The notes under the pieces were generated by a model, which was not told the origin of the DNA, ran no database searches, and saw only the letters and a list, made by a program, of their open reading frames with translations. From assembly GCA_964654205.1 (NCBI GenBank), contig CAZZHR010000002.1:1800-65799 (forward strand): a stretch of DNA of 64,000 nt. The letters run 5' to 3'. Below, piece after piece: positions 1-64,000 of this stretch. How positions within the stretch are numbered: the first letter of the stretch is position 1; each line of letters opens with the position of its first letter. Made by a program: the position numbers and the translations under genes. The stretch comes from an uncultured Candidatus Saccharibacteria bacterium (GTDB taxonomy: Bacteria; Patescibacteriota; Minisyncoccia; Phycocordibacterales; UBA2100).

Positions 1-559
1 CGGTCGACGGCTCGCGGACAGGGAGTTCGCCCGCGTCTATGACGAGATCGACGTAGTCCGCCCCCGATCCGAGCTGCGAGAGTATGTCGTCTACTAGCCG
101 CATAGGCTCTGCTCCCGCGCGATTCGCGCTCGTCGCAGTGATAGGGCCGCCGAAGGCGCGTATCATCGAAGAGCAGAACTCGTGTTGCGGTATGCGAAAA
201 CCGAACGTCTCTATCCGTTTCGATATCCCCCTATCGAGTCCCTCCTTTTTATTTGTAATGAAAGTAACCAGTCCCCTCGGCAGCTTGTCGTTGAGGATGC
301 GGGCGAAACCACTCACATCGGTGTAACGGGCGGCCATATCGATGTCTCCCACGATCGAATGCACCGGTTTGCCCTCATCGCGACCCTTTACCTTGAATAT
401 CTTTGCGACCGCTTCGTCGGAGAGCGCGTCGGCACCGAGCCCGTAGAGCGTGTCGGTCGGGTATATCACGACGCCGCCCGCGCGCAACACATCCGCCGCT
501 TTCTGCGCAGCGTCGTGCACGTTCTCGCTCGTAAGCGTAATGCGCTCCATGGCGTTCAT
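1..559 (-). CDS. tsaC: L-threonylcarbamoyladenylate synthase TsaC/YrdC (Sua5 family); C-terminal part runs off the window start
   Basis: Minus-strand translation from ATG (complement of 557-559): MNAMERITLTSENVHDAAQKAADVLRAGGVVIYPTDTLYGLGADAL... The YPTDTxYGLG motif is the YrdC hallmark. Absent from the ORF track because no stop codon falls inside the window. Confidence 0.7.
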   Translation of the reverse strand, partial: MNAMERITLTSENVHDAAQKAADVLRAGGVVIYPTDTLYGLGADALSDEAVAKIFKVKGRDEGKPVHSIVGDIDMAARYTDVSGFARILNDKLPRGLVTFITNKKEGLDRGISKRIETFGFRIPQHEFCSSMIRAFGGPITATSANRAGAEPMRLVDDILSQLGSGADYVDLVIDAGELPVREPST

Positions 560-566
560 ACTACAC

Positions 567-595
567 ATTGAAAACGTCGATATCTATAGGTATAT
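567..595 (+). promoter_or_regulatory. Sigma-70-like promoter for tRNA-Val: TTGAAA, 17-nt spacer, TATATT
   Basis: TTGAAA at 567-572 and TATATT at 590-595, about 10 nt upstream of the tRNA 5' end. Confidence 0.5.
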
Positions 596-605
596 TGTTC
601 CCTAC

Positions 606-677
606 GCGCGCTTAGCTCAGTGGTAGAGCATCGTCTTGACGTGACGAGGGTCGGGGGTTCGATCCCCTCAGCGCGCA
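606..677 (+). tRNA. tRNA-Val (anticodon GAC)
   Basis: Cloverleaf folded by hand. Acceptor stem GCGCGCT/AGCGCGC, D-arm GCTCAGTGGTAGAGC, anticodon stem TCGTC/GACGA with loop TTGACGT (anticodon GAC), T-arm GGGGGTTCGATCCCCC. Discriminator A677; CCA only partly encoded. Confidence 0.85.
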
Positions 678-687
678 CCCAATGTGG

Positions 688-713
688 AAGGCGCCCCTGG
701 TGGGCGCTTTTTG
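688..713 (+). terminator. Rho-independent terminator downstream of tRNA-Val
   Basis: Hairpin aaGGCGCCCctggtGGGCGCttttttg: GC stem followed by a T-run. Confidence 0.7.
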
Positions 714-797
714 CGTTGGGAGCATGGGTCGAAGGCCGGAGGCCGACGGGCCGAGGCGGGGTCGCGCGACTTGGCACCAGCAAAGTACGCATGACCA

Positions 798-815
798 ATC
801 CCCTCAGCGCGCACC
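798..815 (+). repeat. 18-nt direct copy of the tRNA-Val 3' end (atcccctcagcgcgcacc), att-like
   Basis: Exact match to 662-679, the tRNA T-arm/acceptor 3' half. No tRNA 5' half accompanies the second copy. Confidence 0.8.
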
Positions 816-835
816 GAAACGGTATACTAGAGCGT

Positions 836-1348
836 ATGCCAGTTCTCAACACGCGCCATCGCCAGCCGCTTGCGGCACTTTTCTATACGTCTCTCGGGGC
901 GTTCGTCGCGGCGATAGGTATGGTCTATCTCGGTATCATCCTTGTCTCATCGCATGCACTCGATGGGACGCTTCCGCCCGGGCTAAGCGCAACGCTCGTC
1001 ATCGCTATCGTCGTCGTGGCACTTGTTACTATCGCATACCCGGTGTTGCATTATGCACTCCTCTCGTATGAAGTAGGCGAACACGCCCTCTCCGTGTACT
1101 CGGGCGTGATTTTCCGCCAACACGAGACGATAAATTTCAGCCGCATCCAGTCGATAGAAAATGAGCGCGACCCCATCCTCGCACTCTTCGGACTCACGCA
1201 CATGGAAGTGTGGACGGCTTCACCGAACCAGCATGCGTCTTCACCCGCGGCGCGCCCACACCCAGAAACGACTCTCTACCTCTCGCGCGAAATGGCCAAC
1301 GAGCTCAAGAATTTCATGCTCCTTCGTCCGACAAACCTCGGAATCTGA
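836..1348 (+). CDS. Membrane protein with bacterial PH-like domain (YdbS/YdbT bPH_2 family)
   Basis: N-terminal TM helices, then NFSRIQSIENERDPILALFGLTHMEVWTAS, which matches the bPH_2 signature. The ORF-track start at 620 overlaps the tRNA, so an internal ATG at 836 was chosen. Confidence 0.55.
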   Translation: MPVLNTRHRQPLAALFYTSLGAFVAAIGMVYLGIILVSSHALDGTLPPGLSATLVIAIVVVALVTIAYPVLHYALLSYEVGEHALSVYSGVIFRQHETINFSRIQSIENERDPILALFGLTHMEVWTASPNQHASSPAARPHPETTLYLSREMANELKNFMLLRPTNLGI

Positions 1349-1431
1349 CCCATTTCTCAGACTTGTTTATAAGTCGCCATGGCGAGTTATAAACAAGCTC
1401 GTGTTGCAGACGGTCAGGGCTAGGAGCCTGT

Positions 1432-3222
1432 TCAATCCTGCAGGAATCCGCCGGCTTGGTGGCTCCACAATTCCGCATAGATGCCCGCCTTTTTTACGAG
1501 CTCGTCGTGAGTTCCTTGTTCGGTGATGACGCCCTTGTCCATCACGACGATGCGGTCCATCTCGCGCAGGGTCGAGAGTCGGTGCGCGATAGCTATCACG
1601 GTCTTCCCCTGCATGAGTTCTTTGAGCGCAGTTTGAATCGCGACCTCGCTCTCGCTGTCAAGCGCGCTCGTCGCCTCATCGAGCAGAAGAATCGGCGCGT
1701 TCTTGAGGATTGCGCGCGCGATAACAATGCGCTGCCGCTCACCGCCCGAAAGTTTTACGCCCCGCTCGCCGACCATAGATTCGTAGCCAGCAGGCAGACG
1801 TGAGATGAATTCGTGTGCCTGAGCAAGCTTCGCTGCCCGCTCAACTTCCTCAAGGCTCGCGCTCGGATTGCCGTACTGGATGTTCTCTCGGATGGTGCGG
1901 TGGAAGAGGAGAGGTTCCTGCGGGACCACGGATATCGCGCTCCGCAGACTTTCTTGCGTCACCGTCGCAATATCCGTGCCGTCGATGAGTATGCGCCCAC
2001 CGTCGAGGTCGTGATGGCGCAGAATGAGCCGGATGAGTGTAGATTTGCCTGCGCCGCTGCGACCCACAAGTCCCACGCGCTCGCCCGCAGATATCTTGAG
2101 GTTGAGGCCGTTGAAAACGCCGTTCTCACCGTAGCGGAACGTCGCATCGTCAAAATTGATACTGCAGCTCTTCAACTGAAGCTGCGCAGCCCCCGGCGCA
2201 TCCGGTATCTCGTGCGGGGCGATTATCTCCTCGAGGCTCTCGCGGATTTCACCCCAGATTTCGGCGAATCGGTTGAAGTTGGAGCCAAGCGACTGGAGCT
2301 GGCCTTCGATGCGGAATATCACGGTGAGGACGAGGACGATGTCACCGAGCGAGAGGAGCCCAGACTGCGCGAGCTGGATGGTCATGAATACCATCGCGCC
2401 GCCGAATACGGCGAGTAGGAGACCATTGTAGAGCCTCGTCCACTCGCCGAAGTACCAGCTTTTCAGGTGCGCAACCCGGTGGTTTTCAATCGAGCTCTTG
2501 ATGCGCTCGATCTCGAATTCACGCCTGGCATATTCTTGCATCGCGCTTACATTTGTCAGCAAATCGACAGTGACCCCATTGAGGTGCGTACCCAGGTTGT
2601 GTGCGCGTACTGCAAGAGGGACACGCTTGAGCCCCAGATACGCATTGAGCGCAAGAATGAGGCAAATCCACGCAATGAAGATGGCAGCAACGAGTGGACT
2701 CGTGAGCCACACGAGTATGATACTCACGATCGCGGTGATACCGACCTCCAGAAAATCCCACAAGAAAACGTCCACGACGTCGCGCATCCCGGATGATGCA
2801 TGTCGGATTTTATTCATCAAAGAGCCGCCGAATCTATCGGAAAAGTACGCACGGCTGTGGAGCGTGATATACGAGCTGAGTGCGTAGCGCCCCGTGGCCG
2901 ATGCCCCGGTCGCCCAACGTGCGGCGGAGAACCCGCTCGTGCGCCAAATGAGCTTGGAGAAGAAGAGAATCGCGATGTAAAGCACGCTCGCGCCGACAAG
3001 CGCGTCGTAGGCGCCCCCCTGGACGATGACGTTGGCACCTTCGACAACGAGCTTGAACACGTACGGCGTAAACGCGACGATGACGTTGGCGGTGACGGCG
3101 AGCCCGAACGCGATGAGCGCCGCCTTCCAGTGCGGTACCGATGCGAAAAGAAAGAAGCGGAGCGGACTTGTGCTCATGGGTGGATTGTCGCGCCACATGT
3201 ATTTGTTCTTGACTGAATCCAT
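1432..3222 (-). CDS. ABC transporter, fused permease/ATPase (MsbA-like exporter)
   Basis: N-terminal six-TM region; Walker A GRSGAGKST; ABC signature LSGGERQRIVIARAI; Walker B ILLLDEATSALD. Confidence 0.85.
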   Translation of the reverse strand: MDSVKNKYMWRDNPPMSTSPLRFFLFASVPHWKAALIAFGLAVTANVIVAFTPYVFKLVVEGANVIVQGGAYDALVGASVLYIAILFFSKLIWRTSGFSAARWATGASATGRYALSSYITLHSRAYFSDRFGGSLMNKIRHASSGMRDVVDVFLWDFLEVGITAIVSIILVWLTSPLVAAIFIAWICLILALNAYLGLKRVPLAVRAHNLGTHLNGVTVDLLTNVSAMQEYARREFEIERIKSSIENHRVAHLKSWYFGEWTRLYNGLLLAVFGGAMVFMTIQLAQSGLLSLGDIVLVLTVIFRIEGQLQSLGSNFNRFAEIWGEIRESLEEIIAPHEIPDAPGAAQLQLKSCSINFDDATFRYGENGVFNGLNLKISAGERVGLVGRSGAGKSTLIRLILRHHDLDGGRILIDGTDIATVTQESLRSAISVVPQEPLLFHRTIRENIQYGNPSASLEEVERAAKLAQAHEFISRLPAGYESMVGERGVKLSGGERQRIVIARAILKNAPILLLDEATSALDSESEVAIQTALKELMQGKTVIAIAHRLSTLREMDRIVVMDKGVITEQGTHDELVKKAGIYAELWSHQAGGFLQD

Positions 3223-3280
3223 AGGAGTGAAATTTGCTTGATTCTAGCCGAAAATAGCGGTCTGAGCTATCCTGCTGTGC

Positions 3281-4483
3281 ATGCGCATCCTCGGCATTGA
3301 AACATCGTGCGACGAAACGGCCGTGTGTCTAATTGAAGCTCAGGGAACCGGTGCGGACTTTTCTTATACAGTTCTCGGCAACGCGCTCTTGTCGCAAGCT
3401 GCGCTTCACGCTCAGTATGGCGGCGTCTTTCCGAATCTGGCGAAGCGCGAGCACGCGAAGAACCTCGTGCCACTGCTCGAGGAAACACTGCGGCAAGCGG
3501 GAGTACTCAACATCACATCGAAGCCTACCGACGTATCGGAAATTTTGCCCCTCAAAGACCTCCTCTCTCGCGAAGAAGAGCTCTTCAAGACACTTAGCGC
3601 CCACGTACTGCGCTATGAGAAAACGGATATCGATGCAATCGCCGTGACAGCGGGCCCCGGCCTCGAGCCGGCGCTCTGGGTGGGCATCAATTTCGCGAAG
3701 GCGCTCTCACAGCTTTGGGGCGCCCCACTAGTCGCGGTAAACCACATGGAAGGCCACGTCATCATGCCCATGATGGAACACCCGCACATACCCAAGTATA
3801 TGCGGGTGTCTGGTGGTATGCGGGAATTCAATTGGCCGGTGTTGAGTCTCCTGATTTCCGGTGGGCATACAGAACTCGTGCTATCAGAATCATTCGGACA
3901 GTACAAAAGAATCGGCGAGACGCGCGACGACGCAGCCGGTGAAGCATTCGACAAAGTCGCGCGGCTTATGGACCTTCCCTACCCGGGCGGACCGCAAATC
4001 AGTCGCCTTGCCGCAGACGCGCGAACGAAAGGTATTGAGTCTGATTTCACATTCACTCGCCCGATGCTCAAAGAAGATAATTATGACTTTTCGTTCTCCG
4101 GGCTCAAGAATGCTGTGCGACTCCAGGTCGAGAAAATGCAGCCTCTCGATGAAGAAAAGAAAATGGCGATTGCCCGCGAGTTCGAGGACTGCGTTGCAGA
4201 GACGCTTATCGAGAAAACCATGCGCGCTGCCGACGAATACGGCGCAAAGACGCTTGTAGTGGGCGGCGGCGTCTCGGCGAACACCCGCATCCGCGAGCTC
4301 CTCGCCGAGCGCGTCGCTCGTGATGGTATCGTCGAAAAGGTACTCGCGCCTGCGGCCGAACTCGCGACCGACAACGCGCTCATGATTGCGCTTGCCGGAT
4401 ATTTCCACGCCGAACGCGGCGAATTTGCACCGCCCGATACACTCGTCGCGGGCGGTAACCTGAGGCTAGAAACAGCGCTCTAA
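3281..4483 (+). CDS. tsaD: tRNA N6-adenosine threonylcarbamoyltransferase TsaD (Kae1/Gcp family), with internal insertion
   Basis: MRILGIETSCDETAVCL..., HMEGH metal-binding motif, SGGV..N and C-terminal GGGVSAN. 400 aa against about 340, with extra residues around HPHIPKYMRVSGGMREF. Confidence 0.85.
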   Translation: MRILGIETSCDETAVCLIEAQGTGADFSYTVLGNALLSQAALHAQYGGVFPNLAKREHAKNLVPLLEETLRQAGVLNITSKPTDVSEILPLKDLLSREEELFKTLSAHVLRYEKTDIDAIAVTAGPGLEPALWVGINFAKALSQLWGAPLVAVNHMEGHVIMPMMEHPHIPKYMRVSGGMREFNWPVLSLLISGGHTELVLSESFGQYKRIGETRDDAAGEAFDKVARLMDLPYPGGPQISRLAADARTKGIESDFTFTRPMLKEDNYDFSFSGLKNAVRLQVEKMQPLDEEKKMAIAREFEDCVAETLIEKTMRAADEYGAKTLVVGGGVSANTRIRELLAERVARDGIVEKVLAPAAELATDNALMIALAGYFHAERGEFAPPDTLVAGGNLRLETAL

Positions 4484-4503
4484 GACTGCTACGATACGTC
4501 GAT

Positions 4504-6723
4504 ATGGAGCCATCGCCTGCCCAGCCAGGGAAAGCCCCTGAGCCATTTCTAAAGCCATACGACCCGACTGCCTCGGAACCAGTGGTCAACGAACTCTGGG
4601 AGAAAAGCGGGTACGCAAATCCGGATGTCTGCATCGAAAAGGGTGTCACAAAGCCGGATGCCGATCCCTACACCATCGTCCTCCCTCCGCCGAACGTAAC
4701 TGGTACGCTCCACATGGGTCACGCGGCGATGCTCGCCATCGAGGACATCCTTATCCGCTACCACCGCATGCGCGGATACAAGACCCTGTGGATTCCCGGC
4801 ACCGACAGCGCCGCCATCGCGACGCAGGCAAAAGTAGAAGACGAGCTCTACAAGAAAGAGAAGAAGACGCGGCATGACTTGGGGCGCGATGAGCTCATGA
4901 AGCGCATCGATGCGTTTACCGACGAGAGCAAGAACATCATCATCAATCAGCTCAAGAGAATGGGTAGTTCACTCGATTGGAGCCGCTACGCATACACAAT
5001 GGACGAGCCAAGGTACAAGGCGGTGATGGAAGCATTTGTGCGCATGTACGACGCGGGGCTGATATATCGCGGCAACAGAATCGTGAACTGGGACCCGAAG
5101 CTCCAGACCACCGTGAGCGACGATGAGATTGAGTACGTCGAGAAAACCGACCCCTTCTACTATTTCCAGTACGGCCCCTTCGTTATAGGCACTGTGCGTC
5201 CCGAGACGAAATTTGGCGACAAGTACGTCGTGATGCACCCGGGCGATGAGCGGTACAAAGAGTACTCGCACGGCCAGACTATTGAGCTCGAGTGGATCAA
5301 CGGACCAATTACCGCCACTGTGATTAAAGACGAGGCCGTCGACCCCGAGGCCGGCTCCGGCGTCATGACGATAACCCCCGCGCACTCCAGCATCGACTTC
5401 GAGATTGCGCAGCGGCACAAGCTCGACATCGAGCCAGTAATCGATGAGCGCGGCATCTTGCTCCCTATCGCGGGCGAATTCGCGGGGCAGCACATCAAAA
5501 AAGCGCGCGCGCTGATTGTAGAGAAGCTGCAAAAGAAAGGCCTTGTTGTGAAAGTGGACGAAAAGTACGTCCACAATGTCGCGACCAACAGCCGCGGTGG
5601 TGGGACGATAGAGCCACAGATAAAAAAGCAGTGGTTTATCGCTGTAGCAAAGCCAGCGAAATTTCCCGATGGCAAGACCCGGACGCTCAAAGAGTGGATG
5701 CGCGAGGCGGTAGAAAGCGGCCAGACGAAAATTACGCCCGAACGCTACGAGCGCATCTACTATCACTGGATAGACAACCTCCGCGACTGGAACATTTCGC
5801 GCCAGATTTGGTTTGGCCACCGCATTCCCGCATGGTTTCGTGGCGATGAGGTTAAAGTGCAACTTGACCCGCCGGTTGGCGGACCGGGTGCAGAATGGCA
5901 GCAGGATCCCGACGTACTCGACACGTGGTTCTCATCAGGGCTCTGGACCTTTTCCACGCTCGGTTGGCCGGATGACAATGCAGACCTCAAGACATTCCAT
6001 CCAACATCGGTACTCGAAACTGGCTACGACATCCTCTTCTTCTGGGTCGCGCGCATGGTGCTCATGTCCGGATTCTTGCGGGGTGAAGTCCCCTTCCGCC
6101 AGGTCTACCTGCACGGGCTTGTGCGCGACGGACAGGGACGGAAAATGTCGAAGAGCCTCGGCAACATCATCGACCCGCTCGACATGATAAAGAAGTACGG
6201 CGCCGACGCGACGCGCCTCTCACTTATCGCTGGCTCTGCCCCCGGCACCGACCTCAAGCTTTCCGAAGACAAGGTCCGCGGGTACAAGAATTTCGCAAAC
6301 AAATTGTGGAACATCACGCGCTTTGTGTTGGAGAATCAGGACACTCAAGGTCCGACCTTGGGAATTCAAAAAGGTCGGACCTTGCACCCGGGGGACGAGC
6401 GAATTATAAACTTCGCGATCGGCGCGGCGATGCAAGCCGCGGCGGATATCGATAACTTCAGATTAGATATCGCTCTTGACCGTCTGTACCATGTCGTTTG
6501 GGACGAGTTTGCCGCAAAGACCCTTGAAGAGAGCAAGCCGATACTCAAGGGCGACGACAAGGCCGCGGCCGCGTCTCGAAGCGCTGCGCTCTACGAAGCA
6601 CTCGTCATTTACCTCAAAGCTCTTCACCCCTTCATGCCCTTCGTCACCGAAGCCATTTGGCAGCAATTGCCCAAGAAGGAATCCGACCTCCTCATGGTCG
6701 CAAAGTGGCCCCTGCTTCGCTAA
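4504..6723 (+). CDS. valS: Valine--tRNA ligase (compact, 739 aa)
   Basis: PPPNVTGTLHMGHA (HIGH motif, ValRS-type context) and KMSKSLGN; editing-domain-like middle region; lacks the long C-terminal coiled coil. Confidence 0.8.
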   Translation: MEPSPAQPGKAPEPFLKPYDPTASEPVVNELWEKSGYANPDVCIEKGVTKPDADPYTIVLPPPNVTGTLHMGHAAMLAIEDILIRYHRMRGYKTLWIPGTDSAAIATQAKVEDELYKKEKKTRHDLGRDELMKRIDAFTDESKNIIINQLKRMGSSLDWSRYAYTMDEPRYKAVMEAFVRMYDAGLIYRGNRIVNWDPKLQTTVSDDEIEYVEKTDPFYYFQYGPFVIGTVRPETKFGDKYVVMHPGDERYKEYSHGQTIELEWINGPITATVIKDEAVDPEAGSGVMTITPAHSSIDFEIAQRHKLDIEPVIDERGILLPIAGEFAGQHIKKARALIVEKLQKKGLVVKVDEKYVHNVATNSRGGGTIEPQIKKQWFIAVAKPAKFPDGKTRTLKEWMREAVESGQTKITPERYERIYYHWIDNLRDWNISRQIWFGHRIPAWFRGDEVKVQLDPPVGGPGAEWQQDPDVLDTWFSSGLWTFSTLGWPDDNADLKTFHPTSVLETGYDILFFWVARMVLMSGFLRGEVPFRQVYLHGLVRDGQGRKMSKSLGNIIDPLDMIKKYGADATRLSLIAGSAPGTDLKLSEDKVRGYKNFANKLWNITRFVLENQDTQGPTLGIQKGRTLHPGDERIINFAIGAAMQAAADIDNFRLDIALDRLYHVVWDEFAAKTLEESKPILKGDDKAAAASRSAALYEALVIYLKALHPFMPFVTEAIWQQLPKKESDLLMVAKWPLLR

Positions 6724-6765
6724 AGCTACGCAGGGCAGGCATAAAAACACATATATAATAGTCGA

Positions 6766-7488
6766 ATGCAGGAATTGCTCACGGTACTTGCTGCAGCCGC
6801 CGGCGGCGTGCTGCCGGCTCTCGCCTGGCTATGGTTCTGGCGACGCGAGGACAGTGCGCATCCGGAACCTCGCCGACTTATCGCCCTCGCCTTCTTTGCC
6901 GGCATGCTCACGGTAGCCGCCGTAATCCCGCTTCAGAAGCTGACCGCCGCATACATTAGCGAAGCGTATTTCTTTGTCGGGATTCTTTCGATTCAGACCC
7001 TGATTTTTACAGCCTGGTCTATCATCGAGGAAGTGGCTAAGTTTGTGTTCGCATATTTTACCGTCTTGCGCCGACGCGAAGACGACGAGCCGATAGACCC
7101 CGTGATTTACATGGTGACCGTCGCGCTTGGCTTTGCAGCCGCCGAGAACACCCTATTCCTCCTCTCCCCTCTCGCGGGAGATAGCCTCGTGCAGACTGTA
7201 ATGACGGGTAACTTGCGTTTTGTGGGTGCAACGCTGCTCCACATCCTCGCTTCAGCGGTTATCGGCGTCATGATGGGCTTTGCGTTTTATGAGAAAAGGC
7301 GTGTGCGCGTGTGGTACACGACCATCGGTGTTATCCTCGCCTGTGTTTTGCACGCCGCATTTAACTTTTTTATACTGAATACCGACGAGAGCGACCTCCT
7401 GCGCACCTTCGCCTTCGTCTGGCTGGGAGTCATACTACTCCTCGCTATCCTTGAATTTGTGAAGAGACTCCGCCCACGCTGGCGGTAA
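6766..7488 (+). CDS. PrsW-family intramembrane metalloprotease (CPBP-like)
   Basis: Polytopic membrane protein with the ordered motifs EEVAK (EExxK), FAAAEN (FxxxEN) and HAAFN (HxxxN). Confidence 0.55.
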   Translation: MQELLTVLAAAAGGVLPALAWLWFWRREDSAHPEPRRLIALAFFAGMLTVAAVIPLQKLTAAYISEAYFFVGILSIQTLIFTAWSIIEEVAKFVFAYFTVLRRREDDEPIDPVIYMVTVALGFAAAENTLFLLSPLAGDSLVQTVMTGNLRFVGATLLHILASAVIGVMMGFAFYEKRRVRVWYTTIGVILACVLHAAFNFFILNTDESDLLRTFAFVWLGVILLLAILEFVKRLRPRWR

Positions 7489-7505
7489 GGTGCTATCATA
7501 TACCC

Positions 7506-7991
7506 ATGATGAAATTCTTCTCAAAACTCACCGGCTCAGCCCAAGACTACGACGATTTTTTTGACGAGCCCGGCGGAGAGAAAACCCGATTCGAAGGCAA
7601 GGGCGAAGAGCGCCACGCACACATCACGCCTCGAGAGGAGTCGTGGACGCCCGAGGAGCCGGGAGGTGAGCTCGCGGTAGACGTGTACCAGACCCCTGAC
7701 AACATCGTCATCAAGGCACTCGTCGCAGGCGTGCAGCCTCAATCCATCGATATCTCTCTTACTCGTGAGATGGTGACCATCTCCGGCCAGCGCCAAGATG
7801 AAAAGGAAGTCGAGGAAGAGGACTACTTCCAGAAAGAGCTCTTCTGGGGCGCGTTCACCCGCACGATTCTCCTCCCCGAAGAAGTCGATGTAGACCTCGC
7901 GGAAGCGAGCGAGAAACACGGCATCCTGATGATTCGCCTACCCAAAATCAACAAAAAGCGCCAGACCAAGCTCAAAGTCCGCGCACGATAG
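7506..7991 (+). CDS. Small heat-shock protein, Hsp20/alpha-crystallin family
   Basis: Alpha-crystallin domain: VDVYQTPDNIVIKALVAGVQPQSIDISL...GAFTRTILLPEEVDVDLAEASEKHGILMIRLPK. Confidence 0.8.
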   Translation: MMKFFSKLTGSAQDYDDFFDEPGGEKTRFEGKGEERHAHITPREESWTPEEPGGELAVDVYQTPDNIVIKALVAGVQPQSIDISLTREMVTISGQRQDEKEVEEEDYFQKELFWGAFTRTILLPEEVDVDLAEASEKHGILMIRLPKINKKRQTKLKVRAR

Positions 7992-7992
7992 C

Positions 7993-8487
7993 ATGAAGCG
8001 CTTTTTTGCAGCGCTCGTTGCTTCACTTCTCCTCCTCCCCTCCTTCTCGCTCGCGGCCACCTGCATCGAGCGCAATGAAGAATGCTCTCTCGGGGAGCTC
8101 ATGGAGATAAACACAAGCGCGCGGGAAATCGGCCTTGCTCCTCATGAACACATCGCGGTGCTGCTCGAAATCATTTCCAACCTCCGCCGCATTATCACGA
8201 CGTTCCATGCCAACAAGGAAATCATCTACTGCGTGGACCTCAAGCACGACCTCAGGCCTGGCGCGACCGATGCGAAGACAGACGGGGGCGTGAGTACGCT
8301 GCAATTCTTCCTCACAAGCCAACGCGTCTACGACGGGCTCGTGACCGGCTACTACGGCACCGCGACCGCGGAGGCTGTATACGCTTGGCAACAACAGAAC
8401 AGCATCGAAGGCGTCACTCTGAGTACGGGCGCGGGACCTCTCACGAGAGCAAAGATACGCGCCGCAACCTGCGCGCTCGTGCAATAG
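7993..8487 (+). CDS. Secreted protein with C-terminal peptidoglycan-binding domain (PG_binding_1-like)
   Basis: Signal peptide MKRFFAALVASLLLLPSFSLA; C-terminus LQFFL..YDGLVTGYYGTATAEAVYAWQQQNSIEGVTLSTGAGPLT matches the PG_binding_1 pattern. Confidence 0.65.
   Translation: MKRFFAALVASLLLLPSFSLAATCIERNEECSLGELMEINTSAREIGLAPHEHIAVLLEIISNLRRIITTFHANKEIIYCVDLKHDLRPGATDAKTDGGVSTLQFFLTSQRVYDGLVTGYYGTATAEAVYAWQQQNSIEGVTLSTGAGPLTRAKIRAATCALVQ
8315..8369 (+). repeat. Core repeat, copy L (47 nt identical plus 7 of the next 8) shared with 9509-9563
   Basis: caagccaacgcgtctacgacgggctcgtgaccggctactacggcacc is identical at both sites; the sequence diverges downstream. Confidence 0.85.
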
Positions 8488-8534
8488 AGAAAAGCAGGGG
8501 GCGCGGCCCCATTCGATAGCCGCGCCCCAAGGTC

Positions 8535-9440
8535 TCACCAACCAGCGAGTCTGCGAACCTCGTTCACCATGCAAACCGCGTGACCTGGCTTACAGTCTGA
8601 CTTGAACGACCTGTCCGGCGTCAGGCCGGAACCCTGTACTTTCTCGCCGCCAGCAGTCCACTCGCCGCAGGTGATCACCGTATAGAATCCGCCGTGCGCA
8701 CTCGACGCGTGCGGGAGAGCACACTGAATGATTCCCTTCCCATACGTCTGTCTGCCGAGGATCGCACTCTGCTTCGGATAAAAATCGAAGCGAATGAGTG
8801 CGACGAGCCACTCAGCGGCAGAGGCAGACTTTTCGTCGGCGACAAGCACATACGTGAGGCCGGCGAGTACTCCCACCCGCTTCGATGTGTACCCCTTCCG
8901 CGTCGCGTCGTCTGCGCCGCTCGCTTGCATGTAGGTGATGCCCACAGCGGGCACGAAGAAGTCCTCGACTATCGCTGCGAGGAGCCCCTTCACGCCGCCC
9001 GGGTTGTCACGCACATCGACCACCACAACAGACGGGCGATTCTTGGCAAGAACGCTCTCGGTGTGGTACTGGAGACGGAGGGATTGGTGCACATTGCCGT
9101 AGAAGTGGGGGATTCTGATGTAGAGAAAATCCCCCACACTCTCAACGTGCGGATCCCCTTCGGGTTTTGCACGCTTCGGCCGTACGTGCAAGGTCGAGGC
9201 TGCGTCGAGACAACCCATCTCTCGCATGCGCGAATCGACCTCCTTCATCCAATCGAAGAAGGCCCAAGGATATACCGCGAGTGCATTCCGAAGGACACGA
9301 ACACACTGCGCTCGCTTGTGGGCGGGCAGGTAGACCGTGCGCTCGTACGCGCGGAGCAGCTGTTCGGTATCGAACGCACGGGCATACCCTGCCCCCGACA
9401 GCACATGCAGGCAGACGGCGAGCAACAGCACGATACGCAT
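8535..9440 (-). CDS. S41-family peptidase (C-terminal processing / tail-specific protease-like), secreted
   Basis: Signal peptide; VVVDVRDNPGG (S41 IIDLRxNxGG motif); catalytic Ser context ADEKSASAAEW; Lys in TYGKG; RBS GGGAGA. Confidence 0.7.
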   Translation of the reverse strand: MRIVLLLAVCLHVLSGAGYARAFDTEQLLRAYERTVYLPAHKRAQCVRVLRNALAVYPWAFFDWMKEVDSRMREMGCLDAASTLHVRPKRAKPEGDPHVESVGDFLYIRIPHFYGNVHQSLRLQYHTESVLAKNRPSVVVVDVRDNPGGVKGLLAAIVEDFFVPAVGITYMQASGADDATRKGYTSKRVGVLAGLTYVLVADEKSASAAEWLVALIRFDFYPKQSAILGRQTYGKGIIQCALPHASSAHGGFYTVITCGEWTAGGEKVQGSGLTPDRSFKSDCKPGHAVCMVNEVRRLAGW

Positions 9441-9504
9441 GGTGTTTCTCCCCTATGAGGCCGTAATGGCCTTTTCCATGACCATTTAAGCGCATCTGTG
9501 GCGC

Positions 9505-9681
9505 ATGGCAAGCCAACGCGTCTACGACGGGCTCGTGACCGGCTACTACGGCACCACGACCGCAAAGTACGTGTACGAGTGGCAAAGGCAGAACAACATC
9601 GAGGATGTGACGCCCGATACGGGGGTAGGCAAAATCACCCGCGAGAAGATACGCAGCGCAACCTGTGCGGTAGTGGAATAA
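9505..9681 (+). pseudogene. Orphan 3' fragment of a PG-binding-domain gene, paralogous to the end of 7993-8487
   Basis: 58-codon ORF MASQRVYDGLVTGYYGTTTAKYVYEWQRQNNIEDV...; about 75% nt identity to 8315-8487, with a 47-nt identical head. No N-terminal domain or signal peptide. Confidence 0.6.
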
Positions 9682-9755
9682 CCGCTTGACCCTATCCATA
9701 GCTCGGGTAGGCTGCTCCACTAGGAGCGGCTCAATCGCTCAATAGGGGGTAGCAC

Positions 9756-10391
9756 ATGCGATTCTTGCAGCAGTACTTCTTCCCGCAAATCCCGAACGGA
9801 CTCACATGTACTCGAATCGTCGTGGCGGTGATTATCGGATACTTCGCCGCACTCGAGTACGTGCACTTCGGGCCGCAAGCCGCTTCGGACATTTTCCATT
9901 GGAACCGAGTTGCGGCTCTCGTCCTGTATATGGTGTTCGCCTGCCTCACCGACGCGCTCGACGGCACTATCGCACGCAGGTATGGCTGGGTCTCCTCGAC
10001 CGGAGAATGGCTCGACCCGCTTGCCGACAAGGCTATCGCCATAGCGGTGCTCGGGTACGCATGGGTCATGTTCCATAGCTCAATGCAAGCGGTCGTGTAC
10101 TACGCAGTGTTCGTGCCGACCGTCATCTTCGTCGCTGCCTACAGCTGTGTTACGACTCTCCTGCGCATCTACGGAAAAGTGGGCGCTGCGAGCAAGACGG
10201 CACAGCGCAAGACCCTCGTACAGATGGTAGCGATGGGATTCTTCATCGTTGCGGGCGCACTCGAGCACGTAGCCCCAACGACATCGTCCATCTTGCTGTA
10301 CATCGGCATCCCGATTCTGGTCTACTCGGCCTGGCTCTGCGTACCATCGCTCGTTGGCTACCTGCGGCCAGCGTTTTGGCCCGCCAAGTGA
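9756..10391 (+). CDS. CDP-alcohol phosphatidyltransferase (PgsA-like)
   Basis: DALDGTIARRYGWVSSTGEWLDPLADK matches the family motif Dx2DGx2ARx8Gx3Dx3D; polytopic membrane protein. Confidence 0.7.
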   Translation: MRFLQQYFFPQIPNGLTCTRIVVAVIIGYFAALEYVHFGPQAASDIFHWNRVAALVLYMVFACLTDALDGTIARRYGWVSSTGEWLDPLADKAIAIAVLGYAWVMFHSSMQAVVYYAVFVPTVIFVAAYSCVTTLLRIYGKVGAASKTAQRKTLVQMVAMGFFIVAGALEHVAPTTSSILLYIGIPILVYSAWLCVPSLVGYLRPAFWPAK

Positions 10392-10413
10392 GCCGTCCGT
10401 TCTATCGAAATCG

Positions 10414-10440
10414 AAACGCGGCCTCACGGCCGCGTTTTTC
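10414..10440. terminator. Bidirectional intrinsic terminator between the pgsA-like and nuclease genes
   Basis: aaACGCGGCCtcacGGCCGCGTttttc. Confidence 0.65.
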
Positions 10441-11372
10441 TATTCCAGGAGCCCCAGGCGGTATATGTCGAAACTGTTCTCTCCCTCGAACATGTCCGAG
10501 GGATTTGGGAGGAATTTGCGCGGACGCATTATCTCTTCCGTCGCGTCGTTCAGGAGCCTGTGAAAGACCTCGAATTCGTGAGCGCATTTTTGGAAATCGA
10601 TGACGTAGCGCCGCAGCTGAGGCGAGCCATCGATGTTGCGGCTCTTTTTGCACTCGTACACCAGAAAGCGCCGCACTGGTTTTTTATACGAGTGGAGTAC
10701 GGTGTAGTAGTTGAAGAGGGCCTGCATCACGAAAAGCGTCTTTTGGTTCTTCTGCTTGCTAAAAGTATCGACGAACTTGTGGTCAACGATATCGAGCGCG
10801 TCCTTGTCGACTTTGGAGACGACGACGAGGTCGGATATCGCCTTGATGGGAAGGGGGAGTCCCTCGACCTCGGCGGTAGCCACGACTTCGACACCAAGCA
10901 CTTTGTGTTTCGGCGCCTTGTCCAGATAGAAGCTCACTGCCTGCAGGTAATCCCGCTCCATGAGCTCCCGCTTGCGCTTCTTATCGGTGCGAGAGCGCGC
11001 CTTGCCGAAATGTATCTCGAAATCCGGCACATCGCGCAGGTACGCGAGCCCAATATCGATGGCGGCTTCCCTACCGAGATCACCGTAGAAGTGCTGGAGC
11101 GCGACATGCCCCGCGCGGCCGATGACGGATGATGGGTTGGATGGCGTATCGCGGACATTCTCGACGTAGCGTTTGTACCAGGCGAGTTGGTTACGCAGGA
11201 ACGCCATGAGACTCGAGTGGCTCCAATGTGATATCGGCGGCTTCGGCTCCCTTCTCTTTGACCGTCTCACGGGACTCGCCCCATGAGAGACAGCGGCCAG
11301 ATCTCGGGCATCAGAGCGAACGTTGTTGTTCGACTTAAAAACGTGATTTCGACCTCGCCTTGCCTCTCTCAC
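10440..11372 (-). CDS. PD-(D/E)XK nuclease superfamily protein (RecB/Cas4-like nuclease domain); start uncertain
   Basis: N-terminal SHWSHSSLMAFLRNQLAWYKRY resembles the RecB-family nuclease N-terminal motif; D..D/ExK-like AISDLVVVSK...DIVDHKF. The ORF track uses a GTG start at 11372. Confidence 0.5.
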   Translation of the reverse strand: MREARRGRNHVFKSNNNVRSDARDLAAVSHGASPVRRSKRREPKPPISHWSHSSLMAFLRNQLAWYKRYVENVRDTPSNPSSVIGRAGHVALQHFYGDLGREAAIDIGLAYLRDVPDFEIHFGKARSRTDKKRKRELMERDYLQAVSFYLDKAPKHKVLGVEVVATAEVEGLPLPIKAISDLVVVSKVDKDALDIVDHKFVDTFSKQKNQKTLFVMQALFNYYTVLHSYKKPVRRFLVYECKKSRNIDGSPQLRRYVIDFQKCAHEFEVFHRLLNDATEEIMRPRKFLPNPSDMFEGENSFDIYRLGLLE

Positions 11373-11448
11373 GGGGCGAGTATACCCCGATTTGACGCTC
11401 GGCGCCTTCGGGATATAGCATGGAAATAGAATCCAACGGAGTCATACG

Positions 11449-11790
11449 ATGCGTGCATCAAAGGAGGGCGCACTGCGCGCGCTCTCAAAGCGCGTGTGGC
11501 AGGAATCCAAGAGAGTCCGCGCATCATGTAGCAGCTCCAGCGAACTCACCGCAGAGATTCGACATCGTGTTGCCAAACTCAAGGAAGAGACGCGGGAGTT
11601 CGGGATCGCGGCCATGCGCGAGTCCGACAGCAACGTAGCGGCGGAAAGCGCCGATGTGGTGTACCAGCTCTTTATCGTGCTCGCGCTCAGGAGCGTAAGC
11701 TATCGAGCGTTTCGTGCGGCGCTTATCAGTCAACTCGATCAGAAACGCCCCCACCGCCAAAACACGCGGAAGCGCAAACAGGCACCCTGA
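11449..11790 (+). CDS. MazG/HisE-like nucleoside-triphosphate pyrophosphohydrolase (PRA-PH fold)
   Basis: EFGIAAMRESDSNVAAESADVVYQLFIVLALRSVSYRAFRAALISQLD matches the HisE/MazG EExxDxxYhLLVLL helix pair; promoter-like TTGACG-16-TATAGC and RBS GGAG upstream. Confidence 0.5.
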   Translation: MRASKEGALRALSKRVWQESKRVRASCSSSSELTAEIRHRVAKLKEETREFGIAAMRESDSNVAAESADVVYQLFIVLALRSVSYRAFRAALISQLDQKRPHRQNTRKRKQAP

Positions 11791-11823
11791 CGCCGGGCGG
11801 CAACGCCCGGCTGAATCTTTTGT
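11791..11823 (+). terminator. Intrinsic terminator after the MazG-like gene
   Basis: GCCGGGCggcaacGCCCGGC followed by tgaatcttttt. Confidence 0.65.
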
Positions 11824-11939
11824 ACCCGACACTCATGGCTAGGACTCCCCTAGCCATGCACTAAGCAAGTCGGCTGGCTAGGACTCCCCTAGAGAGGAGA
11901 GCCTGCCTTCGACAAATATCAAATGGCAAACCTGTGATA

Positions 11940-11968
11940 TTGACGTCTCTGCGCGTACGTGATATGAT
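11940..11968 (+). promoter_or_regulatory. Near-consensus sigma-70 promoter: TTGACG, 17-nt spacer, TATGAT
   Basis: AT-rich island in a GC-rich genome; followed by RBS aaggaaaggaggg and an ATG at 12001. Confidence 0.6.
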
Positions 11969-12000
11969 ACAAATTTGTACATTAAGGAAAGGAGGGCTCA

Positions 12001-12270
12001 ATGCGCTTTTTCGTTGCAGTGCATCTCAGCACGGACGGCAAATCACCCGATAGCGATGATACCTGTTGCCACAAGAACGTGAACTGGTCGATCGTGCCAG
12101 CCATCGGAGACCAGGTCCAATTCGCCGATGATGATTTCATGCCAGTCGTGGCGAGATACCATAAGCGTATCAAAGGACGGCCAGCGATCATGATAGACGT
12201 GCTGGCAGATCCATGTGCGTTCGAACGCGTCTCGAAGAAGAGAGGTTGGAAGCAGGGACCTGCGTTCTAA
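12001..12270 (+). CDS. Small Cys-containing hypothetical protein (89 aa) with its own strong promoter and terminator
   Basis: Canonical promoter, strong RBS and an intrinsic terminator flank the ORF. No recognisable domain (MRFFVAVHLSTDGKSPDSDDTCCHKNVNW...). Confidence 0.5.
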   Translation: MRFFVAVHLSTDGKSPDSDDTCCHKNVNWSIVPAIGDQVQFADDDFMPVVARYHKRIKGRPAIMIDVLADPCAFERVSKKRGWKQGPAF

Positions 12271-12289
12271 TTTTCAAGATCCTCTACTG

Positions 12290-12326
12290 AAAAGGCCGGG
12301 CATGTCGCCCGGCCTTTTGATTTTTA
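12290..12326. terminator. Bidirectional intrinsic terminator between 12001-12270 and rpoD
   Basis: aaaaGGCCGGGCatgtcGCCCGGCCttttgattttt. Confidence 0.8.
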
Positions 12327-12328
12327 TA

Positions 12329-13624
<1,296 letters not shown>

Positions 13625-13798
13625 GATGATGTTTTGAACTCTCCGTCAACGCCTCGACTAGACTCTGCTTTTTATGATGTGCTTTGTATGAAAACGAAAG
13701 TATGCGTACAAGGCAAAAAACAGCCCCGTCATGCGGAAGCTGACTTTTCCAGAGTCCGCGCCCTATGTACTCACCTCTCGCGCGAACGTCTGCAGAGT

Positions 13799-15520
13799 CT
13801 ACACCCCAGCGTGCAACTTGGCAATCTCCCCTGTTAATAACTTGCACTCGCCCATGAGCCGTTCCATCTCCGCCTCGTTGCCTTCACCCTCGGCGGTCTT
13901 GAGCGCCGCTGCGGCTACGGCGAGACGGGCGGTGAGATGCTCGCGCCGGAGAACCGAAAGCAGCGCCTCCGCTTCCCGCTCGACCCCTGTCCCTTTGCTA
14001 TGCAAACGTTCTGCGGAAAAGCGCATCGACTCGCGCTCAGTCTCCGGCAATGAGACGAGTATGTCCATCGATTCTTTCCCAATGATATCGAAGAGTTTCT
14101 TTTCATACGCACCGATATCAAGCGCAGGCTTCGGGAGTGACTGCTGCCACAGGAGGAGCGAGAACGCCTGTCGCACGCGGTCGGCTTTGCCTCCTTCGTC
14201 TTGCTTTGGCTGTTCCGGAGATGTCCGCGACGTGTGCTCTCCCTGCACTTTTGGGGTCTTCTCGAACGCCTCACGCACCGCACTTTCGGATACGCCAAGC
14301 CTACGAGCGATGTCCTTGAGGTACTGTTCGCGCTCAATCGGGCTCTGCACGTCGGAAAGGTACGGAAGCACTATCGTCTCGACCGCGCGGCGGAATTTGT
14401 CGCTCTGGGGCAGATGCTCCGCGAGCACGTCGAGAAGGAACGTGATGATGTCTTTGCTCTCGCGAATTGCTGCTCTCCATGCACCCGCACCCTGTTTGAG
14501 AATGAGGTCTGCCGGGTCGAGCCCGCTCGGGAGCTGTGCGACCTTCACATTGAGCCCCCCTTGGAGAGCCGCCCTCGCTGCCTTTCCTGCCGCTTTGATG
14601 CCTGCCTGGTCGGCATCGAGCGCGAGGACGAGGTTGTCGCTCATGCGCTTGAGGAGGCTCGCGTGCTCCTGAGTGAAAGCGGTGCCCGATACAGCTACCG
14701 TATTAGGCCAGCCCGCCTGGTGGCTTGAAATAAGGTCCATTTGGCCTTCTACAAGAATGGAGAAATTGTGCTTGCGGATGGCTACTTTCGCCCTATCGAA
14801 GCCGTAGAGGATGCGGGACTTGTGGAAGAGTGGCGTCTCGGGGCTGTTGAGATACTTCGGTGCCTCGGGCGAGGCCTTTTCTCCAAAAATCCTGCCGGAG
14901 AAACCCACGACGCGCCCCGCGCTGTCGCTTATCGGGAACATGATGCGGTTGCGGAATTTATCGCGGAGCCCCTTATCGCCTTTTACCGCAAGCCCGGCAT
15001 CCACGATTTCCTTGTCGGAGAACTTCTTTGTGCGCAGGTAGTCGGATGCGGCTTCCCACGCATCTGATGCCCAGCCGAGTCGGAACTCGCGCGCCGTCTC
15101 CTCAGAAACGCCGCGCTCTTTCAAATACTTCTTCGCCTCCTCGGTCATCTGGTTCGTGTAAAAAATCGTCGCCGTCTCAAGGAGTTCGAAGAGACGCTCT
15201 CTCTCATCCCTATCCCCTTTCTTTTGATACACGATTTCCACGCCCGCCTTCTCGGCGAGTATCTTGAGCGCTCCCTTGAAGTCGAGCCCCTCTATCTCCT
15301 GTACAAATGTAAAGATGTCGCCGCCGACATTGCACCCGAAGCAGTGGTACGTGCCGCGCTCCGGCGACACGTGAAAAGAAGGCGTGCGCTCTGCATGGAA
15401 TGGGCAGCGGGCGCGCATACTCGCGCCCGCCCGCTCGAGCTTCACGTATTGCGAGACCACGTCCACGATGGAGAGCTTGTCTTTGATTTGTTGCACCGTA
15501 TCAGTGGCCATCGGGGTCAT
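13799..15520 (-). CDS. dnaG: DNA primase DnaG
   Basis: CHC2 zinc finger CPFHAERTPSFHVSPERGTYHCFGCNVGGD; TOPRIM region; start set at MTPMATD. The upstream 80 codons of the ORF-track call are Arg-rich and GC-driven. Confidence 0.85.
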   Translation of the reverse strand: MTPMATDTVQQIKDKLSIVDVVSQYVKLERAGASMRARCPFHAERTPSFHVSPERGTYHCFGCNVGGDIFTFVQEIEGLDFKGALKILAEKAGVEIVYQKKGDRDERERLFELLETATIFYTNQMTEEAKKYLKERGVSEETAREFRLGWASDAWEAASDYLRTKKFSDKEIVDAGLAVKGDKGLRDKFRNRIMFPISDSAGRVVGFSGRIFGEKASPEAPKYLNSPETPLFHKSRILYGFDRAKVAIRKHNFSILVEGQMDLISSHQAGWPNTVAVSGTAFTQEHASLLKRMSDNLVLALDADQAGIKAAGKAARAALQGGLNVKVAQLPSGLDPADLILKQGAGAWRAAIRESKDIITFLLDVLAEHLPQSDKFRRAVETIVLPYLSDVQSPIEREQYLKDIARRLGVSESAVREAFEKTPKVQGEHTSRTSPEQPKQDEGGKADRVRQAFSLLLWQQSLPKPALDIGAYEKKLFDIIGKESMDILVSLPETERESMRFSAERLHSKGTGVEREAEALLSVLRREHLTARLAVAAAALKTAEGEGNEAEMERLMGECKLLTGEIAKLHAGV

Positions 15521-15532
15521 TATGCACTTTCT

Positions 15533-15563
15533 ATAGAAAATCGCCCCGGCCGAGACCGGGGCG
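15533..15563 (-). terminator. Intrinsic terminator of the small membrane protein gene
   Basis: CGCCCCGGccgagaCCGGGGCG followed by a T-run on the minus strand. Confidence 0.6.
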
Positions 15564-15588
15564 ACGATTCGCGGAAGGCGGTACGCAG

Positions 15589-15741
15589 TCAGGTACGCTG
15601 CCCAGCCATCTGGTTCCACTTGACGCCAGCGACGACGCCAGGGCCGAGGGCGAGACCGAGCGGGCCCGCGATGCCGAAACCGACCGCGCTGAACCCCACC
15701 ATCGCGACTCCCGCATACGCGGCACGAATGAACTTCGACAT
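15589..15741 (-). CDS. Small membrane protein (50 aa)
   Basis: MSKFIRAAYAGVAMVGFSAVGFGIAGPLGLALGPGVVAGVKWNQMAGQRT; RBS agggagaaaatcATG; own terminator. The longer 195-aa ORF call is an Arg-rich artefact. Confidence 0.45.
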   Translation of the reverse strand: MSKFIRAAYAGVAMVGFSAVGFGIAGPLGLALGPGVVAGVKWNQMAGQRT

Positions 15742-15814
15742 GATTTTCTCCCTTGAGCATACGCCCGCGTGCTCCCGCGAGCCCTGGAACTCTGCCACAT
15801 TCATTTCAAAAGCG

Positions 15815-15840
15815 AAAGCCCGGCGATTGTGCCGGGCTTT
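15815..15840. terminator. Bidirectional intrinsic terminator
   Basis: aaaGCCCGGCgattgtGCCGGGCttt. Confidence 0.65.
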
Positions 15841-15857
15841 GAAGACAACCAGTGGTG

Positions 15858-16133
15858 CTACTCGACGCGGTCGGGGTACATTGGACGCGCCTCGGATAGC
15901 CATACGTGGTCGTTCACGTAAATCTCTGAAAATGACCTGCCGGGCATTTCCTTTTTCACCGCATCGAGGATTTGCTGCAGATTGGGCTGCACGAGCGTGC
16001 CGAACATGACGAGCTTGCCCGGTCCGGCAAAGTTGTTCATCGTGTGATACGCCATGATTTCCTCCTTCAAGCTCGTGTTTCGTTGCCGCGCGAGAGATGC
16101 CCGCACGGTCTCTTTTGTGAGAACCTTTTGCAT
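15858..16133 (-). CDS. Hypothetical protein (91 aa)
   Basis: Balanced composition, unlike the overlapping frames; GGGAG upstream of the start; function unknown. Confidence 0.4.
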   Translation of the reverse strand: MQKVLTKETVRASLARQRNTSLKEEIMAYHTMNNFAGPGKLVMFGTLVQPNLQQILDAVKKEMPGRSFSEIYVNDHVWLSEARPMYPDRVE

Positions 16134-16202
16134 TGGCCATGCTCCCGGTTTGTCTGCTCACGTCATACCACGACACGCCAAAGAATGCGACAGCGCGGAG
16201 CG

Positions 16203-16883
16203 CTACTTCCCCATGCGTCGCTCGCGCGCCGCATATTCTACGAGCACCGCGTCGAGCGCCTTCTCATCGAAATCAGGCCAGTGCATATCAACGAAAAAGA
16301 GCTCACTGTATACGCCTTTCCACGTGAGAAAACCGGAGAGCCTCTTTTCGCCGCTCGTGCGGATGATGATGTCGGGCTCGGGCATCTCCGCAGTCCAGAG
16401 GTAGCGCTCCAGATTCTCCTCGCTGATATCCTCCCCCGTTGTGAGGAGCGCTTGTGCGGCTTCGACTATCTCTGCGCGACCGCCGTATGAAAGACACGCC
16501 CAGAATGTAATCCGATTATTGGTTTCGGTATCTCTCTCGATTCGCGCCATGGCTTCCTGCAAGTCGGGCGCAAACCTATCCCGCTGACCCGCGAAACGAA
16601 TGCGCACTCCCTCTTTTCCGAGTTCTTCCAGCTCGCCCCGTATTCCTTCGCGAAAGAGCTCCATGAGATACGCGACCTCATCCTTGCTTCTGTTCCAATT
16701 CTCGGTGGAGAACATGTACGCGGCGAGGTGGGGTATGCCGCGGTCGCGGGCTGCGATTATCACGCGCTTGAGAGTCATGCGGAGTCCCACTCGGTGACCT
16801 TCGAGCGTTGGTAGCCCGCGCTCGCGCGCCCACCGCCTGTTGCCGTCGAGTATGATGCCGATACATTGCACGCTCATAGACAT
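16203..16883 (-). CDS. uppS: Isoprenyl transferase (undecaprenyl-diphosphate synthase)
   Basis: GIILDGNRRWARERGLP, HLAAYMFSTENWNRSKDEV, IIIRTSGEKRLSGFLTW. Confidence 0.9.
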   Translation of the reverse strand: MSMSVQCIGIILDGNRRWARERGLPTLEGHRVGLRMTLKRVIIAARDRGIPHLAAYMFSTENWNRSKDEVAYLMELFREGIRGELEELGKEGVRIRFAGQRDRFAPDLQEAMARIERDTETNNRITFWACLSYGGRAEIVEAAQALLTTGEDISEENLERYLWTAEMPEPDIIIRTSGEKRLSGFLTWKGVYSELFFVDMHWPDFDEKALDAVLVEYAARERRMGK

Positions 16884-16920
16884 CCATCAAGGCTACGCGT
16901 ACCGCCCGTGCGCGTCAATG

Positions 16921-16954
16921 TGAGTAGCGCGGAAAAGCACGCGGCCGCCCCGGT
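16921..16954 (-). terminator. Intrinsic terminator downstream of rpoC
   Basis: GCGGCCGCCCCggtGGGGCGGCCGC, an 11-bp stem, followed by a T-rich tract on the minus strand. Confidence 0.65.
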
Positions 16955-16989
16955 GGGGCGGCCGCGGTCGAATGCGGTGAGACGTATGC

Positions 16990-20694
<3,705 letters not shown>

Positions 20695-20714
20695 AGATTT
20701 TTTGAGTGGTGCTA

Positions 20715-23700
20715 CTACATTTGGCTGTCGCTTCCCGTAAACTCAATGTCGATACCTAAGCCCCGCAGATGTCGCACGAGCACGTTGAATGTTGCCGGCG
20801 TGTTCGTCTCTTCGATGCGCTTGCCGCTCACGATGGCGTCGAATGCGGCAGAGCGACCGAGAATGTCGTCAGACTTGATGGTGAGAATTTCTCGGAGCGA
20901 GTGGGCGGCACCGTAGCCGAGGAACGCCCAGACTTCCATCTCGCCGACGCGCTGGCCGCCGTTTTGCGCTTTGCCGCCGAGCGGCTGCTGCGTGGTGAGA
21001 GAGTACGGACCGATGGAGCGCATGTGTATCTTGTCTTCGACCATGTGGTGTAGCTTGAGCATGTACATGACGCCGACCATCACGTCTTGCGCGAAGGCCT
21101 CTCCCGTGCGTCCGTCGAAGAGCACACGCTTTCCGTTCTCCGGTACGCCTGCCGCTTTGAGCTCCTCGCGTATCTCCTCTTCTGTCGCGCCCGCAAAGCT
21201 CGGGACAATAGCCTGGTAGCCAAGCATCTCCGCCGCGAGGCCGAGGTGCGTCTCGAGAATTTGCCCGAGGTTCATGCGGCTTGGTACGCCGAGCGGCGTG
21301 AGGATGATGTCCACCGGATTTCCATCCGCGTCGAACGGCATGTCTTCTTCCGGCAGAATGCGTGAAATGACGCCCTTGTTGCCGTGGCGACCTGCGAGTT
21401 TGTCGCCCACCGAGATAGTGCGAAGCTGCGCGACTTCGATGTGTACACGCTTGATGACTCCGGACTCGAGCTGGTCGCCAGTTTCGCGCGAGAATACTTT
21501 CACGCCGATGACGCGACCACGCTTTCCTCCCTCCATGCGAAGACTCGTGTCTTTCACGTCCTTCGCCTTCTCACCGAAAATCGCATGCAGGAGTCGCTCC
21601 TCGGGCGTGAGTTGGGTCTCGCCCTTCGGTGTCACTTTGCCGACGAGGATGTCGCCGGGGCGCACTTCCGCGCCGATGCGGACAACGCCGTCTTCGTCGA
21701 GGTTGCGGAGTTTGAATTCAGAAACATTGGGAATGTCGTGCGTCGTGACTTCGGGACCAAGCTTCGTGTCGCGCACGACACAGACGAATTCTTCCTGGTG
21801 AATGGATGTAAAGCGCGCCTCTTTTGCGAGCCGCTCCGATATGACGATGGCGTCCTCGAAGTTGGCGCCGAACCACGGCAAGAATGCGACACGCACGTTC
21901 TGGCCGATGGCGAGCTGACCGCCTACCGAGGTCGACGTATCGGCGAGCACCGCGCCCTTTTTCACATTGTCGCCCACACTCACGATAGGACGCTGGTGGA
22001 ACGTCGTGAACCCGTTGGTGCGGGAGAAATTGACGAGCGGGTATTCGCGCGTCTTGCCCTCGCCCTTGACCTTGATCACCTGCGCGTCTGCATAGGTCAC
22101 TTCGCCCGCTTCTTCCGCGACGATGAGGCGGCCGGAGTCGCGCGCAGCCGCAGCCTCGACGCCGGTGCCAACGAACGGCGCCTCCGGGACGACAAGCGGG
22201 ACAGCCTGCTTCTGCATGTTCGAACCCATGAGTGCGCGGTTCGCGTCGTCGTTCTCGACGAAGGGAATCATCGCGGTCGCGACCGAGAAAGGCTGGTTGG
22301 TAGCAACTTCGATGAAGTCAACCTCGGCTCGCTCGACGAGCGTGGGCTTGCCATCCTTGCGAACCTCGACAAGCTTCGCGGTAATCTTGCCGTCGTCGTC
22401 GCGCGCTGTCGCGGCGTGTGCGATAGCGTACTGCTCTTCCTCGATAGCATTGAGGTACTTGACTTCTTTCGTTATCAGGCCTTTCTCAACGCGTGCGTAC
22501 GGAGTCTCGATGATGCCAAACTCGTTGGGGCGAGCGTAGAGCGACATGTGCAAGACGAGGCCGATGTTCTTGCCTTCCGGAGTATGGATGGGACAGACAC
22601 GGCCGTAGTGCGAAGAGTGCACGTCGCGCACTTCGAGACCGGCGCGCTCGGAGGTGAGGCCCCCGCGACCGAGCGTGGAAAGCGTGCGAAGGTGCTCTAT
22701 TTCATCGAGCGTGTTGTACTGCTGCATGAGCTGCGAGAGCTGGTCGGTCGTGAAGAACTCGCGGATAGCCGCCTGGAACGGGCGCGGATTTACGAAAGAC
22801 ACTGGCGTGACCGTCTCGGGATCAACCATCGCCATGCGGTCCTGGACGTTGCGCTTCATGCGAGAGAGACCGACGCGCATGCGCTGCTCAAGAAGCTCCC
22901 CAGCGAAGCGCACGCGGCGGAAGCCGAGATGGTCGATGTCGTCGGCCTCTGCGTGCGGGTTCTGGTTGCTCTCGGCGATGTGCGTAACGATACGGATGAC
23001 ATCTTCGAGTGTAAGAGTCGAATTGGAGAGGTCGGCATCTTTCATGCCGAGACCGAAGCGGCGGTTGAAGTGGAAACGGCCGACCTTCGAGAAGTCGTAG
23101 CGTTCGGAAGAGAGAATGCTTTCGACGTGCTCGCGCGCGGTCTCCGCGGTCGCGATGTCGCCATCACGCAATCTTCGATAAATCTCTACGAAGGCCTCTT
23201 CCTGAGTCTTCGCATGGTCGTGGCCGAGAGATGCCGCTATCGCATCGCGCGCAGCTACCGAACCCTCGAATGTACTCAGCATCTGCTTGTCTTCAACGAG
23301 GCCGAGAACACGAAGGAGGCTTGTGACCGGGAAGCGGCGCTTGCGGTCTATCTTTACGTACATGCCGCCGTCCGGGTCGGATTCAATCTCTATCCAAACT
23401 CCTCGCGCCGGGATGATTTTCGCGGCGAAGTAGTTCTTGCCCTTGTAGGGGACACTCTCAAAAAAGACTCCATAGCTGCGCGCGAGCTGCGGCACTACAA
23501 TGCGCTCGACGCCGTTGATGATGAACGTGCCGTGCGCTGTCATCCACGGGAAATCCGCGAGGAAAATCTCTTGCTCCTTCTTGTCCCCCGTCGTCTTGTT
23601 CTTGAGCTCGACGACCATGCTAAGCGGCGCCTCGTACGTCTTCATCGCACGCTTCGCGTACTGCTCGTCCCAGCGCAAATCGCCAAACGTGAACTTCTTG

Positions 23701-23894
23701 AGCGTCAGCTCAAACTTCTTGCCCGAGTGGTCGGAAATCGGGGAAAACTCTTTGAAGACACGCTCAGCACCGCCTTCGACGAAGTCGGTGAACGACTTGA
23801 TCTGCGACTCGACGAGCGACGGGAGCTTGACCAGCGGCTCGCGGAACTTGCCGAAATACTTCTGCGGACGGGGCTTCAGAGACGATTTAGCCAT
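20715..23894 (-). CDS. rpoB: DNA-directed RNA polymerase subunit beta (1059 aa)
   Basis: Conserved beta-subunit blocks throughout, e.g. GRHGNKGVISRILP and ...LGGKAQNGGQRVGEMEVWA... Confidence 0.95.
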   Translation of the reverse strand: MAKSSLKPRPQKYFGKFREPLVKLPSLVESQIKSFTDFVEGGAERVFKEFSPISDHSGKKFELTLKKFTFGDLRWDEQYAKRAMKTYEAPLSMVVELKNKTTGDKKEQEIFLADFPWMTAHGTFIINGVERIVVPQLARSYGVFFESVPYKGKNYFAAKIIPARGVWIEIESDPDGGMYVKIDRKRRFPVTSLLRVLGLVEDKQMLSTFEGSVAARDAIAASLGHDHAKTQEEAFVEIYRRLRDGDIATAETAREHVESILSSERYDFSKVGRFHFNRRFGLGMKDADLSNSTLTLEDVIRIVTHIAESNQNPHAEADDIDHLGFRRVRFAGELLEQRMRVGLSRMKRNVQDRMAMVDPETVTPVSFVNPRPFQAAIREFFTTDQLSQLMQQYNTLDEIEHLRTLSTLGRGGLTSERAGLEVRDVHSSHYGRVCPIHTPEGKNIGLVLHMSLYARPNEFGIIETPYARVEKGLITKEVKYLNAIEEEQYAIAHAATARDDDGKITAKLVEVRKDGKPTLVERAEVDFIEVATNQPFSVATAMIPFVENDDANRALMGSNMQKQAVPLVVPEAPFVGTGVEAAAARDSGRLIVAEEAGEVTYADAQVIKVKGEGKTREYPLVNFSRTNGFTTFHQRPIVSVGDNVKKGAVLADTSTSVGGQLAIGQNVRVAFLPWFGANFEDAIVISERLAKEARFTSIHQEEFVCVVRDTKLGPEVTTHDIPNVSEFKLRNLDEDGVVRIGAEVRPGDILVGKVTPKGETQLTPEERLLHAIFGEKAKDVKDTSLRMEGGKRGRVIGVKVFSRETGDQLESGVIKRVHIEVAQLRTISVGDKLAGRHGNKGVISRILPEEDMPFDADGNPVDIILTPLGVPSRMNLGQILETHLGLAAEMLGYQAIVPSFAGATEEEIREELKAAGVPENGKRVLFDGRTGEAFAQDVMVGVMYMLKLHHMVEDKIHMRSIGPYSLTTQQPLGGKAQNGGQRVGEMEVWAFLGYGAAHSLREILTIKSDDILGRSAAFDAIVSGKRIEETNTPATFNVLVRHLRGLGIDIEFTGSDSQM

Positions 23895-23920
23895 GTGTTT
23901 TTTGACCTTGGGAGATACAC

Positions 23921-23940
23921 AGTCCTTGCATGCGCATGCA
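23921..23940. promoter_or_regulatory. Perfect 20-bp palindrome (ccttgcatgcgcatgcaagg) in the rpoB leader
   Basis: Exactly self-complementary; 27 nt upstream of the rpoB start codon. Confidence 0.6.
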
Positions 23941-24164
23941 AGGAAGGAGGGTTCTCCCCAAGGCTGAGTTACGACGCACGCTTTTAAATTTTTCTATAAA
24001 AATGCCCGTGTCTTTCAACGGAACTGTTTTGCGTGAGGCCGAGGTCGCAACTCAATCAGGCCAGGCAAAGGTCGGCCAAATATATACGAGATGTATGGAT
24101 GAGTCAAATGTGAGGCAAAGAGCAGGACCGCCTTCGGCGGTCCCTCGATAGCCCTGGGGCATCC

Positions 24165-24497
24165 CTATGGGTGGTGCGGCTTGCCGTCGACGCGGACTAC
24201 CTTTCCGTCGACGACGTACGCGCCGACCGAGGTGCCATTGTCTTGAATGCGAAGCGGACTCTCCACGCCCCGGCGCCCCTCCGCCTTTTTGACCGTGATA
24301 ACTTCAAGCCGTTTCCGGCGAGGAACTGCTTCGCCTGTTGCCCTGTTCGAAATCATATCCACGACGTTCTCCTGTTGCTTTCGGTGGATTGCAGCTACTT
24401 TTGCCGCTTCGAGCTCCTCCTCGTCGATAACGGCTTTCCTTCTACAACCCGGTACAGATGTACCGCGACACGTGAATTGTTTACACCCACAAGACAT
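24165..24497 (-). CDS. Hypothetical protein with N-terminal 4-Cys cluster (110 aa)
   Basis: MSCGCKQFTCRGTSVPGC...; strong RBS GGGGGAGA; own hairpin terminator downstream. Confidence 0.4.
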   Translation of the reverse strand: MSCGCKQFTCRGTSVPGCRRKAVIDEEELEAAKVAAIHRKQQENVVDMISNRATGEAVPRRKRLEVITVKKAEGRRGVESPLRIQDNGTSVGAYVVDGKVVRVDGKPHHP

Positions 24498-24580
24498 GAG
24501 AATCTCCCCCTATATTTTGTGAACTTCGAACCCCACGAAGTTGCTGCGAAAATCCTACGCCTCTTACGGTAGTATTGCAA

Positions 24581-24626
24581 CAAAAATAAAAAGCAAGCGA
24601 GCAATACCTACCTAGGTATTGCTCGC
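24581..24626 (-). terminator. Intrinsic terminator after the 24657-24926 gene
   Basis: GCGAGCAATACCtacctaGGTATTGCTCGC, a 12-bp stem, followed by TTTTTATTTTTG on the minus strand. Confidence 0.8.
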
Positions 24627-24656
24627 TGTTTGTACTGCTGCCGCATTTTTACCTCC

Positions 24657-24926
24657 CTAGCTTGCTTTCTCGTACGAAAGTGCGTTGCTGGGAGCTGGAG
24701 CGTTCTGCTCGCGCTCTTTGGCGAGCCACGCCTTGTCGGCGTCAGTGAGCTCGCGCACCTTCACGGCCACGGACTTACCATCGCGCTCTACGACGACGGC
24801 TGGCGTAGACCAATCGCTGTTTCGTGGTATTGGTACATCGCAACCGGGACCACGGTATCCCCCTGGCGAGTTCGTCTTGACCTCGCTCACAGGTCCGACT
24901 CCCCAGGGATGCCACATTGCTGGCAT
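24657..24926 (-). CDS. Hypothetical protein (89 aa)
   Basis: RBS AGGAGG 6 nt upstream; strong terminator downstream; no recognisable domain. Confidence 0.45.
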   Translation of the reverse strand: MPAMWHPWGVGPVSEVKTNSPGGYRGPGCDVPIPRNSDWSTPAVVVERDGKSVAVKVRELTDADKAWLAKEREQNAPAPSNALSYEKAS

Positions 24927-24995
24927 TTGCCCCTCCTTCTGAGTTTGCGCACGCGTTTAACACGCACTTCTAAGCGCTAGAATAACATTTTTTTC

Positions 24996-25664
24996 TCATT
25001 TTTCAAGCCCCCGACGATTCTTTTTCCACTCATCGATCTTTGCGTGGTTGCCGCTCCTTAACACTGCCGGCACTTTGTACTTCTTTTTCTTCCACACAAG
25101 CACCTCCGGACGCGTATAGACCTCAGGCGACGACACGCGCGATGCTTCGAGCGATTCGGCTTTGCCGAGAACACCTGGTATGTGCCGCGCGATAGCATCT
25201 ATCATGGTGGCCGCGGGAAGCTCGCCGCCCGTGAGCACATACGGTCCGACGGAGACTTTCTTCGCCTTCAGTATCTTCTGCACGCGCGCATCGACACCCT
25301 CATAGTGGCCAGAGATGAAAACAATATCTTCCTTCTTTGCCAGCTTCACCGCCATCGCCTCGTCGAACTGTGCGCCATCAGTGGCGAAAAAGATTACTTC
25401 CGCTTTCCGCCGGCCGGCGGACTTGCCACGAGCCTTTTCAACCGCGCGGAGCATTGGCTCTGGTCGCATGACCATGCCCGGCCCTCCACCGTACGGACGT
25501 CGGTCAACCCGCTCTTCAGAGACGCGCCCCTTAGGCACAAATTTTTTTGGATCGTAGTAGGAGACACGAATCTTCTTTTTTTCCTGTGCTTTTCCGAGAA
25601 TCGACGCGTCGAGGTACGGACGAATCGCATCCGGGAAAAGCGTTACGATATGGAAGTGAATCAT
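24996..25664 (-). CDS. trmD: tRNA (guanine37-N1)-methyltransferase
   Basis: MIHFHIVTLFPD, RPYGGGPGMVM and the SPOUT knot region SGHYEGVDARV...LTGGELPA; start moved to MIHFHIV. Confidence 0.9.
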   Translation of the reverse strand: MIHFHIVTLFPDAIRPYLDASILGKAQEKKKIRVSYYDPKKFVPKGRVSEERVDRRPYGGGPGMVMRPEPMLRAVEKARGKSAGRRKAEVIFFATDGAQFDEAMAVKLAKKEDIVFISGHYEGVDARVQKILKAKKVSVGPYVLTGGELPAATMIDAIARHIPGVLGKAESLEASRVSSPEVYTRPEVLVWKKKKYKVPAVLRSGNHAKIDEWKKNRRGLEK

Positions 25665-25678
25665 ATATACTTTGGGCA

Positions 25679-25999
25679 ATGTTTGCGAAACTCCGCTCGT
25701 TCTTCGTGGCGTCACTCGTCGCGCTCTTCTTCCAGCTCGTAGTTATCTTTGTTTTTCAGATAATGTACCGAGGGTTGGATTGCGGATTGCTCGAACAAAG
25801 AGTCTGCTCGTTCCCTATCTTTCTCAAGGGTATTACCGAACTCGTCGCATCGATCAATATCTACAGCCTCGGAGCCCCGACAATACTTCTCGCACTCATC
25901 ATTGGGGCTGCGTGGCGTATTTATCGAGAACTTCGCAAGAGCGGTATGCGGCGGCGCGATTTTGTCGCCCCGTCGGCGCTCAACACTACTGACCTTTGA
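25679..25999 (+). CDS. Possible small two-TM membrane protein (106 aa), sitting where rimM would be expected
   Basis: MFAKLRSFFVASLVALFFQLVVIFVF... with moderate GC3 bias; the only plausible ORF in the 270-bp gap between trmD and khpA. Confidence 0.3.
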   Translation: MFAKLRSFFVASLVALFFQLVVIFVFQIMYRGLDCGLLEQRVCSFPIFLKGITELVASINIYSLGAPTILLALIIGAAWRIYRELRKSGMRRRDFVAPSALNTTDL

Positions 26000-26327
26000 G
26001 GTCGGTGATGATGTCGTCGACGGTCGTATCGCGAACGTACGGCTCAGAGGTACCAGAATCGCCCTGCGCATCCGCACGGCCACCCTCCGGCTCTTCTATC
26101 TTAAGGTTGACGCGCGCATCGTTCTTCATGCCCACCACGCGAAGCACGGTGCGGATTGCCTTGGCTGTCGCACCCGAGCGGCCGATGACCTTGCCCATGT
26201 CGTCGCGGTTGACGCTGAGCGTGAGGAGCACGCCCATCTCATCCACCGTGCGCGTAATCTTCACATCTTCCGGCTTGTCGACGAGTGCCTTTACTACGTA
26301 CTCGAGAAATGCCTGATCGCTTTCCAT
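25986..26327 (-). CDS. khpA: KH-domain RNA-binding protein (KhpA/YlqC-like, UPF0109)
   Basis: KH GxxG loop VIGRSGATAKAIRTVL; conserved position between rpsP and trmD. Confidence 0.75.
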   Translation of the reverse strand: MESDQAFLEYVVKALVDKPEDVKITRTVDEMGVLLTLSVNRDDMGKVIGRSGATAKAIRTVLRVVGMKNDARVNLKIEEPEGGRADAQGDSGTSEPYVRDTTVDDIITDLKGQ

Positions 26328-26400
26328 ATCTATCGTGCTATTCAGAGTAATGAAAACATTGTACGATTGCTGACATCGGGCGTCAACCTCACCTATCAGA

Positions 26401-26436
26401 CTCCTGCAAATTCACCAATTGGTGGATTTACAGGAG
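26401..26436. promoter_or_regulatory. 36-nt near-palindromic element, copy 1
   Basis: 31/36 identical to 54654-54689; core TTCACCAATTGGTGGA flanked by ctcctg/caggag arms; lies between rpsP and khpA. Confidence 0.7.
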
Positions 26437-26473
26437 TGAATCGTTTCCGAGGCTCGAGGTCGTTCTCGATGAA

Positions 26474-26893
26474 CTAGTCCTGCTTCTCTTCAGGAGCTAC
26501 TTCAGTCGGAGCTGCGTCGGCAGATGGTTCTTCAGCTGCCGGTGCCTCGACAGGAGTCTCTGTGGCAGGGGTCTCCGCAGCTGTCGGAGCTTCCGCCGGT
26601 GCCACTTCTTCTTTCTGCGGCTCGACGTACTTCGGAAGCACATTTATCTTCTTGCCCTTGATGATGCCTGCCGAAACGAGCATGTTGTGCACCGTGTCGG
26701 ATGGCTTCGCGCCGACGGAGAGCCAGTGCTGAATCTTGGCCTCGTCGAATTTCCTCTCCTTAGCCCTGGGATTATAAGTACCGACGATGTCGGTGAACTT
26801 GCCGGTCTTCGGTCCTTCTGTGTGCTCCACGACAATAAGGCGGTACGACGGCATGTTGATGCGGCCGATGCGCTGCAATCTGATTTTTAGCAT
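26474..26893 (-). CDS. rpsP: 30S ribosomal protein S16 with low-complexity Ala/Pro/Glu C-terminal extension
   Basis: MLKIRLQRIGRINMPSYRLIVVEH...GTYNP matches S16. Confidence 0.9.
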   Translation of the reverse strand: MLKIRLQRIGRINMPSYRLIVVEHTEGPKTGKFTDIVGTYNPRAKERKFDEAKIQHWLSVGAKPSDTVHNMLVSAGIIKGKKINVLPKYVEPQKEEVAPAEAPTAAETPATETPVEAPAAEEPSADAAPTEVAPEEKQD

Positions 26894-27137
26894 TGCGAGA
26901 CTCTAGCAAATTTGGCATCTACCGTCAAATCGTGGTTTACTATCCCCAGCCAAGAAAGGGGGTGATGTAAACGGACAAAGAAACCAAGTACAGTCTTATC
27001 GCTGTGGCTGTGAGCGTTGTAATCGCTGTGCTACTCACTTGTGTCGGAAGTATGCTCCCGCGTGCTTCCGAGACTCGCCCGGCACAGGCGACGTCCACAG
27101 ACCAAAGATGAGACAAGGGGATGATCTCTCGAAATAC

Positions 27138-27176
27138 GACGGCCGTGCTTGAGTGCACGGCCGTTTTCTTTTTTTG
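27138..27176 (+). terminator. Strong plus-strand intrinsic terminator with no annotated plus-strand gene upstream
   Basis: ACGGCCGTGCttgagtGCACGGCCGT followed by TTTTCTTTTTTTG. Confidence 0.7.
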
Positions 27177-27234
27177 TGATTATTTGACAAGTTTTAGCCG
27201 GCGCCCCGCTCGGGGCGCCGGCCATCGGGACGCA

Positions 27235-27570
27235 TCACGCGTCCGCGCGCACAACATCTTCGTTGATCATGAGGACCATGTCGCGGATGTGGCCTATCTG
27301 CTCGTCTTCCGACTCGCAGAGAGTTCCTGCGTCAGCGAAACCGAGCGCACGAATGCGCTCCGGTTCGGTGGCGGGCATCGGCATCCACGGGTCACCCGGA
27401 GTGGGTCGCCAGAGATAGAAGGTCCTCTGCTCCGGCCGCGTACGCGGCACCGCCCTTTCCGAAGGAAGATCGACGATGAGCTGGATGAACGCAGTTCCCT
27501 CGAACTCGCGTTCGCTGACGGTCCGCGGCGTATACGCCCTGTTGCCGCACTGGATGCGACTCATTTCCAT
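27235..27570 (-). CDS. Hypothetical protein (111 aa)
   Basis: High GC3 bias; RBS GGGAGG 7 nt upstream of ATG 27570; GC hairpin (27197-27222) downstream. Confidence 0.4.
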   Translation of the reverse strand: MEMSRIQCGNRAYTPRTVSEREFEGTAFIQLIVDLPSERAVPRTRPEQRTFYLWRPTPGDPWMPMPATEPERIRALGFADAGTLCESEDEQIGHIRDMVLMINEDVVRADA

Positions 27571-27625
27571 GCCTGCCTCCCGGCTACGATTGGCTCGAAC
27601 TGCCACCAATCTAGACGAGATACCA

Positions 27626-29836
27626 CTATTTCGCCACCCTTGTCGCCTCTTCAAACTTTACGGACAGGAGCTTCGAGACGCCGTCGTTCGACATGGTGAC
27701 CCCGTAGAGTTCGCCCGCGGCCGCCATCGTGGCTCTGTTGTGCGTAATCACGATGAGCTGTGATTTCTCTCCAAGCTCGCGAATCATGTCGGCGTATCGC
27801 TTGCTGTTGGCCTCGTCGAGTGCGGCGTCCGTCTCGTCAAGAATCAAAAAAGGCGGCGGATTCACCTGCGTCATCGCGAATATCATGGCGATAGAGGTGA
27901 GCGCGCGTTCGCCGCCCGAGAGCACCTCGAGTCCGCGTATCTTCTTTCGTGGCAGCGACACGTCTATCGCGAGGCCGGCGTATATCTCATCTTCCTCGGC
28001 GACATCCATTTCATCTTCATCGTCGAATTCTTCTTTCTTGCCGCGTCTCGGCTCTTCGATGAAGAGCTTCGCCATGCCGCCCCCGAAGAGCTTCTCGAAG
28101 AATGTCTTGAGCGCCGTGTTGATGTGCTTGAGGCCGTCTTTAAAGCGCTCGTCAATCGTCTTTTCAAGCTCAGCGATTATTTCCTTGAGCTTTACCGCCG
28201 ATGTTTCGAGGTCGGCAAGTTCACGTGTCAGGAATTCGTCGCGCTCCTTGGTCTGATTGAATTCTTTGACCACCGCGTCACCGTTGCCGAGCCCGCTCTC
28301 CTCAATCTTTATCTTGAGCCGCTCGATCTCGCGGCGACGCTTCTCCTGTTCTCTCCTATCTTCCATCAGTGCGCCCTGCGGAATACCCTCTTTCTCCCAG
28401 CCGTGCACGGCCGTACCCACGAGCGCGATTCCCTCTCGCACCTCTTCTTCAAAGCGCTGCCGCAGCGCCGCGATGCTCTGCCTCGCAGCGCCGGTCGCAT
28501 TGAGCAAATTCTGTGCCTCGCGTATCTGACCTTCGAGTTCGATTGTTTCTCGCTCGGCAGCAAAAGACGCTTCGCGGATACGTGCGATTTCTGCGCGCAT
28601 GTCCTCGATTTCTTTCACCACGGACGCCTCTTCCCTCTGCTTCTTCTCGAGCGCGTCGCCAAGCTCTTCCACGTGCTTTTTCGCCTCGTGGTTGGTCACG
28701 GGCGCGGCTCCCGTGAGCCCTTCGATGAATGATCGGATGCGGTCGCGAATCGCGAGCAGTGTCGAACGGATGTTCGCGATATCGCCGTCTTCGGCCGCCT
28801 CGGCGATTTGCGCGTCGATTTCTCGAGCGAACTGTCGCACATGCGGTACTGCGACAATCTGCTCTACCGTCACGGTGTTGGCCTCTAGTGCTCCCTCGGC
28901 GCGTCCGAGCTCTCGCGCGATATCGCCGGATTGCCGACGCATCTCGACGAGCTTTGCTTCCCTCTCTTGCAGCTTTTCGTGCAACTCGTGTGCTCGCGAA
29001 GTCGCACCGCTCTCCCCCTTGCCCGCAATCCCGCTCGCCTCTTTGAGTCGGGCGGTGAGCTTCTTTACATCGGCATCATGTTCTATAGCCTCGTCGCGAA
29101 GCCTCACATCTTCCTGCGTAATCCATGCGTTCTCGCGTGCGAGGTAATCACCGAGTTTTTCCGCGAGGAGCGCTTTCATCTCACGCGCTTTCTCTATTTT
29201 TTCCACTTGCGTTCGAAGAAAGTTCAGGTGCGGCGCAATCTCGCGGCGCAGCGACTTCGTCTTGTCGATGTTGACGGCTGTTTCCTCGAGCTTTCGCTCG
29301 CTCTCAGCTTTTTTGTGCTGGTAGAGCTTGAGCCCGAGCGCGTCTTCTACCATCTCGCGACGCTCGCGCGGAGATGCATTGAGGATGCGGTCGGCCTCGC
29401 CTTGGGAGATTATCTGATAGCCAGAGCCGCCGATGTTGGCTCCCGCGAGAAGACGGATGACATCTTTGAGTCGCACGACCGAGCCGTTGAGCAAATACTC
29501 ATTCTGACCGTCGCGGTACACGACGCGTTCCACGACCACTTCGTTGAAATCGATATCCAGAAGCCGCTTCGAGTTGTCGAACGTTACCTTCACGCCCGCG
29601 CGATTCGCGCGGGCAAGGCCGGGGCTGCCGCCCCAAATGAGGTCCTCGCCCTTTTTCGAGCGCATACTCTTCATCGACTGCTCGCCAAGAACGAAGCGAA
29701 AACCCTCTGCCACGTTCGATTTGCCGGAGCCGTTGGGCCCGACGATGCCGGCTATGGGCGACGTGAAGACCATTTCGGTCTTCTTGCCAAAAGATTTAAA
29801 GCCGTTGAGCTCGATGGATTTGAGCGCGAGGAACAT
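27626..29836 (-). CDS. smc: SMC-family chromosome segregation ATPase, minimal form (736 aa)
   Basis: N-terminus LNGFKSFGKKTEMVFTSPIAGIVGPNGSGKSNVAEGFRFVLGEQSMKSMR (SMC Walker A head); long coiled coil; C-terminal LSGGERALTSIAMIFA...LILDETDAALD signature and Walker B. Confidence 0.75.
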   Translation of the reverse strand: MFLALKSIELNGFKSFGKKTEMVFTSPIAGIVGPNGSGKSNVAEGFRFVLGEQSMKSMRSKKGEDLIWGGSPGLARANRAGVKVTFDNSKRLLDIDFNEVVVERVVYRDGQNEYLLNGSVVRLKDVIRLLAGANIGGSGYQIISQGEADRILNASPRERREMVEDALGLKLYQHKKAESERKLEETAVNIDKTKSLRREIAPHLNFLRTQVEKIEKAREMKALLAEKLGDYLARENAWITQEDVRLRDEAIEHDADVKKLTARLKEASGIAGKGESGATSRAHELHEKLQEREAKLVEMRRQSGDIARELGRAEGALEANTVTVEQIVAVPHVRQFAREIDAQIAEAAEDGDIANIRSTLLAIRDRIRSFIEGLTGAAPVTNHEAKKHVEELGDALEKKQREEASVVKEIEDMRAEIARIREASFAAERETIELEGQIREAQNLLNATGAARQSIAALRQRFEEEVREGIALVGTAVHGWEKEGIPQGALMEDRREQEKRRREIERLKIKIEESGLGNGDAVVKEFNQTKERDEFLTRELADLETSAVKLKEIIAELEKTIDERFKDGLKHINTALKTFFEKLFGGGMAKLFIEEPRRGKKEEFDDEDEMDVAEEDEIYAGLAIDVSLPRKKIRGLEVLSGGERALTSIAMIFAMTQVNPPPFLILDETDAALDEANSKRYADMIRELGEKSQLIVITHNRATMAAAGELYGVTMSNDGVSKLLSVKFEEATRVAK

Positions 29837-30015
29837 TGATCATTATTGTATCAAAAATAGTGAAGCCCCGGACCGAATAGTCCCGACCTCTTTTTCACAC
29901 CCACAGCGAGTCGGCGTGTGTCTTTTGCCGTCTTCGCAGGCCTGACGAGGCCGAGACCGAGCGCTGACGCAGCGGCGCCAGATAGCGACGGCAAAAGATA
30001 CGCACCGCGAGCCCC

Positions 30016-30705
30016 TCACCACCCCTTTGCATCCAGCGCCTTCTGCGCGGCGTCTTGTTCTGCTTCTTGTTTGGAGCGGCCTTCTCCGACAGCAACCTGC
30101 GCCCCCCCGATGACCGAGGCTACGCGAAATGTGCGGTCGTGGTCAGGGCCTGTTTGGCTGACGAGTTGGTACGACGGCGTTACCCGCTCTTTCTCTTGCG
30201 AAATCTCCTGCAGTCGCGACTTGGCGTCTTGCCAGAGGCGCTTCGCTACTACCTCGTCGGTCTTGTGGAAGAGTTGCTTCGATATGAACTCTTTTGCAGC
30301 GTCATACCCGCTGTCGAGGTAGAGCGCCCCTATCACTGCCTCAAACGCGTTGGCGAGAATAATCTGCCGAGCCCTGCCCGTATCGCGCGCCTCCCCGCGC
30401 GAGAGCAGGAGGTACTCGTTCATGCCGAGGTCTGTCGCGCATTGCGCGAGTGACACCGTGTTCACGAGTGCTGCCCGATACGCGGTGAGTTCGCCCTCCG
30501 GCTTGTCGGGATACTTGTTGTACAAGAATTCCGTTACCACGAGTTCGAGAATGGCATCGCCCAAAAACTCCAAGCGCTCGTTGTGCTCTCTGCCATTACC
30601 CCGGTTCTCATTGAGGTATGAGCGGTGCGTAAATGCCTGCTCCAGGAGTGCACGATTGCGGAACGTGTAACTGATTTTCAATTCGAAGTTGTTGAAATCG
30701 GACAT
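30016..30705 (-). CDS. rnc: Ribonuclease III
   Basis: ERLEFLGDAILELVVTEFLY signature; C-terminal dsRBD. Confidence 0.9.
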   Translation of the reverse strand: MSDFNNFELKISYTFRNRALLEQAFTHRSYLNENRGNGREHNERLEFLGDAILELVVTEFLYNKYPDKPEGELTAYRAALVNTVSLAQCATDLGMNEYLLLSRGEARDTGRARQIILANAFEAVIGALYLDSGYDAAKEFISKQLFHKTDEVVAKRLWQDAKSRLQEISQEKERVTPSYQLVSQTGPDHDRTFRVASVIGGAQVAVGEGRSKQEAEQDAAQKALDAKGW

Positions 30706-30783
30706 ACCAGCGGAGGTTATAGCTTACAGGTTAGAGGGAATAGTAGATGCATTTACTAAAACCTACAACCTAAAGCCCGTCCA

Positions 30784-31695
30784 CTACTTCCGGTCTTTTT
30801 GCGCAAGCAGATTTATCGCACGCGTGACGACCGGCAATATGTCATCGTAAAAGTTCAAATCGCCGACTGAGGCGAGCGGGAACCACTGTGCATCGTCGAG
30901 GCCGCCCTCCTTTTTCAGCCTCAAATCCTGAAAGCTTGCCCGGGCGAGGTAGTACGTCGCATGCCGCTTCTTTTTGCCTCCGGCCGCGTTGCTATCGTTT
31001 GCCACGTATTCGTTCTCGCCCAGCTGATCCTCGACCTCTACATCGAGTCCGATTTCTTCCCTGACTTTGCGCTTCACGCCGTCGTGCTGCTGTTCGTCTT
31101 TCTGCAACTTGCCTTTCGAGAGCGTCCAATGGCCGAATATATCGTGCACGAGCGCGAGATACACCTCCTTTCCTTCACGTGCGTACACGACAGCACCTAT
31201 GAGCTCTTCGACAGGCATCTTGCCTCCTTTTTGCGACGGTTGCTTGCGCGCCACTCCCTCGTTCTTGCCCGGTTCGCCGAGCTCCACGTAGACTGCGCCA
31301 AGAACGCCGTTCACGAATCTTCCCGATGACGAGCTGCCGAAAGATTTCGCGAGCTCTATCGCCTCGTTGATAGCAACTTTTGCGGGCACCTGCGCCCTAT
31401 CGGCAAAGAGCAGCTCCGTAAGACCGAGCCTCAAAATGTTCCTGTCTATCGCAGCAATCTTCTCAATCGGCCACTCCGGTGCCGCGCGGACTATTACTTC
31501 GTCTATCTCCCTCTGCTTCGCGACGGCAGTCTGCAGCAGATTCTTCATAAAATTACTGTCGCTATCGCGTGCGCCAAATTCCTTGGAGTAATCGGCGAGA
31601 CGCCCGATGCACTCATCGAGACTCATCGCTGTATTTGAATCACGCTCGAAAAGCACTTGGAGGACTACGGAGCGCGCGAGGTGTCTATTTGCCAT
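30784..31695 (-). CDS. nusB: NusB antitermination factor fused to a C-terminal NUDIX hydrolase domain
   Basis: N-terminal 140 aa are NusB-like (ARSVVLQVLFERD...). The C-terminus carries the Nudix box GKLQKDEQQHDGVKRKVREEIGL (Gx5Ex7REVxEEIGL). Confidence 0.7.
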   Translation of the reverse strand: MANRHLARSVVLQVLFERDSNTAMSLDECIGRLADYSKEFGARDSDSNFMKNLLQTAVAKQREIDEVIVRAAPEWPIEKIAAIDRNILRLGLTELLFADRAQVPAKVAINEAIELAKSFGSSSSGRFVNGVLGAVYVELGEPGKNEGVARKQPSQKGGKMPVEELIGAVVYAREGKEVYLALVHDIFGHWTLSKGKLQKDEQQHDGVKRKVREEIGLDVEVEDQLGENEYVANDSNAAGGKKKRHATYYLARASFQDLRLKKEGGLDDAQWFPLASVGDLNFYDDILPVVTRAINLLAQKDRK

Positions 31696-31903
31696 ACCCG
31701 GTTAGTACAATTTCGGGTGACTCAGTGCGTAAGCTCCGCCGACCCAGTCGCGAAGAATCGTCATTCGATAATTGTTGGAATGCGCGTGTTCAATATTCAT
31801 ACTAAAGAGCATATTCGAAGTTGTCCTACCGAGCATGCGAACAAAGGAACTGTCCCACCAGTGTAGCAGGAATCAATAAAGGGCGAATGAACGCCGTGGA
31901 AAA

Positions 31904-32179
31904 CTACTTGGCCTCGGCTGTATCCTTATCTTTCGATTCGGTCTGCTGCCCAGAAGCTCGGAGCTCCTTTTCCTTTCGCTTGATGCGGCGCTGTTCGCGC
32001 TTGGCTCGCTCCACGACATCGATGACCACCTTGCCGCGGTAAAGACCCGTCTGAGGGTCCACACGGTGGCGCAGGTGCACGCCGCCCTTCTGGTCCACCG
32101 TGAGGCGTGCGGCAGAGAGACCATGATGGCTCCGGCGCTTTCTCGTCTTTGAGCGGTTTACCCGCATTCGTACTACCAT
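31904..32179 (-). CDS. rpmF: 50S ribosomal protein L32 with Lys/Glu-rich C-terminal tail
   Basis: NRSKTRKRRSHHGLSAARLTVDQKGGVHLRHRVDPQTGLYRGKVVI aligns to E. coli L32 (RSHDALT..LSVDKTSGEKHLRHHIT..GYYRGRKVI). Confidence 0.75.
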   Translation of the reverse strand: MVVRMRVNRSKTRKRRSHHGLSAARLTVDQKGGVHLRHRVDPQTGLYRGKVVIDVVERAKREQRRIKRKEKELRASGQQTESKDKDTAEAK

Positions 32180-32196
32180 AGTGGCAGCACTATACC

Positions 32197-32820
32197 TCAA
32201 CTTCTGGCGGACGCAAACCCCCGACAGAACGTCGATCGATGCAAGTCGGACAGGCCATGACGGCGTATTGCTTGGCGATGCCGAAGCGTCCCATACCCTT
32301 TATGGATGTCGAAAAAGTAGCGCTCGTACTCAAGAGCGTAGTCTTCCATGACCCTATCGCGGAGCACCTTGGCGACGATGGACGCAAGCGCAATCACCGG
32401 AATGCGCTCGTCGCCCCGCACGAACGACTCCTGGTCCCACACGTCGGAAACGCGCAACCCTGCATCGAGGAGCACATCGGTTTTCTCTGGACTCACACGG
32501 AGCTCCTGGAGCGCGACAGCTGCGGCTTGGCGCGCGGCATTCGCGATGCCTATCTCGTCGATGGTTTTCGCATCAACAAACGCGGCCGCGTGACGAAGCC
32601 GTCCGTGCGCCGCAATGTATTCAAAAAGTATGTCCCGCTGCTGTGCCGAGAGCTGTTTCGAGTCGCGGAGCCGCGGCGTACCTTTGCGCGTGATGAGCGC
32701 GAAGACTTCGCGCCAGTCGAAATCCTGGGGGCACAGTACGGCGCCGACACACACAGGTCCTGCGAGCGCTCCGCGGCCTGCCTCGTCGATACCTACACGG
32801 CACCTCATTGCACCCATCAT
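32197..32820 (-). CDS. rnhB: Ribonuclease HII
   Basis: MRCRVGIDEAGRGALAGPVCVGAV; start moved to the MMGAM cluster to avoid overlap with divergent dnaE. Confidence 0.8.
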   Translation of the reverse strand: MMGAMRCRVGIDEAGRGALAGPVCVGAVLCPQDFDWREVFALITRKGTPRLRDSKQLSAQQRDILFEYIAAHGRLRHAAAFVDAKTIDEIGIANAARQAAAVALQELRVSPEKTDVLLDAGLRVSDVWDQESFVRGDERIPVIALASIVAKVLRDRVMEDYALEYERYFFDIHKGYGTLRHRQAIRRHGLSDLHRSTFCRGFASARS

Positions 32821-32900
32821 AGCAGCAGGAAGAGAAAAAAACGTGCGGTGTATACTGCCCGTATGTCGCCCTCCTTCGCGAAAGCTATGGACGGGCAGGC

Positions 32901-35900
32901 GTGCGCATGAAAAACAATTTCGTACATTTGCATACCCACAGCCATTACTCCCTACTCGAAGCGCTCCCGAAGGTTGAAGACTTGGTCGCCGCTGCAAGGG
33001 CCGATGGCCAGACAGCGCTTGCGCTCACCGATGCTGGCAACATGTACGGCGCCATTGATTTTTACAAAGAGTGCAAAAAAGAGGGTTTGAAGCCGATTAT
33101 CGGCGTGGACTTCTTCGTTGCGCCGCGCACGAGGCACGACAAGGAGCACCGCATCGACGACGCGACCACGCGACTCGTGCTGCTCGCACAGAATGAGACG
33201 GGGTACAAAAATCTCATCCAACTTGTCTCCGCGTCGTACCTGGAAGGCTTCTACTACCGCCCGCGCGTCGATCGCGAACTTCTCGAGAAATACTCCGGCG
33301 GTCTTGTCGCGATTTTGCCCTCCTTCTCAGGCGAACACGCGAAGGCATTGAAAGACGGCCAAAATGCGAAGGCGCGCGACGCTCTCGAGTACTTCAAGAA
33401 GCTTTACGGCGCTCCATCAGCCGGCGGATGTTACGCAGAGATTACGCACCACCCCGACATCGACGGGCACGAAGAGCGCATGGCCAAGATTGCCGAGCTT
33501 GCAAAAGAGGCTGGCCTCCCCCTCGTGGCATCGGGCGACACCTACTACCTCAAGCAGGATGATGCGGTAGCGCGCGAACTCGTCAACAAGATACGTACCG
33601 CGAGCACGCTCAACCGAGACCTCGCGGAAAACCTTCCGGATTTTTCGTTTACAAGTCGGGAGAAAGCATCGCACGTTTTTCGTGATGTTCCTGAGGCCAT
33701 AGACAACACGGTAAAAATCGCCGAGTCTTGCAATCTCGAGCTCACACTTGGCAAGGCTATTTTTCCTGTCTTCCCCATTCCCGAAAACACCACGGCCGAT
33801 GATGAATTGCGCTCCCTCGCTGAGAAGGGAATTCCTGAGCGCGGCTTCGCGGACACGCCGGAGTTGCGTGCACGCATGGATTACGAACTCAGCATCATCA
33901 AGCAGAAAGGCTACGCGTCGTACTTTCTCATCGTAGCAGACCTCCTAGGTCACGCGGCGAGCGTTGGCATTTTCACCAACACGAGAGGCTCTGCTGCGGG
34001 TTCGCTCGTCTCCTACCTCTGCGGCATAACGACCGTCGACCCCATAGCATTCAACATGCCATTCGAGCGCTTCTTGAATCCGGAGCGCCCTTCTGCGCCG
34101 GATATCGACATGGATATCGCCGACAACCGCCGCGACGAGCTTATCGAGTACGCACGCGAAAAATACGGCAAAGACCACGTCGTGCAGATAGGTACATTTG
34201 GCACGATGATGGCGCGCGCTGCCGTGCGCGACGTCGCCCGCGCGCTCGGACACAGCTACGCACTCGGCGATACCGTGGCCAAGCTCATCCCTTTTGGCAA
34301 GCAAGGGTTCCCCGTGACCATCAAGGGCGCGCTCGCCGACACCCCTGAGCTCGCGGAGCTCTACAAACGCGACCCGGACGCGCGGGAGATTCTGGATCTC
34401 GCGCAAAAAATCGAAGGCAATGCGCGGCATGTCGGAGTGCACGCGGCGGGTGTCGTGATAGCCCCATCGCCCGTCACCGAGTACGCGCCGATTCAGCTCG
34501 ACCCGAAGGGGGGCAAAACAATCACACAGTACGACATGTATTCGATTGCCGACGAGTACGGCGGCGTCGGCCTCCTCAAGTTCGACTTCCTCGGCCTCAC
34601 CAACCTTTCCGTACTTGCCGACTCTGTCGCCCGCGTGAGAGCTCGCCTCGGCACCGAGGTCGACCTCGAGAAAATCCCGCTTGATGATAGCAGGGTGTAC
34701 GAGATGCTCGCCGCAGGTCGAACACTCGGCGTCTTCCAAATGGCAGGAAGCGGCATGACTGCGTACCTCAAAGACTTGCAGCCCACCGTCATCCACGACC
34801 TCAACGCGATGGTCGCCCTCTACCGCCCGGGCCCCATGGCATTTATTCCCGAGTACATTCAGCGCAAGCGCAATCCCGCGCTCGTGAAGTACCTCGACCC
34901 GCGCATGGAATCGATTCTCAAGCCCACGTACGGCGTCCTCATCTACCAGGACGACGTCATGATGATGGCGGTGCAACTCGCAGGATACTCGTGGGGAGAG
35001 GCGGATAAGTTCCGCAAAGCGATGGGTAAGAAAATTCCGGAGGAGATGGCAAAGCAGAAAGAGCACTTCCTCTCAGGCTGCATCTCGCATGGGATGAAAG
35101 AGAAGGCGGCGCAGGAGCTCTGGCAGCAGATAGAGACTTTCGCCGCATACGGTTTCAACAAAGCGCACGCAGCTTCATACGGCAATCTCGCGTACAAGAC
35201 CGCGTACATGAAAGCCAACTTCCCTGTCGACTATATGGCGGCCGTCCTCACCGCCGACGCGGGCGATGTCGAAAAAATCGCGGAGGTCGTGGCCGAGTGC
35301 AAACAAATGGGCATCACGATCTTACCCCCGTCGGTCAACGAGAGCATGGGCACGTTCACCGTCATCGACGACAAGACGATACGGTTCGGGCTCTATTCGA
35401 TAAAGAATTTCGGCGTCGGCGTCGCCGACTCCATCATTGCGGCACGCGATACGGCCGGACGCTATGGGGACATCTCAGACTTTATCGCGCGGAATCCCGA
35501 CAAGAATCTCAACAAAAAATCGCTTGAGTCGCTCATACAGAGCGGAGCTATGGACGAACTCGGGGAGCGCGGCCAGTTGCTCGCCAATATAGAGAAGCTC
35601 CTTCAGTATCACAAAGAGTACATGAAGACCCCCCAGGATCAGGGGTCGCTCTTCGGCGCGATGAGCTCGCCGACATCAAAAGTAACGTTCAAGGATGTTT
35701 CTCCCGCGACGCTCGACGAGCGCCTCGCGTGGGAAAAAGAGCTCCTCGGCCTCTACATCTCAGGCCACCCGCTCGACAAGCATGCAGCAAAGCTGCAGAA
35801 CGCGAAAAACAGCATCAGGCACGCGAAGGAGAATCTAAAGGGAGTCGAGACGGTAATAGCGGGTTTCGTGGAGAACGTGCAATCAATCCTTACGAAGAAC

Positions 35901-36086
35901 GGGGAGCGCATGGCGTTCCTCAAGGTCGCAGACCTCTCCGACACCATCGAGGTCGTTGTCTTCCCGCGTACGCTCAAAGAGCAGGAGTCGCTATTTACTG
36001 CGGGAAATTGCATCGCACTCAAAGGCAAAATATCCGAGCGCAATGGCCAGGCGAGCTTCGTGGCCGAAAAAGCAAAAGCCTTATAG
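32901..36086 (+). CDS. dnaE: DNA polymerase III subunit alpha (compact, 1061 aa)
   Basis: PHP domain FVHLHTHSHYSLLEA; polymerase core; C-terminal OB fold. Confidence 0.9.
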   Translation: MRMKNNFVHLHTHSHYSLLEALPKVEDLVAAARADGQTALALTDAGNMYGAIDFYKECKKEGLKPIIGVDFFVAPRTRHDKEHRIDDATTRLVLLAQNETGYKNLIQLVSASYLEGFYYRPRVDRELLEKYSGGLVAILPSFSGEHAKALKDGQNAKARDALEYFKKLYGAPSAGGCYAEITHHPDIDGHEERMAKIAELAKEAGLPLVASGDTYYLKQDDAVARELVNKIRTASTLNRDLAENLPDFSFTSREKASHVFRDVPEAIDNTVKIAESCNLELTLGKAIFPVFPIPENTTADDELRSLAEKGIPERGFADTPELRARMDYELSIIKQKGYASYFLIVADLLGHAASVGIFTNTRGSAAGSLVSYLCGITTVDPIAFNMPFERFLNPERPSAPDIDMDIADNRRDELIEYAREKYGKDHVVQIGTFGTMMARAAVRDVARALGHSYALGDTVAKLIPFGKQGFPVTIKGALADTPELAELYKRDPDAREILDLAQKIEGNARHVGVHAAGVVIAPSPVTEYAPIQLDPKGGKTITQYDMYSIADEYGGVGLLKFDFLGLTNLSVLADSVARVRARLGTEVDLEKIPLDDSRVYEMLAAGRTLGVFQMAGSGMTAYLKDLQPTVIHDLNAMVALYRPGPMAFIPEYIQRKRNPALVKYLDPRMESILKPTYGVLIYQDDVMMMAVQLAGYSWGEADKFRKAMGKKIPEEMAKQKEHFLSGCISHGMKEKAAQELWQQIETFAAYGFNKAHAASYGNLAYKTAYMKANFPVDYMAAVLTADAGDVEKIAEVVAECKQMGITILPPSVNESMGTFTVIDDKTIRFGLYSIKNFGVGVADSIIAARDTAGRYGDISDFIARNPDKNLNKKSLESLIQSGAMDELGERGQLLANIEKLLQYHKEYMKTPQDQGSLFGAMSSPTSKVTFKDVSPATLDERLAWEKELLGLYISGHPLDKHAAKLQNAKNSIRHAKENLKGVETVIAGFVENVQSILTKNGERMAFLKVADLSDTIEVVVFPRTLKEQESLFTAGNCIALKGKISERNGQASFVAEKAKAL

Positions 36087-36119
36087 CATATTTGTACGAG
36101 CGGCTCTAATGCTGCTATC

Positions 36120-37871
36120 ATGCACCGATATATGGCCGAACTTGAGCATATCCGGCACACGCTCGCGCACCTCCTCGCACAGGCCATACTCGAGAGCTAC
36201 CCCAAGGCAAAACTCACGCTCGGCCCCGCCGTCGACAACGGTTTCTACTACGATGTCGACTTCGGTGAGGACAAAGTCCCGGAGGAAAGCCTCAAGACAT
36301 TTCAAAAGACGATGAAAAAGCGCCTCTCATCGTGGAAAGAGTTCACGCATGAGGAAGTCTCCAGGGAAAAAGCCCTCGAAATCTTTGCCGGCAACGAGTA
36401 CAAGGCCGAGCTCATCGAGGAAATCGCCGAGCGCGGCGAGACAATCACGCTCTACACCTGCGGCGGATTTACCGACCTGTGCCGCGGCGGTCACGCAGAG
36501 AATCCCGCACAAGACATCGACCCCGACAGCTTCAAACTCGACCGCATCGCGGGCGCATACTGGCGGGGCGATGAAAAAAATAAGATGCTCACCCGCATCT
36601 ACGGCCTCGCATTTGCGAGCAAGGAGGAACTGGATGCCTACCTCGTCCAGCGCGAAGAGGCCAAGAAGCGCGACCACAGGAAGATTGCACGCGAGCAGGA
36701 TCTGCTTGTCTTTTCCGACCTCGTCGGAAGTGGCATGCCCATGTATACGCCTAAGGGCAACATCGCGCGCAATGCCATCGTCAATTACTCGCGCGAACTC
36801 AATGCAAAGCTGGGCTTTGGCGAAGTACACACACCCAACATCAACAAAGCGGAGCTCTTCAAACTCTCAGGCCACTACGACGCATACAAGGAAGACATGC
36901 TCTCTGTCCGTTCGCAGTACGTGAGTGATGAAATGTTTCTCAAGCCGATGAACTGCCCGCAGCACACGCAGATCTTTGAATCGCAGCCGCGCAGTTACCG
37001 CGACCTCCCTATCCGATATGCCGACTTCGCGAATCTGTACCGCGACGAGAGGCCGGGCGAACTTTCAGGCCTCACGAGACTTCGCGCGTTTGCTCAGGAC
37101 GATGGGCACATCTTTTGCCGCGAAGACCAGATTGAGCAAGAGGTCTCTGCAGTTCTCGGCGCGATTCAAGAAGCACTCGCGACATACAAGATTGGATACT
37201 GGATGCGGCTCTCGCTGAGCGACCCGCAGAACCCGGCCAAGTATCTCGGTGATCCTGCGGTATGGCAGCGCGCCGAAGCAATCATGCGCGACCTTCTTAC
37301 CAAAAAAGGCATCGAGCACAAAGAAGCAGTCGGCGAGGCAGCTTTCTACGGCCCGAAAATCGACATCATGGCCGTCGACGCGATAGGACGAGAGTGGCAG
37401 ATTTCGACCGTACAGCTCGACTTTGTCCAACCATCACGCTTCCAGCTCGAGTACACGGCAGAAGACGGCGGCAAACAAACGCCAGTCATGATACATCGCG
37501 CTCTCATCGGTTCGCCCGATAGATTCCTCGGCATTCTCATCGAGCACTATGCGGGCGCGTTCCCCCTCTGGATGGCACCGGTGCAGCTCAGCATCCTTCC
37601 TGTCTCTGAAACGCACTCGGAGTATGGGCGCAGCGTCGCGCAGCAGCTTAAAGATGCGGGGCTCCGCGTGGAACTCGACGAGACAGATAGTCTCGGCAAG
37701 CGCATCCGCACCATGAAGATGCAGAAAGTGCCGCTCTACATCGTCGTCGGCGACCAGGAGGTCGACGCAAAGACCGTGACGGTGGAAGACCGTGCGGGAG
37801 AAAAGCGCACGCTCGCACTCCCTGCACTTATCGACGAACTCAAGCAAAAAATCTCCTCCCGCTCCCTCTAG
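36120..37871 (+). CDS. thrS: Threonine--tRNA ligase (short form lacking TGS N-terminus)
   Basis: Class II core and anticodon-binding domain; editing-domain HxxxH context; collinear with ThrS from the second N-terminal domain onward. Confidence 0.85.
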   Translation: MHRYMAELEHIRHTLAHLLAQAILESYPKAKLTLGPAVDNGFYYDVDFGEDKVPEESLKTFQKTMKKRLSSWKEFTHEEVSREKALEIFAGNEYKAELIEEIAERGETITLYTCGGFTDLCRGGHAENPAQDIDPDSFKLDRIAGAYWRGDEKNKMLTRIYGLAFASKEELDAYLVQREEAKKRDHRKIAREQDLLVFSDLVGSGMPMYTPKGNIARNAIVNYSRELNAKLGFGEVHTPNINKAELFKLSGHYDAYKEDMLSVRSQYVSDEMFLKPMNCPQHTQIFESQPRSYRDLPIRYADFANLYRDERPGELSGLTRLRAFAQDDGHIFCREDQIEQEVSAVLGAIQEALATYKIGYWMRLSLSDPQNPAKYLGDPAVWQRAEAIMRDLLTKKGIEHKEAVGEAAFYGPKIDIMAVDAIGREWQISTVQLDFVQPSRFQLEYTAEDGGKQTPVMIHRALIGSPDRFLGILIEHYAGAFPLWMAPVQLSILPVSETHSEYGRSVAQQLKDAGLRVELDETDSLGKRIRTMKMQKVPLYIVVGDQEVDAKTVTVEDRAGEKRTLALPALIDELKQKISSRSL

Positions 37872-37946
37872 CAACATCGACACGCCCCAGACTGGTCTCA
37901 AACACATTTCGAGCACGTTTCAAACTACTGTCTCTGTGGTCTGTAC

Positions 37947-37992
37947 GCACATACACCAACCCCCCACGACCGTTTGGAGTTGGTGTATGTGC
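37947..37992 (-). promoter_or_regulatory. Element A: ATACACCAA-N6-ACGGTCGT-N6-TTGGTGTAT, 11 nt past the stop of PaaX-like gene 1
   Basis: Same element and orientation as 38567-38612. Confidence 0.7.
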
Positions 37993-38002
37993 AGATCGAG
38001 CC

Positions 38003-38572
38003 CTAAGCCAAACCGAAGTCGCGCTTGAGAGAAGCTTCCCCCTCAAGCTCTTGCACGACCATGTATCGCATCTTGTAGCCGATACGCCACTCAGATTTCA
38101 AAAGTGCGACTAAGTCTTCACAATTGTACGGAAACACCCAGACGCTGTCCTGAAGTCGCACGAAACCAAGGTGCCTGAGCATTTCCCGGATGCGATCGCG
38201 CAGTCGACGGTTCTTCTCTGGAATGTCAAAAATAAGCACTCGCCACTTCCCGTCCCATTTTTTCTGATTCCGTGCCTGAAGGTCTGCCACACTTTGCAAC
38301 CTCTCGAGCTCGCGCGCACCGAGCGCTGTCAGGCGCAAGCCCGCTGCCTCCCGCCGAGCATACCCCTTTTCGACGAGTCGCCGGTATGTGCGCCTCATAC
38401 TCTCGCCCTGTCGCGGACCAGGGACTAGTCCGAGTCGCTTCAGACCTTGCACTGCATTTGGAGCCGCAATAGCAATCGCGAGCAGTCCGCCTAATTTGAG
38501 CGTCTCGAGTGCGACCTGTTGAATTTTCTCTTTTCTCGAACGCGATGCACCTCTCTCCTCCAATCGCCCCAT
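38003..38572 (-). CDS. PaaX-family-like transcriptional regulator, paralog 1 (190 aa)
   Basis: GLRLTALGARELERLQ...WDGKWRVLIFDIPEKNRRLRDRIREMLRHLGFVRLQDSVWVFPY parallels PaaX (GLRLTRRAESK..WDGKW) and has a Cas2/VapD-like core. Start set at MGRLEERG by alignment to paralog 2. Confidence 0.55.
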   Translation of the reverse strand: MGRLEERGASRSRKEKIQQVALETLKLGGLLAIAIAAPNAVQGLKRLGLVPGPRQGESMRRTYRRLVEKGYARREAAGLRLTALGARELERLQSVADLQARNQKKWDGKWRVLIFDIPEKNRRLRDRIREMLRHLGFVRLQDSVWVFPYNCEDLVALLKSEWRIGYKMRYMVVQELEGEASLKRDFGLA

Positions 38573-38612
38573 ACACCAAGTATATACGACCGTGGGGTAT
38601 TGGTGTATTGGG
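38567..38612 (-). promoter_or_regulatory. Element B: the same 37-bp inverted-repeat element, overlapping the start codon and -10 region of PaaX-like gene 1
   Basis: cccCATacaccaagtatatacgaccgtggggtattggtgtat; TATACT box 6 nt before the ATG suggests a leaderless transcript. Confidence 0.65.
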
Positions 38613-38746
38613 TAAGATGGAAATGCGGGGGTGTCTGCGACCGTCAGCTCAGCGGTCGATTGCGACAACGCGAAAGCCCCGGCGTATGCCGGGGCTTTGC
38701 GTTCACTTGTTTCCCTCTTTCGAGAGCTTGGAGCGGGCGGCGGCGT

Positions 38747-40069
38747 TTAGGCGCGCGAGATGACGAGACGCGGCGTGCCGTAGGCATCGCGAGTCACCTT
38801 CATCGCATCGCGGGTCATCGAATCGCTAGTCGGAAGCTCGAAGTGATTAGCCTTGACCTCCTGGGTCGTGGCTACCTCTTCTGTCTGCTCCTCTGCTCGA
38901 CTGCGCGAAATCATCGAAGTCGCGAGCGCGAGAGCGCCACCCTTGTAGTAGACGAGGAGGTAGCTACCCGCTATCGCGAGAGCGATGAGGCCAGCCCAGT
39001 ACGCGATGTTCGCGATAGGACCGAGTGTCAGACCCGTGTACGGAATCTGCGTGAGCGAGACGTACGGAGAGACTGGCGCCGCCGGAGCAACGTAGCTCTG
39101 CGTGTGACACGTGTACGTGCCGCCAGGACCGGAGACCGTGAGCGAGTAGACCGTGTTGCCGTAGGCGTAGAGCGAAGTAGAACCATTCGGAGCGACCTGA
39201 CCGACCGACGGCGTGATGTACGCGCTGGTGACAAGTCCCTGCGAACTCCACGTGAGCGTAATCATGCCTGTCGTGTAGTAGCCCTGGCCAATCGTGATGA
39301 CACAGTACGGAGCCTGGGCCTGCGGATAGACAGGGTAGCTCGGGTACACAGGGTAGCTCGGAGCGACATACTGCACTATCGGCTGCGGGTTCGCCTGCGT
39401 GACGGTCGTCACGTTGGTGTTCACGTTGGTGTTCGTGTTCACGTTGCAGCTGTTGTTGACGCAGTTGTTATTCGTCACTGGAGGCTGCGGCGCAGGCGGG
39501 ATGTATACCGGCGGCTGCGGCCTCGGAGGCTGCTGCGGCGGGTAGCTCGGGTACGAGGGGAAGCTCGGGAAGGAAGGCGTCGAGAACTTCGGAGGCACAA
39601 TGCTCATCGGGCTCGAGAACGGCTTGAAGCTGTAGCTTTCGTACTGTCCACACGAATAGCAGTCGTCGAGCGGGTAGGACCAATCATTACCCATGTCGTA
39701 GGACCAGTCACAGGTATAACAGTCGTCGAGCGGGTAGGACCAGTCACTGCCGATGTCGTACGACCAGTCGTTACCCATGTCGTACGACCAGTCGCTACCC
39801 ATGTCGTACGACCAGTCGCTACCCATGTCGTACGACCAGTCGCTACCCATGTCGTACGACCAGTCGCTTCCCATGTCGTAGGACCAATCATTACCCATGT
39901 CGTACGACCAGTCGCTGCCCATGTCGTAGGACCAATCGCTGCCCATGTCGTAGGACCAGTCTTCCCCATCGGCGTGTGCAATCGTGGCAAATGCGCCGAA
40001 AGAAAGCGCTGCCGCAATCGCGACCACTGTGAGACCAAAGAGCAGGTTTCTTATTGATGCATTTGTCAT
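38747..40069 (-). CDS. Secreted or surface protein with about 12 tandem DWSYDMGS octapeptide repeats, a Pro/Tyr-rich linker, an IPYTG motif followed by a TM segment, and a cytoplasmic tail
   Basis: Signal peptide; 24-bp in-frame tandem repeats; PSYPVYP repeats; IPYTG then LTLGPIANIAYWAGLIALAIAGSYLLVYYK. Confidence 0.7.
   Translation of the reverse strand: MTNASIRNLLFGLTVVAIAAALSFGAFATIAHADGEDWSYDMGSDWSYDMGSDWSYDMGNDWSYDMGSDWSYDMGSDWSYDMGSDWSYDMGSDWSYDMGNDWSYDIGSDWSYPLDDCYTCDWSYDMGNDWSYPLDDCYSCGQYESYSFKPFSSPMSIVPPKFSTPSFPSFPSYPSYPPQQPPRPQPPVYIPPAPQPPVTNNNCVNNSCNVNTNTNVNTNVTTVTQANPQPIVQYVAPSYPVYPSYPVYPQAQAPYCVITIGQGYYTTGMITLTWSSQGLVTSAYITPSVGQVAPNGSTSLYAYGNTVYSLTVSGPGGTYTCHTQSYVAPAAPVSPYVSLTQIPYTGLTLGPIANIAYWAGLIALAIAGSYLLVYYKGGALALATSMISRSRAEEQTEEVATTQEVKANHFELPTSDSMTRDAMKVTRDAYGTPRLVISRA
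39626..39961 (-). repeat. 24-bp in-frame tandem repeats encoding DWSYDMGS
   Basis: Period 24 nt, about 12 units with wobble variation; no spacers. Confidence 0.85.
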
Positions 40070-40130
40070 AATTGCATTCGTTTTACTTTTAAGCCGGGCT
40101 AATAAAAGCTAATAATCGCTTTACAAAGCT

Positions 40131-40158
40131 ATTATATCAGGTATTCGAGGGTTGTCAA
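40131..40158 (-). promoter_or_regulatory. Consensus sigma-70 promoter: TTGACA, 16-nt spacer, TATAAT (minus strand) for 38747-40069
   Basis: Exact hexamers in an AT-rich stretch. Confidence 0.65.
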
Positions 40159-40224
40159 GTACCTCTGAAAGAGGTGGAGAGCGGCCGCGAGACCGCTCTC
40201 CCAGTTCGTCGGACTCCCTTGGAC

Positions 40225-40635
40225 TCACGAAGACGGCTGCGGGCTGACCGGCCTGCTCTTGCAGGTGTTGTCGGGGTGGAGCCAGCCATACTGCCCCGCG
40301 TGCGGCGAGTTCGCCGGTGCCATGCAGCGGCCGTTGGGCAAAGCTGTCGGGCGCGTCGGATCCGCGACAGGCGGCGGCACGTAGGCATAGCCCGGGACAC
40401 GTGCGAGCGGCAAAGCGCAGATGCCAGGCCGGTAGGCATGCGGCCGCACCTTGTAACGCTCGTACGCGTACTTCGGCTTATAGCGCCGCGGGGGCACATA
40501 CCGCCGCGGCTTGCAGCTGCGATGATGGAAGCCGAACTCGGGGCCACAGTAACCGGCCAGAGCAACCGGAGCCGAGAACATGGTACTTCCGAGCGCCGCG
40601 GCAGCCGCCGCAGCTATCAGAGCCAACTTCTTCAT
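40225..40635 (-). CDS. Secreted basic Pro/Tyr/Arg-rich protein with conserved C-terminal Cys motif domain, paralog A
   Basis: Signal peptide MKKLALIAAAAAAALGSTMFSAPVALA; C-terminus LPNGRCMAPANSPHAGQYGWLHPDNTCKSRP is shared with 40840-41493; RBS GGAGG. Confidence 0.65.
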   Translation of the reverse strand: MKKLALIAAAAAAALGSTMFSAPVALAGYCGPEFGFHHRSCKPRRYVPPRRYKPKYAYERYKVRPHAYRPGICALPLARVPGYAYVPPPVADPTRPTALPNGRCMAPANSPHAGQYGWLHPDNTCKSRPVSPQPSS

Positions 40636-40771
40636 GGTGGAGGTCCTCCGTTGAAACGATCGCGAAGCCGGGCGATGAGGCGTCAGCCTCGATATCATGA
40701 ACACCCAGATTCTTGCCGCGCATTAATTCACTCTTGAGCGGCACTGTCAAGTAGTACGCCATATTGATTAT

Positions 40772-40812
40772 GAAGAAAAGCTTAAGGGGGGCAGAGCAAG
40801 CTCTGTCCCCCC
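40772..40812 (-). terminator. Intrinsic terminator of paralog B gene
   Basis: GGGGGGCAGAGCaaGCTCTGTCCCCCC, a 12-bp stem, followed by a T-rich tract on the minus strand. Confidence 0.8.
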
Positions 40813-40839
40813 TTTGTGAACGCAACCGGCGTTCGATCG

Positions 40840-41493
40840 TCAGTAGTAGGCGTAACGCACCGCCGCAGCAGCCGGCGGCCTTCCCTTGCAGGTGCCATCC
40901 GGATGGATGAAGCCCATCTGCCCAGCGTGCGGCGAATTCGCCGGCGCCATGCAGCGCCCGTTCGGGAGCGGTGCCGCGGCATTGACGCCGCAGCCACGCG
41001 CACCGCACGTCGGCGCCATCGCACGCGGACCGCAGTTGACGCAGTTCACACGCGGGCGCGAGTCGGAGCGGATGATGTTCGTGTTGGGCGGGTTCGGAAC
41101 GACGATATTGATCGGCCGTTCCAGAACCGCCTTCGCGATTTCCGCCGCCTGCTGACGTGCAGCTGCCGTCTCGGTCGCCGCGTTCAGCACGCGGACCGTG
41201 TCGTTGGACTGCCGCACGGCGGCGTCCGACTTCCGGATGTCGAGATCGGTGCGAACGACTTCCGTGCAGAGGTCGTTGGTGCAGCGCTCGTAGTTGGCAC
41301 TGCCGACCATCGTGTTCACCACGAAGTAGCCGCCGAGGCCGAGGCCGACGACGACAACGAGCGTGATGAGCAGGTTGAAGAGCGGCGTGCTGTCGGAATC
41401 CTGGAGCGGCACCCACCTGTCCTGGCGGGCTGAAGCTCGCTCCTCTCCAGTCTCGGTGTTGAAGTAACCGGTAGTGCGACGACGTCCGAACAT
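40840..41493 (-). CDS. Membrane-anchored protein with the same C-terminal Cys motif domain, paralog B
   Basis: Signal-anchor LFNLLITLVVVVGLGLGGYFVV; C-terminus LPNGRCMAPANSPHAGQMGFIHPDGTCKGRP; RBS AGAAGGAGAA. Confidence 0.65.
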   Translation of the reverse strand: MFGRRRTTGYFNTETGEERASARQDRWVPLQDSDSTPLFNLLITLVVVVGLGLGGYFVVNTMVGSANYERCTNDLCTEVVRTDLDIRKSDAAVRQSNDTVRVLNAATETAAARQQAAEIAKAVLERPINIVVPNPPNTNIIRSDSRPRVNCVNCGPRAMAPTCGARGCGVNAAAPLPNGRCMAPANSPHAGQMGFIHPDGTCKGRPPAAAAVRYAYY

Positions 41494-41590
41494 GGCGTTC
41501 TCCTTCTGAGTTGCCTAGTTGCTATGGGTTGCGTTTGGAACTCGAGGCAGAAATCGTGGCATTGCTGCCTCGAATTCCACTCGTAGTATC

Positions 41591-41618
41591 ATTATAACAA
41601 ATACAATACGTTTGTCAA
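41591..41618 (-). promoter_or_regulatory. Consensus sigma-70 promoter: TTGACA, 16-nt spacer, TATAAT (minus strand), with a roughly 100-nt structured leader
   Basis: Leader contains the hairpin GGAATTCGAGGCAG...CTGCCTCGAGTTCC (14 bp, one mismatch). Confidence 0.65.
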
Positions 41619-41642
41619 GTATAAAATTTGGCTCAATAGAGC

Positions 41643-41676
41643 CAAAAGACTGATGCCCCGCATTTTCACGCGGGGC
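41643..41676 (-). terminator. Intrinsic terminator of the 41707-42384 gene
   Basis: GCCCCGCattttcacGCGGGGC followed by a T-run on the minus strand. Confidence 0.65.
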
Positions 41677-41706
41677 ACCTTTCATGAGCTTATCCGACTC
41701 CGGAAC

Positions 41707-42384
41707 CTACGTCGGCTGAGGCACGAGCGCCGCAGGCGGAGCACCAGCTGCCGCCTGAGCGTTGACCCGCAGCTGGTCTGCTGCGAGGCTAATCAGACGC
41801 GCCTCGTCGATGGCGGGAATGTCCGGCTCGACGTATCCATCGGGAGCCACGTCGAGAAACACTGTCTCTTGCAGCGGACCGATTCGCCGGAGCCCCCGCT
41901 CGTAGAACGGAAGCAGCGGTCCGAGGCCGTAGCTCTGCTGGGCGGCTGGGTCCATTTGCACGTTGATGAGCCCTGCATCGGCGATTCGCTGAAGCAGAAA
42001 CACGTCCACGTACGCATACGCCGTCAGCATGATCAGGATTTGCAGCGCGTTTGAGGTTTGCAGCACAATCCAGATATCAGCGCCGCCGAAGCTCATCTGG
42101 GCGATGACCGCAAGCGACGTGAGCGAGAGGCTCCACAGCGCGACCGTCGACGTCTTCTTGTCGATGGAATTGAGCGTGGGACTCGGCTTCACGAAGATTG
42201 CGAGCGTGTTGGAGACGAGGTAGGTCACCCAGACCGTCGTGCCGAAGTTGATCAGCACGGAGGCCCAGTACACGACGCTTTGCGCCTGCGCGAATGCCGG
42301 AATCGCAAAGTACGAGAGCGGCGCCCACAGGGCGACGAGCAAACCGGACACAATCGAGACGATTTTGACAATAACGCTTGTCAT
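41707..42384 (-). CDS. Polytopic membrane protein (4 TM) with soluble C-terminal tail
   Basis: Hydrophobic helices; no recognisable domain; TTGACA-17-TATACA promoter at 42453-42481. Confidence 0.55.
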   Translation of the reverse strand: MTSVIVKIVSIVSGLLVALWAPLSYFAIPAFAQAQSVVYWASVLINFGTTVWVTYLVSNTLAIFVKPSPTLNSIDKKTSTVALWSLSLTSLAVIAQMSFGGADIWIVLQTSNALQILIMLTAYAYVDVFLLQRIADAGLINVQMDPAAQQSYGLGPLLPFYERGLRRIGPLQETVFLDVAPDGYVEPDIPAIDEARLISLAADQLRVNAQAAAGAPPAALVPQPT

Positions 42385-42477
42385 CGAGTTCTCCTGCCGA
42401 GTCTTGTGTTGCGTTGGATTCGGAGCCCAGCATCATGCCGGGAACTCTTCTATGTATACATCAAAACGCGCGCCCTG

Positions 42478-42744
42478 TCAAGTGTGGTCTGTTCCTCTCC
42501 TCTCCGTCTTTTCGATGTCTTGAATTATCTTCAAACCTTTCTCCTGAATGTCGGCTATTGCCGCTGCTTCAGTATTCTGCTTCTGAAGGGCAGCAAAGTA
42601 CACATTGTTGAGTATTCTGCCCTGAAGCTCATCTGGAAGCTTTTCGAATTCTTCTGCCACAAGCTTCTGAGCAGCCGCCTGATCACCCTTTGATAAAAGT
42701 TCGTGGAGTCTGTCGTATAGCTGTCCGAGATTGTCTTCGGTCAT
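42478..42744 (-). CDS. Small helical cytoplasmic protein (88 aa)
   Basis: Low-GC ORF with balanced composition, immediately downstream of the 697-aa gene. Confidence 0.45.
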   Translation of the reverse strand: MTEDNLGQLYDRLHELLSKGDQAAAQKLVAEEFEKLPDELQGRILNNVYFAALQKQNTEAAAIADIQEKGLKIIQDIEKTERRGTDHT

Positions 42745-42754
42745 GCAGAGGGTG

Positions 42755-44848
42755 TTAGTTGTTAAATGCGCCGCTCGCCATAAGTTTCTTTCGCTCCTGC
42801 TTCAATTTTTCTGAGAAGACTGCACTCAAGATTCCGGCAAACCAACCAAACAGCGACTGCCTCTTTTCGGCGTCAGACTCACGGTCTGCGAAAAATGCAT
42901 CAGCTCGTTCGTCTGGCGTTGCGTCCGCCCATTTTTTTCCCATCTTATTTTCCAGTGACACTTGAAAAGTCTCATCCTTGGCTTTTAATTTCTTAATATC
43001 CTCATCGAGTGCCGTATTTAGGTTCTTTGTATTCGTTTCGAACTCACCGAACGTGGCTTCCCCGCGCTCGCCCAGAGCTGGTATGGGCTTCTTACCATAA
43101 GCTTCCTGGACGATACGGGCTCGGAATACGCTGTCATTGGAGAGTGTGCCTGCGAGAACTTTTCCTATTTCAATCCTATTGTGCGCCAAGGAGTTGATTG
43201 CATTGTTCGAGCGAATCGTGCTGTCCCGCAACAGTACGCGCCTGAAAAAGCCGGGTTTGCGAATGTTTCGCGCTGTTCTTGCGTCAAGCATGGACCAATT
43301 GAGGTCTTCCGGCCCGACTCCTATGAGACCCGTGAAGTGCCTGGTGCGTTCCTTGAGTTTCGCATAGCTTGCGTTCATTCGAATATCGAGGTTCGATCTG
43401 TGCGAGAGTACAATTGCCCTCACGTCGTCGGAGCTGGCAAGCGCAAATGTGTACGACAGCGCAGTTTTCATAGCCTCGAGTCTACGAGTTGGATTCAGGT
43501 TTGTCGCGAGAACAGCAAAAGCTTTGTCGTTGGCAATCATGAACTCGACGTCAGCCGCCGTGAGTCCATCGCGCACCTCATCAAGCAGGCGCATGCGATG
43601 ATCGAACTCTTTGAGGAGCTCCTGTAGCTCCGCATAGTCGTCCTCTTCCATCGTAGACGCGTCTTGCATAGAAGCCATGTGCCGCACACTGAGCCCTTCT
43701 GGGCCGTGCGCTTTGACGTATTCGCCGAAAAGCTCCTGCTTCTTCTTGTCCTTCAGGATGACATCCATTGTCGAACCCTGATTCGTATATGTTATCGATT
43801 GCGCCCGCACGAGCGGCAAGGCTGAATATCTGCGTTTTACGTGCTTCGGGACGACGCCGACCACCCTTCCCTTTTTCGGCAATGGTTGGGGCATAGCGCC
43901 ACGACCACTCTTCTTTCCGCTCCCATTCTCTGAATCGTCGCCCCCATCACCGCCGTCACCGCCGCTTGGCGGTTCCGGACCGTCCGACTTCTCCGTCCCA
44001 TTCCTGGACTCGTTTTTGGCTTTCCGGTCACGCAGCATCTGTATTTGTTCCGAAGTGTACAGTTTCCCAGGTGTATCTGGATGGTAATAGTAGCGCCCGC
44101 CCCAAACGCCCGCGAGATGCTCAAATTTGGTAAGGTCGAGATCCTTATTTCTCTCCGCGAGCTTCTTTAAAAGCTCCTCAACCTCCTTTTGCTTCGCCGG
44201 ATCGTTGGCGTTGTCTGCGAAGCCACCGTCGTTGGTAGCGTTACCGTCTAACTCCGAGGCCGATTCTTTTCCTTTGCTGCTCGCCTCATACACTTGAAGC
44301 GCTTCACTGATGCCTTTTATTTCGATAGGTTTCGTTGCTGCACCGACGTAATCCTCCAGTCGCTTGAAATGTTTATCACCGATTTTTGCCTTTACCGCCT
44401 CGAGTCGCGCATGAATATTTTTCTTTGCCTCTTCGAGCTGTTCTGGTTTAGCATATTCGCTGCTCGCGCTAACCTCCTCGGTCACAGCATTAACTCCCTC
44501 CAGCTCAGCAATCTCTGCGTTGGACACACGAACAAGTTCCATCTGAGGTACGTCATCTCTCAATGCATCCCCCATCTCTGTCCTTATAATCTGATCCTCT
44601 TCCGCTTCGTTCGGCTTCCGTTTGGTACCATCCATCTCAACGATAAGAAATCCGCTCGCCCCCGCCTCGTACTTCAATTTAGACGTTCGCGCTTCAGCAG
44701 AAGCTTCATGCCGCCGTGAATCTGGTGGCGCATCCGTCTTGGGCTCAAACGAGGACGAACTTTGGTCTGGGAGACTAATGATGCTGTCGTCTTCGACAGG
44801 TTTTTTACGACGCTCGAGTGCGCGCTTCGCCCGCTCTTCAAATGCCAT
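42755..44848 (-). CDS. Large hypothetical cytoplasmic protein (697 aa); low GC; no recognisable domain
   Basis: Long intact ORF at about 45-50% GC in a 60% GC genome; acidic/basic low-complexity linkers (GGDGGDGGDD). Confidence 0.6.
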   Translation of the reverse strand: MAFEERAKRALERRKKPVEDDSIISLPDQSSSSFEPKTDAPPDSRRHEASAEARTSKLKYEAGASGFLIVEMDGTKRKPNEAEEDQIIRTEMGDALRDDVPQMELVRVSNAEIAELEGVNAVTEEVSASSEYAKPEQLEEAKKNIHARLEAVKAKIGDKHFKRLEDYVGAATKPIEIKGISEALQVYEASSKGKESASELDGNATNDGGFADNANDPAKQKEVEELLKKLAERNKDLDLTKFEHLAGVWGGRYYYHPDTPGKLYTSEQIQMLRDRKAKNESRNGTEKSDGPEPPSGGDGGDGGDDSENGSGKKSGRGAMPQPLPKKGRVVGVVPKHVKRRYSALPLVRAQSITYTNQGSTMDVILKDKKKQELFGEYVKAHGPEGLSVRHMASMQDASTMEEDDYAELQELLKEFDHRMRLLDEVRDGLTAADVEFMIANDKAFAVLATNLNPTRRLEAMKTALSYTFALASSDDVRAIVLSHRSNLDIRMNASYAKLKERTRHFTGLIGVGPEDLNWSMLDARTARNIRKPGFFRRVLLRDSTIRSNNAINSLAHNRIEIGKVLAGTLSNDSVFRARIVQEAYGKKPIPALGERGEATFGEFETNTKNLNTALDEDIKKLKAKDETFQVSLENKMGKKWADATPDERADAFFADRESDAEKRQSLFGWFAGILSAVFSEKLKQERKKLMASGAFNN

Positions 44849-44896
44849 GCGTGAATTTTATCACGATGTAACGCCATTATTTCAATGTACGTGCAT

Positions 44897-44927
44897 AGAA
44901 AAAGGGCGAGCCGAAGCTCGCCCTTTC
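44897..44927 (-). terminator. Intrinsic terminator
   Basis: aaaaaGGGCGAGCcgaaGCTCGCCCtttcc. Confidence 0.8.
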
Positions 44928-44949
44928 CGTCGCACTAGGGCGACAAAGA

Positions 44950-45774
44950 TCAGGTCTTGGCACCGATGGAGATGCCTTTCCCGTTGTAAGCCGGGTTGCC
45001 CTTGGCAGCTTCCGCAGCAGCGGCGGCGGCGATCTTCTGTCGCTCCTCCATGTCTTCCATGAAGAGGCGTTCGAAGAACTTGTCGTAGCCTGTCGCGTCC
45101 TGTTCGAGGAGCTGTGTCTTGCCGCCGATCAGGCGGCACGACTTGCCGTTGACATCGCGCACGATGACGACGGCGCCCTCAGGGATACGCCAGAAGTCGA
45201 AGTTGACCGGGGAGTACGGAAGTCCACGGATGTTCTTGCCGTGGACACTCCCGATCTTCTCGGCCGCAGCCGTGCCGAAATCCGCTTTCTCTTCGCGGCC
45301 TTCGGCGATCTTGAACGCGCCGGACTTCTTGTCGAAGTTGTACGAGCCGTGAGGCTTCACTTCGCCCTTGCTCGCGATGTCCATGTAGTCGCCCATCATG
45401 CCCTGCGGACCGAACTGGAAGCCAGTCCGAATGAGCACGATCCAGTCGTTGCCATCCTTGTGGGAGGCGAGGACCTTGCGGGTCTTGCCGTCGCCGATGT
45501 CCTGATCGATCGCGCTCGCGCGGATGATCTTGTTGCGCTGGTCGAACAGCGGGCGATCGGTCAGCAGTGCCGGGACGACTGATGCGCCCTTGCTGAGCTT
45601 CCCGTTGCGTCCGATGCCGCCGACCACCACGGACGGCAGCGCGATTTTCGCGACGGAATCCGGCAACAGGTCAGACCTGATACCGGTGGTCAGACCCTGA
45701 CCGCGGGGCATGAAGAAGTACAAGTTGGCGTCCTTCGCGGTGCCAACCTGGTGTTCAGCGGACTGACTGCGCAT
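44950..45774 (-). CDS. Hypothetical protein (274 aa)
   Basis: Intact ORF with high GC3; flanked by intrinsic terminators; no signal peptide; no assignable domain. Confidence 0.55.
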   Translation of the reverse strand: MRSQSAEHQVGTAKDANLYFFMPRGQGLTTGIRSDLLPDSVAKIALPSVVVGGIGRNGKLSKGASVVPALLTDRPLFDQRNKIIRASAIDQDIGDGKTRKVLASHKDGNDWIVLIRTGFQFGPQGMMGDYMDIASKGEVKPHGSYNFDKKSGAFKIAEGREEKADFGTAAAEKIGSVHGKNIRGLPYSPVNFDFWRIPEGAVVIVRDVNGKSCRLIGGKTQLLEQDATGYDKFFERLFMEDMEERQKIAAAAAAEAAKGNPAYNGKGISIGAKT

Positions 45775-45895
45775 TTGGTGTGCTCCTTAAGCTGCGCTTC
45801 TGGTGAGATCTCCGAGGAGACCAGAGCCCTATGCTCCACCCTTGATGGTATCATATTATCTAGAAATGTCAATATATGGCTCAAGTACCTGTCCA

Positions 45896-45931
45896 ATATA
45901 AAAGACAAAGCGCCGCGGTTGCCCGCGGCGC
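45896..45931 (-). terminator. Intrinsic terminator
   Basis: GCGCCGCGGttgcCCGCGGCGC followed by TTTGTCTTTTAT on the minus strand. Confidence 0.8.
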
Positions 45932-45958
45932 TGAAAGATAGCTTGCCTTGCGAATAGT

Positions 45959-46546
45959 TCACCTGTTGCGCGGCAGCCTCTGCTCCGTACGTTCACCTCT
46001 CGGTGCCGACTTCAGCATCTCCATCAGGAGCCCGTTTACGAAGTAGTTCGTGATGAGGATGGCGAAGACATTGACGCCGACGAGATGCCACTCGACTACG
46101 CCATAGCGTATCGGGCTGCCTCCCGGCTCGTTGCGATAGTACGCCCATGCCACGAGCCATATCACGACTGCGAGAATCGTCCCTATGTGCGGCAGCTGTG
46201 CAGTACGCACCTGCCTGCGCGCTTGTGGCGCACTTATCGAGCCGCGCCCCTCCATCTGTCCCATAATCTCGCGCGCTTCGAGAAGCACGTAGAGGAATAG
46301 GAACGCGACCCAGTAGAAGCCGATCCAGAGCTTCGTTACCGTCGAGAACCCACTCAAAGAAAGGAGCGGGATGCCGAAGGTAATCAGAACCATGAGAATC
46401 GGCGCATTCCAGCGCTCCGCCCAGATGAACGGCGGATGTCCAGCGGGGTCACGCATAAGCCCTACCGCAATTTTCCAGTTGGCCCACTTGTCGGGATTTC
46501 GCGGGACTGTTGGTTCCTGACCAATCTCGGTCATATGTCGCTCCAT
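45959..46546 (-). CDS. Membrane protein (4 TM), unknown function
   Basis: Hydrophobic helices ILMVLITFGIPLL, LWIGFYWVAFLFLYVLL, ILAVVIWLVAWAYY, VFAILITNYFVNGLL. Confidence 0.55.
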   Translation of the reverse strand: MERHMTEIGQEPTVPRNPDKWANWKIAVGLMRDPAGHPPFIWAERWNAPILMVLITFGIPLLSLSGFSTVTKLWIGFYWVAFLFLYVLLEAREIMGQMEGRGSISAPQARRQVRTAQLPHIGTILAVVIWLVAWAYYRNEPGGSPIRYGVVEWHLVGVNVFAILITNYFVNGLLMEMLKSAPRGERTEQRLPRNR

Positions 46547-46610
46547 TATTCGCTCCCCCTCGGGGAGCTTCTAGCGCACGTTGTGCGCTTTTATGAGGCG
46601 CGTGTCAAGC

Positions 46611-47306
46611 CTAGTGCGCGAGGATGCGGCGGATTTGTTCGAGGTTGGAGGCGACGGAATTGTCGGGCTTGTTGAGTCGATGAATATCCACCGCGCGGGC
46701 GACTTCTACAGGCCGCGCCACATCGACTACGCGTCCGACGTCGACTGCGTGCCCGATAGTGACCGCTGATGCGATGTTGCCCGCGCTGCCTATGCTGACC
46801 GCACGACCAATGTCGACCGCATGAGCGATGTCGACGGCGTGCGCAATAGTCACGGCATTGCCGATGACCACGGGGTAACCGAGACTCACCGGACGGCCTA
46901 CGATGACGGGGTACCCAATCGTGACCGGACGTCCGACTGTAACAGGACGTCCGACCGTCACCGGCCTCCCGACGTTCACGGGACGACCGACATTGACCGG
47001 ACGAGCCACCGAAACAGGCCTCGCGACGGTAGCGGGACGCGCGACAGATACCGGATGAGCCACGCGGACAGGTTCGGCGACGATGGCACTGCGAGTGACG
47101 ACTATCTCATCGCATGCGCATTCGTCGGCAAAGACCCACGCGAGCGGCGTGAGCAGCGCACCGATGAGAATAGCGATGGCGTACTTCTGCTCCATAGTGA
47201 GATGCACGGGACGGACGTTCACGATTCGGGCGCGTGCTGCGGCAACCGTGTCGCGCACGAGCGACAGGAGCCTCACGGGTACGAATTTCTTTGCAAGTGT
47301 TTCCAT
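46611..47306 (-). CDS. N-terminally anchored protein made of about 25 tandem hexapeptide repeats (xRPVxV / xHAVDI)
   Basis: TM anchor MEQKYAIAILIGALLTPLAWVFA; 18-bp in-frame tandem repeats; start ATG 4 nt after the sortase stop. Confidence 0.6.
   Translation of the reverse strand: METLAKKFVPVRLLSLVRDTVAAARARIVNVRPVHLTMEQKYAIAILIGALLTPLAWVFADECACDEIVVTRSAIVAEPVRVAHPVSVARPATVARPVSVARPVNVGRPVNVGRPVTVGRPVTVGRPVTIGYPVIVGRPVSLGYPVVIGNAVTIAHAVDIAHAVDIGRAVSIGSAGNIASAVTIGHAVDVGRVVDVARPVEVARAVDIHRLNKPDNSVASNLEQIRRILAH
46665..47096 (-). repeat. 18-bp in-frame tandem repeats (hexapeptide)
   Basis: Period 18 nt, coding, no spacers. Confidence 0.8.
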
Positions 47307-47310
47307 ACGT

Positions 47311-47976
47311 TTAGTACACCCCGACAAACGACGCCTCGACGACAAAACGAGCGTCTTTGGATGTGAGCGTGTCGCAGGTGACGAGCGTGATACGAGTGCC
47401 GAGTTCCTTGCGCATGTCGATGCGCGTGTCGGATGCATCGGCCTTCTTTACCGACGTGACCGAATAGAGGTAGTTCTTGCCAGCGGCCTGGAGCGTGATG
47501 GTGTCGCCCGCCTCGAGTTCTTTCACGCGATTAAAAGCCTTGTACATCGGGTTGCGCACGACCGGAAGATTGGACGAGTGCGCAAAGAGAAGGACGTTGC
47601 CACCTTTCTCGCCGAGCTTAGCGGAATCGATGTAGCGCGCAGGACCATTTTTGAGAAGCTCGTCGAGCTCAGCGATGTCGCGCGTATCGGGATTCTGAAT
47701 CGCGAGATCGAGTTCAATGTCGGCGATGATGATTCTTTCTGGCTCTACGACGACTTCGTTGCCGAGCTCCGGCAGGTGCGACAACGCGACCGTATTGCTC
47801 GAGAGCGTCTCGGCGACAGTTTCGTAATCTCTGTCAGTACCATCGATGTAGTCGGGCACGAAGCCGACGGAACTAGCCGCCGAGAGCGAGAGGAAGAAAA
47901 TCACCACCGCGGCACTCACAAAGACGCTCTTGGGAGCGCGATTCTGTGGCTCTACTGAGCGGTGTAGCTGACTCAT
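47311..47976 (-). CDS. Sortase-family transpeptidase
   Basis: N-terminal TM anchor; His in LLFAHSS; TLxTC active site RITLVTCDT; Arg in ARFVVEASF. Confidence 0.75.
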   Translation of the reverse strand: MSQLHRSVEPQNRAPKSVFVSAAVVIFFLSLSAASSVGFVPDYIDGTDRDYETVAETLSSNTVALSHLPELGNEVVVEPERIIIADIELDLAIQNPDTRDIAELDELLKNGPARYIDSAKLGEKGGNVLLFAHSSNLPVVRNPMYKAFNRVKELEAGDTITLQAAGKNYLYSVTSVKKADASDTRIDMRKELGTRITLVTCDTLTSKDARFVVEASFVGVY

Positions 47977-48005
47977 ATATTTATATTGTACCTCTGTAGG
48001 GTTGA

Positions 48006-48029
48006 TTTGTCAATAGTATACTTGACAAA
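48006..48029. promoter_or_regulatory. Divergent promoter region with a palindromic pair of TTGACA boxes (tttgtcaatagtatacttgacaaa)
   Basis: Minus strand: TTGACA-17-TACAAT, with the ATG 8 nt later (leaderless sortase mRNA). Plus strand: TTGACA-16-TACTCT before the CARDB gene. Confidence 0.5.
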
Positions 48030-48056
48030 ACGTAGGAACACGGTACTCTTGCCCGC

Positions 48057-49031
48057 ATGTCAGACCCGCACCAACCGCCCGCGCAAAAAACGCACAAACC
48101 CTCCGGTACGACGATGGTCGCCAACGTTCTCGCCATCGTAGGCTCCATCATTCTCGTAATCATCATTATTTGGGGACTCGTCCACCTCCTTTCTCTCTCG
48201 GGCGGATTCTTCTCTTCCCTCTTCGGCGGCAAAGACCGTGACATCGTAGTGGACGCGCCGTCTGAAGTTACTTCCGGGGAAGCGTTCAAGATTTCCTGGA
48301 TGCATGAGACGGACGAGGGCGGCATGTACGCGCTCCTCTATCCGTGCACCGAGGGCTTGCGCTTCTCCATCCTCGCGCCGAACGATGATGACATTACGAT
48401 CCCCTGTGGCGCGGCATTTGCCATCGGAACCGCGACGACCAGCGCGAGCCTCACGCCCGTGCTGATTGGCGCCTCGACGGTGAGCACGCCGCTGAGTGTG
48501 CTCTTCATCCCGAGCTCTACATCGAGCGCGCCCGTAGAAGGCACCGTGACACTCTCCGTCGAGACTGTGTCTACACCGACGCAGCCTGAACCAGAAGAGC
48601 CCGCTCCAACGCCGAAACCGACTACCCCTGTTGCGCCGAGCACCCCTGGCGACCTCGCGGTTACCATCACGTCGGTCTCTGTAGACCAGTTCGGCAACGG
48701 CACCGTCGTCTTCAACATATCCAACATCGGCTCCGGCGCGACCGGTGGGTACTACTTCACCGCACAGCTCCCGACTCGCCAGCCATACACATACATCTCT
48801 CCGACCCAGGCATCGCTTTCCCCGGGCGCGTACATCGTAAACACGCTTCGCTTCACGCAGGCGATGGCCGGCAATGTAACTGTGGTCGCCGACCCGGCCA
48901 ATGTGGTGCGCGAGAGCAACGAGAACAACAACACCGCCGTGCAATACATCTCCGGCCAATACCCGTACCAGTACACATACCCGCAACAGCCATCGAGCTA
49001 CAACATCTACAACTATCCGTACACCTACTAA
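48057..49031 (+). CDS. Cell-surface protein: N-terminal signal anchor, Thr/Pro-rich linker, CARDB-like domain, Tyr-rich C-terminus
   Basis: DLAVTITSVSVDQFGNGTVVFNISNIGSGATGGYYFTAQLP...VTVVADPANVVRESNENNNT matches the CARDB pattern; the ending QYPYQYTYPQQPSSYNIYNYPYTY echoes the YP repeats of 38747-40069. Confidence 0.65.
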   Translation: MSDPHQPPAQKTHKPSGTTMVANVLAIVGSIILVIIIIWGLVHLLSLSGGFFSSLFGGKDRDIVVDAPSEVTSGEAFKISWMHETDEGGMYALLYPCTEGLRFSILAPNDDDITIPCGAAFAIGTATTSASLTPVLIGASTVSTPLSVLFIPSSTSSAPVEGTVTLSVETVSTPTQPEPEEPAPTPKPTTPVAPSTPGDLAVTITSVSVDQFGNGTVVFNISNIGSGATGGYYFTAQLPTRQPYTYISPTQASLSPGAYIVNTLRFTQAMAGNVTVVADPANVVRESNENNNTAVQYISGQYPYQYTYPQQPSSYNIYNYPYTY

Positions 49032-49130
49032 GGGTCAGCGCGGATGAAATCAAAAGGGCGGCCGAATGGCTACCCTTTTGATTGCACACCTTGCCACAAT
49101 ATGCGCGCTTTGTGTCGGTGCTATCTGTGC

Positions 49131-49159
49131 GTTATAGCGAACGTATAGCATTTACATCA
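49131..49159 (-). promoter_or_regulatory. Element C, downstream copy: TATAGCGAA-N3-ATAGCAT, overlapping the stop of PaaX-like gene 2
   Basis: gttatagcgaacgtatagcatttaca; same orientation as 49736-49764. Confidence 0.65.
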
Positions 49160-49729
49160 TTTCCCTTTCAGACCGAAATGTTTGCGTAAATCCTCATCAC
49201 CCTCTATCTCGTCAACAATCATATAGCGGACTGCCCTTCCGATGTGTAGATCAGCCTTCACGAGTGAAACAAAATCTTCAACATCGTAGGGGAAAACCCA
49301 TACGCTATCCTGCAACATAAGAAAGCCGATGTGTCGGAGAGTCCTACGGATCTTATCCCTATCTGCTTTCCGATGTTCGGGGATATCAAAGATGAGCACA
49401 CGCCACCTGCCGTCCCAACGACGCGGCACGTCCCCTCGCATCAATGCCTCATGTAGATCCAGCTCTTTCCGGCCTCGGTCAGTCAATCGAAGCCCTTTCT
49501 CCGTGCTACGAATGTGTCCAGAGGCGATTAATCGCTTTCGCGCTCGATTAATCGTTGAGGAATCTTGCGGAGACCTCTCAAGGAGTCCCAATTTGTACAA
49601 ACTTTGGACCGCATTCGGTGCTGCCAAAACAAATCCTGTGATTGCAGCCACTTTGACCGCCGCGAGTAATGCGAACTTGATATCTCTTTTCCGCTTACGG
49701 ATCCTCCCTCGTATTTCTACCTCGCCCAT
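49157..49729 (-). CDS. PaaX-family-like transcriptional regulator, paralog 2 (190 aa)
   Basis: APNAVQ..GLRLTDRGRKELDLHE..RWDGRWRVLIFDIPEHRKADRDKIRRTLRHIGFLMLQDSVWVFPY; collinear with 38003-38572. Confidence 0.55.
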   Translation of the reverse strand: MGEVEIRGRIRKRKRDIKFALLAAVKVAAITGFVLAAPNAVQSLYKLGLLERSPQDSSTINRARKRLIASGHIRSTEKGLRLTDRGRKELDLHEALMRGDVPRRWDGRWRVLIFDIPEHRKADRDKIRRTLRHIGFLMLQDSVWVFPYDVEDFVSLVKADLHIGRAVRYMIVDEIEGDEDLRKHFGLKGK

Positions 49730-49735
49730 ACTATT

Positions 49736-49764
49736 TATTCGCTATAGCGAAATGATAGCATGAC
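49736..49764 (-). promoter_or_regulatory. Element C, upstream copy with a perfect 14-bp palindrome ttcgctatagcgaa, 8 nt upstream of the paralog 2 start
   Basis: tattcgctatagcgaaatgatagcatgac. Confidence 0.65.
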
Positions 49765-49826
49765 AGTCTGAAACATACGTCTAACGTATTGTCTACGTAT
49801 GTCGACGGAGCAAAACAGGGCGCACG

Positions 49827-49895
49827 TTAGATGTCGAGTGTCGCTTCTTTAGCGTGGCTCTGAATGAATTCCGCCAGAAGGCGGATTACGCGCAC
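49827..49895 (-). pseudogene. In-frame tandem duplicate of the gyrB C-terminal tail (…AEFIQSHAKEATLDI*), recoded at synonymous sites
   Basis: Reading through the gyrB TGA gives VRVIRLLAEFIQSHAKEATLDI then TAA at 49827-49829. It encodes the same 13 aa as the genuine gyrB end; about 28/42 nt are identical, with differences confined to wobble positions. Confidence 0.7.
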
Positions 49896-51953
49896 TCATA
49901 TATCCAACGTCGCCTCTTTGGCGTGAGACTGAATAAAAGACTTTCTTGCTGGGACGTCGGTGCCCATGAGCATGTCGAATATCATGTCGGCTTCCTGGGC
50001 GTCCTCGATCGCCACTTGCTTGAGGATGCGGCGTGCCGGATCCATTGTGGTCTCCCAGAGTTCTTCGCTGTTCATCTCGCCGAGACCCTTGTAGCGCTGC
50101 ACGGAGATTTTCGCAGTCTTTTTCTTTTTCGCTGCCTCACCGGCGGCTTCTTCTTGCTCGCTCTCCTCTTCTTCGATGAGTTCCTCGGCCTCTATCGGCA
50201 TCTCTTCACCGACGAGCGAGATGCGCTCTTCGTCGGAGTACGCGTACGCGATTTCCTTGCCCTTCTTTATCTTGAAGAGTGGCGGCTGGGCGATATAGAG
50301 AAAGCCACCTTCTATCACCGGCTTAAAGTGGCGGTACATGAGCGTGAGGAGGAGCGTGCGGATATGCGCGCCGTCCACGTCGGCATCGGTCGCGATGATT
50401 ATTTTGTGGTAGCGGAGCTTCTCGATGTTGAAGATGTCGCCAATCGCGGTGCCAAGCGCAACGACGAGATTCTTTATCTGCTCGCTCGCGAGCATCTTGT
50501 CGAGGCGGGCGCGCTCGATGTTGAGTATTTTGCCGCGCAAAGGGAGAATGGCCTGGATACGTCTGTCGCGGCCCATTTTCGCCGTGCCTCCCGCCGAGTC
50601 TCCCTCGACGATGAAGAGCTCAGACTCCTCCGCGCTTTTGCTCTGGCAGTCGGCGAGCTTGCCAGGCAGTGTCATACCGTCGAGCGCTCCTTTGCGTAAG
50701 ATGGAGTCTTTCGCAGCCTTCGCGGCCTTGCGCGCTTTCATCGCGAGCGTGATTTTCCCGATGATTGCTCGCGCCTCATCCGGGTTCTCTTCCAAGAAGG
50801 TCGAGAATGCCTCGCCGAAGATTGCTTCGGTCGCACCGCGCGCCTCCACGCTCCCGAGCTTCCCCTTGGTCTGACCTTCAAACTGTATCTCACGAAGCTT
50901 TACGGAAACCACTGCCGTGAGGCCTTCGAGCACGTCGTCGCCGGTGAAGCTCTCGCTGCCGCCATTCTTGCTGTTGATCGAGCGTGTGAGCGCCGTCTTG
51001 AAGCCGGTCACATGCGTGCCGCCTTCAGCGTTGTAGATATTGTTGGCAAATGCGGAGATGCGCGAGGTGATGTCGTCGACGTACTGAAGTGCGACTTCGA
51101 CCTGCACGCCGTCTTGCTCCTTTTCGACATAAAAGATCGTCTTGTGTATCGGCTCGAGGTGATGATTTTGGAAAGAAACGAGCGAGCGGAGCCCACCTTC
51201 GAAGTAAAAGGTCATCGACGGCGCATCGAGCCCGAGTTCTCTCAGGTAAAAAACACCCTCGTCGTCCACCGTACCCGCGTTGCGTAAGTCGATGATTGAA
51301 ATGCGCAGCCCCTTCACCAGGTACGCTTGCTGGCGCATGTGCGAGACGATGGTGTCCCAATTGAATGTGGTATCGGGAAAGATGCTTTTATCGGGCTGGA
51401 ACGTGATGATGGTGCCGTGCAGCTTAGAGCTGCCGACTTTCTTGACCTTGCTCACCGCTTTGCCGCCGTCCTTGTATTCTTGTACGTGTTCGCCGCCGTC
51501 GCGGTGCACGACAGCGCGCACTTTCGTGGAAAGCGCATTGACCACCGACGCGCCGACACCGTGGAGGCCGCCCGAGACTTTGTAGCCCTCCCCTCCGAAT
51601 TTGCCGCCCGCGTGGAGCGTGGTCATGATTGTCTCGAGCGCTGAGACCTTGGTCTTCGGATGTATATCTACTGGGATTCCGCGGCCATTGTCGGCGACGC
51701 GCACGCGATTGCCCGGAAGCAGCGCTATCTCGATATCATCAGCAAAGCCGCCCATCGCTTCGTCGCGCGAGTTGTCGAAGATCTCCCACACAAGGTGGTG
51801 GAGACCTGAAGTGCCGGTCGTACCGATGTACATGCCCGGCCTCCGGCGTACCGCCTCGAGACCTTCGAGCACTGTGATGTCGGCTGCCCCGTACGAAGAC
51901 GCGCCCTTTTTCTGGGCGGTTTCTGCGGCCTTTTTTGCCTTAGTTTCAGCCAT
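49896..51953 (-). CDS. gyrB: DNA gyrase subunit B (685 aa)
   Basis: GHKL ATPase N-terminus, TOPRIM EGDSAGG and PLRGKILN; C-terminus ...SFIQSHAKEATLDI. Confidence 0.95.
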   Translation of the reverse strand: MAETKAKKAAETAQKKGASSYGAADITVLEGLEAVRRRPGMYIGTTGTSGLHHLVWEIFDNSRDEAMGGFADDIEIALLPGNRVRVADNGRGIPVDIHPKTKVSALETIMTTLHAGGKFGGEGYKVSGGLHGVGASVVNALSTKVRAVVHRDGGEHVQEYKDGGKAVSKVKKVGSSKLHGTIITFQPDKSIFPDTTFNWDTIVSHMRQQAYLVKGLRISIIDLRNAGTVDDEGVFYLRELGLDAPSMTFYFEGGLRSLVSFQNHHLEPIHKTIFYVEKEQDGVQVEVALQYVDDITSRISAFANNIYNAEGGTHVTGFKTALTRSINSKNGGSESFTGDDVLEGLTAVVSVKLREIQFEGQTKGKLGSVEARGATEAIFGEAFSTFLEENPDEARAIIGKITLAMKARKAAKAAKDSILRKGALDGMTLPGKLADCQSKSAEESELFIVEGDSAGGTAKMGRDRRIQAILPLRGKILNIERARLDKMLASEQIKNLVVALGTAIGDIFNIEKLRYHKIIIATDADVDGAHIRTLLLTLMYRHFKPVIEGGFLYIAQPPLFKIKKGKEIAYAYSDEERISLVGEEMPIEAEELIEEEESEQEEAAGEAAKKKKTAKISVQRYKGLGEMNSEELWETTMDPARRILKQVAIEDAQEADMIFDMLMGTDVPARKSFIQSHAKEATLDI

Positions 51954-52023
51954 AATTTAGTGCTTTCAGTGTATCAAAAAACAAGCCCTCTGGCTAGGCC
52001 TTTTCCCGCCTGCGAGTGCGCAT

Positions 52024-53868
52024 TTAGCGCACCTCCCAACCCCTCGTTTTTACCGCCGCACTCACGCTCTCCATGCGCTCGTTTGCGTCTTCGTCGGTGA
52101 GTGTGCGGTCGAACGACTGCAATACGAGCCGGAATGCGTACGAGACGCGGTCGTCCTTCTTGAACTCGTCGAAGAGCGAGCTGCGCACGAGGAGCTCCCC
52201 CGCCGCGCTGCGTATGACGCTGAGAACTTCATCTGCATTTGTATCCTCAGGGACCCAGAGTGCGATGTCGCGGACAATGAACGGGTACTTTGAATACGGC
52301 TGGTAACGATCCGCCTTAGTGAAGGAAATGTTTGGATACGTTCCGGCCTCACCATGCTCGGCCAAGTACTCGTCGAGTAGCTTTTTGTAGTCATCGGCAG
52401 TCTTCATCTTTTTGACCTTTTCTACAGCAAGTTCGACGGTGATTTCTTCATTACCACCCTTCCACACTGTCCCTATTTCAAACAGTTTCACTTGGCTGAG
52501 TCCGAGCAGATCTTTGTTGCGCACATTTTTCTCAAGCGCTTCTTGGAGCGACTCCGTGAGCTCCCTGCGCAGGTGCGGCTTCACGCCGTCGACTTTGTTG
52601 AGCACGACACGGTCGCCTTTGGTGGTAAATACTGATGTAAAGACTTCGCTGAAGCCCTCTCGCGCGAGAAATTCTCGGATGCGCTCACTCCGTGCATATT
52701 CTTGGTTGACCTCCGGCTGTCCTGGCATGGCGGGCAGCTCTACCGACGGCACGTGCTCGTACCCCGCGATGCGCGCTATCTCTTCGACGAGGTCTTCAGG
52801 TCCGCCAGCTGGCGGAGAGAGGTCGAGCCGCTCGAATGGTACGTGCACTTCGAACTCATCGCCTCGCTCTTCATGCGCGAGGTCGAGACGGGTGAGAATC
52901 TCGGCGATTTTTTCTGGTGTGAACGATGTACCAAGCACCTTGTTGATGTGCGCCACAGATACGCTCGCGGTCTGCTTCTGTGCTCGCGTGGGGTACTCAT
53001 CCACGTACCCGACGAGCTCGCCGCCCGCAAGCTCGAGCACCATTTCCGCCGCAGCTTTGAGTCCGTACGCCGCAAGTTCAGGGGAAATCACTTGTTCGAA
53101 TCGCGCCGACGCGTCGGTGCGGAGCTTGAGAGATTGCGACGTCTTTCGTATGGTCACACCGTCCCAATTGGCCGCTTCGAGGAGCACGTCTTCGGTGTCC
53201 TCGTCGATGCCCGTCGGAAGACCCCCTTTGACGCCCGCGATACTCACTGCCGCACCGGCGTGCGCATCTTCTATCGCGAGCATTGCCTCAGTGAGCTCGT
53301 ATTTCTTTTCATCGAGCCCGACGAGCGACTCCCCTTTTTGTGCTTTGCGGACGATGAGCGCGCGTACACCCTCTTTCTCTCGCAGCTTAGCCATATCGAA
53401 CGCATGGAGTGGCTGGCCGAGATGGAACATCACGTAGTTCGTGACGTCGACCACATTGTTTATCGGGCGCTGTCCGATGCTCTCGAGCGCCTTCTGGATG
53501 TGTGCGGGCGAAGGACCGACTTTGACCCCGCGTATGTGCGCTGCCGTAAAGCGCGTGCAAAGCGCCGGAGCCTGGATATCCACGCGAATACTATCTGTCT
53601 TGGGCTCAATAGTAATTTTCTGCCGCAGCGGGTCGCCTTTCATCGGAATCTGCAAAATCGCCGAGAGCTCTTTGGCAATGCCGCGATGCGAGAGGCAATC
53701 GTGGCCGCGATTGGGCGTAACTTTCACATCGAGAATGTCTCCGCCAGCTGGCGGACTCGATATACTCTCTATCTCAAATGCGTGGAACGTGAGCGCATCG
53801 CCAAGCTTCTGCGCGTCCGGCAACGGCGCATCGAAAAAAGTCTGGAGCCATTCGCGAGAGATTTTCAT
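52024..53868 (-). CDS. pheT: Phenylalanine--tRNA ligase beta subunit (compact, 614 aa)
   Basis: Begins MKISREWLQTFF (the tRNA-binding / B3-4 domain start); start codon is 3 nt after the pheS stop. Confidence 0.85.
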   Translation of the reverse strand: MKISREWLQTFFDAPLPDAQKLGDALTFHAFEIESISSPPAGGDILDVKVTPNRGHDCLSHRGIAKELSAILQIPMKGDPLRQKITIEPKTDSIRVDIQAPALCTRFTAAHIRGVKVGPSPAHIQKALESIGQRPINNVVDVTNYVMFHLGQPLHAFDMAKLREKEGVRALIVRKAQKGESLVGLDEKKYELTEAMLAIEDAHAGAAVSIAGVKGGLPTGIDEDTEDVLLEAANWDGVTIRKTSQSLKLRTDASARFEQVISPELAAYGLKAAAEMVLELAGGELVGYVDEYPTRAQKQTASVSVAHINKVLGTSFTPEKIAEILTRLDLAHEERGDEFEVHVPFERLDLSPPAGGPEDLVEEIARIAGYEHVPSVELPAMPGQPEVNQEYARSERIREFLAREGFSEVFTSVFTTKGDRVVLNKVDGVKPHLRRELTESLQEALEKNVRNKDLLGLSQVKLFEIGTVWKGGNEEITVELAVEKVKKMKTADDYKKLLDEYLAEHGEAGTYPNISFTKADRYQPYSKYPFIVRDIALWVPEDTNADEVLSVIRSAAGELLVRSSLFDEFKKDDRVSYAFRLVLQSFDRTLTDEDANERMESVSAAVKTRGWEVR

Positions 53869-53870
53869 GA

Positions 53871-54611
53871 CTAGAATTGGTTGATGAAGCGGAGATCCGC
53901 AGAGTGCATGTGGCGCACGTCGTCTATCCCCCAGCGGAGCATCGCCAGTCGGTCGAGCCCCATGCCGAATGCGAATCCACGGTACCTCTCGGGGTCGACA
54001 CCTGCGTTGCGGAGTACCGAGGGATGCACCATGCCCGCGCCCATCATCTCTATCCAACGGTCTTTCAGCTTCTCCGGCACATCGCTTCCGACGAGGCGCA
54101 TATCTACCTCGACGCCCGGCTCGACAAAGGGAAAGAAGCTCGGACGGAAACGTACCTCGACATTGGCGCCCTTAAAGAGTTCCTTGAAAAACTTTTCGAG
54201 CGTACCTTTGAGGTGCGCGAGCGTGATGTCCTCGCCGACCGCGAGCCCTTCTATCTGGAAAAATTCAGCTTCGTGCGTCATGTCGGTCGCTTCGTTGCGG
54301 AAGACCTTGCCCGGGACAATCACGCGATACGGAGGCTTCTTGCCAGCTTTGATTTGCGCTTCCATGTAGCGCACCTGCACCGGCGAGGTGTGCGTGCGGA
54401 GCACATAGCCCGGTTCGTCTTTGATAAAGAATGTGTCCTGCATGTCGCGCGCGGGATGGTCTTTCGGCACATTGAGTGCATCGAAGTTATACCACTCGCT
54501 CTCGAGGAGCGGGCCGGACGCGAGCGTGAAGCCCATCCCGTAGAAAATCCGATTTGCTTCTCGGATGAGGTGGGAAATGGGATGCAGGTGCCCCGCAGAA
54601 TGCATGGCCAC
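53871..54611 (-). CDS. pheS: Phenylalanine--tRNA ligase alpha subunit, catalytic core only (246 aa)
   Basis: Class II motifs: FRNEATD..HEAEFFQIEG, GAGMVHP and FAFGMGLDRLAMLRWGIDD. Confidence 0.9.
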   Translation of the reverse strand: MAMHSAGHLHPISHLIREANRIFYGMGFTLASGPLLESEWYNFDALNVPKDHPARDMQDTFFIKDEPGYVLRTHTSPVQVRYMEAQIKAGKKPPYRVIVPGKVFRNEATDMTHEAEFFQIEGLAVGEDITLAHLKGTLEKFFKELFKGANVEVRFRPSFFPFVEPGVEVDMRLVGSDVPEKLKDRWIEMMGAGMVHPSVLRNAGVDPERYRGFAFGMGLDRLAMLRWGIDDVRHMHSADLRFINQF

Positions 54612-54653
54612 CAGTATATCCCACGGGCGCTCAAATTCTACGTAAATGGGTCA

Positions 54654-54689
54654 CTCCTGTATTTTCACCAATTGGTGAATTTACTGGAG
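54654..54689. promoter_or_regulatory. 36-nt near-palindromic element, copy 2 (extends to a 42-bp palindrome, 54651-54692), 40 nt upstream of pheS
   Basis: ctcctgtattttcaccaattggtgaatttactggag; perfect 16-bp core TTCACCAATTGGTGAA. Confidence 0.7.
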
Positions 54690-54805
54690 TGAGATATTCA
54701 ACCACCGATAGCAACAGGGTTGGAGAATGAGAGCTGCGCAGCCTCCCCATGATGACAGGGTCGCATCGACACGATGCAGCGCTCGAGCCCAGTTCCAATG
54801 AAAAG

Positions 54806-55627
54806 CTAGAATCCGTCCACCTCGTAGAGCTCGTCGTCGTCTTTTACGATGAACCTGCCATCGATAAGGCGGGCATCGGACCCGCGGCGGGCATAGATGG
54901 GAGCAATGACCGATGTAGGGCGCACGTCGGGCTCCGCAAAGAAAACGCCCCCTTCTTCAGTGATATACACGACGTTGTCGCCTATGTAGAACGCTCCTGT
55001 CGCCTTCTGCCTCGTCTCCTCGACGGGTATCTGACGCACGCAGTACGACGGCCGACCACAGAATCGGCTGGGCGGTATCGTCGATGGATCGAGCAAGCGC
55101 ACGTACACATCTCCCTTCTCCACGAAAAGGGTCTCTCCTTCGCGGCCGACAGTAGTGGAAGCAAGTTCGACTTCGAAAGCGTCGAGGTACGCATCATATT
55201 GTGCGCGTGGAATCGAGCGTGTCGAGGTCGAGGTCGTGCTTACAAATGTGAGGGGGACTACATCGATGGCTTCTGGAATGAGGACGGCGCGGGCATCAGT
55301 GACAACCTCCGGCTCCACAACGAGTGTGCGGTACCATGGCAGTGCGTCTTCACGCTCTACGCGTATCTCGTATGCATCGGGCGACAGGCTATCGATGTAG
55401 AATCCTCTGTTCAAAAGTCCGCTGCGCCCCACCTCCTCACCGTTCATGTGTACGACTGCGTCGTTGTACGGGACTGACAAGTAGATACCCCCCGTGCGGA
55501 AAATCCCGAATTCGGAACTGAATCGATACCCGCTAGCGAAGAAAATCGCGACCGGGATGCAGACGAGGAACAGAACGAGGAAAATCGCGAAATATATCCT
55601 GCGCACGAGTGAGGAGAGAGGTTGCAT
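54806..55627 (-). CDS. Membrane-anchored hypothetical protein (273 aa)
   Basis: N-terminal TM helix FAIFLVLFLVCIPVAIFF with an extracytoplasmic body; sits next to the GT2 gene. Confidence 0.5.
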   Translation of the reverse strand: MQPLSSLVRRIYFAIFLVLFLVCIPVAIFFASGYRFSSEFGIFRTGGIYLSVPYNDAVVHMNGEEVGRSGLLNRGFYIDSLSPDAYEIRVEREDALPWYRTLVVEPEVVTDARAVLIPEAIDVVPLTFVSTTSTSTRSIPRAQYDAYLDAFEVELASTTVGREGETLFVEKGDVYVRLLDPSTIPPSRFCGRPSYCVRQIPVEETRQKATGAFYIGDNVVYITEEGGVFFAEPDVRPTSVIAPIYARRGSDARLIDGRFIVKDDDELYEVDGF

Positions 55628-55636
55628 ACTGAAGCC

Positions 55637-57187
55637 TTAGCCGGAAACGCGCTCCTTTGGCGTCACCCAAAATGAAAGGTACCTGCCAAAAAGGAGCCGC
55701 ATCTGCGAGTCGAGTCCTGGAAGCGAGCTGAAGATGACCATGGTAATCGGCACAAGGAGCCACTGCAAGAGCATCATCGCATGTTTTACCCTCCCGTGTT
55801 GCGCGGGTCGCGCAGGCAAAAGGTACATGCAGAGCGCCGCGGAGATGATGAGGCCGAACATAGCGAGCATGAGGAAGATGCGCGCAACGAACGGCAGGTT
55901 GTAGGAGAGCACGGTGGCATTAAACGCCTTACCTCCGATAAAGAGCGGAAGCCAGCCTACAATGAAGAGTATGAGTGGGTGCGTCGTGAGCGACCAGAAA
56001 CCTTCGATCTGCACGAATGCAGCGCGAACTTTCTTGCCGAGCGGGATGCGCGGATTTTTGATAAACGCGAAAAGAATGTACGCGATATTCTCCGCGCCGT
56101 ATGTCCAGCGGCGATGCTGCTTGTAGATGTTCTTGAACGTACCCCAGAATGTGGGTGCAACATTGGCATCCATCGAGACAGGGTACGCCATGGGCACGAC
56201 GCGGTAGTCGCCATCGTAGCGCACAAAAAGATTCCAGAATATGCGCGAGTCCTCGGAGACGACATTGCGCTGCCAGTACCCCGCTTCTCTGAGCGCCTTG
56301 AAAGGCACCGCATGTGAGGAGAATGTCGCGAGCTTTTCCGGACGCTCCTGCTGTATCATTTGCCAGAAGGAGCTCGAGTAGGCCATGACTCTAGCGAGCA
56401 TGGGCGCGTCCCAGATATTGTTGTTGTAGAGCGGGACTGGCTGGAACGATGCCCGCTCAGGGCGCTCGGCGGTGAGGTAGTACCACGTGAGACATGCGAA
56501 ATATTGAGGGTACACGACCGTGTCGATATCAAACGCGGAGACGAGGACATCGCCGTACGGTATTCCCTGCGCGTCGAGGATACGCTTCCTCGCCTCCTCG
56601 GCAGCATACGAAATGTTGGAGCCTTTGCCCGGTATCTCGCCAGGCATGTCAGCAGGATGGATGGTGTGGATGATGGAAAGGAATGTCCCCTGAAATTCCC
56701 GCTCCACCTGCTCCGCAATCGCGCGCGCTTTTTCCCCCGCCCGCTCCTCCGCCGCGAGCACAACCGCGATGCGCTTGGGGTCCCACGATGCTCTGAGGAG
56801 CGCTTGAATGCTGTCCACCACTACCTCATACGGTTCGTCGTAAAAGGGAAAGATGACGAGGTGCACGACATGCGAATATTTTAAATTGTCCAGACGCTCC
56901 CTCCAATTGATGGAGAGGTGGTGTCGGATGCGTTTGAAATCGTGGCGAAGATGTACCGAGAGGTACATGGTCTTGAAGAGCCAGTACGCGGCAAAAACGA
57001 TGGTGAGGTACGCCGCCCACACAGGCTTTACAAACGAGAGTACGATGAAGGCGCCGAGCGTGCCGAGAGAGAGCAGACCCGGCAGCATTTCGAAAAAGCG
57101 ATAGAGAATCCTGTCGCGCCCCACAAGGTCACTCGCGCGGCCAATGTGCAAGTACCAATACGAATCTGTCTGTTGTGTGTCCGACAT
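55637..57187 (-). CDS. Family 2 membrane glycosyltransferase (processive synthase-like)
   Basis: DxD-type SAFDIDTV; QHRRW motif (QxxRW); multiple TM helices at both ends. Confidence 0.7.
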   Translation of the reverse strand: MSDTQQTDSYWYLHIGRASDLVGRDRILYRFFEMLPGLLSLGTLGAFIVLSFVKPVWAAYLTIVFAAYWLFKTMYLSVHLRHDFKRIRHHLSINWRERLDNLKYSHVVHLVIFPFYDEPYEVVVDSIQALLRASWDPKRIAVVLAAEERAGEKARAIAEQVEREFQGTFLSIIHTIHPADMPGEIPGKGSNISYAAEEARKRILDAQGIPYGDVLVSAFDIDTVVYPQYFACLTWYYLTAERPERASFQPVPLYNNNIWDAPMLARVMAYSSSFWQMIQQERPEKLATFSSHAVPFKALREAGYWQRNVVSEDSRIFWNLFVRYDGDYRVVPMAYPVSMDANVAPTFWGTFKNIYKQHRRWTYGAENIAYILFAFIKNPRIPLGKKVRAAFVQIEGFWSLTTHPLILFIVGWLPLFIGGKAFNATVLSYNLPFVARIFLMLAMFGLIISAALCMYLLPARPAQHGRVKHAMMLLQWLLVPITMVIFSSLPGLDSQMRLLFGRYLSFWVTPKERVSG

Positions 57188-57199
57188 GGTGAAAATTTG

Positions 57200-57272
57200 A
57201 GCCGCTTCCCGGACTCGAACCGGGGACCTTCGCTTTACAAAAGCGTTGCTCTACCAACTGAGCTAAAGCGGC
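57200..57272 (-). tRNA. tRNA-Thr (anticodon TGT)
   Basis: Minus-strand fold: acceptor GCCGCTT/AAGCGGC, D-arm TAGCTCAGTTGGTAGAGC, anticodon loop TTTGTAA, T-arm CCCGGTTCGAGTCCGGG. Confidence 0.8.
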
Positions 57273-57287
57273 AGCGAAAAAAGGATA

Positions 57288-57698
57288 CTACACTTCTTCG
57301 CGTTCGTCGTGCCCGCCATTCTTTACGTCCCCCACTTGTTTCAGAAAGTTTGAACGTGGGCCCTGCGGCCTGTCAGATCGCTTCTCGAAAGAGCGCTTGT
57401 GCGATACGAGGTCGGCAATCTTGTGCGACTGCGTTTCCGCGAGGCGCGCGAGCTTCGCCGCTCCAAGCGCAAGCTCGTGAAGCGCGTAGCGTGTGAGCAG
57501 CACGAGCATCGGCGGAACACGCGCGAGAAGAATGCCTGTACGAAGAATCATCGATTTGAGCGCAAGGGCAAAATCATCGCAGAACCCTCGAAGGCGCGGG
57601 AAGAAAATGCCACCGCGCTTAGCCTCGACGGCCTTCAATGTGAAGAGGAGGGCGAGACCGGCAAGAGACGCAAAGAAGAACGACGCGGCGACAACCAT
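57288..57698 (-). CDS. Possible hypothetical protein (136 aa) immediately downstream of tsf
   Basis: ATG overlaps the tsf stop (taaATG); hydrophobic N-terminus; codon bias only moderate. Confidence 0.3.
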   Translation of the reverse strand: MVVAASFFFASLAGLALLFTLKAVEAKRGGIFFPRLRGFCDDFALALKSMILRTGILLARVPPMLVLLTRYALHELALGAAKLARLAETQSHKIADLVSHKRSFEKRSDRPQGPRSNFLKQVGDVKNGGHDEREEV

Positions 57699-57699
57699 G

Positions 57700-58281
57700 T
57701 TATTTCACGGAGAGGCGTTCGAATCGAACTACCTCGATCTTCTCGCCAAACTTCTGTACGTGCGAATCGATGAGTTCTTTTATCGTGATCTCACCATTCT
57801 TCACGAACGGCTGATCCATGAGCACGCGCTCTTTGAGGTACGCATCGAGTTTGCCCTGCACCGCCATGTCGCGTTTTGCTTCGGGTACGTTCGCAGCTTC
57901 CTGCATAAAGACTTCCTTCGCAGCTCGGACGTCCGCATCCTTCACGTCATCACGCGTCTTGAACAGCGGCTTCATCGCCGCCACGTGCATCGCGATATCA
58001 CGCGCGAGCTTCGCGAACTCCTCATTCTTCGATACGAAGTCTGTCTCGCACGCGAGCACGATAGCGCCGACCACGCTTCCCCCCGCGTGGACATATGCGG
58101 ACGCGACGCCCGCACCGAGCTCTCTGTCTGCCTTCTTCGTGGCGATAGCGGCAGATGCCTTGCGGAGGATGACCTTCGCTTTTTCTATATCGCCGCCCGC
58201 TTCTTCGAGCGCCTTCTTACATTGCATGATTGAAACCCCTGTTTCATCGCGCAAAGCTTTCAAATCGTCGGATACTGCCAT
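57700..58281 (-). CDS. tsf: Elongation factor Ts (short form)
   Basis: N-terminal UBA-like LRDETGVSIMQCKKALEEAGGDIEKAKVILRK; dimerisation core. Confidence 0.9.
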   Translation of the reverse strand: MAVSDDLKALRDETGVSIMQCKKALEEAGGDIEKAKVILRKASAAIATKKADRELGAGVASAYVHAGGSVVGAIVLACETDFVSKNEEFAKLARDIAMHVAAMKPLFKTRDDVKDADVRAAKEVFMQEAANVPEAKRDMAVQGKLDAYLKERVLMDQPFVKNGEITIKELIDSHVQKFGEKIEVVRFERLSVK

Positions 58282-58322
58282 AGTACAAGGTGGCCCCGAG
58301 GGCCGATTTACGGATTATAACA

Positions 58323-59072
58323 CTAGCGCTGCGCTGCAGCTTTCGCCGCAGACGAGCTGGCCGGTGCGGGTGCGCCTGCATGACCAGGCATGCGCTTGCC
58401 AGTCTGGTACGCCTCCGCTATCGCTTCCGCGACGAGGCGGATGCTGCGGACGGACGTATCGTTCCCCGGTATCGGGTACTGTACGAGCGCGAAATCACAA
58501 TCGCTCGACGCGAGACCGACGACGGGGATGCCAAGCTGGTTGGCCTCCTTGACTGCCGTCTCCTCGTGGCGCGAATCGACGACGAAGAGCGCGCCGGGAA
58601 GTTCGTTCATAGACACAAGTCCTCCGAAGCGCGCGAGGAGCTCCTCGATCTCGCGATCGATGAGGAGGCGCTCCTTCTTTGTGTATTTCTCAAGCTCGCC
58701 GGATTCACGCTCCGCCGTGAGCTTCTGGAGGCGGTCGATGCGCTTGCGGATATTCTTGAAATTCGTGAGGCTTCCACCGATCCAGCGGCCTGCTACGTAT
58801 GGTGCGCCGATTTTCTCCGCGAGATTCTGCACAGTCGCGACGGCCTCGTGCTTACCACCGACGAAGAGGACTTGTTTGCCGCTCTGCGCGATTGATGCGA
58901 CGAAGTCGCACGCTGCCGCGAGTCGGCGACCTGTTTCCTCGAGGTCAAAGATGTCCGTCCTGTCCTTGGTGCCAAAAATGTATGGTGCGGCTGAGGGGTG
59001 GCGGCGTGCGCGCGCGTAGCCGAAGTGAGCCCCGGCCTCAAAAAGATTCTTGATATCAGCTGTCGATGCCAT
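58323..59072 (-). CDS. rpsB: 30S ribosomal protein S2
   Basis: LFEAGAHFGYARARRHPSAAPYIFGTKDRTDIFDLEET... Confidence 0.9.
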   Translation of the reverse strand: MASTADIKNLFEAGAHFGYARARRHPSAAPYIFGTKDRTDIFDLEETGRRLAAACDFVASIAQSGKQVLFVGGKHEAVATVQNLAEKIGAPYVAGRWIGGSLTNFKNIRKRIDRLQKLTAERESGELEKYTKKERLLIDREIEELLARFGGLVSMNELPGALFVVDSRHEETAVKEANQLGIPVVGLASSDCDFALVQYPIPGNDTSVRSIRLVAEAIAEAYQTGKRMPGHAGAPAPASSSAAKAAAQR

Positions 59073-59144
59073 GTATATGTTGAATCCGCCCTTGGGCGGA
59101 GTGTTGGGATAGTACCAGAGCCTGCCACCTCTCGCAAGCGAGGA

Positions 59145-60130
59145 TTAGTCCTCTTCTCCGGAGAGCTCCCCTCCCTCTGCTGCCGCAAGCGCCTCGAGAA
59201 TGGGAGCTATGCGCCCGGCCATAATCCCCTCAATATTCGACCATGATTCCTTGATGCGGTGGTCGGTCACCCTATCCTGGGGGAAATTGTACGTGCGTAT
59301 CTTTTCCGACCTATCGCCGGTGCCAACTTGCTGCTTGCGGTTTGCCGCGCGCTCGCGCGCCTCCTTTTCGTCCTGCATCTGCTGGAGCCGACTCGCGAGG
59401 AGTTGGTAAGCCTTTTCCTTATTTTGCGCCTGACTCCGCTCCGACGTGCAGCGCACATCCATGCCGGTCGGTTTGTGGATGAGTCGCACTGCCGTCTCTA
59501 CTTTGTTCACGTTCTGCCCGCCAGCCCCGCCCGAGCGACTCGTCTCGATGTCGATGTCTGACCAGTTGAGGTCGACTTTCGTGCGCTTGTAGACGGGGAG
59601 AATGACGACCGACGCAGTCGATGTGTGGATCCGGCCGGCTTTTTCCGTGGCCGGCACGCGCTGCACGCGGTGCACGCCTGTCTCGTACTGGAGTGCGCGG
59701 AATACATCCTGACCTTTTATCTCGAATTGTGCCTCTTTATATCCGCCGAGTCCCGCGCGCGACTCATCGAGCGAGCGCGTCTTCCAGCCCTTTGACTCTG
59801 CGTAGCGCAGGTACATGCGCGCGAGCTCTTCGGCAAAGAGCGACGCCTCCTCGCCCCCGACGCCAGCGCGTACCTCCAGGACGATTTCATTCGGCCACTC
59901 GCGCTCGCCCACTTTGCCGACGATGCCCTCCATCTGCGCCATGAGTGCATTCTTTTGCTGACCTATCTCTTCGAGTTCCTTCTCCGCGAGATCTTTCATC
60001 GTAGGATCGACCTCGACGAGCTCACTGGCATCTTTCTCGGCTTGCGAGAGTCGCTTCCACTCCTGGACTAAATACGAAACCCGCGGGTCATCCGCATATT
60101 CGAGGGGGTCGATGTGTTTCGTTTCGGTCA
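59145..60130 (-). CDS. prfA: Peptide chain release factor 1
   Basis: GGQ motif [18 protein letters not shown]; RF1-type PAT tripeptide in [14 protein letters not shown]; start set at MTETK (the ORF-track start at 60155 would lie inside the hairpin). Confidence 0.8.
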
Positions 60131-60138
60131 TACCTATA

Positions 60139-60170
60139 GTATAGCCGCCGCCCATGAGGGCGGCGGCTAT
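60139..60170. promoter_or_regulatory. Perfect 14-bp-stem palindromic hairpin between rpmE and prfA
   Basis: TATAGCCGCCGCCCatgaGGGCGGCGGCTATA. Confidence 0.6.
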
Positions 60171-60182
60171 AGGTCAGGGTCG

Positions 60183-60467
60183 TTATTTAGAAGACTTCTT
60201 AGACTTCGCTGCAGCAGCCTGCCCGGCCAGGGCGCGCGTCTTGAACTTCTCAACGCGGCCGGCGGTATCAATAGTCTTGGATTGTCCCGTGTAGAAGGGA
60301 TGCGACGCACTGGAGATTTCTATCTGGAAGACCGGGTACTCCTTGCCATCGTCCCATTTGTCGGTCTTTTCCGTCTCGATGGTCGAGCCTATGAGAAAAC
60401 GCTTCCCCGAGGTCACGTCCTCGAAGATCACTGGTCGGTAGTTTTCCGGGTGAATATCCTTTTTCAT
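60183..60467 (-). CDS. rpmE: 50S ribosomal protein L31
   Basis: [29 protein letters not shown]... Confidence 0.9.
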
Positions 60468-60587
60468 GCGTGCCCGTCCGAAGCCTAGGCGAAGGAGGGT
60501 GGCGACACTATACCGTAAAGTCGTCGAAATACAAATCCTTGACCCCTCTTTACACCATGCTCTACTGCCCTCAGGGAGGACTCGACA

Positions 60588-60959
60588 ATGAAACTTGCAA
60601 CGCGCCTTGCGTTCGTGCTGCTTATCGCAATACCCACTGCAGCGACCGCGCAGACCCCGCTACCGCATCCGCCGGCAGTCGCGAAGCCACCAGGCGTCGC
60701 GCTCGTCGAAGCGACCGAGAGCGCGAAGCTCTTAGTCTGCCCGGGGATCGACCGCAAGCATACGTGCGAGGAAGATTTCGACAGACTTATCGTTCGGGCT
60801 CGCGAGCTCGCGTCGATGGCGCACGCTGCGCTGCTCGCCGAGCGCGATGGTAAGCCCGAAGTCGCAAAGCGCGTGCTGCAGGAGTCCGCAGAGATGACGG
60901 AAGAGTTCCGGCGTGCGGTACGAGCTGTGCTCGCACGATACGCGCTTCCCGAAGTGTGA
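60588..60959 (+). CDS. Small secreted helical protein (123 aa)
   Basis: Signal peptide [21 protein letters not shown]; RBS AGGGAGGA; terminator 60965-61012. Confidence 0.5.
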
Positions 60960-60964
60960 AGTCA

Positions 60965-61012
60965 ACGACCCCGGTGTAGGTCTCGCGTCCCGGGGTCGTT
61001 TGTGTTTATTTG
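60965..61012 (+). terminator. Intrinsic terminator
   Basis: ACGACCCCGG, loop, CCGGGGTCGT, then TTGTGTTTATTTG. Confidence 0.7.
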
Positions 61013-62355
61013 CCCTCGAGAATGTCTATCTCCGCCTGAATTCTATCCATGTGTCGCAAGACGCCGTCGCCGTACGGGGCGTTCGCTGGCTTCGCCCAGT
61101 TGCCACCCGCGAAGTAGCGGAGCGCGGCGCGGCGCCAGCTCTCGCGCGTCCCTCCATCGGCACCATTGTCCTGCATGAGAAGCGCCGTCGCCATGATGGC
61201 GGTGCGCGCGTGCCACGGGTCGGGCATGCTTTGTCCTGAAAGAGTTGAGAGTCTGTTTTTGTACAACATCCAGGTAGAAGGGATAAACTGCGAAGGACCC
61301 ATCGCACCGCCGTACCCGACTGACTGCGGACAGGAGACTGGCGTGGTCGACCAATCGATGCCGAGCGCCTCGGTAATCGTCTGGAACGGCACGGTGTCTC
61401 GCGGAGCGGCCATGACTTTGCTGAATGCGCGACCAGTGTTCTTACCGACACCGTCGCCTGTCGAAAGACTCTTTACATAGCACGAGCCCTGGTTCGCACC
61501 GAGGTTCGTCTCCTGAGTGAGTATGGCGAGAATGAGCGCGGGCGGCACCCCCGTCCCCTGCGAGGCCTCTTTCGCATAATCATACGCGGTGCCGAAGGGT
61601 ATCGCGCTCGTGTCGCGCAGACCGAAAAGTGCCGCCCGAATTTCTGCCGCTTTCTTCTGTTTCTCCGCGATTATCTGTTCGTATGTTTTTTCTTGACCCC
61701 TCGTCGCTGTCAGGATGCTCTGCTTCTCCTTCTCGTCGGCCTCTATCGCCTGTCTCGCGACCACCTGGGCGGTACGTACTTGGCGAGCCTCGTCTTCCTT
61801 GTCTTCGAGGGCGCGTTTTCTATCCTGAAGCTCAAGCTTGTAGAGCGCCATTTCTTCAAATGAGACCCCAAGCGCACGCTGTACCTGCTCGTAACTGTCA
61901 ACCTGCTGGAACACATCTGATATGGAACCGGTCGCAAGTGCGAGCACAGCGATAGAGAGGTCATCTATCTCGCGCGTACGGCGCAAGATCTGCGCGAGCG
62001 ACTCTTGGCCTTTCGCGACCTTGGCATCTACGAGCCGCATCGCCTGCTGCTTGTCCGTAATGTCGGTTTGTATCTGACGAAGCGTAAGGTCTGTCTGACG
62101 TATCTGCTGCTGCGCTATCCTTATCTTGTTGTCGAGGATAGCAATGTCGCGCTCGAGGGTTGTACGCTCTTTCTGAAGCTCGGATAACGTGCCCCGATTG
62201 TTCGCGATATCACGCTCTATCTGATCGAGCTCAGCCTGAAGCCGCGCCCGTTCTGCAGCGTCGGTGACTTGCGCCGAGGAAAAAGAAGGGAGGAAAAGGG
62301 AAGACGAGACAAACAGTGCCGTCGCTACGACATATACAATTCGCCTCATACGCAT
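61006..62355 (-). CDS. Secreted coiled-coil protein fused to a lytic murein transglycosylase (SLT/MltB-like) domain
   Basis: Signal peptide; 230-aa coiled coil; ILTQETNLG (catalytic Glu context) and GYGGAMGPSQFIPSTW (MltB-like). Confidence 0.65.
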   Translation of the reverse strand: MRMRRIVYVVATALFVSSSLFLPSFSSAQVTDAAERARLQAELDQIERDIANNRGTLSELQKERTTLERDIAILDNKIRIAQQQIRQTDLTLRQIQTDITDKQQAMRLVDAKVAKGQESLAQILRRTREIDDLSIAVLALATGSISDVFQQVDSYEQVQRALGVSFEEMALYKLELQDRKRALEDKEDEARQVRTAQVVARQAIEADEKEKQSILTATRGQEKTYEQIIAEKQKKAAEIRAALFGLRDTSAIPFGTAYDYAKEASQGTGVPPALILAILTQETNLGANQGSCYVKSLSTGDGVGKNTGRAFSKVMAAPRDTVPFQTITEALGIDWSTTPVSCPQSVGYGGAMGPSQFIPSTWMLYKNRLSTLSGQSMPDPWHARTAIMATALLMQDNGADGGTRESWRRAALRYFAGGNWAKPANAPYGDGVLRHMDRIQAEIDILEGK

Positions 62356-62518
62356 ACGTTCTGACGATTATACCCCGTGAGATATTACATTCGAGCTTGA
62401 AAGGAGGATTGCGTCATGGCAGTAGTTGGATACTGCACCAAAGCCATTTTGAGTATCTCATGGGGTTATATCAGAACCGTATTACCCAAAACCGGCGCTC
62501 CCGCGCCGGTTTTCATCA

Positions 62519-63175
62519 TTATTCGCTTTTCGCTTCTCCTTCGGGAGCTGGAGCCGTCTCGCCTTCTGCAGGAGCAGCACCTTCTTCAGGTGCAGCACCT
62601 TCGGCCGGCGCCGGAGCCTCTTCTTTTTCCTCGACGTGAGCCGTGACCGACGCGACGATTTCTTCCGCACCTGAGATGAGGGTCGCGCTCGGGGGCAGCT
62701 GTATCTGAGCCGCCGTGATGTGGTCGCCCACGTTCTCGAGTGTCGAGAGGTCAACTTCGAGATGCTGCGGAAGCTCTTGCGGAGCAACCTCTATTTCGAT
62801 TTCATGCAATGCTTTGGAAATAACGTGGCCGGCTTTCTCTGCTGGCGCGGCGCCGACGAACTCGAGCGGGATATTGAGCGTAATCTTCTTTCCTTTTTCG
62901 AGCACGTAGAAGTCGGCATGGAGCAGTGCGCCCGTGACCGGGTCTTTCTGGACATCTTTGATGAGCGTGTCCTTGTCCTCGCCCGCGCCCGTGAGCGTGA
63001 TGATGGTCGTTTCGCCGGCCTCTTTCCATACTGCAGCAAGCCTCCTGCCGTCTATCGCGATGGGAGTCGCATGTTCCTTCGGACCATAGAAAACAGCCGG
63101 GACAGCTCCCCTCGAGCGTACCGATTCGGCGGACGCTTTCGCGTCGCGCGGACTGACTTCAAGCTTCACTATCAT
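62519..63175 (-). CDS. rplY: 50S ribosomal protein L25 (Ctc form) with Ala/Pro/Glu-rich tail
   Basis: MIVKLEVSPRDAKASAESVRSRGAVPAVFYG... Confidence 0.85.
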   Translation of the reverse strand: MIVKLEVSPRDAKASAESVRSRGAVPAVFYGPKEHATPIAIDGRRLAAVWKEAGETTIITLTGAGEDKDTLIKDVQKDPVTGALLHADFYVLEKGKKITLNIPLEFVGAAPAEKAGHVISKALHEIEIEVAPQELPQHLEVDLSTLENVGDHITAAQIQLPPSATLISGAEEIVASVTAHVEEKEEAPAPAEGAAPEEGAAPAEGETAPAPEGEAKSE

Positions 63176-63207
63176 GGCTCAGGAGTATACCGTGAGCGAT
63201 AGAAATA

Positions 63208-64000
63208 TCAAGATTTGTCCCCAAATACACGCAGCCTTTTCTCGATGTACGCGGTCATTTTCTCGACAGCAGGCGACAGGAATTTGTAGGGTGCGACTTC
63301 GTCCCCAGCGACCGCATCCCTCAGAGAATCACGGTAGAGTACTCTCAACTCCGTGTTGATATGCACCACTGCGACGCCCGCCTTGATACACGCGGTGATA
63401 TCTGCATCGGTATTACCGGACGCACCGTGAAGAACGAGTGGAACGTTCGTCGTGGCCGCTATGTCGGCCACTCTATCGGGATGCAGCTTCGGCTCGGACG
63501 CGTTCTTGAGCATGCCGTGTATGTTGCCCACTGCCGGCGCAAGACAATCGAGCCCACCTTCTGCTACCAGCCGCTGTGCATCCTCCGTAGACGTCAAATT
63601 CTCCAGCGAAACACCCTCGGGGAGCTCATCGTGCAGCTTGGAAGACTGCCCGATATACCCAAGCTCTCCTTCGACGACGATATCTCTACCACTCTGTCTC
63701 GCGTACGCCACCACGTCTTTCACGTAGGAAATATTCTCCTCCATCGCTAGCTTCGCGCCGTCGACGACTATGGAATCGACCATCGCGTCGATTGCGGCCT
63801 TAGCATTTTCGCGCGTGTACGTGTGGTCGGCGTTGAGATAGAGCTCGATGCCATCTCTGCGATACATATCGATAAGCGCGCGAGCGTGCGCAAGAGGGAA
63901 GTGTTCGCGTTCCCCTTCTGAGAGACCGACGATGACGGGGAGAGCGGCTCCGCGACTCGCGAGCGCGATCGCTTTGAGCTGGTTGCTGTCAGATATGTTG
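63208..64000 (-). CDS. fba: Class II fructose-bisphosphate aldolase (N-terminus beyond the window end)
   Basis: LHGASG, HINTE and GELGYIGQ motifs; the reading frame stays open upstream of the internal Met to the window end (…PVIVGLSEGEREH…). Confidence 0.8.
   Translation of the reverse strand, partial: NISDSNQLKAIALASRGAALPVIVGLSEGEREHFPLAHARALIDMYRRDGIELYLNADHTYTRENAKAAIDAMVDSIVVDGAKLAMEENISYVKDVVAYARQSGRDIVVEGELGYIGQSSKLHDELPEGVSLENLTSTEDAQRLVAEGGLDCLAPAVGNIHGMLKNASEPKLHPDRVADIAATTNVPLVLHGASGNTDADITACIKAGVAVVHINTELRVLYRDSLRDAVAGDEVAPYKFLSPAVEKMTAYIEKRLRVFGDKS

Follow-up and report, generated by a model that had tools for sequence, protein, structure and literature searches.

Our analysis identified a conserved two-gene module in an uncultured Kaiserbacteria-like CPR (Patescibacteria) bacterium, in which a sortase gene is followed immediately by the gene for a secreted, rapidly diversifying hexapeptide-repeat protein. 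The locus lies in a 64,000-nucleotide stretch of DNA (hereafter the window), and we compared it with 80 Kaiserbacteria/Paceibacterota loci; most of the counts given below use 81 or 85 loci. Identical contigs are present in the samples SRR15237804 and SRR15237806. These loci were collected with a sortase alignment, the alignment of the repeat proteins having no sufficiently conserved stretch. The reading that we favor, and hold to be reasonably likely, is that of a cell-envelope operon with a leaderless sortase mRNA and an exported repeat protein, a separate IPYTG protein as the client of the sortase, and an upstream palindrome that consists of two -35 boxes.

A lifestyle of attachment to other cells is assumed for CPR bacteria (Patescibacteria), most of whose surface proteins have yet to be characterised; the module, along with the IPYTG substrate family identified here, provides specific candidates for work on the cell envelope of Kaiserbacteria and on their attachment. 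The pairing of a sortase gene with one for a secreted hexapeptide-repeat protein seems to be undescribed, as literature searches on sortases with hexapeptide repeats, on Kaiserbacteria sortases and on left-handed beta-helices at the cell surface returned nothing relevant. The majority of CPR genomes are known to encode sortases (PMC6744442), and a 2026 preprint on CPR pili describes a donor-strand-exchange system unrelated to the sortase-repeat locus.

Table 1 Features of the sortase-repeat locus and of related genes, with positions in the window.
Feature	Position	Strand	Description
Probable sortase substrate	38747..40069	-	440 aa, IPYTG + TM protein
Intrinsic terminator (putative)	45895..45932 (hairpin 45932-45909)	-	10-bp stem, 9 G-C pairs, then UUUGUCUUUUAUAUU
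Third gene of the likely transcription unit	45959..46546	-	195-aa multi-pass membrane protein; GGGGGAG precedes gene
Repeat ORF	46611-47306	-	22 hexapeptides, signal peptide, C-terminal tail
C-terminal tail + stop codon	46611..46682	-	HRLNKPDNSVASNLEQIRRILAH; predicted amphipathic helix
Hexapeptide array	46683..47078	-	22 tandem units, residues 77-208, consensus [AG]-x-[PA]-V-x-[VI]
Signal peptide (predicted)	47127..47195	-	MEQKYAIAILIGALLTPLAWVFA then DE (…WVFA↓DE); alternative start codon 47195
First 37 codons of repeat ORF	47196..47306	-	codons 1-6 (METLAK) conserved, codons 7-37 unconstrained
Sortase	47311..47976	-	221 aa, N-terminal TM anchor, Pfam PF04203 63.5 bits
Sigma-70-type promoter of sortase operon (predicted)	47985..48013	-	TTGACA (48013-48008), 17 nt, TACAAT (47990-47985), 8 nt, ATG 47976
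24-bp palindrome	48006..48029		tttgtcaatagtatacttgacaaa; two back-to-back -35 boxes (TTGACAAA on each strand), 8 bp apart
Putative CARDB-gene promoter	48022..48049	+	TTGACA (48022-48027), 16 nt, TACTCT, 7 nt, ATG 48057
Divergent CARDB gene	48057..49031	+	324 aa; Pfam CARDB (PF07705) 35 bits vs cutoff 22.7

The sortase, its probable client and the gene pair

The Pfam match of the sortase clears the family cutoff of 26.6 bits (E = 2e-17), and the catalytic residues His133 (in FAHSS), Cys201 (in TLVTCD, a TLxTC motif) and Arg210 are invariant in 5 aligned sortase sequences. Like the housekeeping sortases of monoderms (classes A and E, with LPXTG/LAXTG substrates), the protein combines PF04203 with an N-terminal anchor, the His-Cys-Arg residues, TLxTC and an [IL]PxTG + TM client. 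It differs from them in falling far below the class models, the best score being 36.1 bits versus 160 for class E; it was likewise below the NCBIfam cutoffs of class C (34.8 versus 160), class D (26.2 versus 165) and class GN (25.2 versus 158), and thus those of all NCBIfam class models. Further differences are the putative IPYTG recognition motif, the conserved tail of 65-130 aa that follows the TM helix in many IPYTG-type substrates instead of a short basic tail, and the pairing with a secreted hexapeptide-repeat protein.

The conventional client of this sortase is probably the IPYTG + TM protein encoded 7 kb from the sortase operon. Its signal peptide is followed by ~12 DWSYDMGS octapeptides; a Pro-rich linker then leads to IPYTG, behind which come a TM helix and a tail of ~65 aa, and the sorting region reads ...SLTQIPYTG, TM helix, KGG.... 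Homologues with [ILV]PYTG and a TM helix are encoded immediately upstream of the sortase in L018, L022, L038, L055 and L085. In our proposal, the sortase would be an ordinary Cys transpeptidase acting on the IPYTG protein of the window.

The original prediction placed the sortase stop codon and the ATG of the repeat gene 4 nt apart, and the coordinates agree: TAA occupies 47313-47311, the next ATG is at 47306, and acgt lies between them. It had also held the two genes to be co-transcribed, and the sequence of relatives points the same way, toward tight coupling of the pair. A period-6 repeat ORF lies directly 3' of the sortase gene in 44 of 81 related loci and is absent from this position in 37. 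The distance between the genes was counted only in the xRPVxV-type (A1-like) members with a callable signal-peptide start (n = 28), 22 of which have the signal-peptide Met between -14 and +14 nt from the sortase stop. Among database homologues of the repeat protein, 4/4 are encoded directly after a sortase-family gene. Pfam identifies this gene in L004 and L005; in L003 and L006, where the 5' ORFs are cut, it was recognized by alignment. Full-length homologues are few: an exhaustive HMMER search of 1.84 billion representatives returned ~6 full-length relatives, the remaining 267 matches covering repeats only, inside larger proteins, and a word-indexed protein search with a 25-sequence profile returned 7 proteins.

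The transcript would most likely carry three genes, those for the membrane-anchored sortase, the hexapeptide-repeat protein and a 195-aa membrane protein, and end at a hairpin terminator. Profile searches gave no family match for the 195-aa protein; its homologues (cluster 13) are encoded downstream of the sortase locus in L004, L010, L012 and L027. The putative terminator has a fold energy of -27.2 kcal/mol (z = -4.1), and none of 200 shuffles folds as well. A terminator-like site in the 3' end of the sortase gene (47349-47332) was put down to chance, with a fold z of 0.26 and no significant structure at the junction. A TTGACA just past the repeat gene (46608-46603) was not taken as a promoter because no -10 box lies 16-18 nt from it.

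Predicted leaderless start and divergent promoters

The promoter described in the original prediction, TTGACA-17-TACAAT located 8 nt before the sortase ATG, is present at the positions given and matches the consensus at 11 of 12 positions; the region contains 3 promoter-like sites versus 2.0 expected. Transcription is predicted to begin 0-2 nt before the ATG at 47976. A strong sigma-70-type promoter setting the start there would make the mRNA leaderless, like about one quarter of window genes. A leaderless mRNA had been proposed from this one locus, and the comparison supports a leaderless or near-leaderless sortase mRNA: the same geometry (-35 box, -10 box, 4-10 nt and a start codon in frame with the sortase) recurs in 50 of 85 loci, the start codon mostly lying 6, 8 or 9 nt behind the -10 box. 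Leaderless geometry was found in 14 of the 54 window genes versus ~1.5 expected, and it therefore appears to be a genome-wide habit, not special to the sortase operon.

Leaderless transcription units are known from Actinobacteria and Deinococcus, and Cortes and colleagues, whose 2013 paper on M. tuberculosis is among the references of PMC12641261, are said to have reported leaderless transcription in that species. Our predicted units have in common with these a start codon located 6-9 nt after the -10 box, no Shine-Dalgarno sequence and a geometry that is frequent genome-wide; they differ in belonging to a Patescibacteria genome and in having a full TTGACA -35 box. Literature searches found no transcription-start data for the lineage and nothing relevant on leaderless transcription in CPR bacteria. 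Leaderless sigma-70-type promoters that are common in this lineage, as the geometry suggests, would matter for gene-start calling in CPR genomes.

The CARDB gene is transcribed away from the sortase operon, and a CARDB homologue is divergent from the sortase gene in 63 of 85 loci. In its product, a TM helix at the N-terminus precedes a conserved domain that contains Cys; a Pro/Thr linker, the CARDB domain and a Tyr-rich C-terminus follow. The original prediction regarded the -35 box of the sortase promoter as one half of the palindrome and the other half as serving the CARDB gene. A second TTGACA does face the CARDB gene, but the -10 element on that side is weak (TACTCT, 3 of 6 consensus positions) and the promoter scanner reported no promoter. 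The counterpart in L007 reads TTGACA-16-TAGTAT-7-ATG, and the strict pattern was found in only 14 of 59 loci.

The palindrome itself is unusual for the window, where the pattern TTGTCAA-N4..24-TTGACAA occurs once versus 0.01 expected. Conservation of the palindrome had been named as decisive for the idea that one factor co-regulates both genes through it, and among relatives neither spacing nor centre is kept: the two -35 boxes are 1, 3, 8, 9, 10, 19-21, 31, 35 or 39 bp apart, and the four loci with an 8-bp gap have different centres (gtatacta, gtatgata, gaagatac and gctctgtc). Because the spacing varies and the centre is not conserved, we regard the palindrome as a by-product of two consensus -35 hexamers. 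We find no evidence for a shared operator at this site, and the palindrome appears to be of no special significance.

The hexapeptide-repeat protein

The tandem array noted in the original prediction is real, with 22 uninterrupted units in place of the ~25 estimated. Residue identity at lag 6 is 0.50 in the protein versus 0.10 ± 0.02 in shuffles, and the 18-bp DNA period reported earlier is evident as an identity of 0.60 at an 18-nt lag versus ~0.24 at other lags; Tandem Repeats Finder picked up an 18/36-bp period in parts of the array only. Repeat types vary strongly between species (xRPVxV, GSSYPT, SVPTSx and PGYxSx), and the architecture of signal peptide and hexapeptides is kept although the repeat sequence turns over. 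Compared with L007, the mature part carries 12, 12 and 88 substitutions at codon positions 1, 2 and 3 (88/112 at third positions), and the changed codons comprise 75 synonymous and 26 non-synonymous ones, a pattern indicating that the repeat gene is real and under purifying selection.

Substitutions in codons 7-37 are distributed differently, at 16/15/23 over the three codon positions versus L007. The region of codons 1-37 is equal in length in the window genome and L007, with both frames open, and may form a long n-region or else remain untranslated as a spacer. It is thus uncertain whether the true start codon is at 47306 or at 47195. Were translation to begin at 47195, the gap behind the sortase gene would be 115 nt and strict translational coupling would fail in this lineage.

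The hydrophobic segment, interpreted earlier as an N-terminal anchor, looks instead like a cleavable signal peptide that ends in an AxA-type site. This site is conserved across the family (AHA↓D, VYA↓S, VFA↓D), and cleavage is predicted from the -3/-1 rule. The sole Lys of the mature protein lies in the C-terminal tail, within a conserved NKPDNS motif. The tail is kept in L003, L007, L008 and L009; C-termini are not conserved between repeat types, and in other repeat subfamilies there is a conserved GPGKLFAL insert or else a Lys at the C-terminus. Sortase signals had been considered for both the CARDB and the repeat proteins, and in motif scans and at the C-termini we found no sorting signal (LPXTG-like motif, TM helix and basic tail) in the CARDB protein or in any repeat-protein member.

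The array fits the left-handed beta-helix motif [LIV]-[GAED]-x2-[STAV]-x, and profile matches in the PDB were to left-handed beta-helix proteins only (QdtC, 3.9e-7; LpxD, 1.4e-6). Pfam LbH_EIF2B matches 17 of 25 repeat-protein members below its family cutoff (28.5 versus 54 for the window protein), Hexapep (PF00132) matches only 4 of 25 (E at least 6e-4), and NCBIfam LpxD and LpxA match the repeat protein below the family cutoff (LpxD, 36.8 versus 242). AlphaFold2 models of the full protein (5 sequences) and of the mature part (8 sequences) were of low confidence (pLDDT 41 and 47, respectively), with periodic short strands only; a helix was predicted at residues 218-230 (pLDDT 56-79 there). 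A Foldseek search of the PDB with the model of the repeat protein gave nothing significant (best E-value 0.74, TM ~0.1). The beta-helix of the original prediction is therefore borne out as a hexapeptide, left-handed-beta-helix-like character seen in weak sub-cutoff profile matches, and not as a confident structure. We infer that the hexapeptides probably form a short beta-solenoid of the left-handed beta-helix type, with ~7 coils, capped by the amphipathic C-terminal helix.

Possible roles of the repeat protein

We propose that the repeat protein is exported by the Sec pathway, then released by signal peptidase, and works outside the cell as a rapidly evolving partner that is produced along with the sortase. 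Its role would most likely be that of a wall-associated structural or scaffold protein, or of an acceptor for sortase-anchored proteins, and it would be neither a classical sortase substrate nor an acyltransferase.

The original prediction implied something else, namely a rigid beta-helix spacer, anchored by its N-terminus, that holds the sortase complex off the membrane, with the palindrome as an operator co-regulating the sortase and CARDB genes. In its favor, the protein does have a hydrophobic N-terminal segment and a hexapeptide array, the palindrome stands out statistically within the window, and PaaX-like putative regulator genes are conserved beside the locus. We nevertheless judge this reading very unlikely, given that an AxA-type site closes the hydrophobic segment family-wide, that 22 hexapeptides make only ~7 coils and span ~3.5 nm, that the -35 boxes are 1-39 bp apart with centres that differ even at the 8-bp gap, and that TTGACAAA is not enriched in the window (3 versus 1.2 expected). 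Synteny raises a different concern. Most loci keep the gene order gyrB, PaaX-like gene, CARDB, sortase, and inherited synteny could lie behind part of the sortase-repeat adjacency. Taken further, the adjacency might have no functional meaning at all, the repeat gene encoding a fast-evolving, secreted low-complexity protein within a syntenic block (gyrB, PaaX-like gene, CARDB, sortase, repeat gene) of one clade, a view that also accommodates the 37 loci in which no repeat gene follows the sortase. Such an explanation seems quite improbable to us: the pair is intact where gyrB and CARDB are not adjacent (L018, L022, L027, L045 and L055) and despite a changed upstream neighbour in L018, L022, L038, L055 and L085, the junctions are typically within -14 to +14 nt, and whatever occupies the slot invariably has the same architecture, even though the repeat sequence turns over completely.

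The sortase might also handle the repeat protein non-canonically, using its new N-terminus or single Lys as a nucleophile or acceptor for IPYTG proteins, or polymerising it into a surface fibre. The order of IPYTG substrate, sortase and repeat protein in L018, L022, L038, L055 and L085 resembles that of pilus islands, the coupling of the gene pair is tight and persistent, and a Lys recurs in NKPDNS, in the GPGKLFAL insert or at the C-terminus, depending on the subfamily. Still, we hold this to be unlikely, as no member combines an LPXTG-like motif with a TM helix and a basic tail, C-termini differ between repeat types, and repeat composition alone can explain the scarcity of Lys. Gram-positive pilus islands (pilin, class C sortase, pilin) share with our locus a compact cassette, with genes for exported surface proteins on either side of the sortase gene; the repeat protein differs from their products in lacking a sorting signal, CnaB/Ig pilin domains and the YPKN pilin motif, and the sortase from theirs in its low class C score. 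A doubtful extension of the same idea is that sortase-linked hexapeptide proteins are an undescribed class of CPR surface fibres or scaffolds, built from short hypervariable beta-solenoid units that act as sortase acceptors or are polymerised without an LPXTG signal. If so, sortase-dependent display in Kaiserbacteria would be unlike Gram-positive pili, and the rapid turnover of the repeats would be driven by host or phage contact.

Our preferred reading of the repeat protein as an exported structural partner also bears on its annotation. Hexapeptide acyl- and acetyltransferases and their relatives (LpxA, LpxD, GlmU, QdtC and gamma-carbonic anhydrase) have the same [LIV]-[GAED]-x2-[STAV]-x motif in a long uninterrupted register, and such left-handed beta-helix enzyme families are the only PDB and Pfam families matched by the repeat profile. 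The repeat protein differs from them in being exported, in having no extra domain and no catalytic or CoA-binding part, and in scoring far below their cutoffs. An acyltransferase identity was rejected in view of the signal peptide and of a protein that holds nothing beyond the repeats and a 23-residue tail. The automatic JGI name of the homologue P0001, 'acetyltransferase-like isoleucine patch superfamily enzyme', is almost certainly wrong, and our analysis corrects this 'acetyltransferase' annotation.

Linkage of the sortase and the hexapeptide-repeat gene

Our data suggest that the sortase gene and the hexapeptide-repeat gene directly 3' of it most likely form part of a leaderless envelope operon, which would co-produce a housekeeping-type sortase and a secreted partner that diversifies quickly and is probably a beta-solenoid. 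Sortases are already known as common in the CPR (PMC6744442); the coupling to a repeat protein seen here is conserved and, as far as we searched the literature, undescribed. The sortase reached the cutoff for no NCBIfam sortase class, and an identical protein was found on contigs of two Logan assemblies. The 80 related loci fetched with the sortase alignment from GTDB species representatives (82% down to 47% sortase identity) were labeled nearly all as Candidatus Kaiserbacteria, Paceibacterota or Parcubacteria, with some automatically binned assemblies carrying the label 'uncultured Candidatus Saccharibacteria'.

Relatives of the repeat protein were few: only four in a 5.8-billion-cluster database, and about six of full length among 1.84 billion representatives. 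All four database relatives (loci L003–L006) lay directly 3' of a sortase-family gene, with junctions of +8, +1, −11 and −11 nt; this gene was recognized by a Pfam Sortase match in L004 and L005, and by alignment only in L003 and L006 (gene cut by contig end). An ORF with significant period-6 autocorrelation started right after the sortase at 44 of 81 assessable genome loci. Turnover of the repeat sequence between loci was complete, the unit being xRPVxV/HAVDIA in the window, GSSYPT in L018, L022, L038, L055 and L085, SVPTSx in L052 and L079, PGYxSx in L064, and a mixture of SVTVAx and SVPTSY in one register in L046. The architecture was constant: a signal peptide comes first, frequently followed by a CxC motif or a segment rich in Tyr and acidic residues, and hexapeptides then run nearly to the C-terminus. 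Since the pair stays intact where neither gyrB nor the CARDB gene is adjacent (L018, L022, L027, L045 and L055), comparison of gene order argues for a conserved, functionally linked module over plain synteny.

Features of the sortase region and putative substrate gene
Feature	Position	Strand	Description
Sortase	47311-47976	-	221 aa; N-terminal hydrophobic helix; PF04203, 63.5 bits (cutoff 26.6)
Repeat ORF	46611 (end)-47306 (ATG)	-	231 codons; ATG 4 nt after sortase TAA (47313-47311)
Hexapeptide array	46683-47078	-	22 uninterrupted units, residues 77-208: AEPVRV AHPVSV ARPATV ... ARPVEV ARAVDI
195-aa membrane-protein gene	45959-46546	-	GGGGGAG upstream
Hairpin before 195-aa gene	46552-46568	-	GCUCCCC-GAG-GGGGAGC
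Terminator hairpin + U-tract	45932-45895	-	-27.2 kcal/mol, z = -4.1; 3' of 195-aa gene
Sortase promoter	48013-48008; 47990-47985	-	TTGACA, 17 nt, TACAAT, 8 nt, ATG; 11/12 consensus match
Palindrome	48006-48029	both	tttgtcaa-tagtatac-ttgacaaa; sortase -35 box in one arm
CARDB-side promoter		+	Second palindrome arm, 16 nt, TACTCT, 7 nt, ATG 48057
CARDB protein	48057-49031	+	324 aa; N-terminal TM helix; CARDB 35 bits (cutoff 22.7)
IPYTG protein	38747-40069	-	440 aa; signal peptide, ~12 tandem DWSYDMGS octapeptides (24-bp period), Pro-rich linker, ...SLTQIPYTG, TM helix, ~65-aa tail
PaaX-like gene 1	49157-49729	-	PaaX_M / Cas2-like domain, 77.6 bits
PaaX-like gene 2	38003-38668	-	PaaX_M / Cas2-like domain; after IPYTG gene
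Antisense ORF 1	47083-47958	+	291 aa; crosses sortase and repeat genes
Antisense ORF 2	38519-40057	+	512 aa; crosses IPYTG gene

Anatomy, export and fold of the repeat protein

The anatomy described in the original prediction proved real, including the 4-nt gap between sortase and repeat gene, though the repeats number 22 rather than about 25; its readings of the N-terminus as an anchor, of the repeats as a spacer and of the promoter palindrome as a shared operator were not supported. Residue identity at a lag of 6 was 0.50 (0.10 ± 0.02 in shuffles) and DNA identity at an 18-nt lag was 0.60 (~0.24 at other lags); Tandem Repeats Finder picked up the 18/36-bp period only where the array has diverged least. 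Compared with L007, the closest relative of the window, the mature part showed 12/12/88 substitutions at codon positions 1/2/3; of the changed codons, 75 were synonymous and 26 non-synonymous, a pattern that points firmly to a real gene. Both antisense ORFs exceed some true genes in length, and at the 57% G+C of the window they would mislead a longest-ORF gene call.

Throughout the family, the last residues of the N-terminal hydrophobic segment form an AxA-type site, and the next residue is acidic or polar (VFA|DE, AHA|D, VYA|S, ASA|A, TYA|Q), suggesting by the −3/−1 rule a Sec signal peptide cut by signal peptidase I in place of an anchor. About half of the family carries a CxC motif a few residues past the predicted cleavage site (DECACDE in the window, NCGCDE in L008/L009, DCGCS in L084/L086, TCGCV in L019, TCDCV in L077), which may serve in a disulfide or in attaching a metal or lipid.

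Among the 28 xRPVxV-type members whose signal-peptide start could be called, 22 have this Met within −14 to +14 nt of the sortase stop. In the window and L007, 37 codons lie between the ATG at +4 and a further Met (47195), from which a canonical signal peptide begins; translation may start there instead, in which case the 4-nt 'coupling' would not hold in this lineage. Codons 7–37 carry 16/15/23 substitutions at codon positions 1/2/3 between the two loci, a nearly even spread (20 non-synonymous, 7 synonymous); the region is of equal length and open in frame in both, and codons 1–6 (METLAK) are conserved, with synonymous changes only. We consider a start at 47306, with an unconstrained Arg-rich n-region, reasonably probable.

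Read in the frame V-G-R-P-V-T, the repeats conform to the left-handed beta-helix motif [LIV]-[GAED]-x2-[STAV]-x. Searched against the PDB, a profile built from 25 family members hit left-handed beta-helix acyltransferases only (QdtC, 3.9e-7; LpxD, 1.4e-6; then LpxA and GlmU). Of these members, 17 matched Pfam LbH_EIF2B and 4 matched Hexapep, and NCBIfam gave LpxD and LpxA, every one of these scores lying far below family cutoffs. Low-confidence AlphaFold2 models (pLDDT 41 and 47) showed short strands at six-residue intervals plus a helix at the C-terminus, and Foldseek returned nothing significant. With matches below cutoff and models of this confidence, the predicted beta-helix is retained as a best guess, an unproven beta-solenoid. 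At three hexapeptides per coil, 22 units would give ~7 coils, roughly 3.5 nm, which is short for a spacer. Unlike the acyltransferases whose motif it resembles, the protein is exported and lacks a catalytic part, and the 'acetyltransferase-like' source annotation is therefore wrong. A role as scaffold, acceptor or wall-associated coat would fit.

Leaderless initiation and the promoter palindrome

The sortase-type promoter geometry (−35, 16–18 nt, −10, 4–10 nt, in-frame start) recurs at 50 of 85 loci, mostly with TTGACA as the −35, 17 nt between the boxes and 6, 8 or 9 nt before the start, even after a co-directional substrate gene. Since no other start codon lies between an in-frame stop and ATG 47976, and the N-termini of homologues line up with this codon, a predicted sortase leader of 0–2 nt is well supported by comparison. 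This upholds the suggestion of a leaderless sortase mRNA, as a trait that is not special to this operon: TAnnnT occurs 5–9 nt before the start of 14 of 54 window genes, with peaks at 6 and 8 nt, versus a mean of 1.5 and never more than 7 at random positions. Leaderless promoters are ordinary in these genomes. Leaderless-type starts (a −10-like TAnnnT 6–9 nt upstream and no Shine-Dalgarno) account for about a quarter of predicted window genes (for example 6766, 7506, 11372, 16883, 26893, 29836, 44848 and 63175), and GGAG or GGGGAG precedes the starts at 9440, 9756, 11449 and 46546; the genome thus mixes leaderless and Shine-Dalgarno-led initiation.

The arrangement TTGTCAA-N4..24-TTGACAA occurs once in the 64 kb (0.01 expected). 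The palindrome was originally read as a divergent promoter pair that one factor could co-regulate, and its second arm does face the CARDB gene. The −10 there is weak (3/6 matches, not reported by the scanner) and the CARDB gene has leaderless geometry at only 14 of 59 loci. An inverted −35-like box lies upstream of the sortase −35 at 23 loci, with gaps of 1, 3, 8, 9, 10, 19, 20, 21, 31, 35 and 39 bp; the 8-bp gap is confined to the window, L007, L004 and L053, among which the central 8 bp differ, and TTGACAAA is not enriched within the window. We therefore reject a conserved operator, and the variable spacing and centre indicate that the palindrome arises incidentally from two consensus −35 boxes placed back to back. 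Mutual interference between the two promoters is possible.

At L022, L038, L027 and L045, with an IPYTG substrate gene ahead of the sortase, the promoter of the sortase instead carries a direct TTGACA pair ~10 bp apart (e.g. gttgacaccc TTGACA). In many related loci, a small PaaX-like gene separates gyrB from the CARDB gene (clusters 7, 10 and 17); we found no link between PaaX-like genes and the palindrome.

Sortase substrates and the transcription unit

In the sorting-signal check that had been proposed, no repeat or CARDB protein scanned contained an LPXTG-like motif with a TM helix and basic tail behind it. Related loci encode a family of exported proteins that end with [ILV]PYTG and then a TM helix; in L018, L022, L038, L055 and L085 the gene immediately precedes that of the sortase. 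Given this position and a member in the window, the sortase probably has a conventional client, the IPYTG protein. Its tail is unusually long, ending ...DSMTRDAMKVTRDAYGTPRLVISRA, and a motif after the TM helix, (T/K)DSM...G..PRIV(I/V)xR, is conserved in many homologues from related loci; such a conserved tail is atypical of sortase substrates.

The sortase/repeat junction showed no significant RNA structure (z = 0.26) and no terminator was found after the repeat gene, only two hairpins without U-tracts; the transcription unit is likely sortase, repeat protein and membrane protein. In the second hairpin, an upstream anti-SD pairs with the Shine-Dalgarno-like GGGGGAG and could limit translation of the 195-aa membrane protein, the fold z-score of the entire intergenic stretch being only −2.2.

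The C-termini of CARDB proteins, including that of the window (…YNIYNYPYTY), and of the SYPTG-type repeat proteins of L018, L022, L038, L045, L055 and L085 (…RYDEMTGVYYxSY) are rich in Tyr and finish with Tyr or Phe, a shared trait that may serve wall binding or targeting.

Follow-up and report, generated by a model that had tools for sequence, protein, structure and literature searches.

The window analyzed here, a stretch of 64,000 nucleotides from an uncultured Kaiserbacterium, carries a gyrB gene whose product matches all four GyrB domains in Pfam (HATPase_c, DNA_gyraseB, Toprim, and DNA_gyraseB_C). It is followed on the same strand by a second copy of the gyrB end and by a PaaX-like regulator gene lying between two palindromes, beyond which a gene for a CARDB-domain membrane protein is found in convergent orientation (Table 1). 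The gyrB frame ends ...SFIQSHAKEATLDI-TGA (in its longer form, ...PARKSFIQSHAKEATLDI before the TGA), and the same frame beyond the spacer reads EFIQSHAKEATLDI-TAA (23 codons past the gyrB TGA, VRVIRLLAEFIQSHAKEATLDI and then TAA at 49827-49829). Here, we refer to these two ends as copy 1 and copy 2, respectively.

Table 1. Features at the 3' end of gyrB (positions are those of the window).
Feature	Position	Strand	Remarks
gyrB CDS	49896..51953	minus	685 aa; TGA stop at 49896-49898
Tail copy 1, functional last 13 gyrB codons (FIQSHAKEATLDI)	49899..49937	minus	
Spacer of 27 nt between the tails (GTGCGCGTAATCCGCCTTCTGGCGGAA)	49869..49895	minus	
Tail copy 2, 13 codons and TAA	49827..49868	minus	Read as a noncoding orthologous gyrB 3' end
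GTGCGC	49820..49825	minus	One base past the copy 2 stop
Intergenic stretch	49763..49826	minus	Natively follows the gyrB stop in regulator-bearing genomes
Inverted repeat ACATACGT-N14-ACGTATGT	49773-49802		Inside the intergenic stretch
Upstream palindrome CATGCTATcatTTCGCTATAGCGAAtaaATAGTATG	49727..49762	minus	Overlaps the regulator ATG; TGnTATnAT-like -10 box
PaaX_M/Cas2-like-fold regulator gene	49157..49729	minus	190 aa; PF20803
Downstream degenerate copy of the upstream palindrome	49119..49153	minus	A few nt past the regulator stop
Bidirectional terminator hairpin	49045..49086	.	Common to the convergent regulator and CARDB genes
CARDB-domain membrane protein gene	48057..49031	+	Convergent with gyrB; conserved neighbor

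These readings confirm the recoded, in-frame second tail noticed in a preliminary description of the locus. The peptide is the same, and all 11 nucleotide differences are synonymous, including a TCT/AGC serine switch and a TTG/CTC leucine pair. The count of 28 identical nucleotides of 42 given there was correct (28/39 across the 13 common codons); 13 residues and the stop are repeated, the fourteenth residue being different (S versus E). The longest identical run between the tails is 6 nt. In copy 2, homology to gyrB begins abruptly at TTC, and the GAA that precedes it fits none of the S/T/A codons of the relatives. The 13-residue match is not a chance event; searching 5-residue fragments of the tail in six frames of 1.29 Mb of related DNA gave ca. 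7 isolated matches. The in-frame position of copy 2 is a 1-in-3 coincidence, to which we gave little weight.

The small hairpin reported between the two tails is indeed present (ccgccagaaggcgg at 49871-49884), with a 6-bp stem when the flanking T-A pair is included (stem-loop, 49870-49885). Its folding energy was -11.6 kcal/mol (z, -2.05), and it is not followed by a T run. In relatives, a hairpin lies 5 to 25 nt beyond the gyrB stop, and we read the spacer stem-loop as the terminator stem of the gyrB unit ending in copy 1, with the T run lost at the joint. A scan for terminator and promoter consensus gave no match and no terminator-like site with a T run, the spacer with its hairpin, searched for as a dispersed repeat, occurred only once in the window, and an Rfam scan of 48800-50200 gave one sub-threshold chance match only. 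Given that gyrB now lacks a terminator with a T run, its transcription probably continues into the regulator gene. The junction GGCGG/AATTC matches no natural gyrB context, GAA together with the hairpin fits no gyrB, and we infer an illegitimate joint at ca. 49869-49871 (GGCGG/AA/TTC). The hexamer found past the copy 2 stop also follows the copy 1 stop directly (49890-49895). It was present within 12 nt of the gyrB stop in 0 of 91 relatives and occurs 96 times on both strands of the 64 kb, giving a post hoc chance of ca. 0.005. The paired hexamers may be a shared flank or, like AA/GAA, a candidate microhomology at the joint.

The tail peptide is invariant across Kaiserbacteria, and orthologous tails of different species (42 Kaiserbacteria tails) were identical at 30.2 ± 2.5 of 39 nt. 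Since the value for the two copies matches this level between species, copy 2 has the appearance of a gyrB end from another lineage and not of a local duplication, in agreement with the earlier proposal of a recombination remnant as opposed to a recent slip duplication. Copy 2 was closest to the tails of loci L084 (36/39), L090, and L002 (35/39), although these affinities are no guide to the direction of transfer, given that 35 to 36/39 is the expected maximum of 42 random comparisons. Among the gyrB 3' flanks of ca. 90 relatives, we found neither a second gyrB tail nor an in-frame tail-like extension of GyrB, and their GyrB proteins all terminate at the same ...LDI residue. Far from being common to all relatives, the duplicated tail is therefore specific to this lineage. 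An exact match to this GyrB is not on record, a search with its C terminus gave nothing above 87%, and GTDB representatives reached ca. 90% GyrB identity at best. Neither a donor nor a pre-event genome was recovered, the closest GyrB identities being about 87 to 90%. Within gyrB, a sliding-window and maximum-z breakpoint test gave a permutation p of 0.16 (with references at least 15% diverged and low power), and trees of the N and C halves did not resolve. The lack of a significant breakpoint indicates that a replaced gyrB end, if real, would be short or of a lineage at an equal distance from the references.

The regulator was recognized by PF20803, the PaaX central Cas2-like domain (E value, 8e-22; 77.6 bits; cut-off, 24), and is devoid of the PaaX C-terminal domain. 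Its scores were below the cut-offs of TIGR02277 (PaaX; 43 bits versus 264.6) and TIGR01573 (Cas2; 23.7 bits versus 24.5), and a literature search for PaaX together with Cas2-like retrieved no paper. This is the only gene here that the closest relatives, L002 to L004, lack (it is also missing from L006), and the extra DNA with respect to them consists only of copy 2 and this 0.6-kb gene. The regulator occupies the same position after gyrB in ca. 17 other Kaiserbacteria loci, scattered over the gyrB tree. Its own tree was broadly congruent with that of gyrB (the window grouping with L083), its identity to orthologues was as usual at this GyrB distance, and its GC3 deficit (-0.23) agreed with the family mean with respect to the cognate gyrB (-0.20 ± 0.06). 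A foreign origin by composition was rejected, since the orthologues all have a GC3 ca. 0.20 below that of their own gyrB. The gene thus looks native by its tree, identity, and GC3, and it appears to be an old, largely vertically inherited neighbor of gyrB in this clade. Cognate palindromes bracket these regulator genes: the upstream one, presumably the promoter/operator of the gene, is conserved in L005, L010, L083, L084, and others, and the downstream one has a single mismatch to the pattern, with 0 expected by chance.

In L005, L010, L083 to L096, L136, and L138, the native order is gyrB tail, short intergenic region, palindrome, PaaX-like gene, palindrome, terminator, and CARDB gene, and the window reproduces it from copy 2 onward. 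The strong terminator shared by the convergent genes (-26.5 kcal/mol; z, -4.3) is homologous to the gyrB/CARDB terminator of L002. The CARDB protein is L002-like over its whole length, including the C terminus, while it is about 40 to 45% identical to its counterparts in most of the regulator-bearing loci compared (30 to 54% over all of them). Along with a small ORF, a sortase, and an LbH protein, it is collinear with L002 to L004 down to ca. 46557. In L084, a remnant GCGACGCTTGATATCTAA (ATLDI-stop) lies ca. 15 to 20 nt beyond the regulator cassette and is a second, independent scar of the same polarity, derived from the resident gyrB end. An ATLDI found 135 nt past the gyrB stop in L018 is possibly due to chance (about 0.05) and was left out of the scar count.

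The preliminary description had placed the double tail next to an accessory island and suggested that an incoming element supplied its own mimic of the gyrB tail. A recoded duplicate of a gene 3' end is the classical signature of site-specific integrative elements, which carry a replacement tail in the attachment site, and the G+C content does decrease at 49 to 50 kb. However, Pfam, NCBIfam, and PADLOC gave no integrase, recombinase, or transposase in the ORFs of the 38- to 57-kb region, the tails are 27 nt apart with the regulator beyond both instead of bracketing an element, and the longest stretch that could serve them as an identical crossover core is the 6-nt run. The genes downstream represent conserved synteny, only the regulator being variable, and a low G+C is typical of the regulator family. 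Viral contigs contained neither the tail pattern nor the regulator gene, and the joints of the window and L084 scars are at different positions. The closest tRNA genes were found at 606 and 57199, and a defense-system search gave nothing beyond a weak Cas2-fold similarity. The island is not supported, and an integrative element at the gyrB 3' end is very improbable. Similarly improbable is a local tandem duplication of ca. 70 nt (tail, stop, and GTGCGC) within the genome followed by divergence. Although the units are 69 to 70 nt apart and both are followed by the hexamer, not seen after the gyrB stop of any relative, 11 synonymous and no nonsynonymous differences would need long selection on an untranslated copy, the serine switch is unreachable by synonymous single steps, and so old a copy should be common to the relatives, which lack it.

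Copy 2 might also be functional, through readthrough of the TGA into a GyrB with a doubled tail or as a free tail peptide from a 22-codon ORF starting with GTG, and be maintained by purifying selection. It is in frame and intact with its own stop, the GTG comes directly after the TGA, and no nonsynonymous decay is seen. Yet the synonymous-only pattern is fully explained by the separate evolution of both ends as orthologous genes, and 39 nt would be too short for visible decay unless neutral divergence after the event exceeded about 5 to 10%. The in-frame position is the coincidence mentioned above, all relatives lack the feature, and no purine-rich ribosome-binding sequence precedes the GTG. 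The large conserved ORFs stay open when read with the standard code, so that TGA acts as a stop here, as the preliminary description had stated. Readthrough, which it had considered less likely, is not supported, with an extension in this lineage only, and we regard a functional copy 2 as more improbable still than the two preceding alternatives. Last in probability comes an assembly chimera of two co-occurring strains. The source is a metagenome-assembled genome, but two Logan contigs from separate runs (SRR15237806 and SRR15237804; loci L081 and L082) show 100% identity over both tails and the junction, so that the double tail is present in three assemblies, counting that of the window, and the joint is no repeat of the sort that assembly could collapse.

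The double tail is thus likely to be the scar of an illegitimate, and probably homology-facilitated, recombination in one direction or the other. Two gyrB ends from two Kaiserbacteria lineages appear to have been juxtaposed, with copy 2 as a presumably inert scar. As for the direction, we tentatively favor a replacement anchored in gyrB that left the resident tail behind, gyrB being the only well-conserved sequence nearby able to act as a homologous anchor. DNA of another Kaiserbacterium would have paired with the resident chromosome via the conserved gyrB and replaced its end, bringing its own stop and 27 nt of 3' flank with the terminator stem. The illegitimate joint of the incoming free end would have fallen within the resident gyrB, 13 codons ahead of its stop, through homology-facilitated illegitimate recombination (HFIR), leaving downstream the last 13 resident codons, the stop, the intergenic region, and the native PaaX-like gene. 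Left beyond the imported stop, copy 2 would not be translated, and its peptide would look conserved because both tails evolved separately as working gyrB ends and the event was too recent for decay. The native arrangement from copy 2 onward, the native appearance of the regulator, and the L084 remnant, placed as expected from a gyrB-anchored import, count in favor of this replacement, and the CARDB comparison makes an anchor downstream implausible. On the other side are the nonsignificant breakpoint test and unresolved half trees, the lack of a donor or pre-event genome, and tail affinities within the range of chance. Moreover, a divergence of ca. 20 to 28% in nucleotides between the partners would make homologous anchoring inefficient, the absence of the regulator from L002 to L004 and L006 would require extra losses, and the hexamer after both stops is not predicted by the model.

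The opposite direction is possible, though we give it less credence. Here, a resident without the regulator, similar to L002 to L004, would have gained between two hairpins a fragment of a regulator-bearing Kaiserbacterium, from 13 codons before the donor gyrB stop up to and including the palindrome behind the PaaX-like gene, with copy 2 hitchhiking. Both flanks (pheS, pheT, and gyrB on one side and CARDB, sortase, and LbH on the other) are closest to the regulator-less L002 to L004, which have a gyrB hairpin and a CARDB hairpin with nothing between them. In addition, the regulator is scattered on the gyrB tree, L084 documents gains, and no breakpoint was detected in gyrB. However, with CARDB L002-like to the last codon and the terminator as well, this direction needs two illegitimate joints or an anchor in unconserved sequence, and purely illegitimate integration is rarer than HFIR (PMC3240628). 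Neither the tree position of the regulator, nor its identity relative to the GyrB distance, nor its GC3 offset gives any sign of foreignness. A more specific proposal, that the regulator and its two cognate palindromes form a discrete exchangeable cassette with the gyrB 3' end as its habitual landing and exchange site in Kaiserbacteria, would make the double tail and the L084 remnant footprints of cassette traffic and not of generic recombination. We consider it unlikely; if true, it would describe, for CPR bacteria, a small regulatory module that is mobile or semi-mobile and has palindromes as its limits.

The double tail is ordinary in kind, a recombination scar between related bacteria and not the edge of a mobile island, which corrects the attractive but wrong reading of an island boundary with an attachment-site mimic. 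It provides a clean footprint, at the level of sequence, of an exchange of DNA by distinct species of Kaiserbacteria, uncultivable CPR bacteria whose recombination mechanisms are known by inference only, and it illustrates that conserved housekeeping genes such as gyrB can be junction points for the turnover of an adjacent variable gene. It also advises caution, since duplicates with a conserved peptide and recoded DNA beside conserved genes can be neutral scars derived from orthologs. In annotation, copy 2 should be called neither a gene nor an extension of gyrB.

Prophages e14 and phage 21 integrate in the 3' end of icd in Escherichia coli and supply a recoded replacement end. As in that system, the second 3' end found here differs mainly at synonymous sites, but the icd duplicates lie on either side of an element with an integrase and have an identical crossover core in common, whereas here the copies are adjacent, with no integrase and no core. 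HFIR involves one homologous and one illegitimate end, with 3 to 10 bp of microhomology (PMC3240628), and has been described in the natural transformation of Streptococcus pneumoniae, Acinetobacter baylyi, and Pseudomonas stutzeri (summarized in PMC3240628). The similarities to the present case are foreign DNA joined beside a conserved gene able to act as an anchor, one nonhomologous joint, and a small insertion coupled to the loss or displacement of resident sequence. In contrast, our case was deduced from a scar left in nature, in an uncultured CPR bacterium, and the partners are ca. 20 to 28% diverged, above most experiments. Closest in outcome to the replacement that we favor are the rhs loci and type VI secretion system (T6SS) effector-immunity arrays (PMC5361080; Jackson et al. 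2009 as cited there), in which a conserved gene acquires a new 3' end from incoming DNA and the old end, pushed downstream, persists untranslated, these displaced 3' ends being attributed to HFIR (PMC5361080). There, however, the displaced ends encode different toxins and their turnover is adaptive, while here both ends encode the same housekeeping peptide and the event looks selectively neutral.

Directly beyond its TGA stop and a 27-nt spacer, the gyrB gene (C terminus ...GTDVPARKSFIQSHAKEATLDI) is followed by a second tail, copy 2, which in the gyrB frame encodes FIQSHAKEATLDI-stop, the same peptide as the last 13 codons of the gene (copy 1). The second tail, its frame, its TAA end and the hairpin between the two tails had been recognized in the preliminary description, and all were found (see the table). 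Across the 13 codons common to both tails, 28 of 39 nt are identical (the 28/42 reported earlier holds if the nonmatching preceding codon is included), and all 11 differences are synonymous, including TCT/AGC (Ser) and TTG/CTC (Leu). An assembly artefact or chimera was excluded, since both tails and the joint were 100% identical in two independent Logan contigs from separate sequencing runs (SRR15237806 and SRR15237804), sister sequences of the window.

Features around the 3' end of gyrB and of the second PaaX/Cas2-like paralogue
Feature	Position	Strand	Remarks
gyrB ORF, 685 aa	49896-51953	minus	all four GyrB Pfam domains; TGA at 49896-49898
27-nt spacer GTGCGCGTAATCCGCCTTCTGGCGGAA	directly 3' of gyrB TGA	minus	
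Spacer stem-loop	49870-49885		6-bp stem, -11.6 kcal/mol, z -2.05, no T run behind
Copy 2	49827-49868	minus	TTC ATT CAG AGC CAC GCT AAA GAA GCG ACA CTC GAC ATC TAA
GTGCGC after gyrB stop	49890-49895		offset 0
GTGCGC after copy 2 stop	49820-49825		offset +1
Inverted repeat ACATACGT-N14-ACGTATGT	49773-49802		intergenic, copy 2 to regulator palindrome; 9-bp stem in RNA fold
Regulator palindromes	49727-49762, 49119-49153		gyrB-linked; core CGCTATAGCG
Regulator, 190-aa ORF	49157-49729		between copy 2 and CARDB terminator; PaaX central Cas2-like domain PF20803, 8e-22
Strong terminator	49045-49086	both	bidirectional; resembles that of L002
Second paralogue	38003-~38575	minus	palindromes 38570-38608, 37950-37988

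The best GyrB matches were metagenome-assembled Kaiserbacteria (Paceibacterota, CPR), with ca. 90% identity to the closest GTDB representatives (loci L002 to L004). Within Kaiserbacteria, the peptide FIQSHAKEATLDI is essentially invariant and its DNA variable, with a pairwise identity among 42 gyrB tails of 30.2 ± 2.5 of 39 nt. The two copies are therefore as divergent as gyrB tails taken from separate species. They are separately evolved working gene ends that were united later, which explains the recoding without selection on copy 2. The joint between these orthologous ends (GGCGG/AA/TTC) has no natural gyrB counterpart and would be illegitimate, formed between DNA of two lineages; the suspicion of a recombination remnant was thus correct. 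Copy 2 still lacks any nonsynonymous change or frameshift and has kept its stop, so the event is probably recent; a 39-nt stretch would be expected to escape such damage by chance up to a neutral divergence of no more than about 5 to 10%.

Full and partial tails were sought in all six frames of 80 gyrB loci from GTDB species and of another 80 metagenome loci (together 1.29 Mb), and the double tail proved lineage specific: rather than being shared by all relatives, a second full tail was confined, among these loci, to the window and the two contigs sister to it. Locus L084, with an intact gyrB tail at 741-791, carries GCGACGCTTGATATCTAA (ATLDI-stop) at 1529-1546, ca. 15 to 20 nt past the downstream palindrome of its regulator, apparently a second, independent scar in which an incoming gyrB-plus-regulator segment displaced the resident tail. 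L018 has a less convincing candidate remnant at ca. 6834, 135 nt past the gyrB stop, where ATLDI is not followed by a stop. Tandem heptanucleotide repeats occupy the same position in different species, the first 30 to 60 nt directly 3' of gyrB, as in L013 (TAGTTTC)n, L024 (AGCTTTC)n, L008 and L009 (CAGGTTT)n, and L023.

Local tandem duplication cannot yield 11 synonymous and no nonsynonymous changes in untranslated DNA, and the earlier dismissal of a recent slip duplication stands, given this pattern and the ortholog-level divergence. Neither TGA readthrough nor a 22-codon ORF beginning with the GTG behind that stop is needed to explain copy 2, and both are improbable; relatives give them no support, and no ribosome-binding site is visible. 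The preliminary description had preferred an incoming element with its own gyrB-tail mimic, next to an accessory island. Taken as a site-specific element whose attachment site mimics the gyrB tail, this model fails three defining tests: there is no integrase, the copies flank nothing, and they share no identical core. The 38-57 kb interval yielded no gene for an integrase, a transposase or defence, tRNA genes are distant from the locus, and neither the tail pattern nor the regulator gene was found on viral contigs. The supposed island is also wrong. Relatives (L001 to L004 and many others) share the order pheS, pheT, gyrB, convergent CARDB-domain membrane protein, small ORF, sortase and LbH-repeat protein, and collinearity between the window and L004 extends from 49031, where the CARDB gene stops, to ca. 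46557, the CARDB protein being L002-like over its entire length, including the C terminus. Beyond 46.5 kb, synteny with L004 stops and ORFs that lack homologues and have lower G+C follow; three conserved genes and over 3 kb separate this point from gyrB. At 42755-46546, ORFs of 697, 274 and 195 aa had no Pfam, NCBIfam or PADLOC matches. Apart from one weak case, they also have no equivalent at the loci of the relatives; G+C falls to 0.51-0.55 at 42-45 kb. The variable region, if the window has one, begins there.

The regulator, which scores under the curated cutoffs for PaaX proper and for Cas2, is absent in L002 to L004. It lies directly 3' of gyrB, ahead of the CARDB gene, in L005, L010, L083 to L091, L093 to L096, L136 and L138. 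Many Kaiserbacteria thus natively have the arrangement that begins with copy 2 here: a tail, a short intergenic region, the palindromic promoter/operator and the regulator. The putative promoter/operator can be aligned with its L005 and L010 counterparts. The regulator tree broadly mirrors that of gyrB (pairs L087/L095, L089/L093 and L136/L138 recur; the window groups with L083), and identity to orthologues is as GyrB distance predicts. Its GC3 is 0.50 versus 0.73 for gyrB, an offset of -0.23 compared to a mean of -0.20 ± 0.06 in 12 genomes; the low G+C is a family trait. By tree, identity and GC3 offset, nothing marks it as recently foreign.

A recombination scar, in whichever direction, is probable. 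We tentatively and only modestly favour replacement of the gyrB end over its converse. Incoming DNA would have paired via gyrB and replaced the end of the gene, bringing its own stop and a 27-nt flank with a terminator stem, to be joined 13 codons ahead of the resident stop; the resident tail would have remained downstream, together with the intergenic region and the native regulator. Homology-facilitated illegitimate recombination (HFIR) needs a homologous anchor (PMC3240628), and gyrB is the only well-conserved nearby sequence able to provide it, the CARDB side being resident-type to its stop. The native look of the regulator and the polarity of the L084 scar, as expected of gyrB-anchored events, argue in the same direction. 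Against it, no breakpoint was detected inside gyrB (P = 0.16), the regulator is missing from the closest relatives, no donor was found in databases, and tail affinities (copy 2 with L084, 36/39, and L002, 35/39; copy 1 with L022, 35/39) do not exceed the maximum expected over 42 comparisons for either copy. The converse, in which an L002-L004-like resident imported a fragment starting 13 codons before the donor's gyrB stop and carrying the regulator, is only somewhat less likely.

In the stretch 49869-49898, the joint removed whatever lay behind the small hairpin, leaving gyrB without a hairpin-plus-T-run terminator before the regulator; the next strong one lies beyond it. Therefore, gyrB and regulator may be cotranscribed, in this lineage only. 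GTGCGC follows both gyrB-type stops (post hoc chance of ca. 0.005, from its frequency in the window) and was found within 12 nt of the gyrB stop in 0 of 91 relatives. The pair may be residual flank homology of the partners, GC-rich joint microhomology or chance; parsed as microhomology, a 69- to 70-nt patch (hairpin plus foreign tail) may lie between 6-bp direct repeats. The main conclusion is unchanged.

The 190-aa PaaX/Cas2-like genes are each tightly flanked by two copies of a ca. 30- to 40-bp palindrome, CAT..CTAT..(core)..ATAG..ATG, seen in the window pairs and in L005, L010 and L083 to L164. That of the second paralogue differs (CATACACCAA..ACGACCGT..TTGGTGTATG), and L005 has a third, solo palindrome at ca. 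8124. The upstream palindrome overlaps the start codon and bears a -10-like box; the downstream one begins a few nucleotides past the stop. In 25 of the 40 family members with sufficient flank, at least 22 of 30 positions agree between the upstream and downstream sequences (shuffled control, 14.5). The palindromes may serve as cognate operators or mark the ends of a cassette.

The double tail is a real, lineage-specific, ordinary recombination scar of an already known kind. Prophages replace the 3' end of icd, a process that it resembles only superficially. It works like the products of HFIR. It is also akin to "C-terminal displacement" at rhs and T6SS effector loci, where 3' ends are left orphaned (PMC5361080), but here both ends encode the same housekeeping peptide, and the exchange therefore looks neutral.
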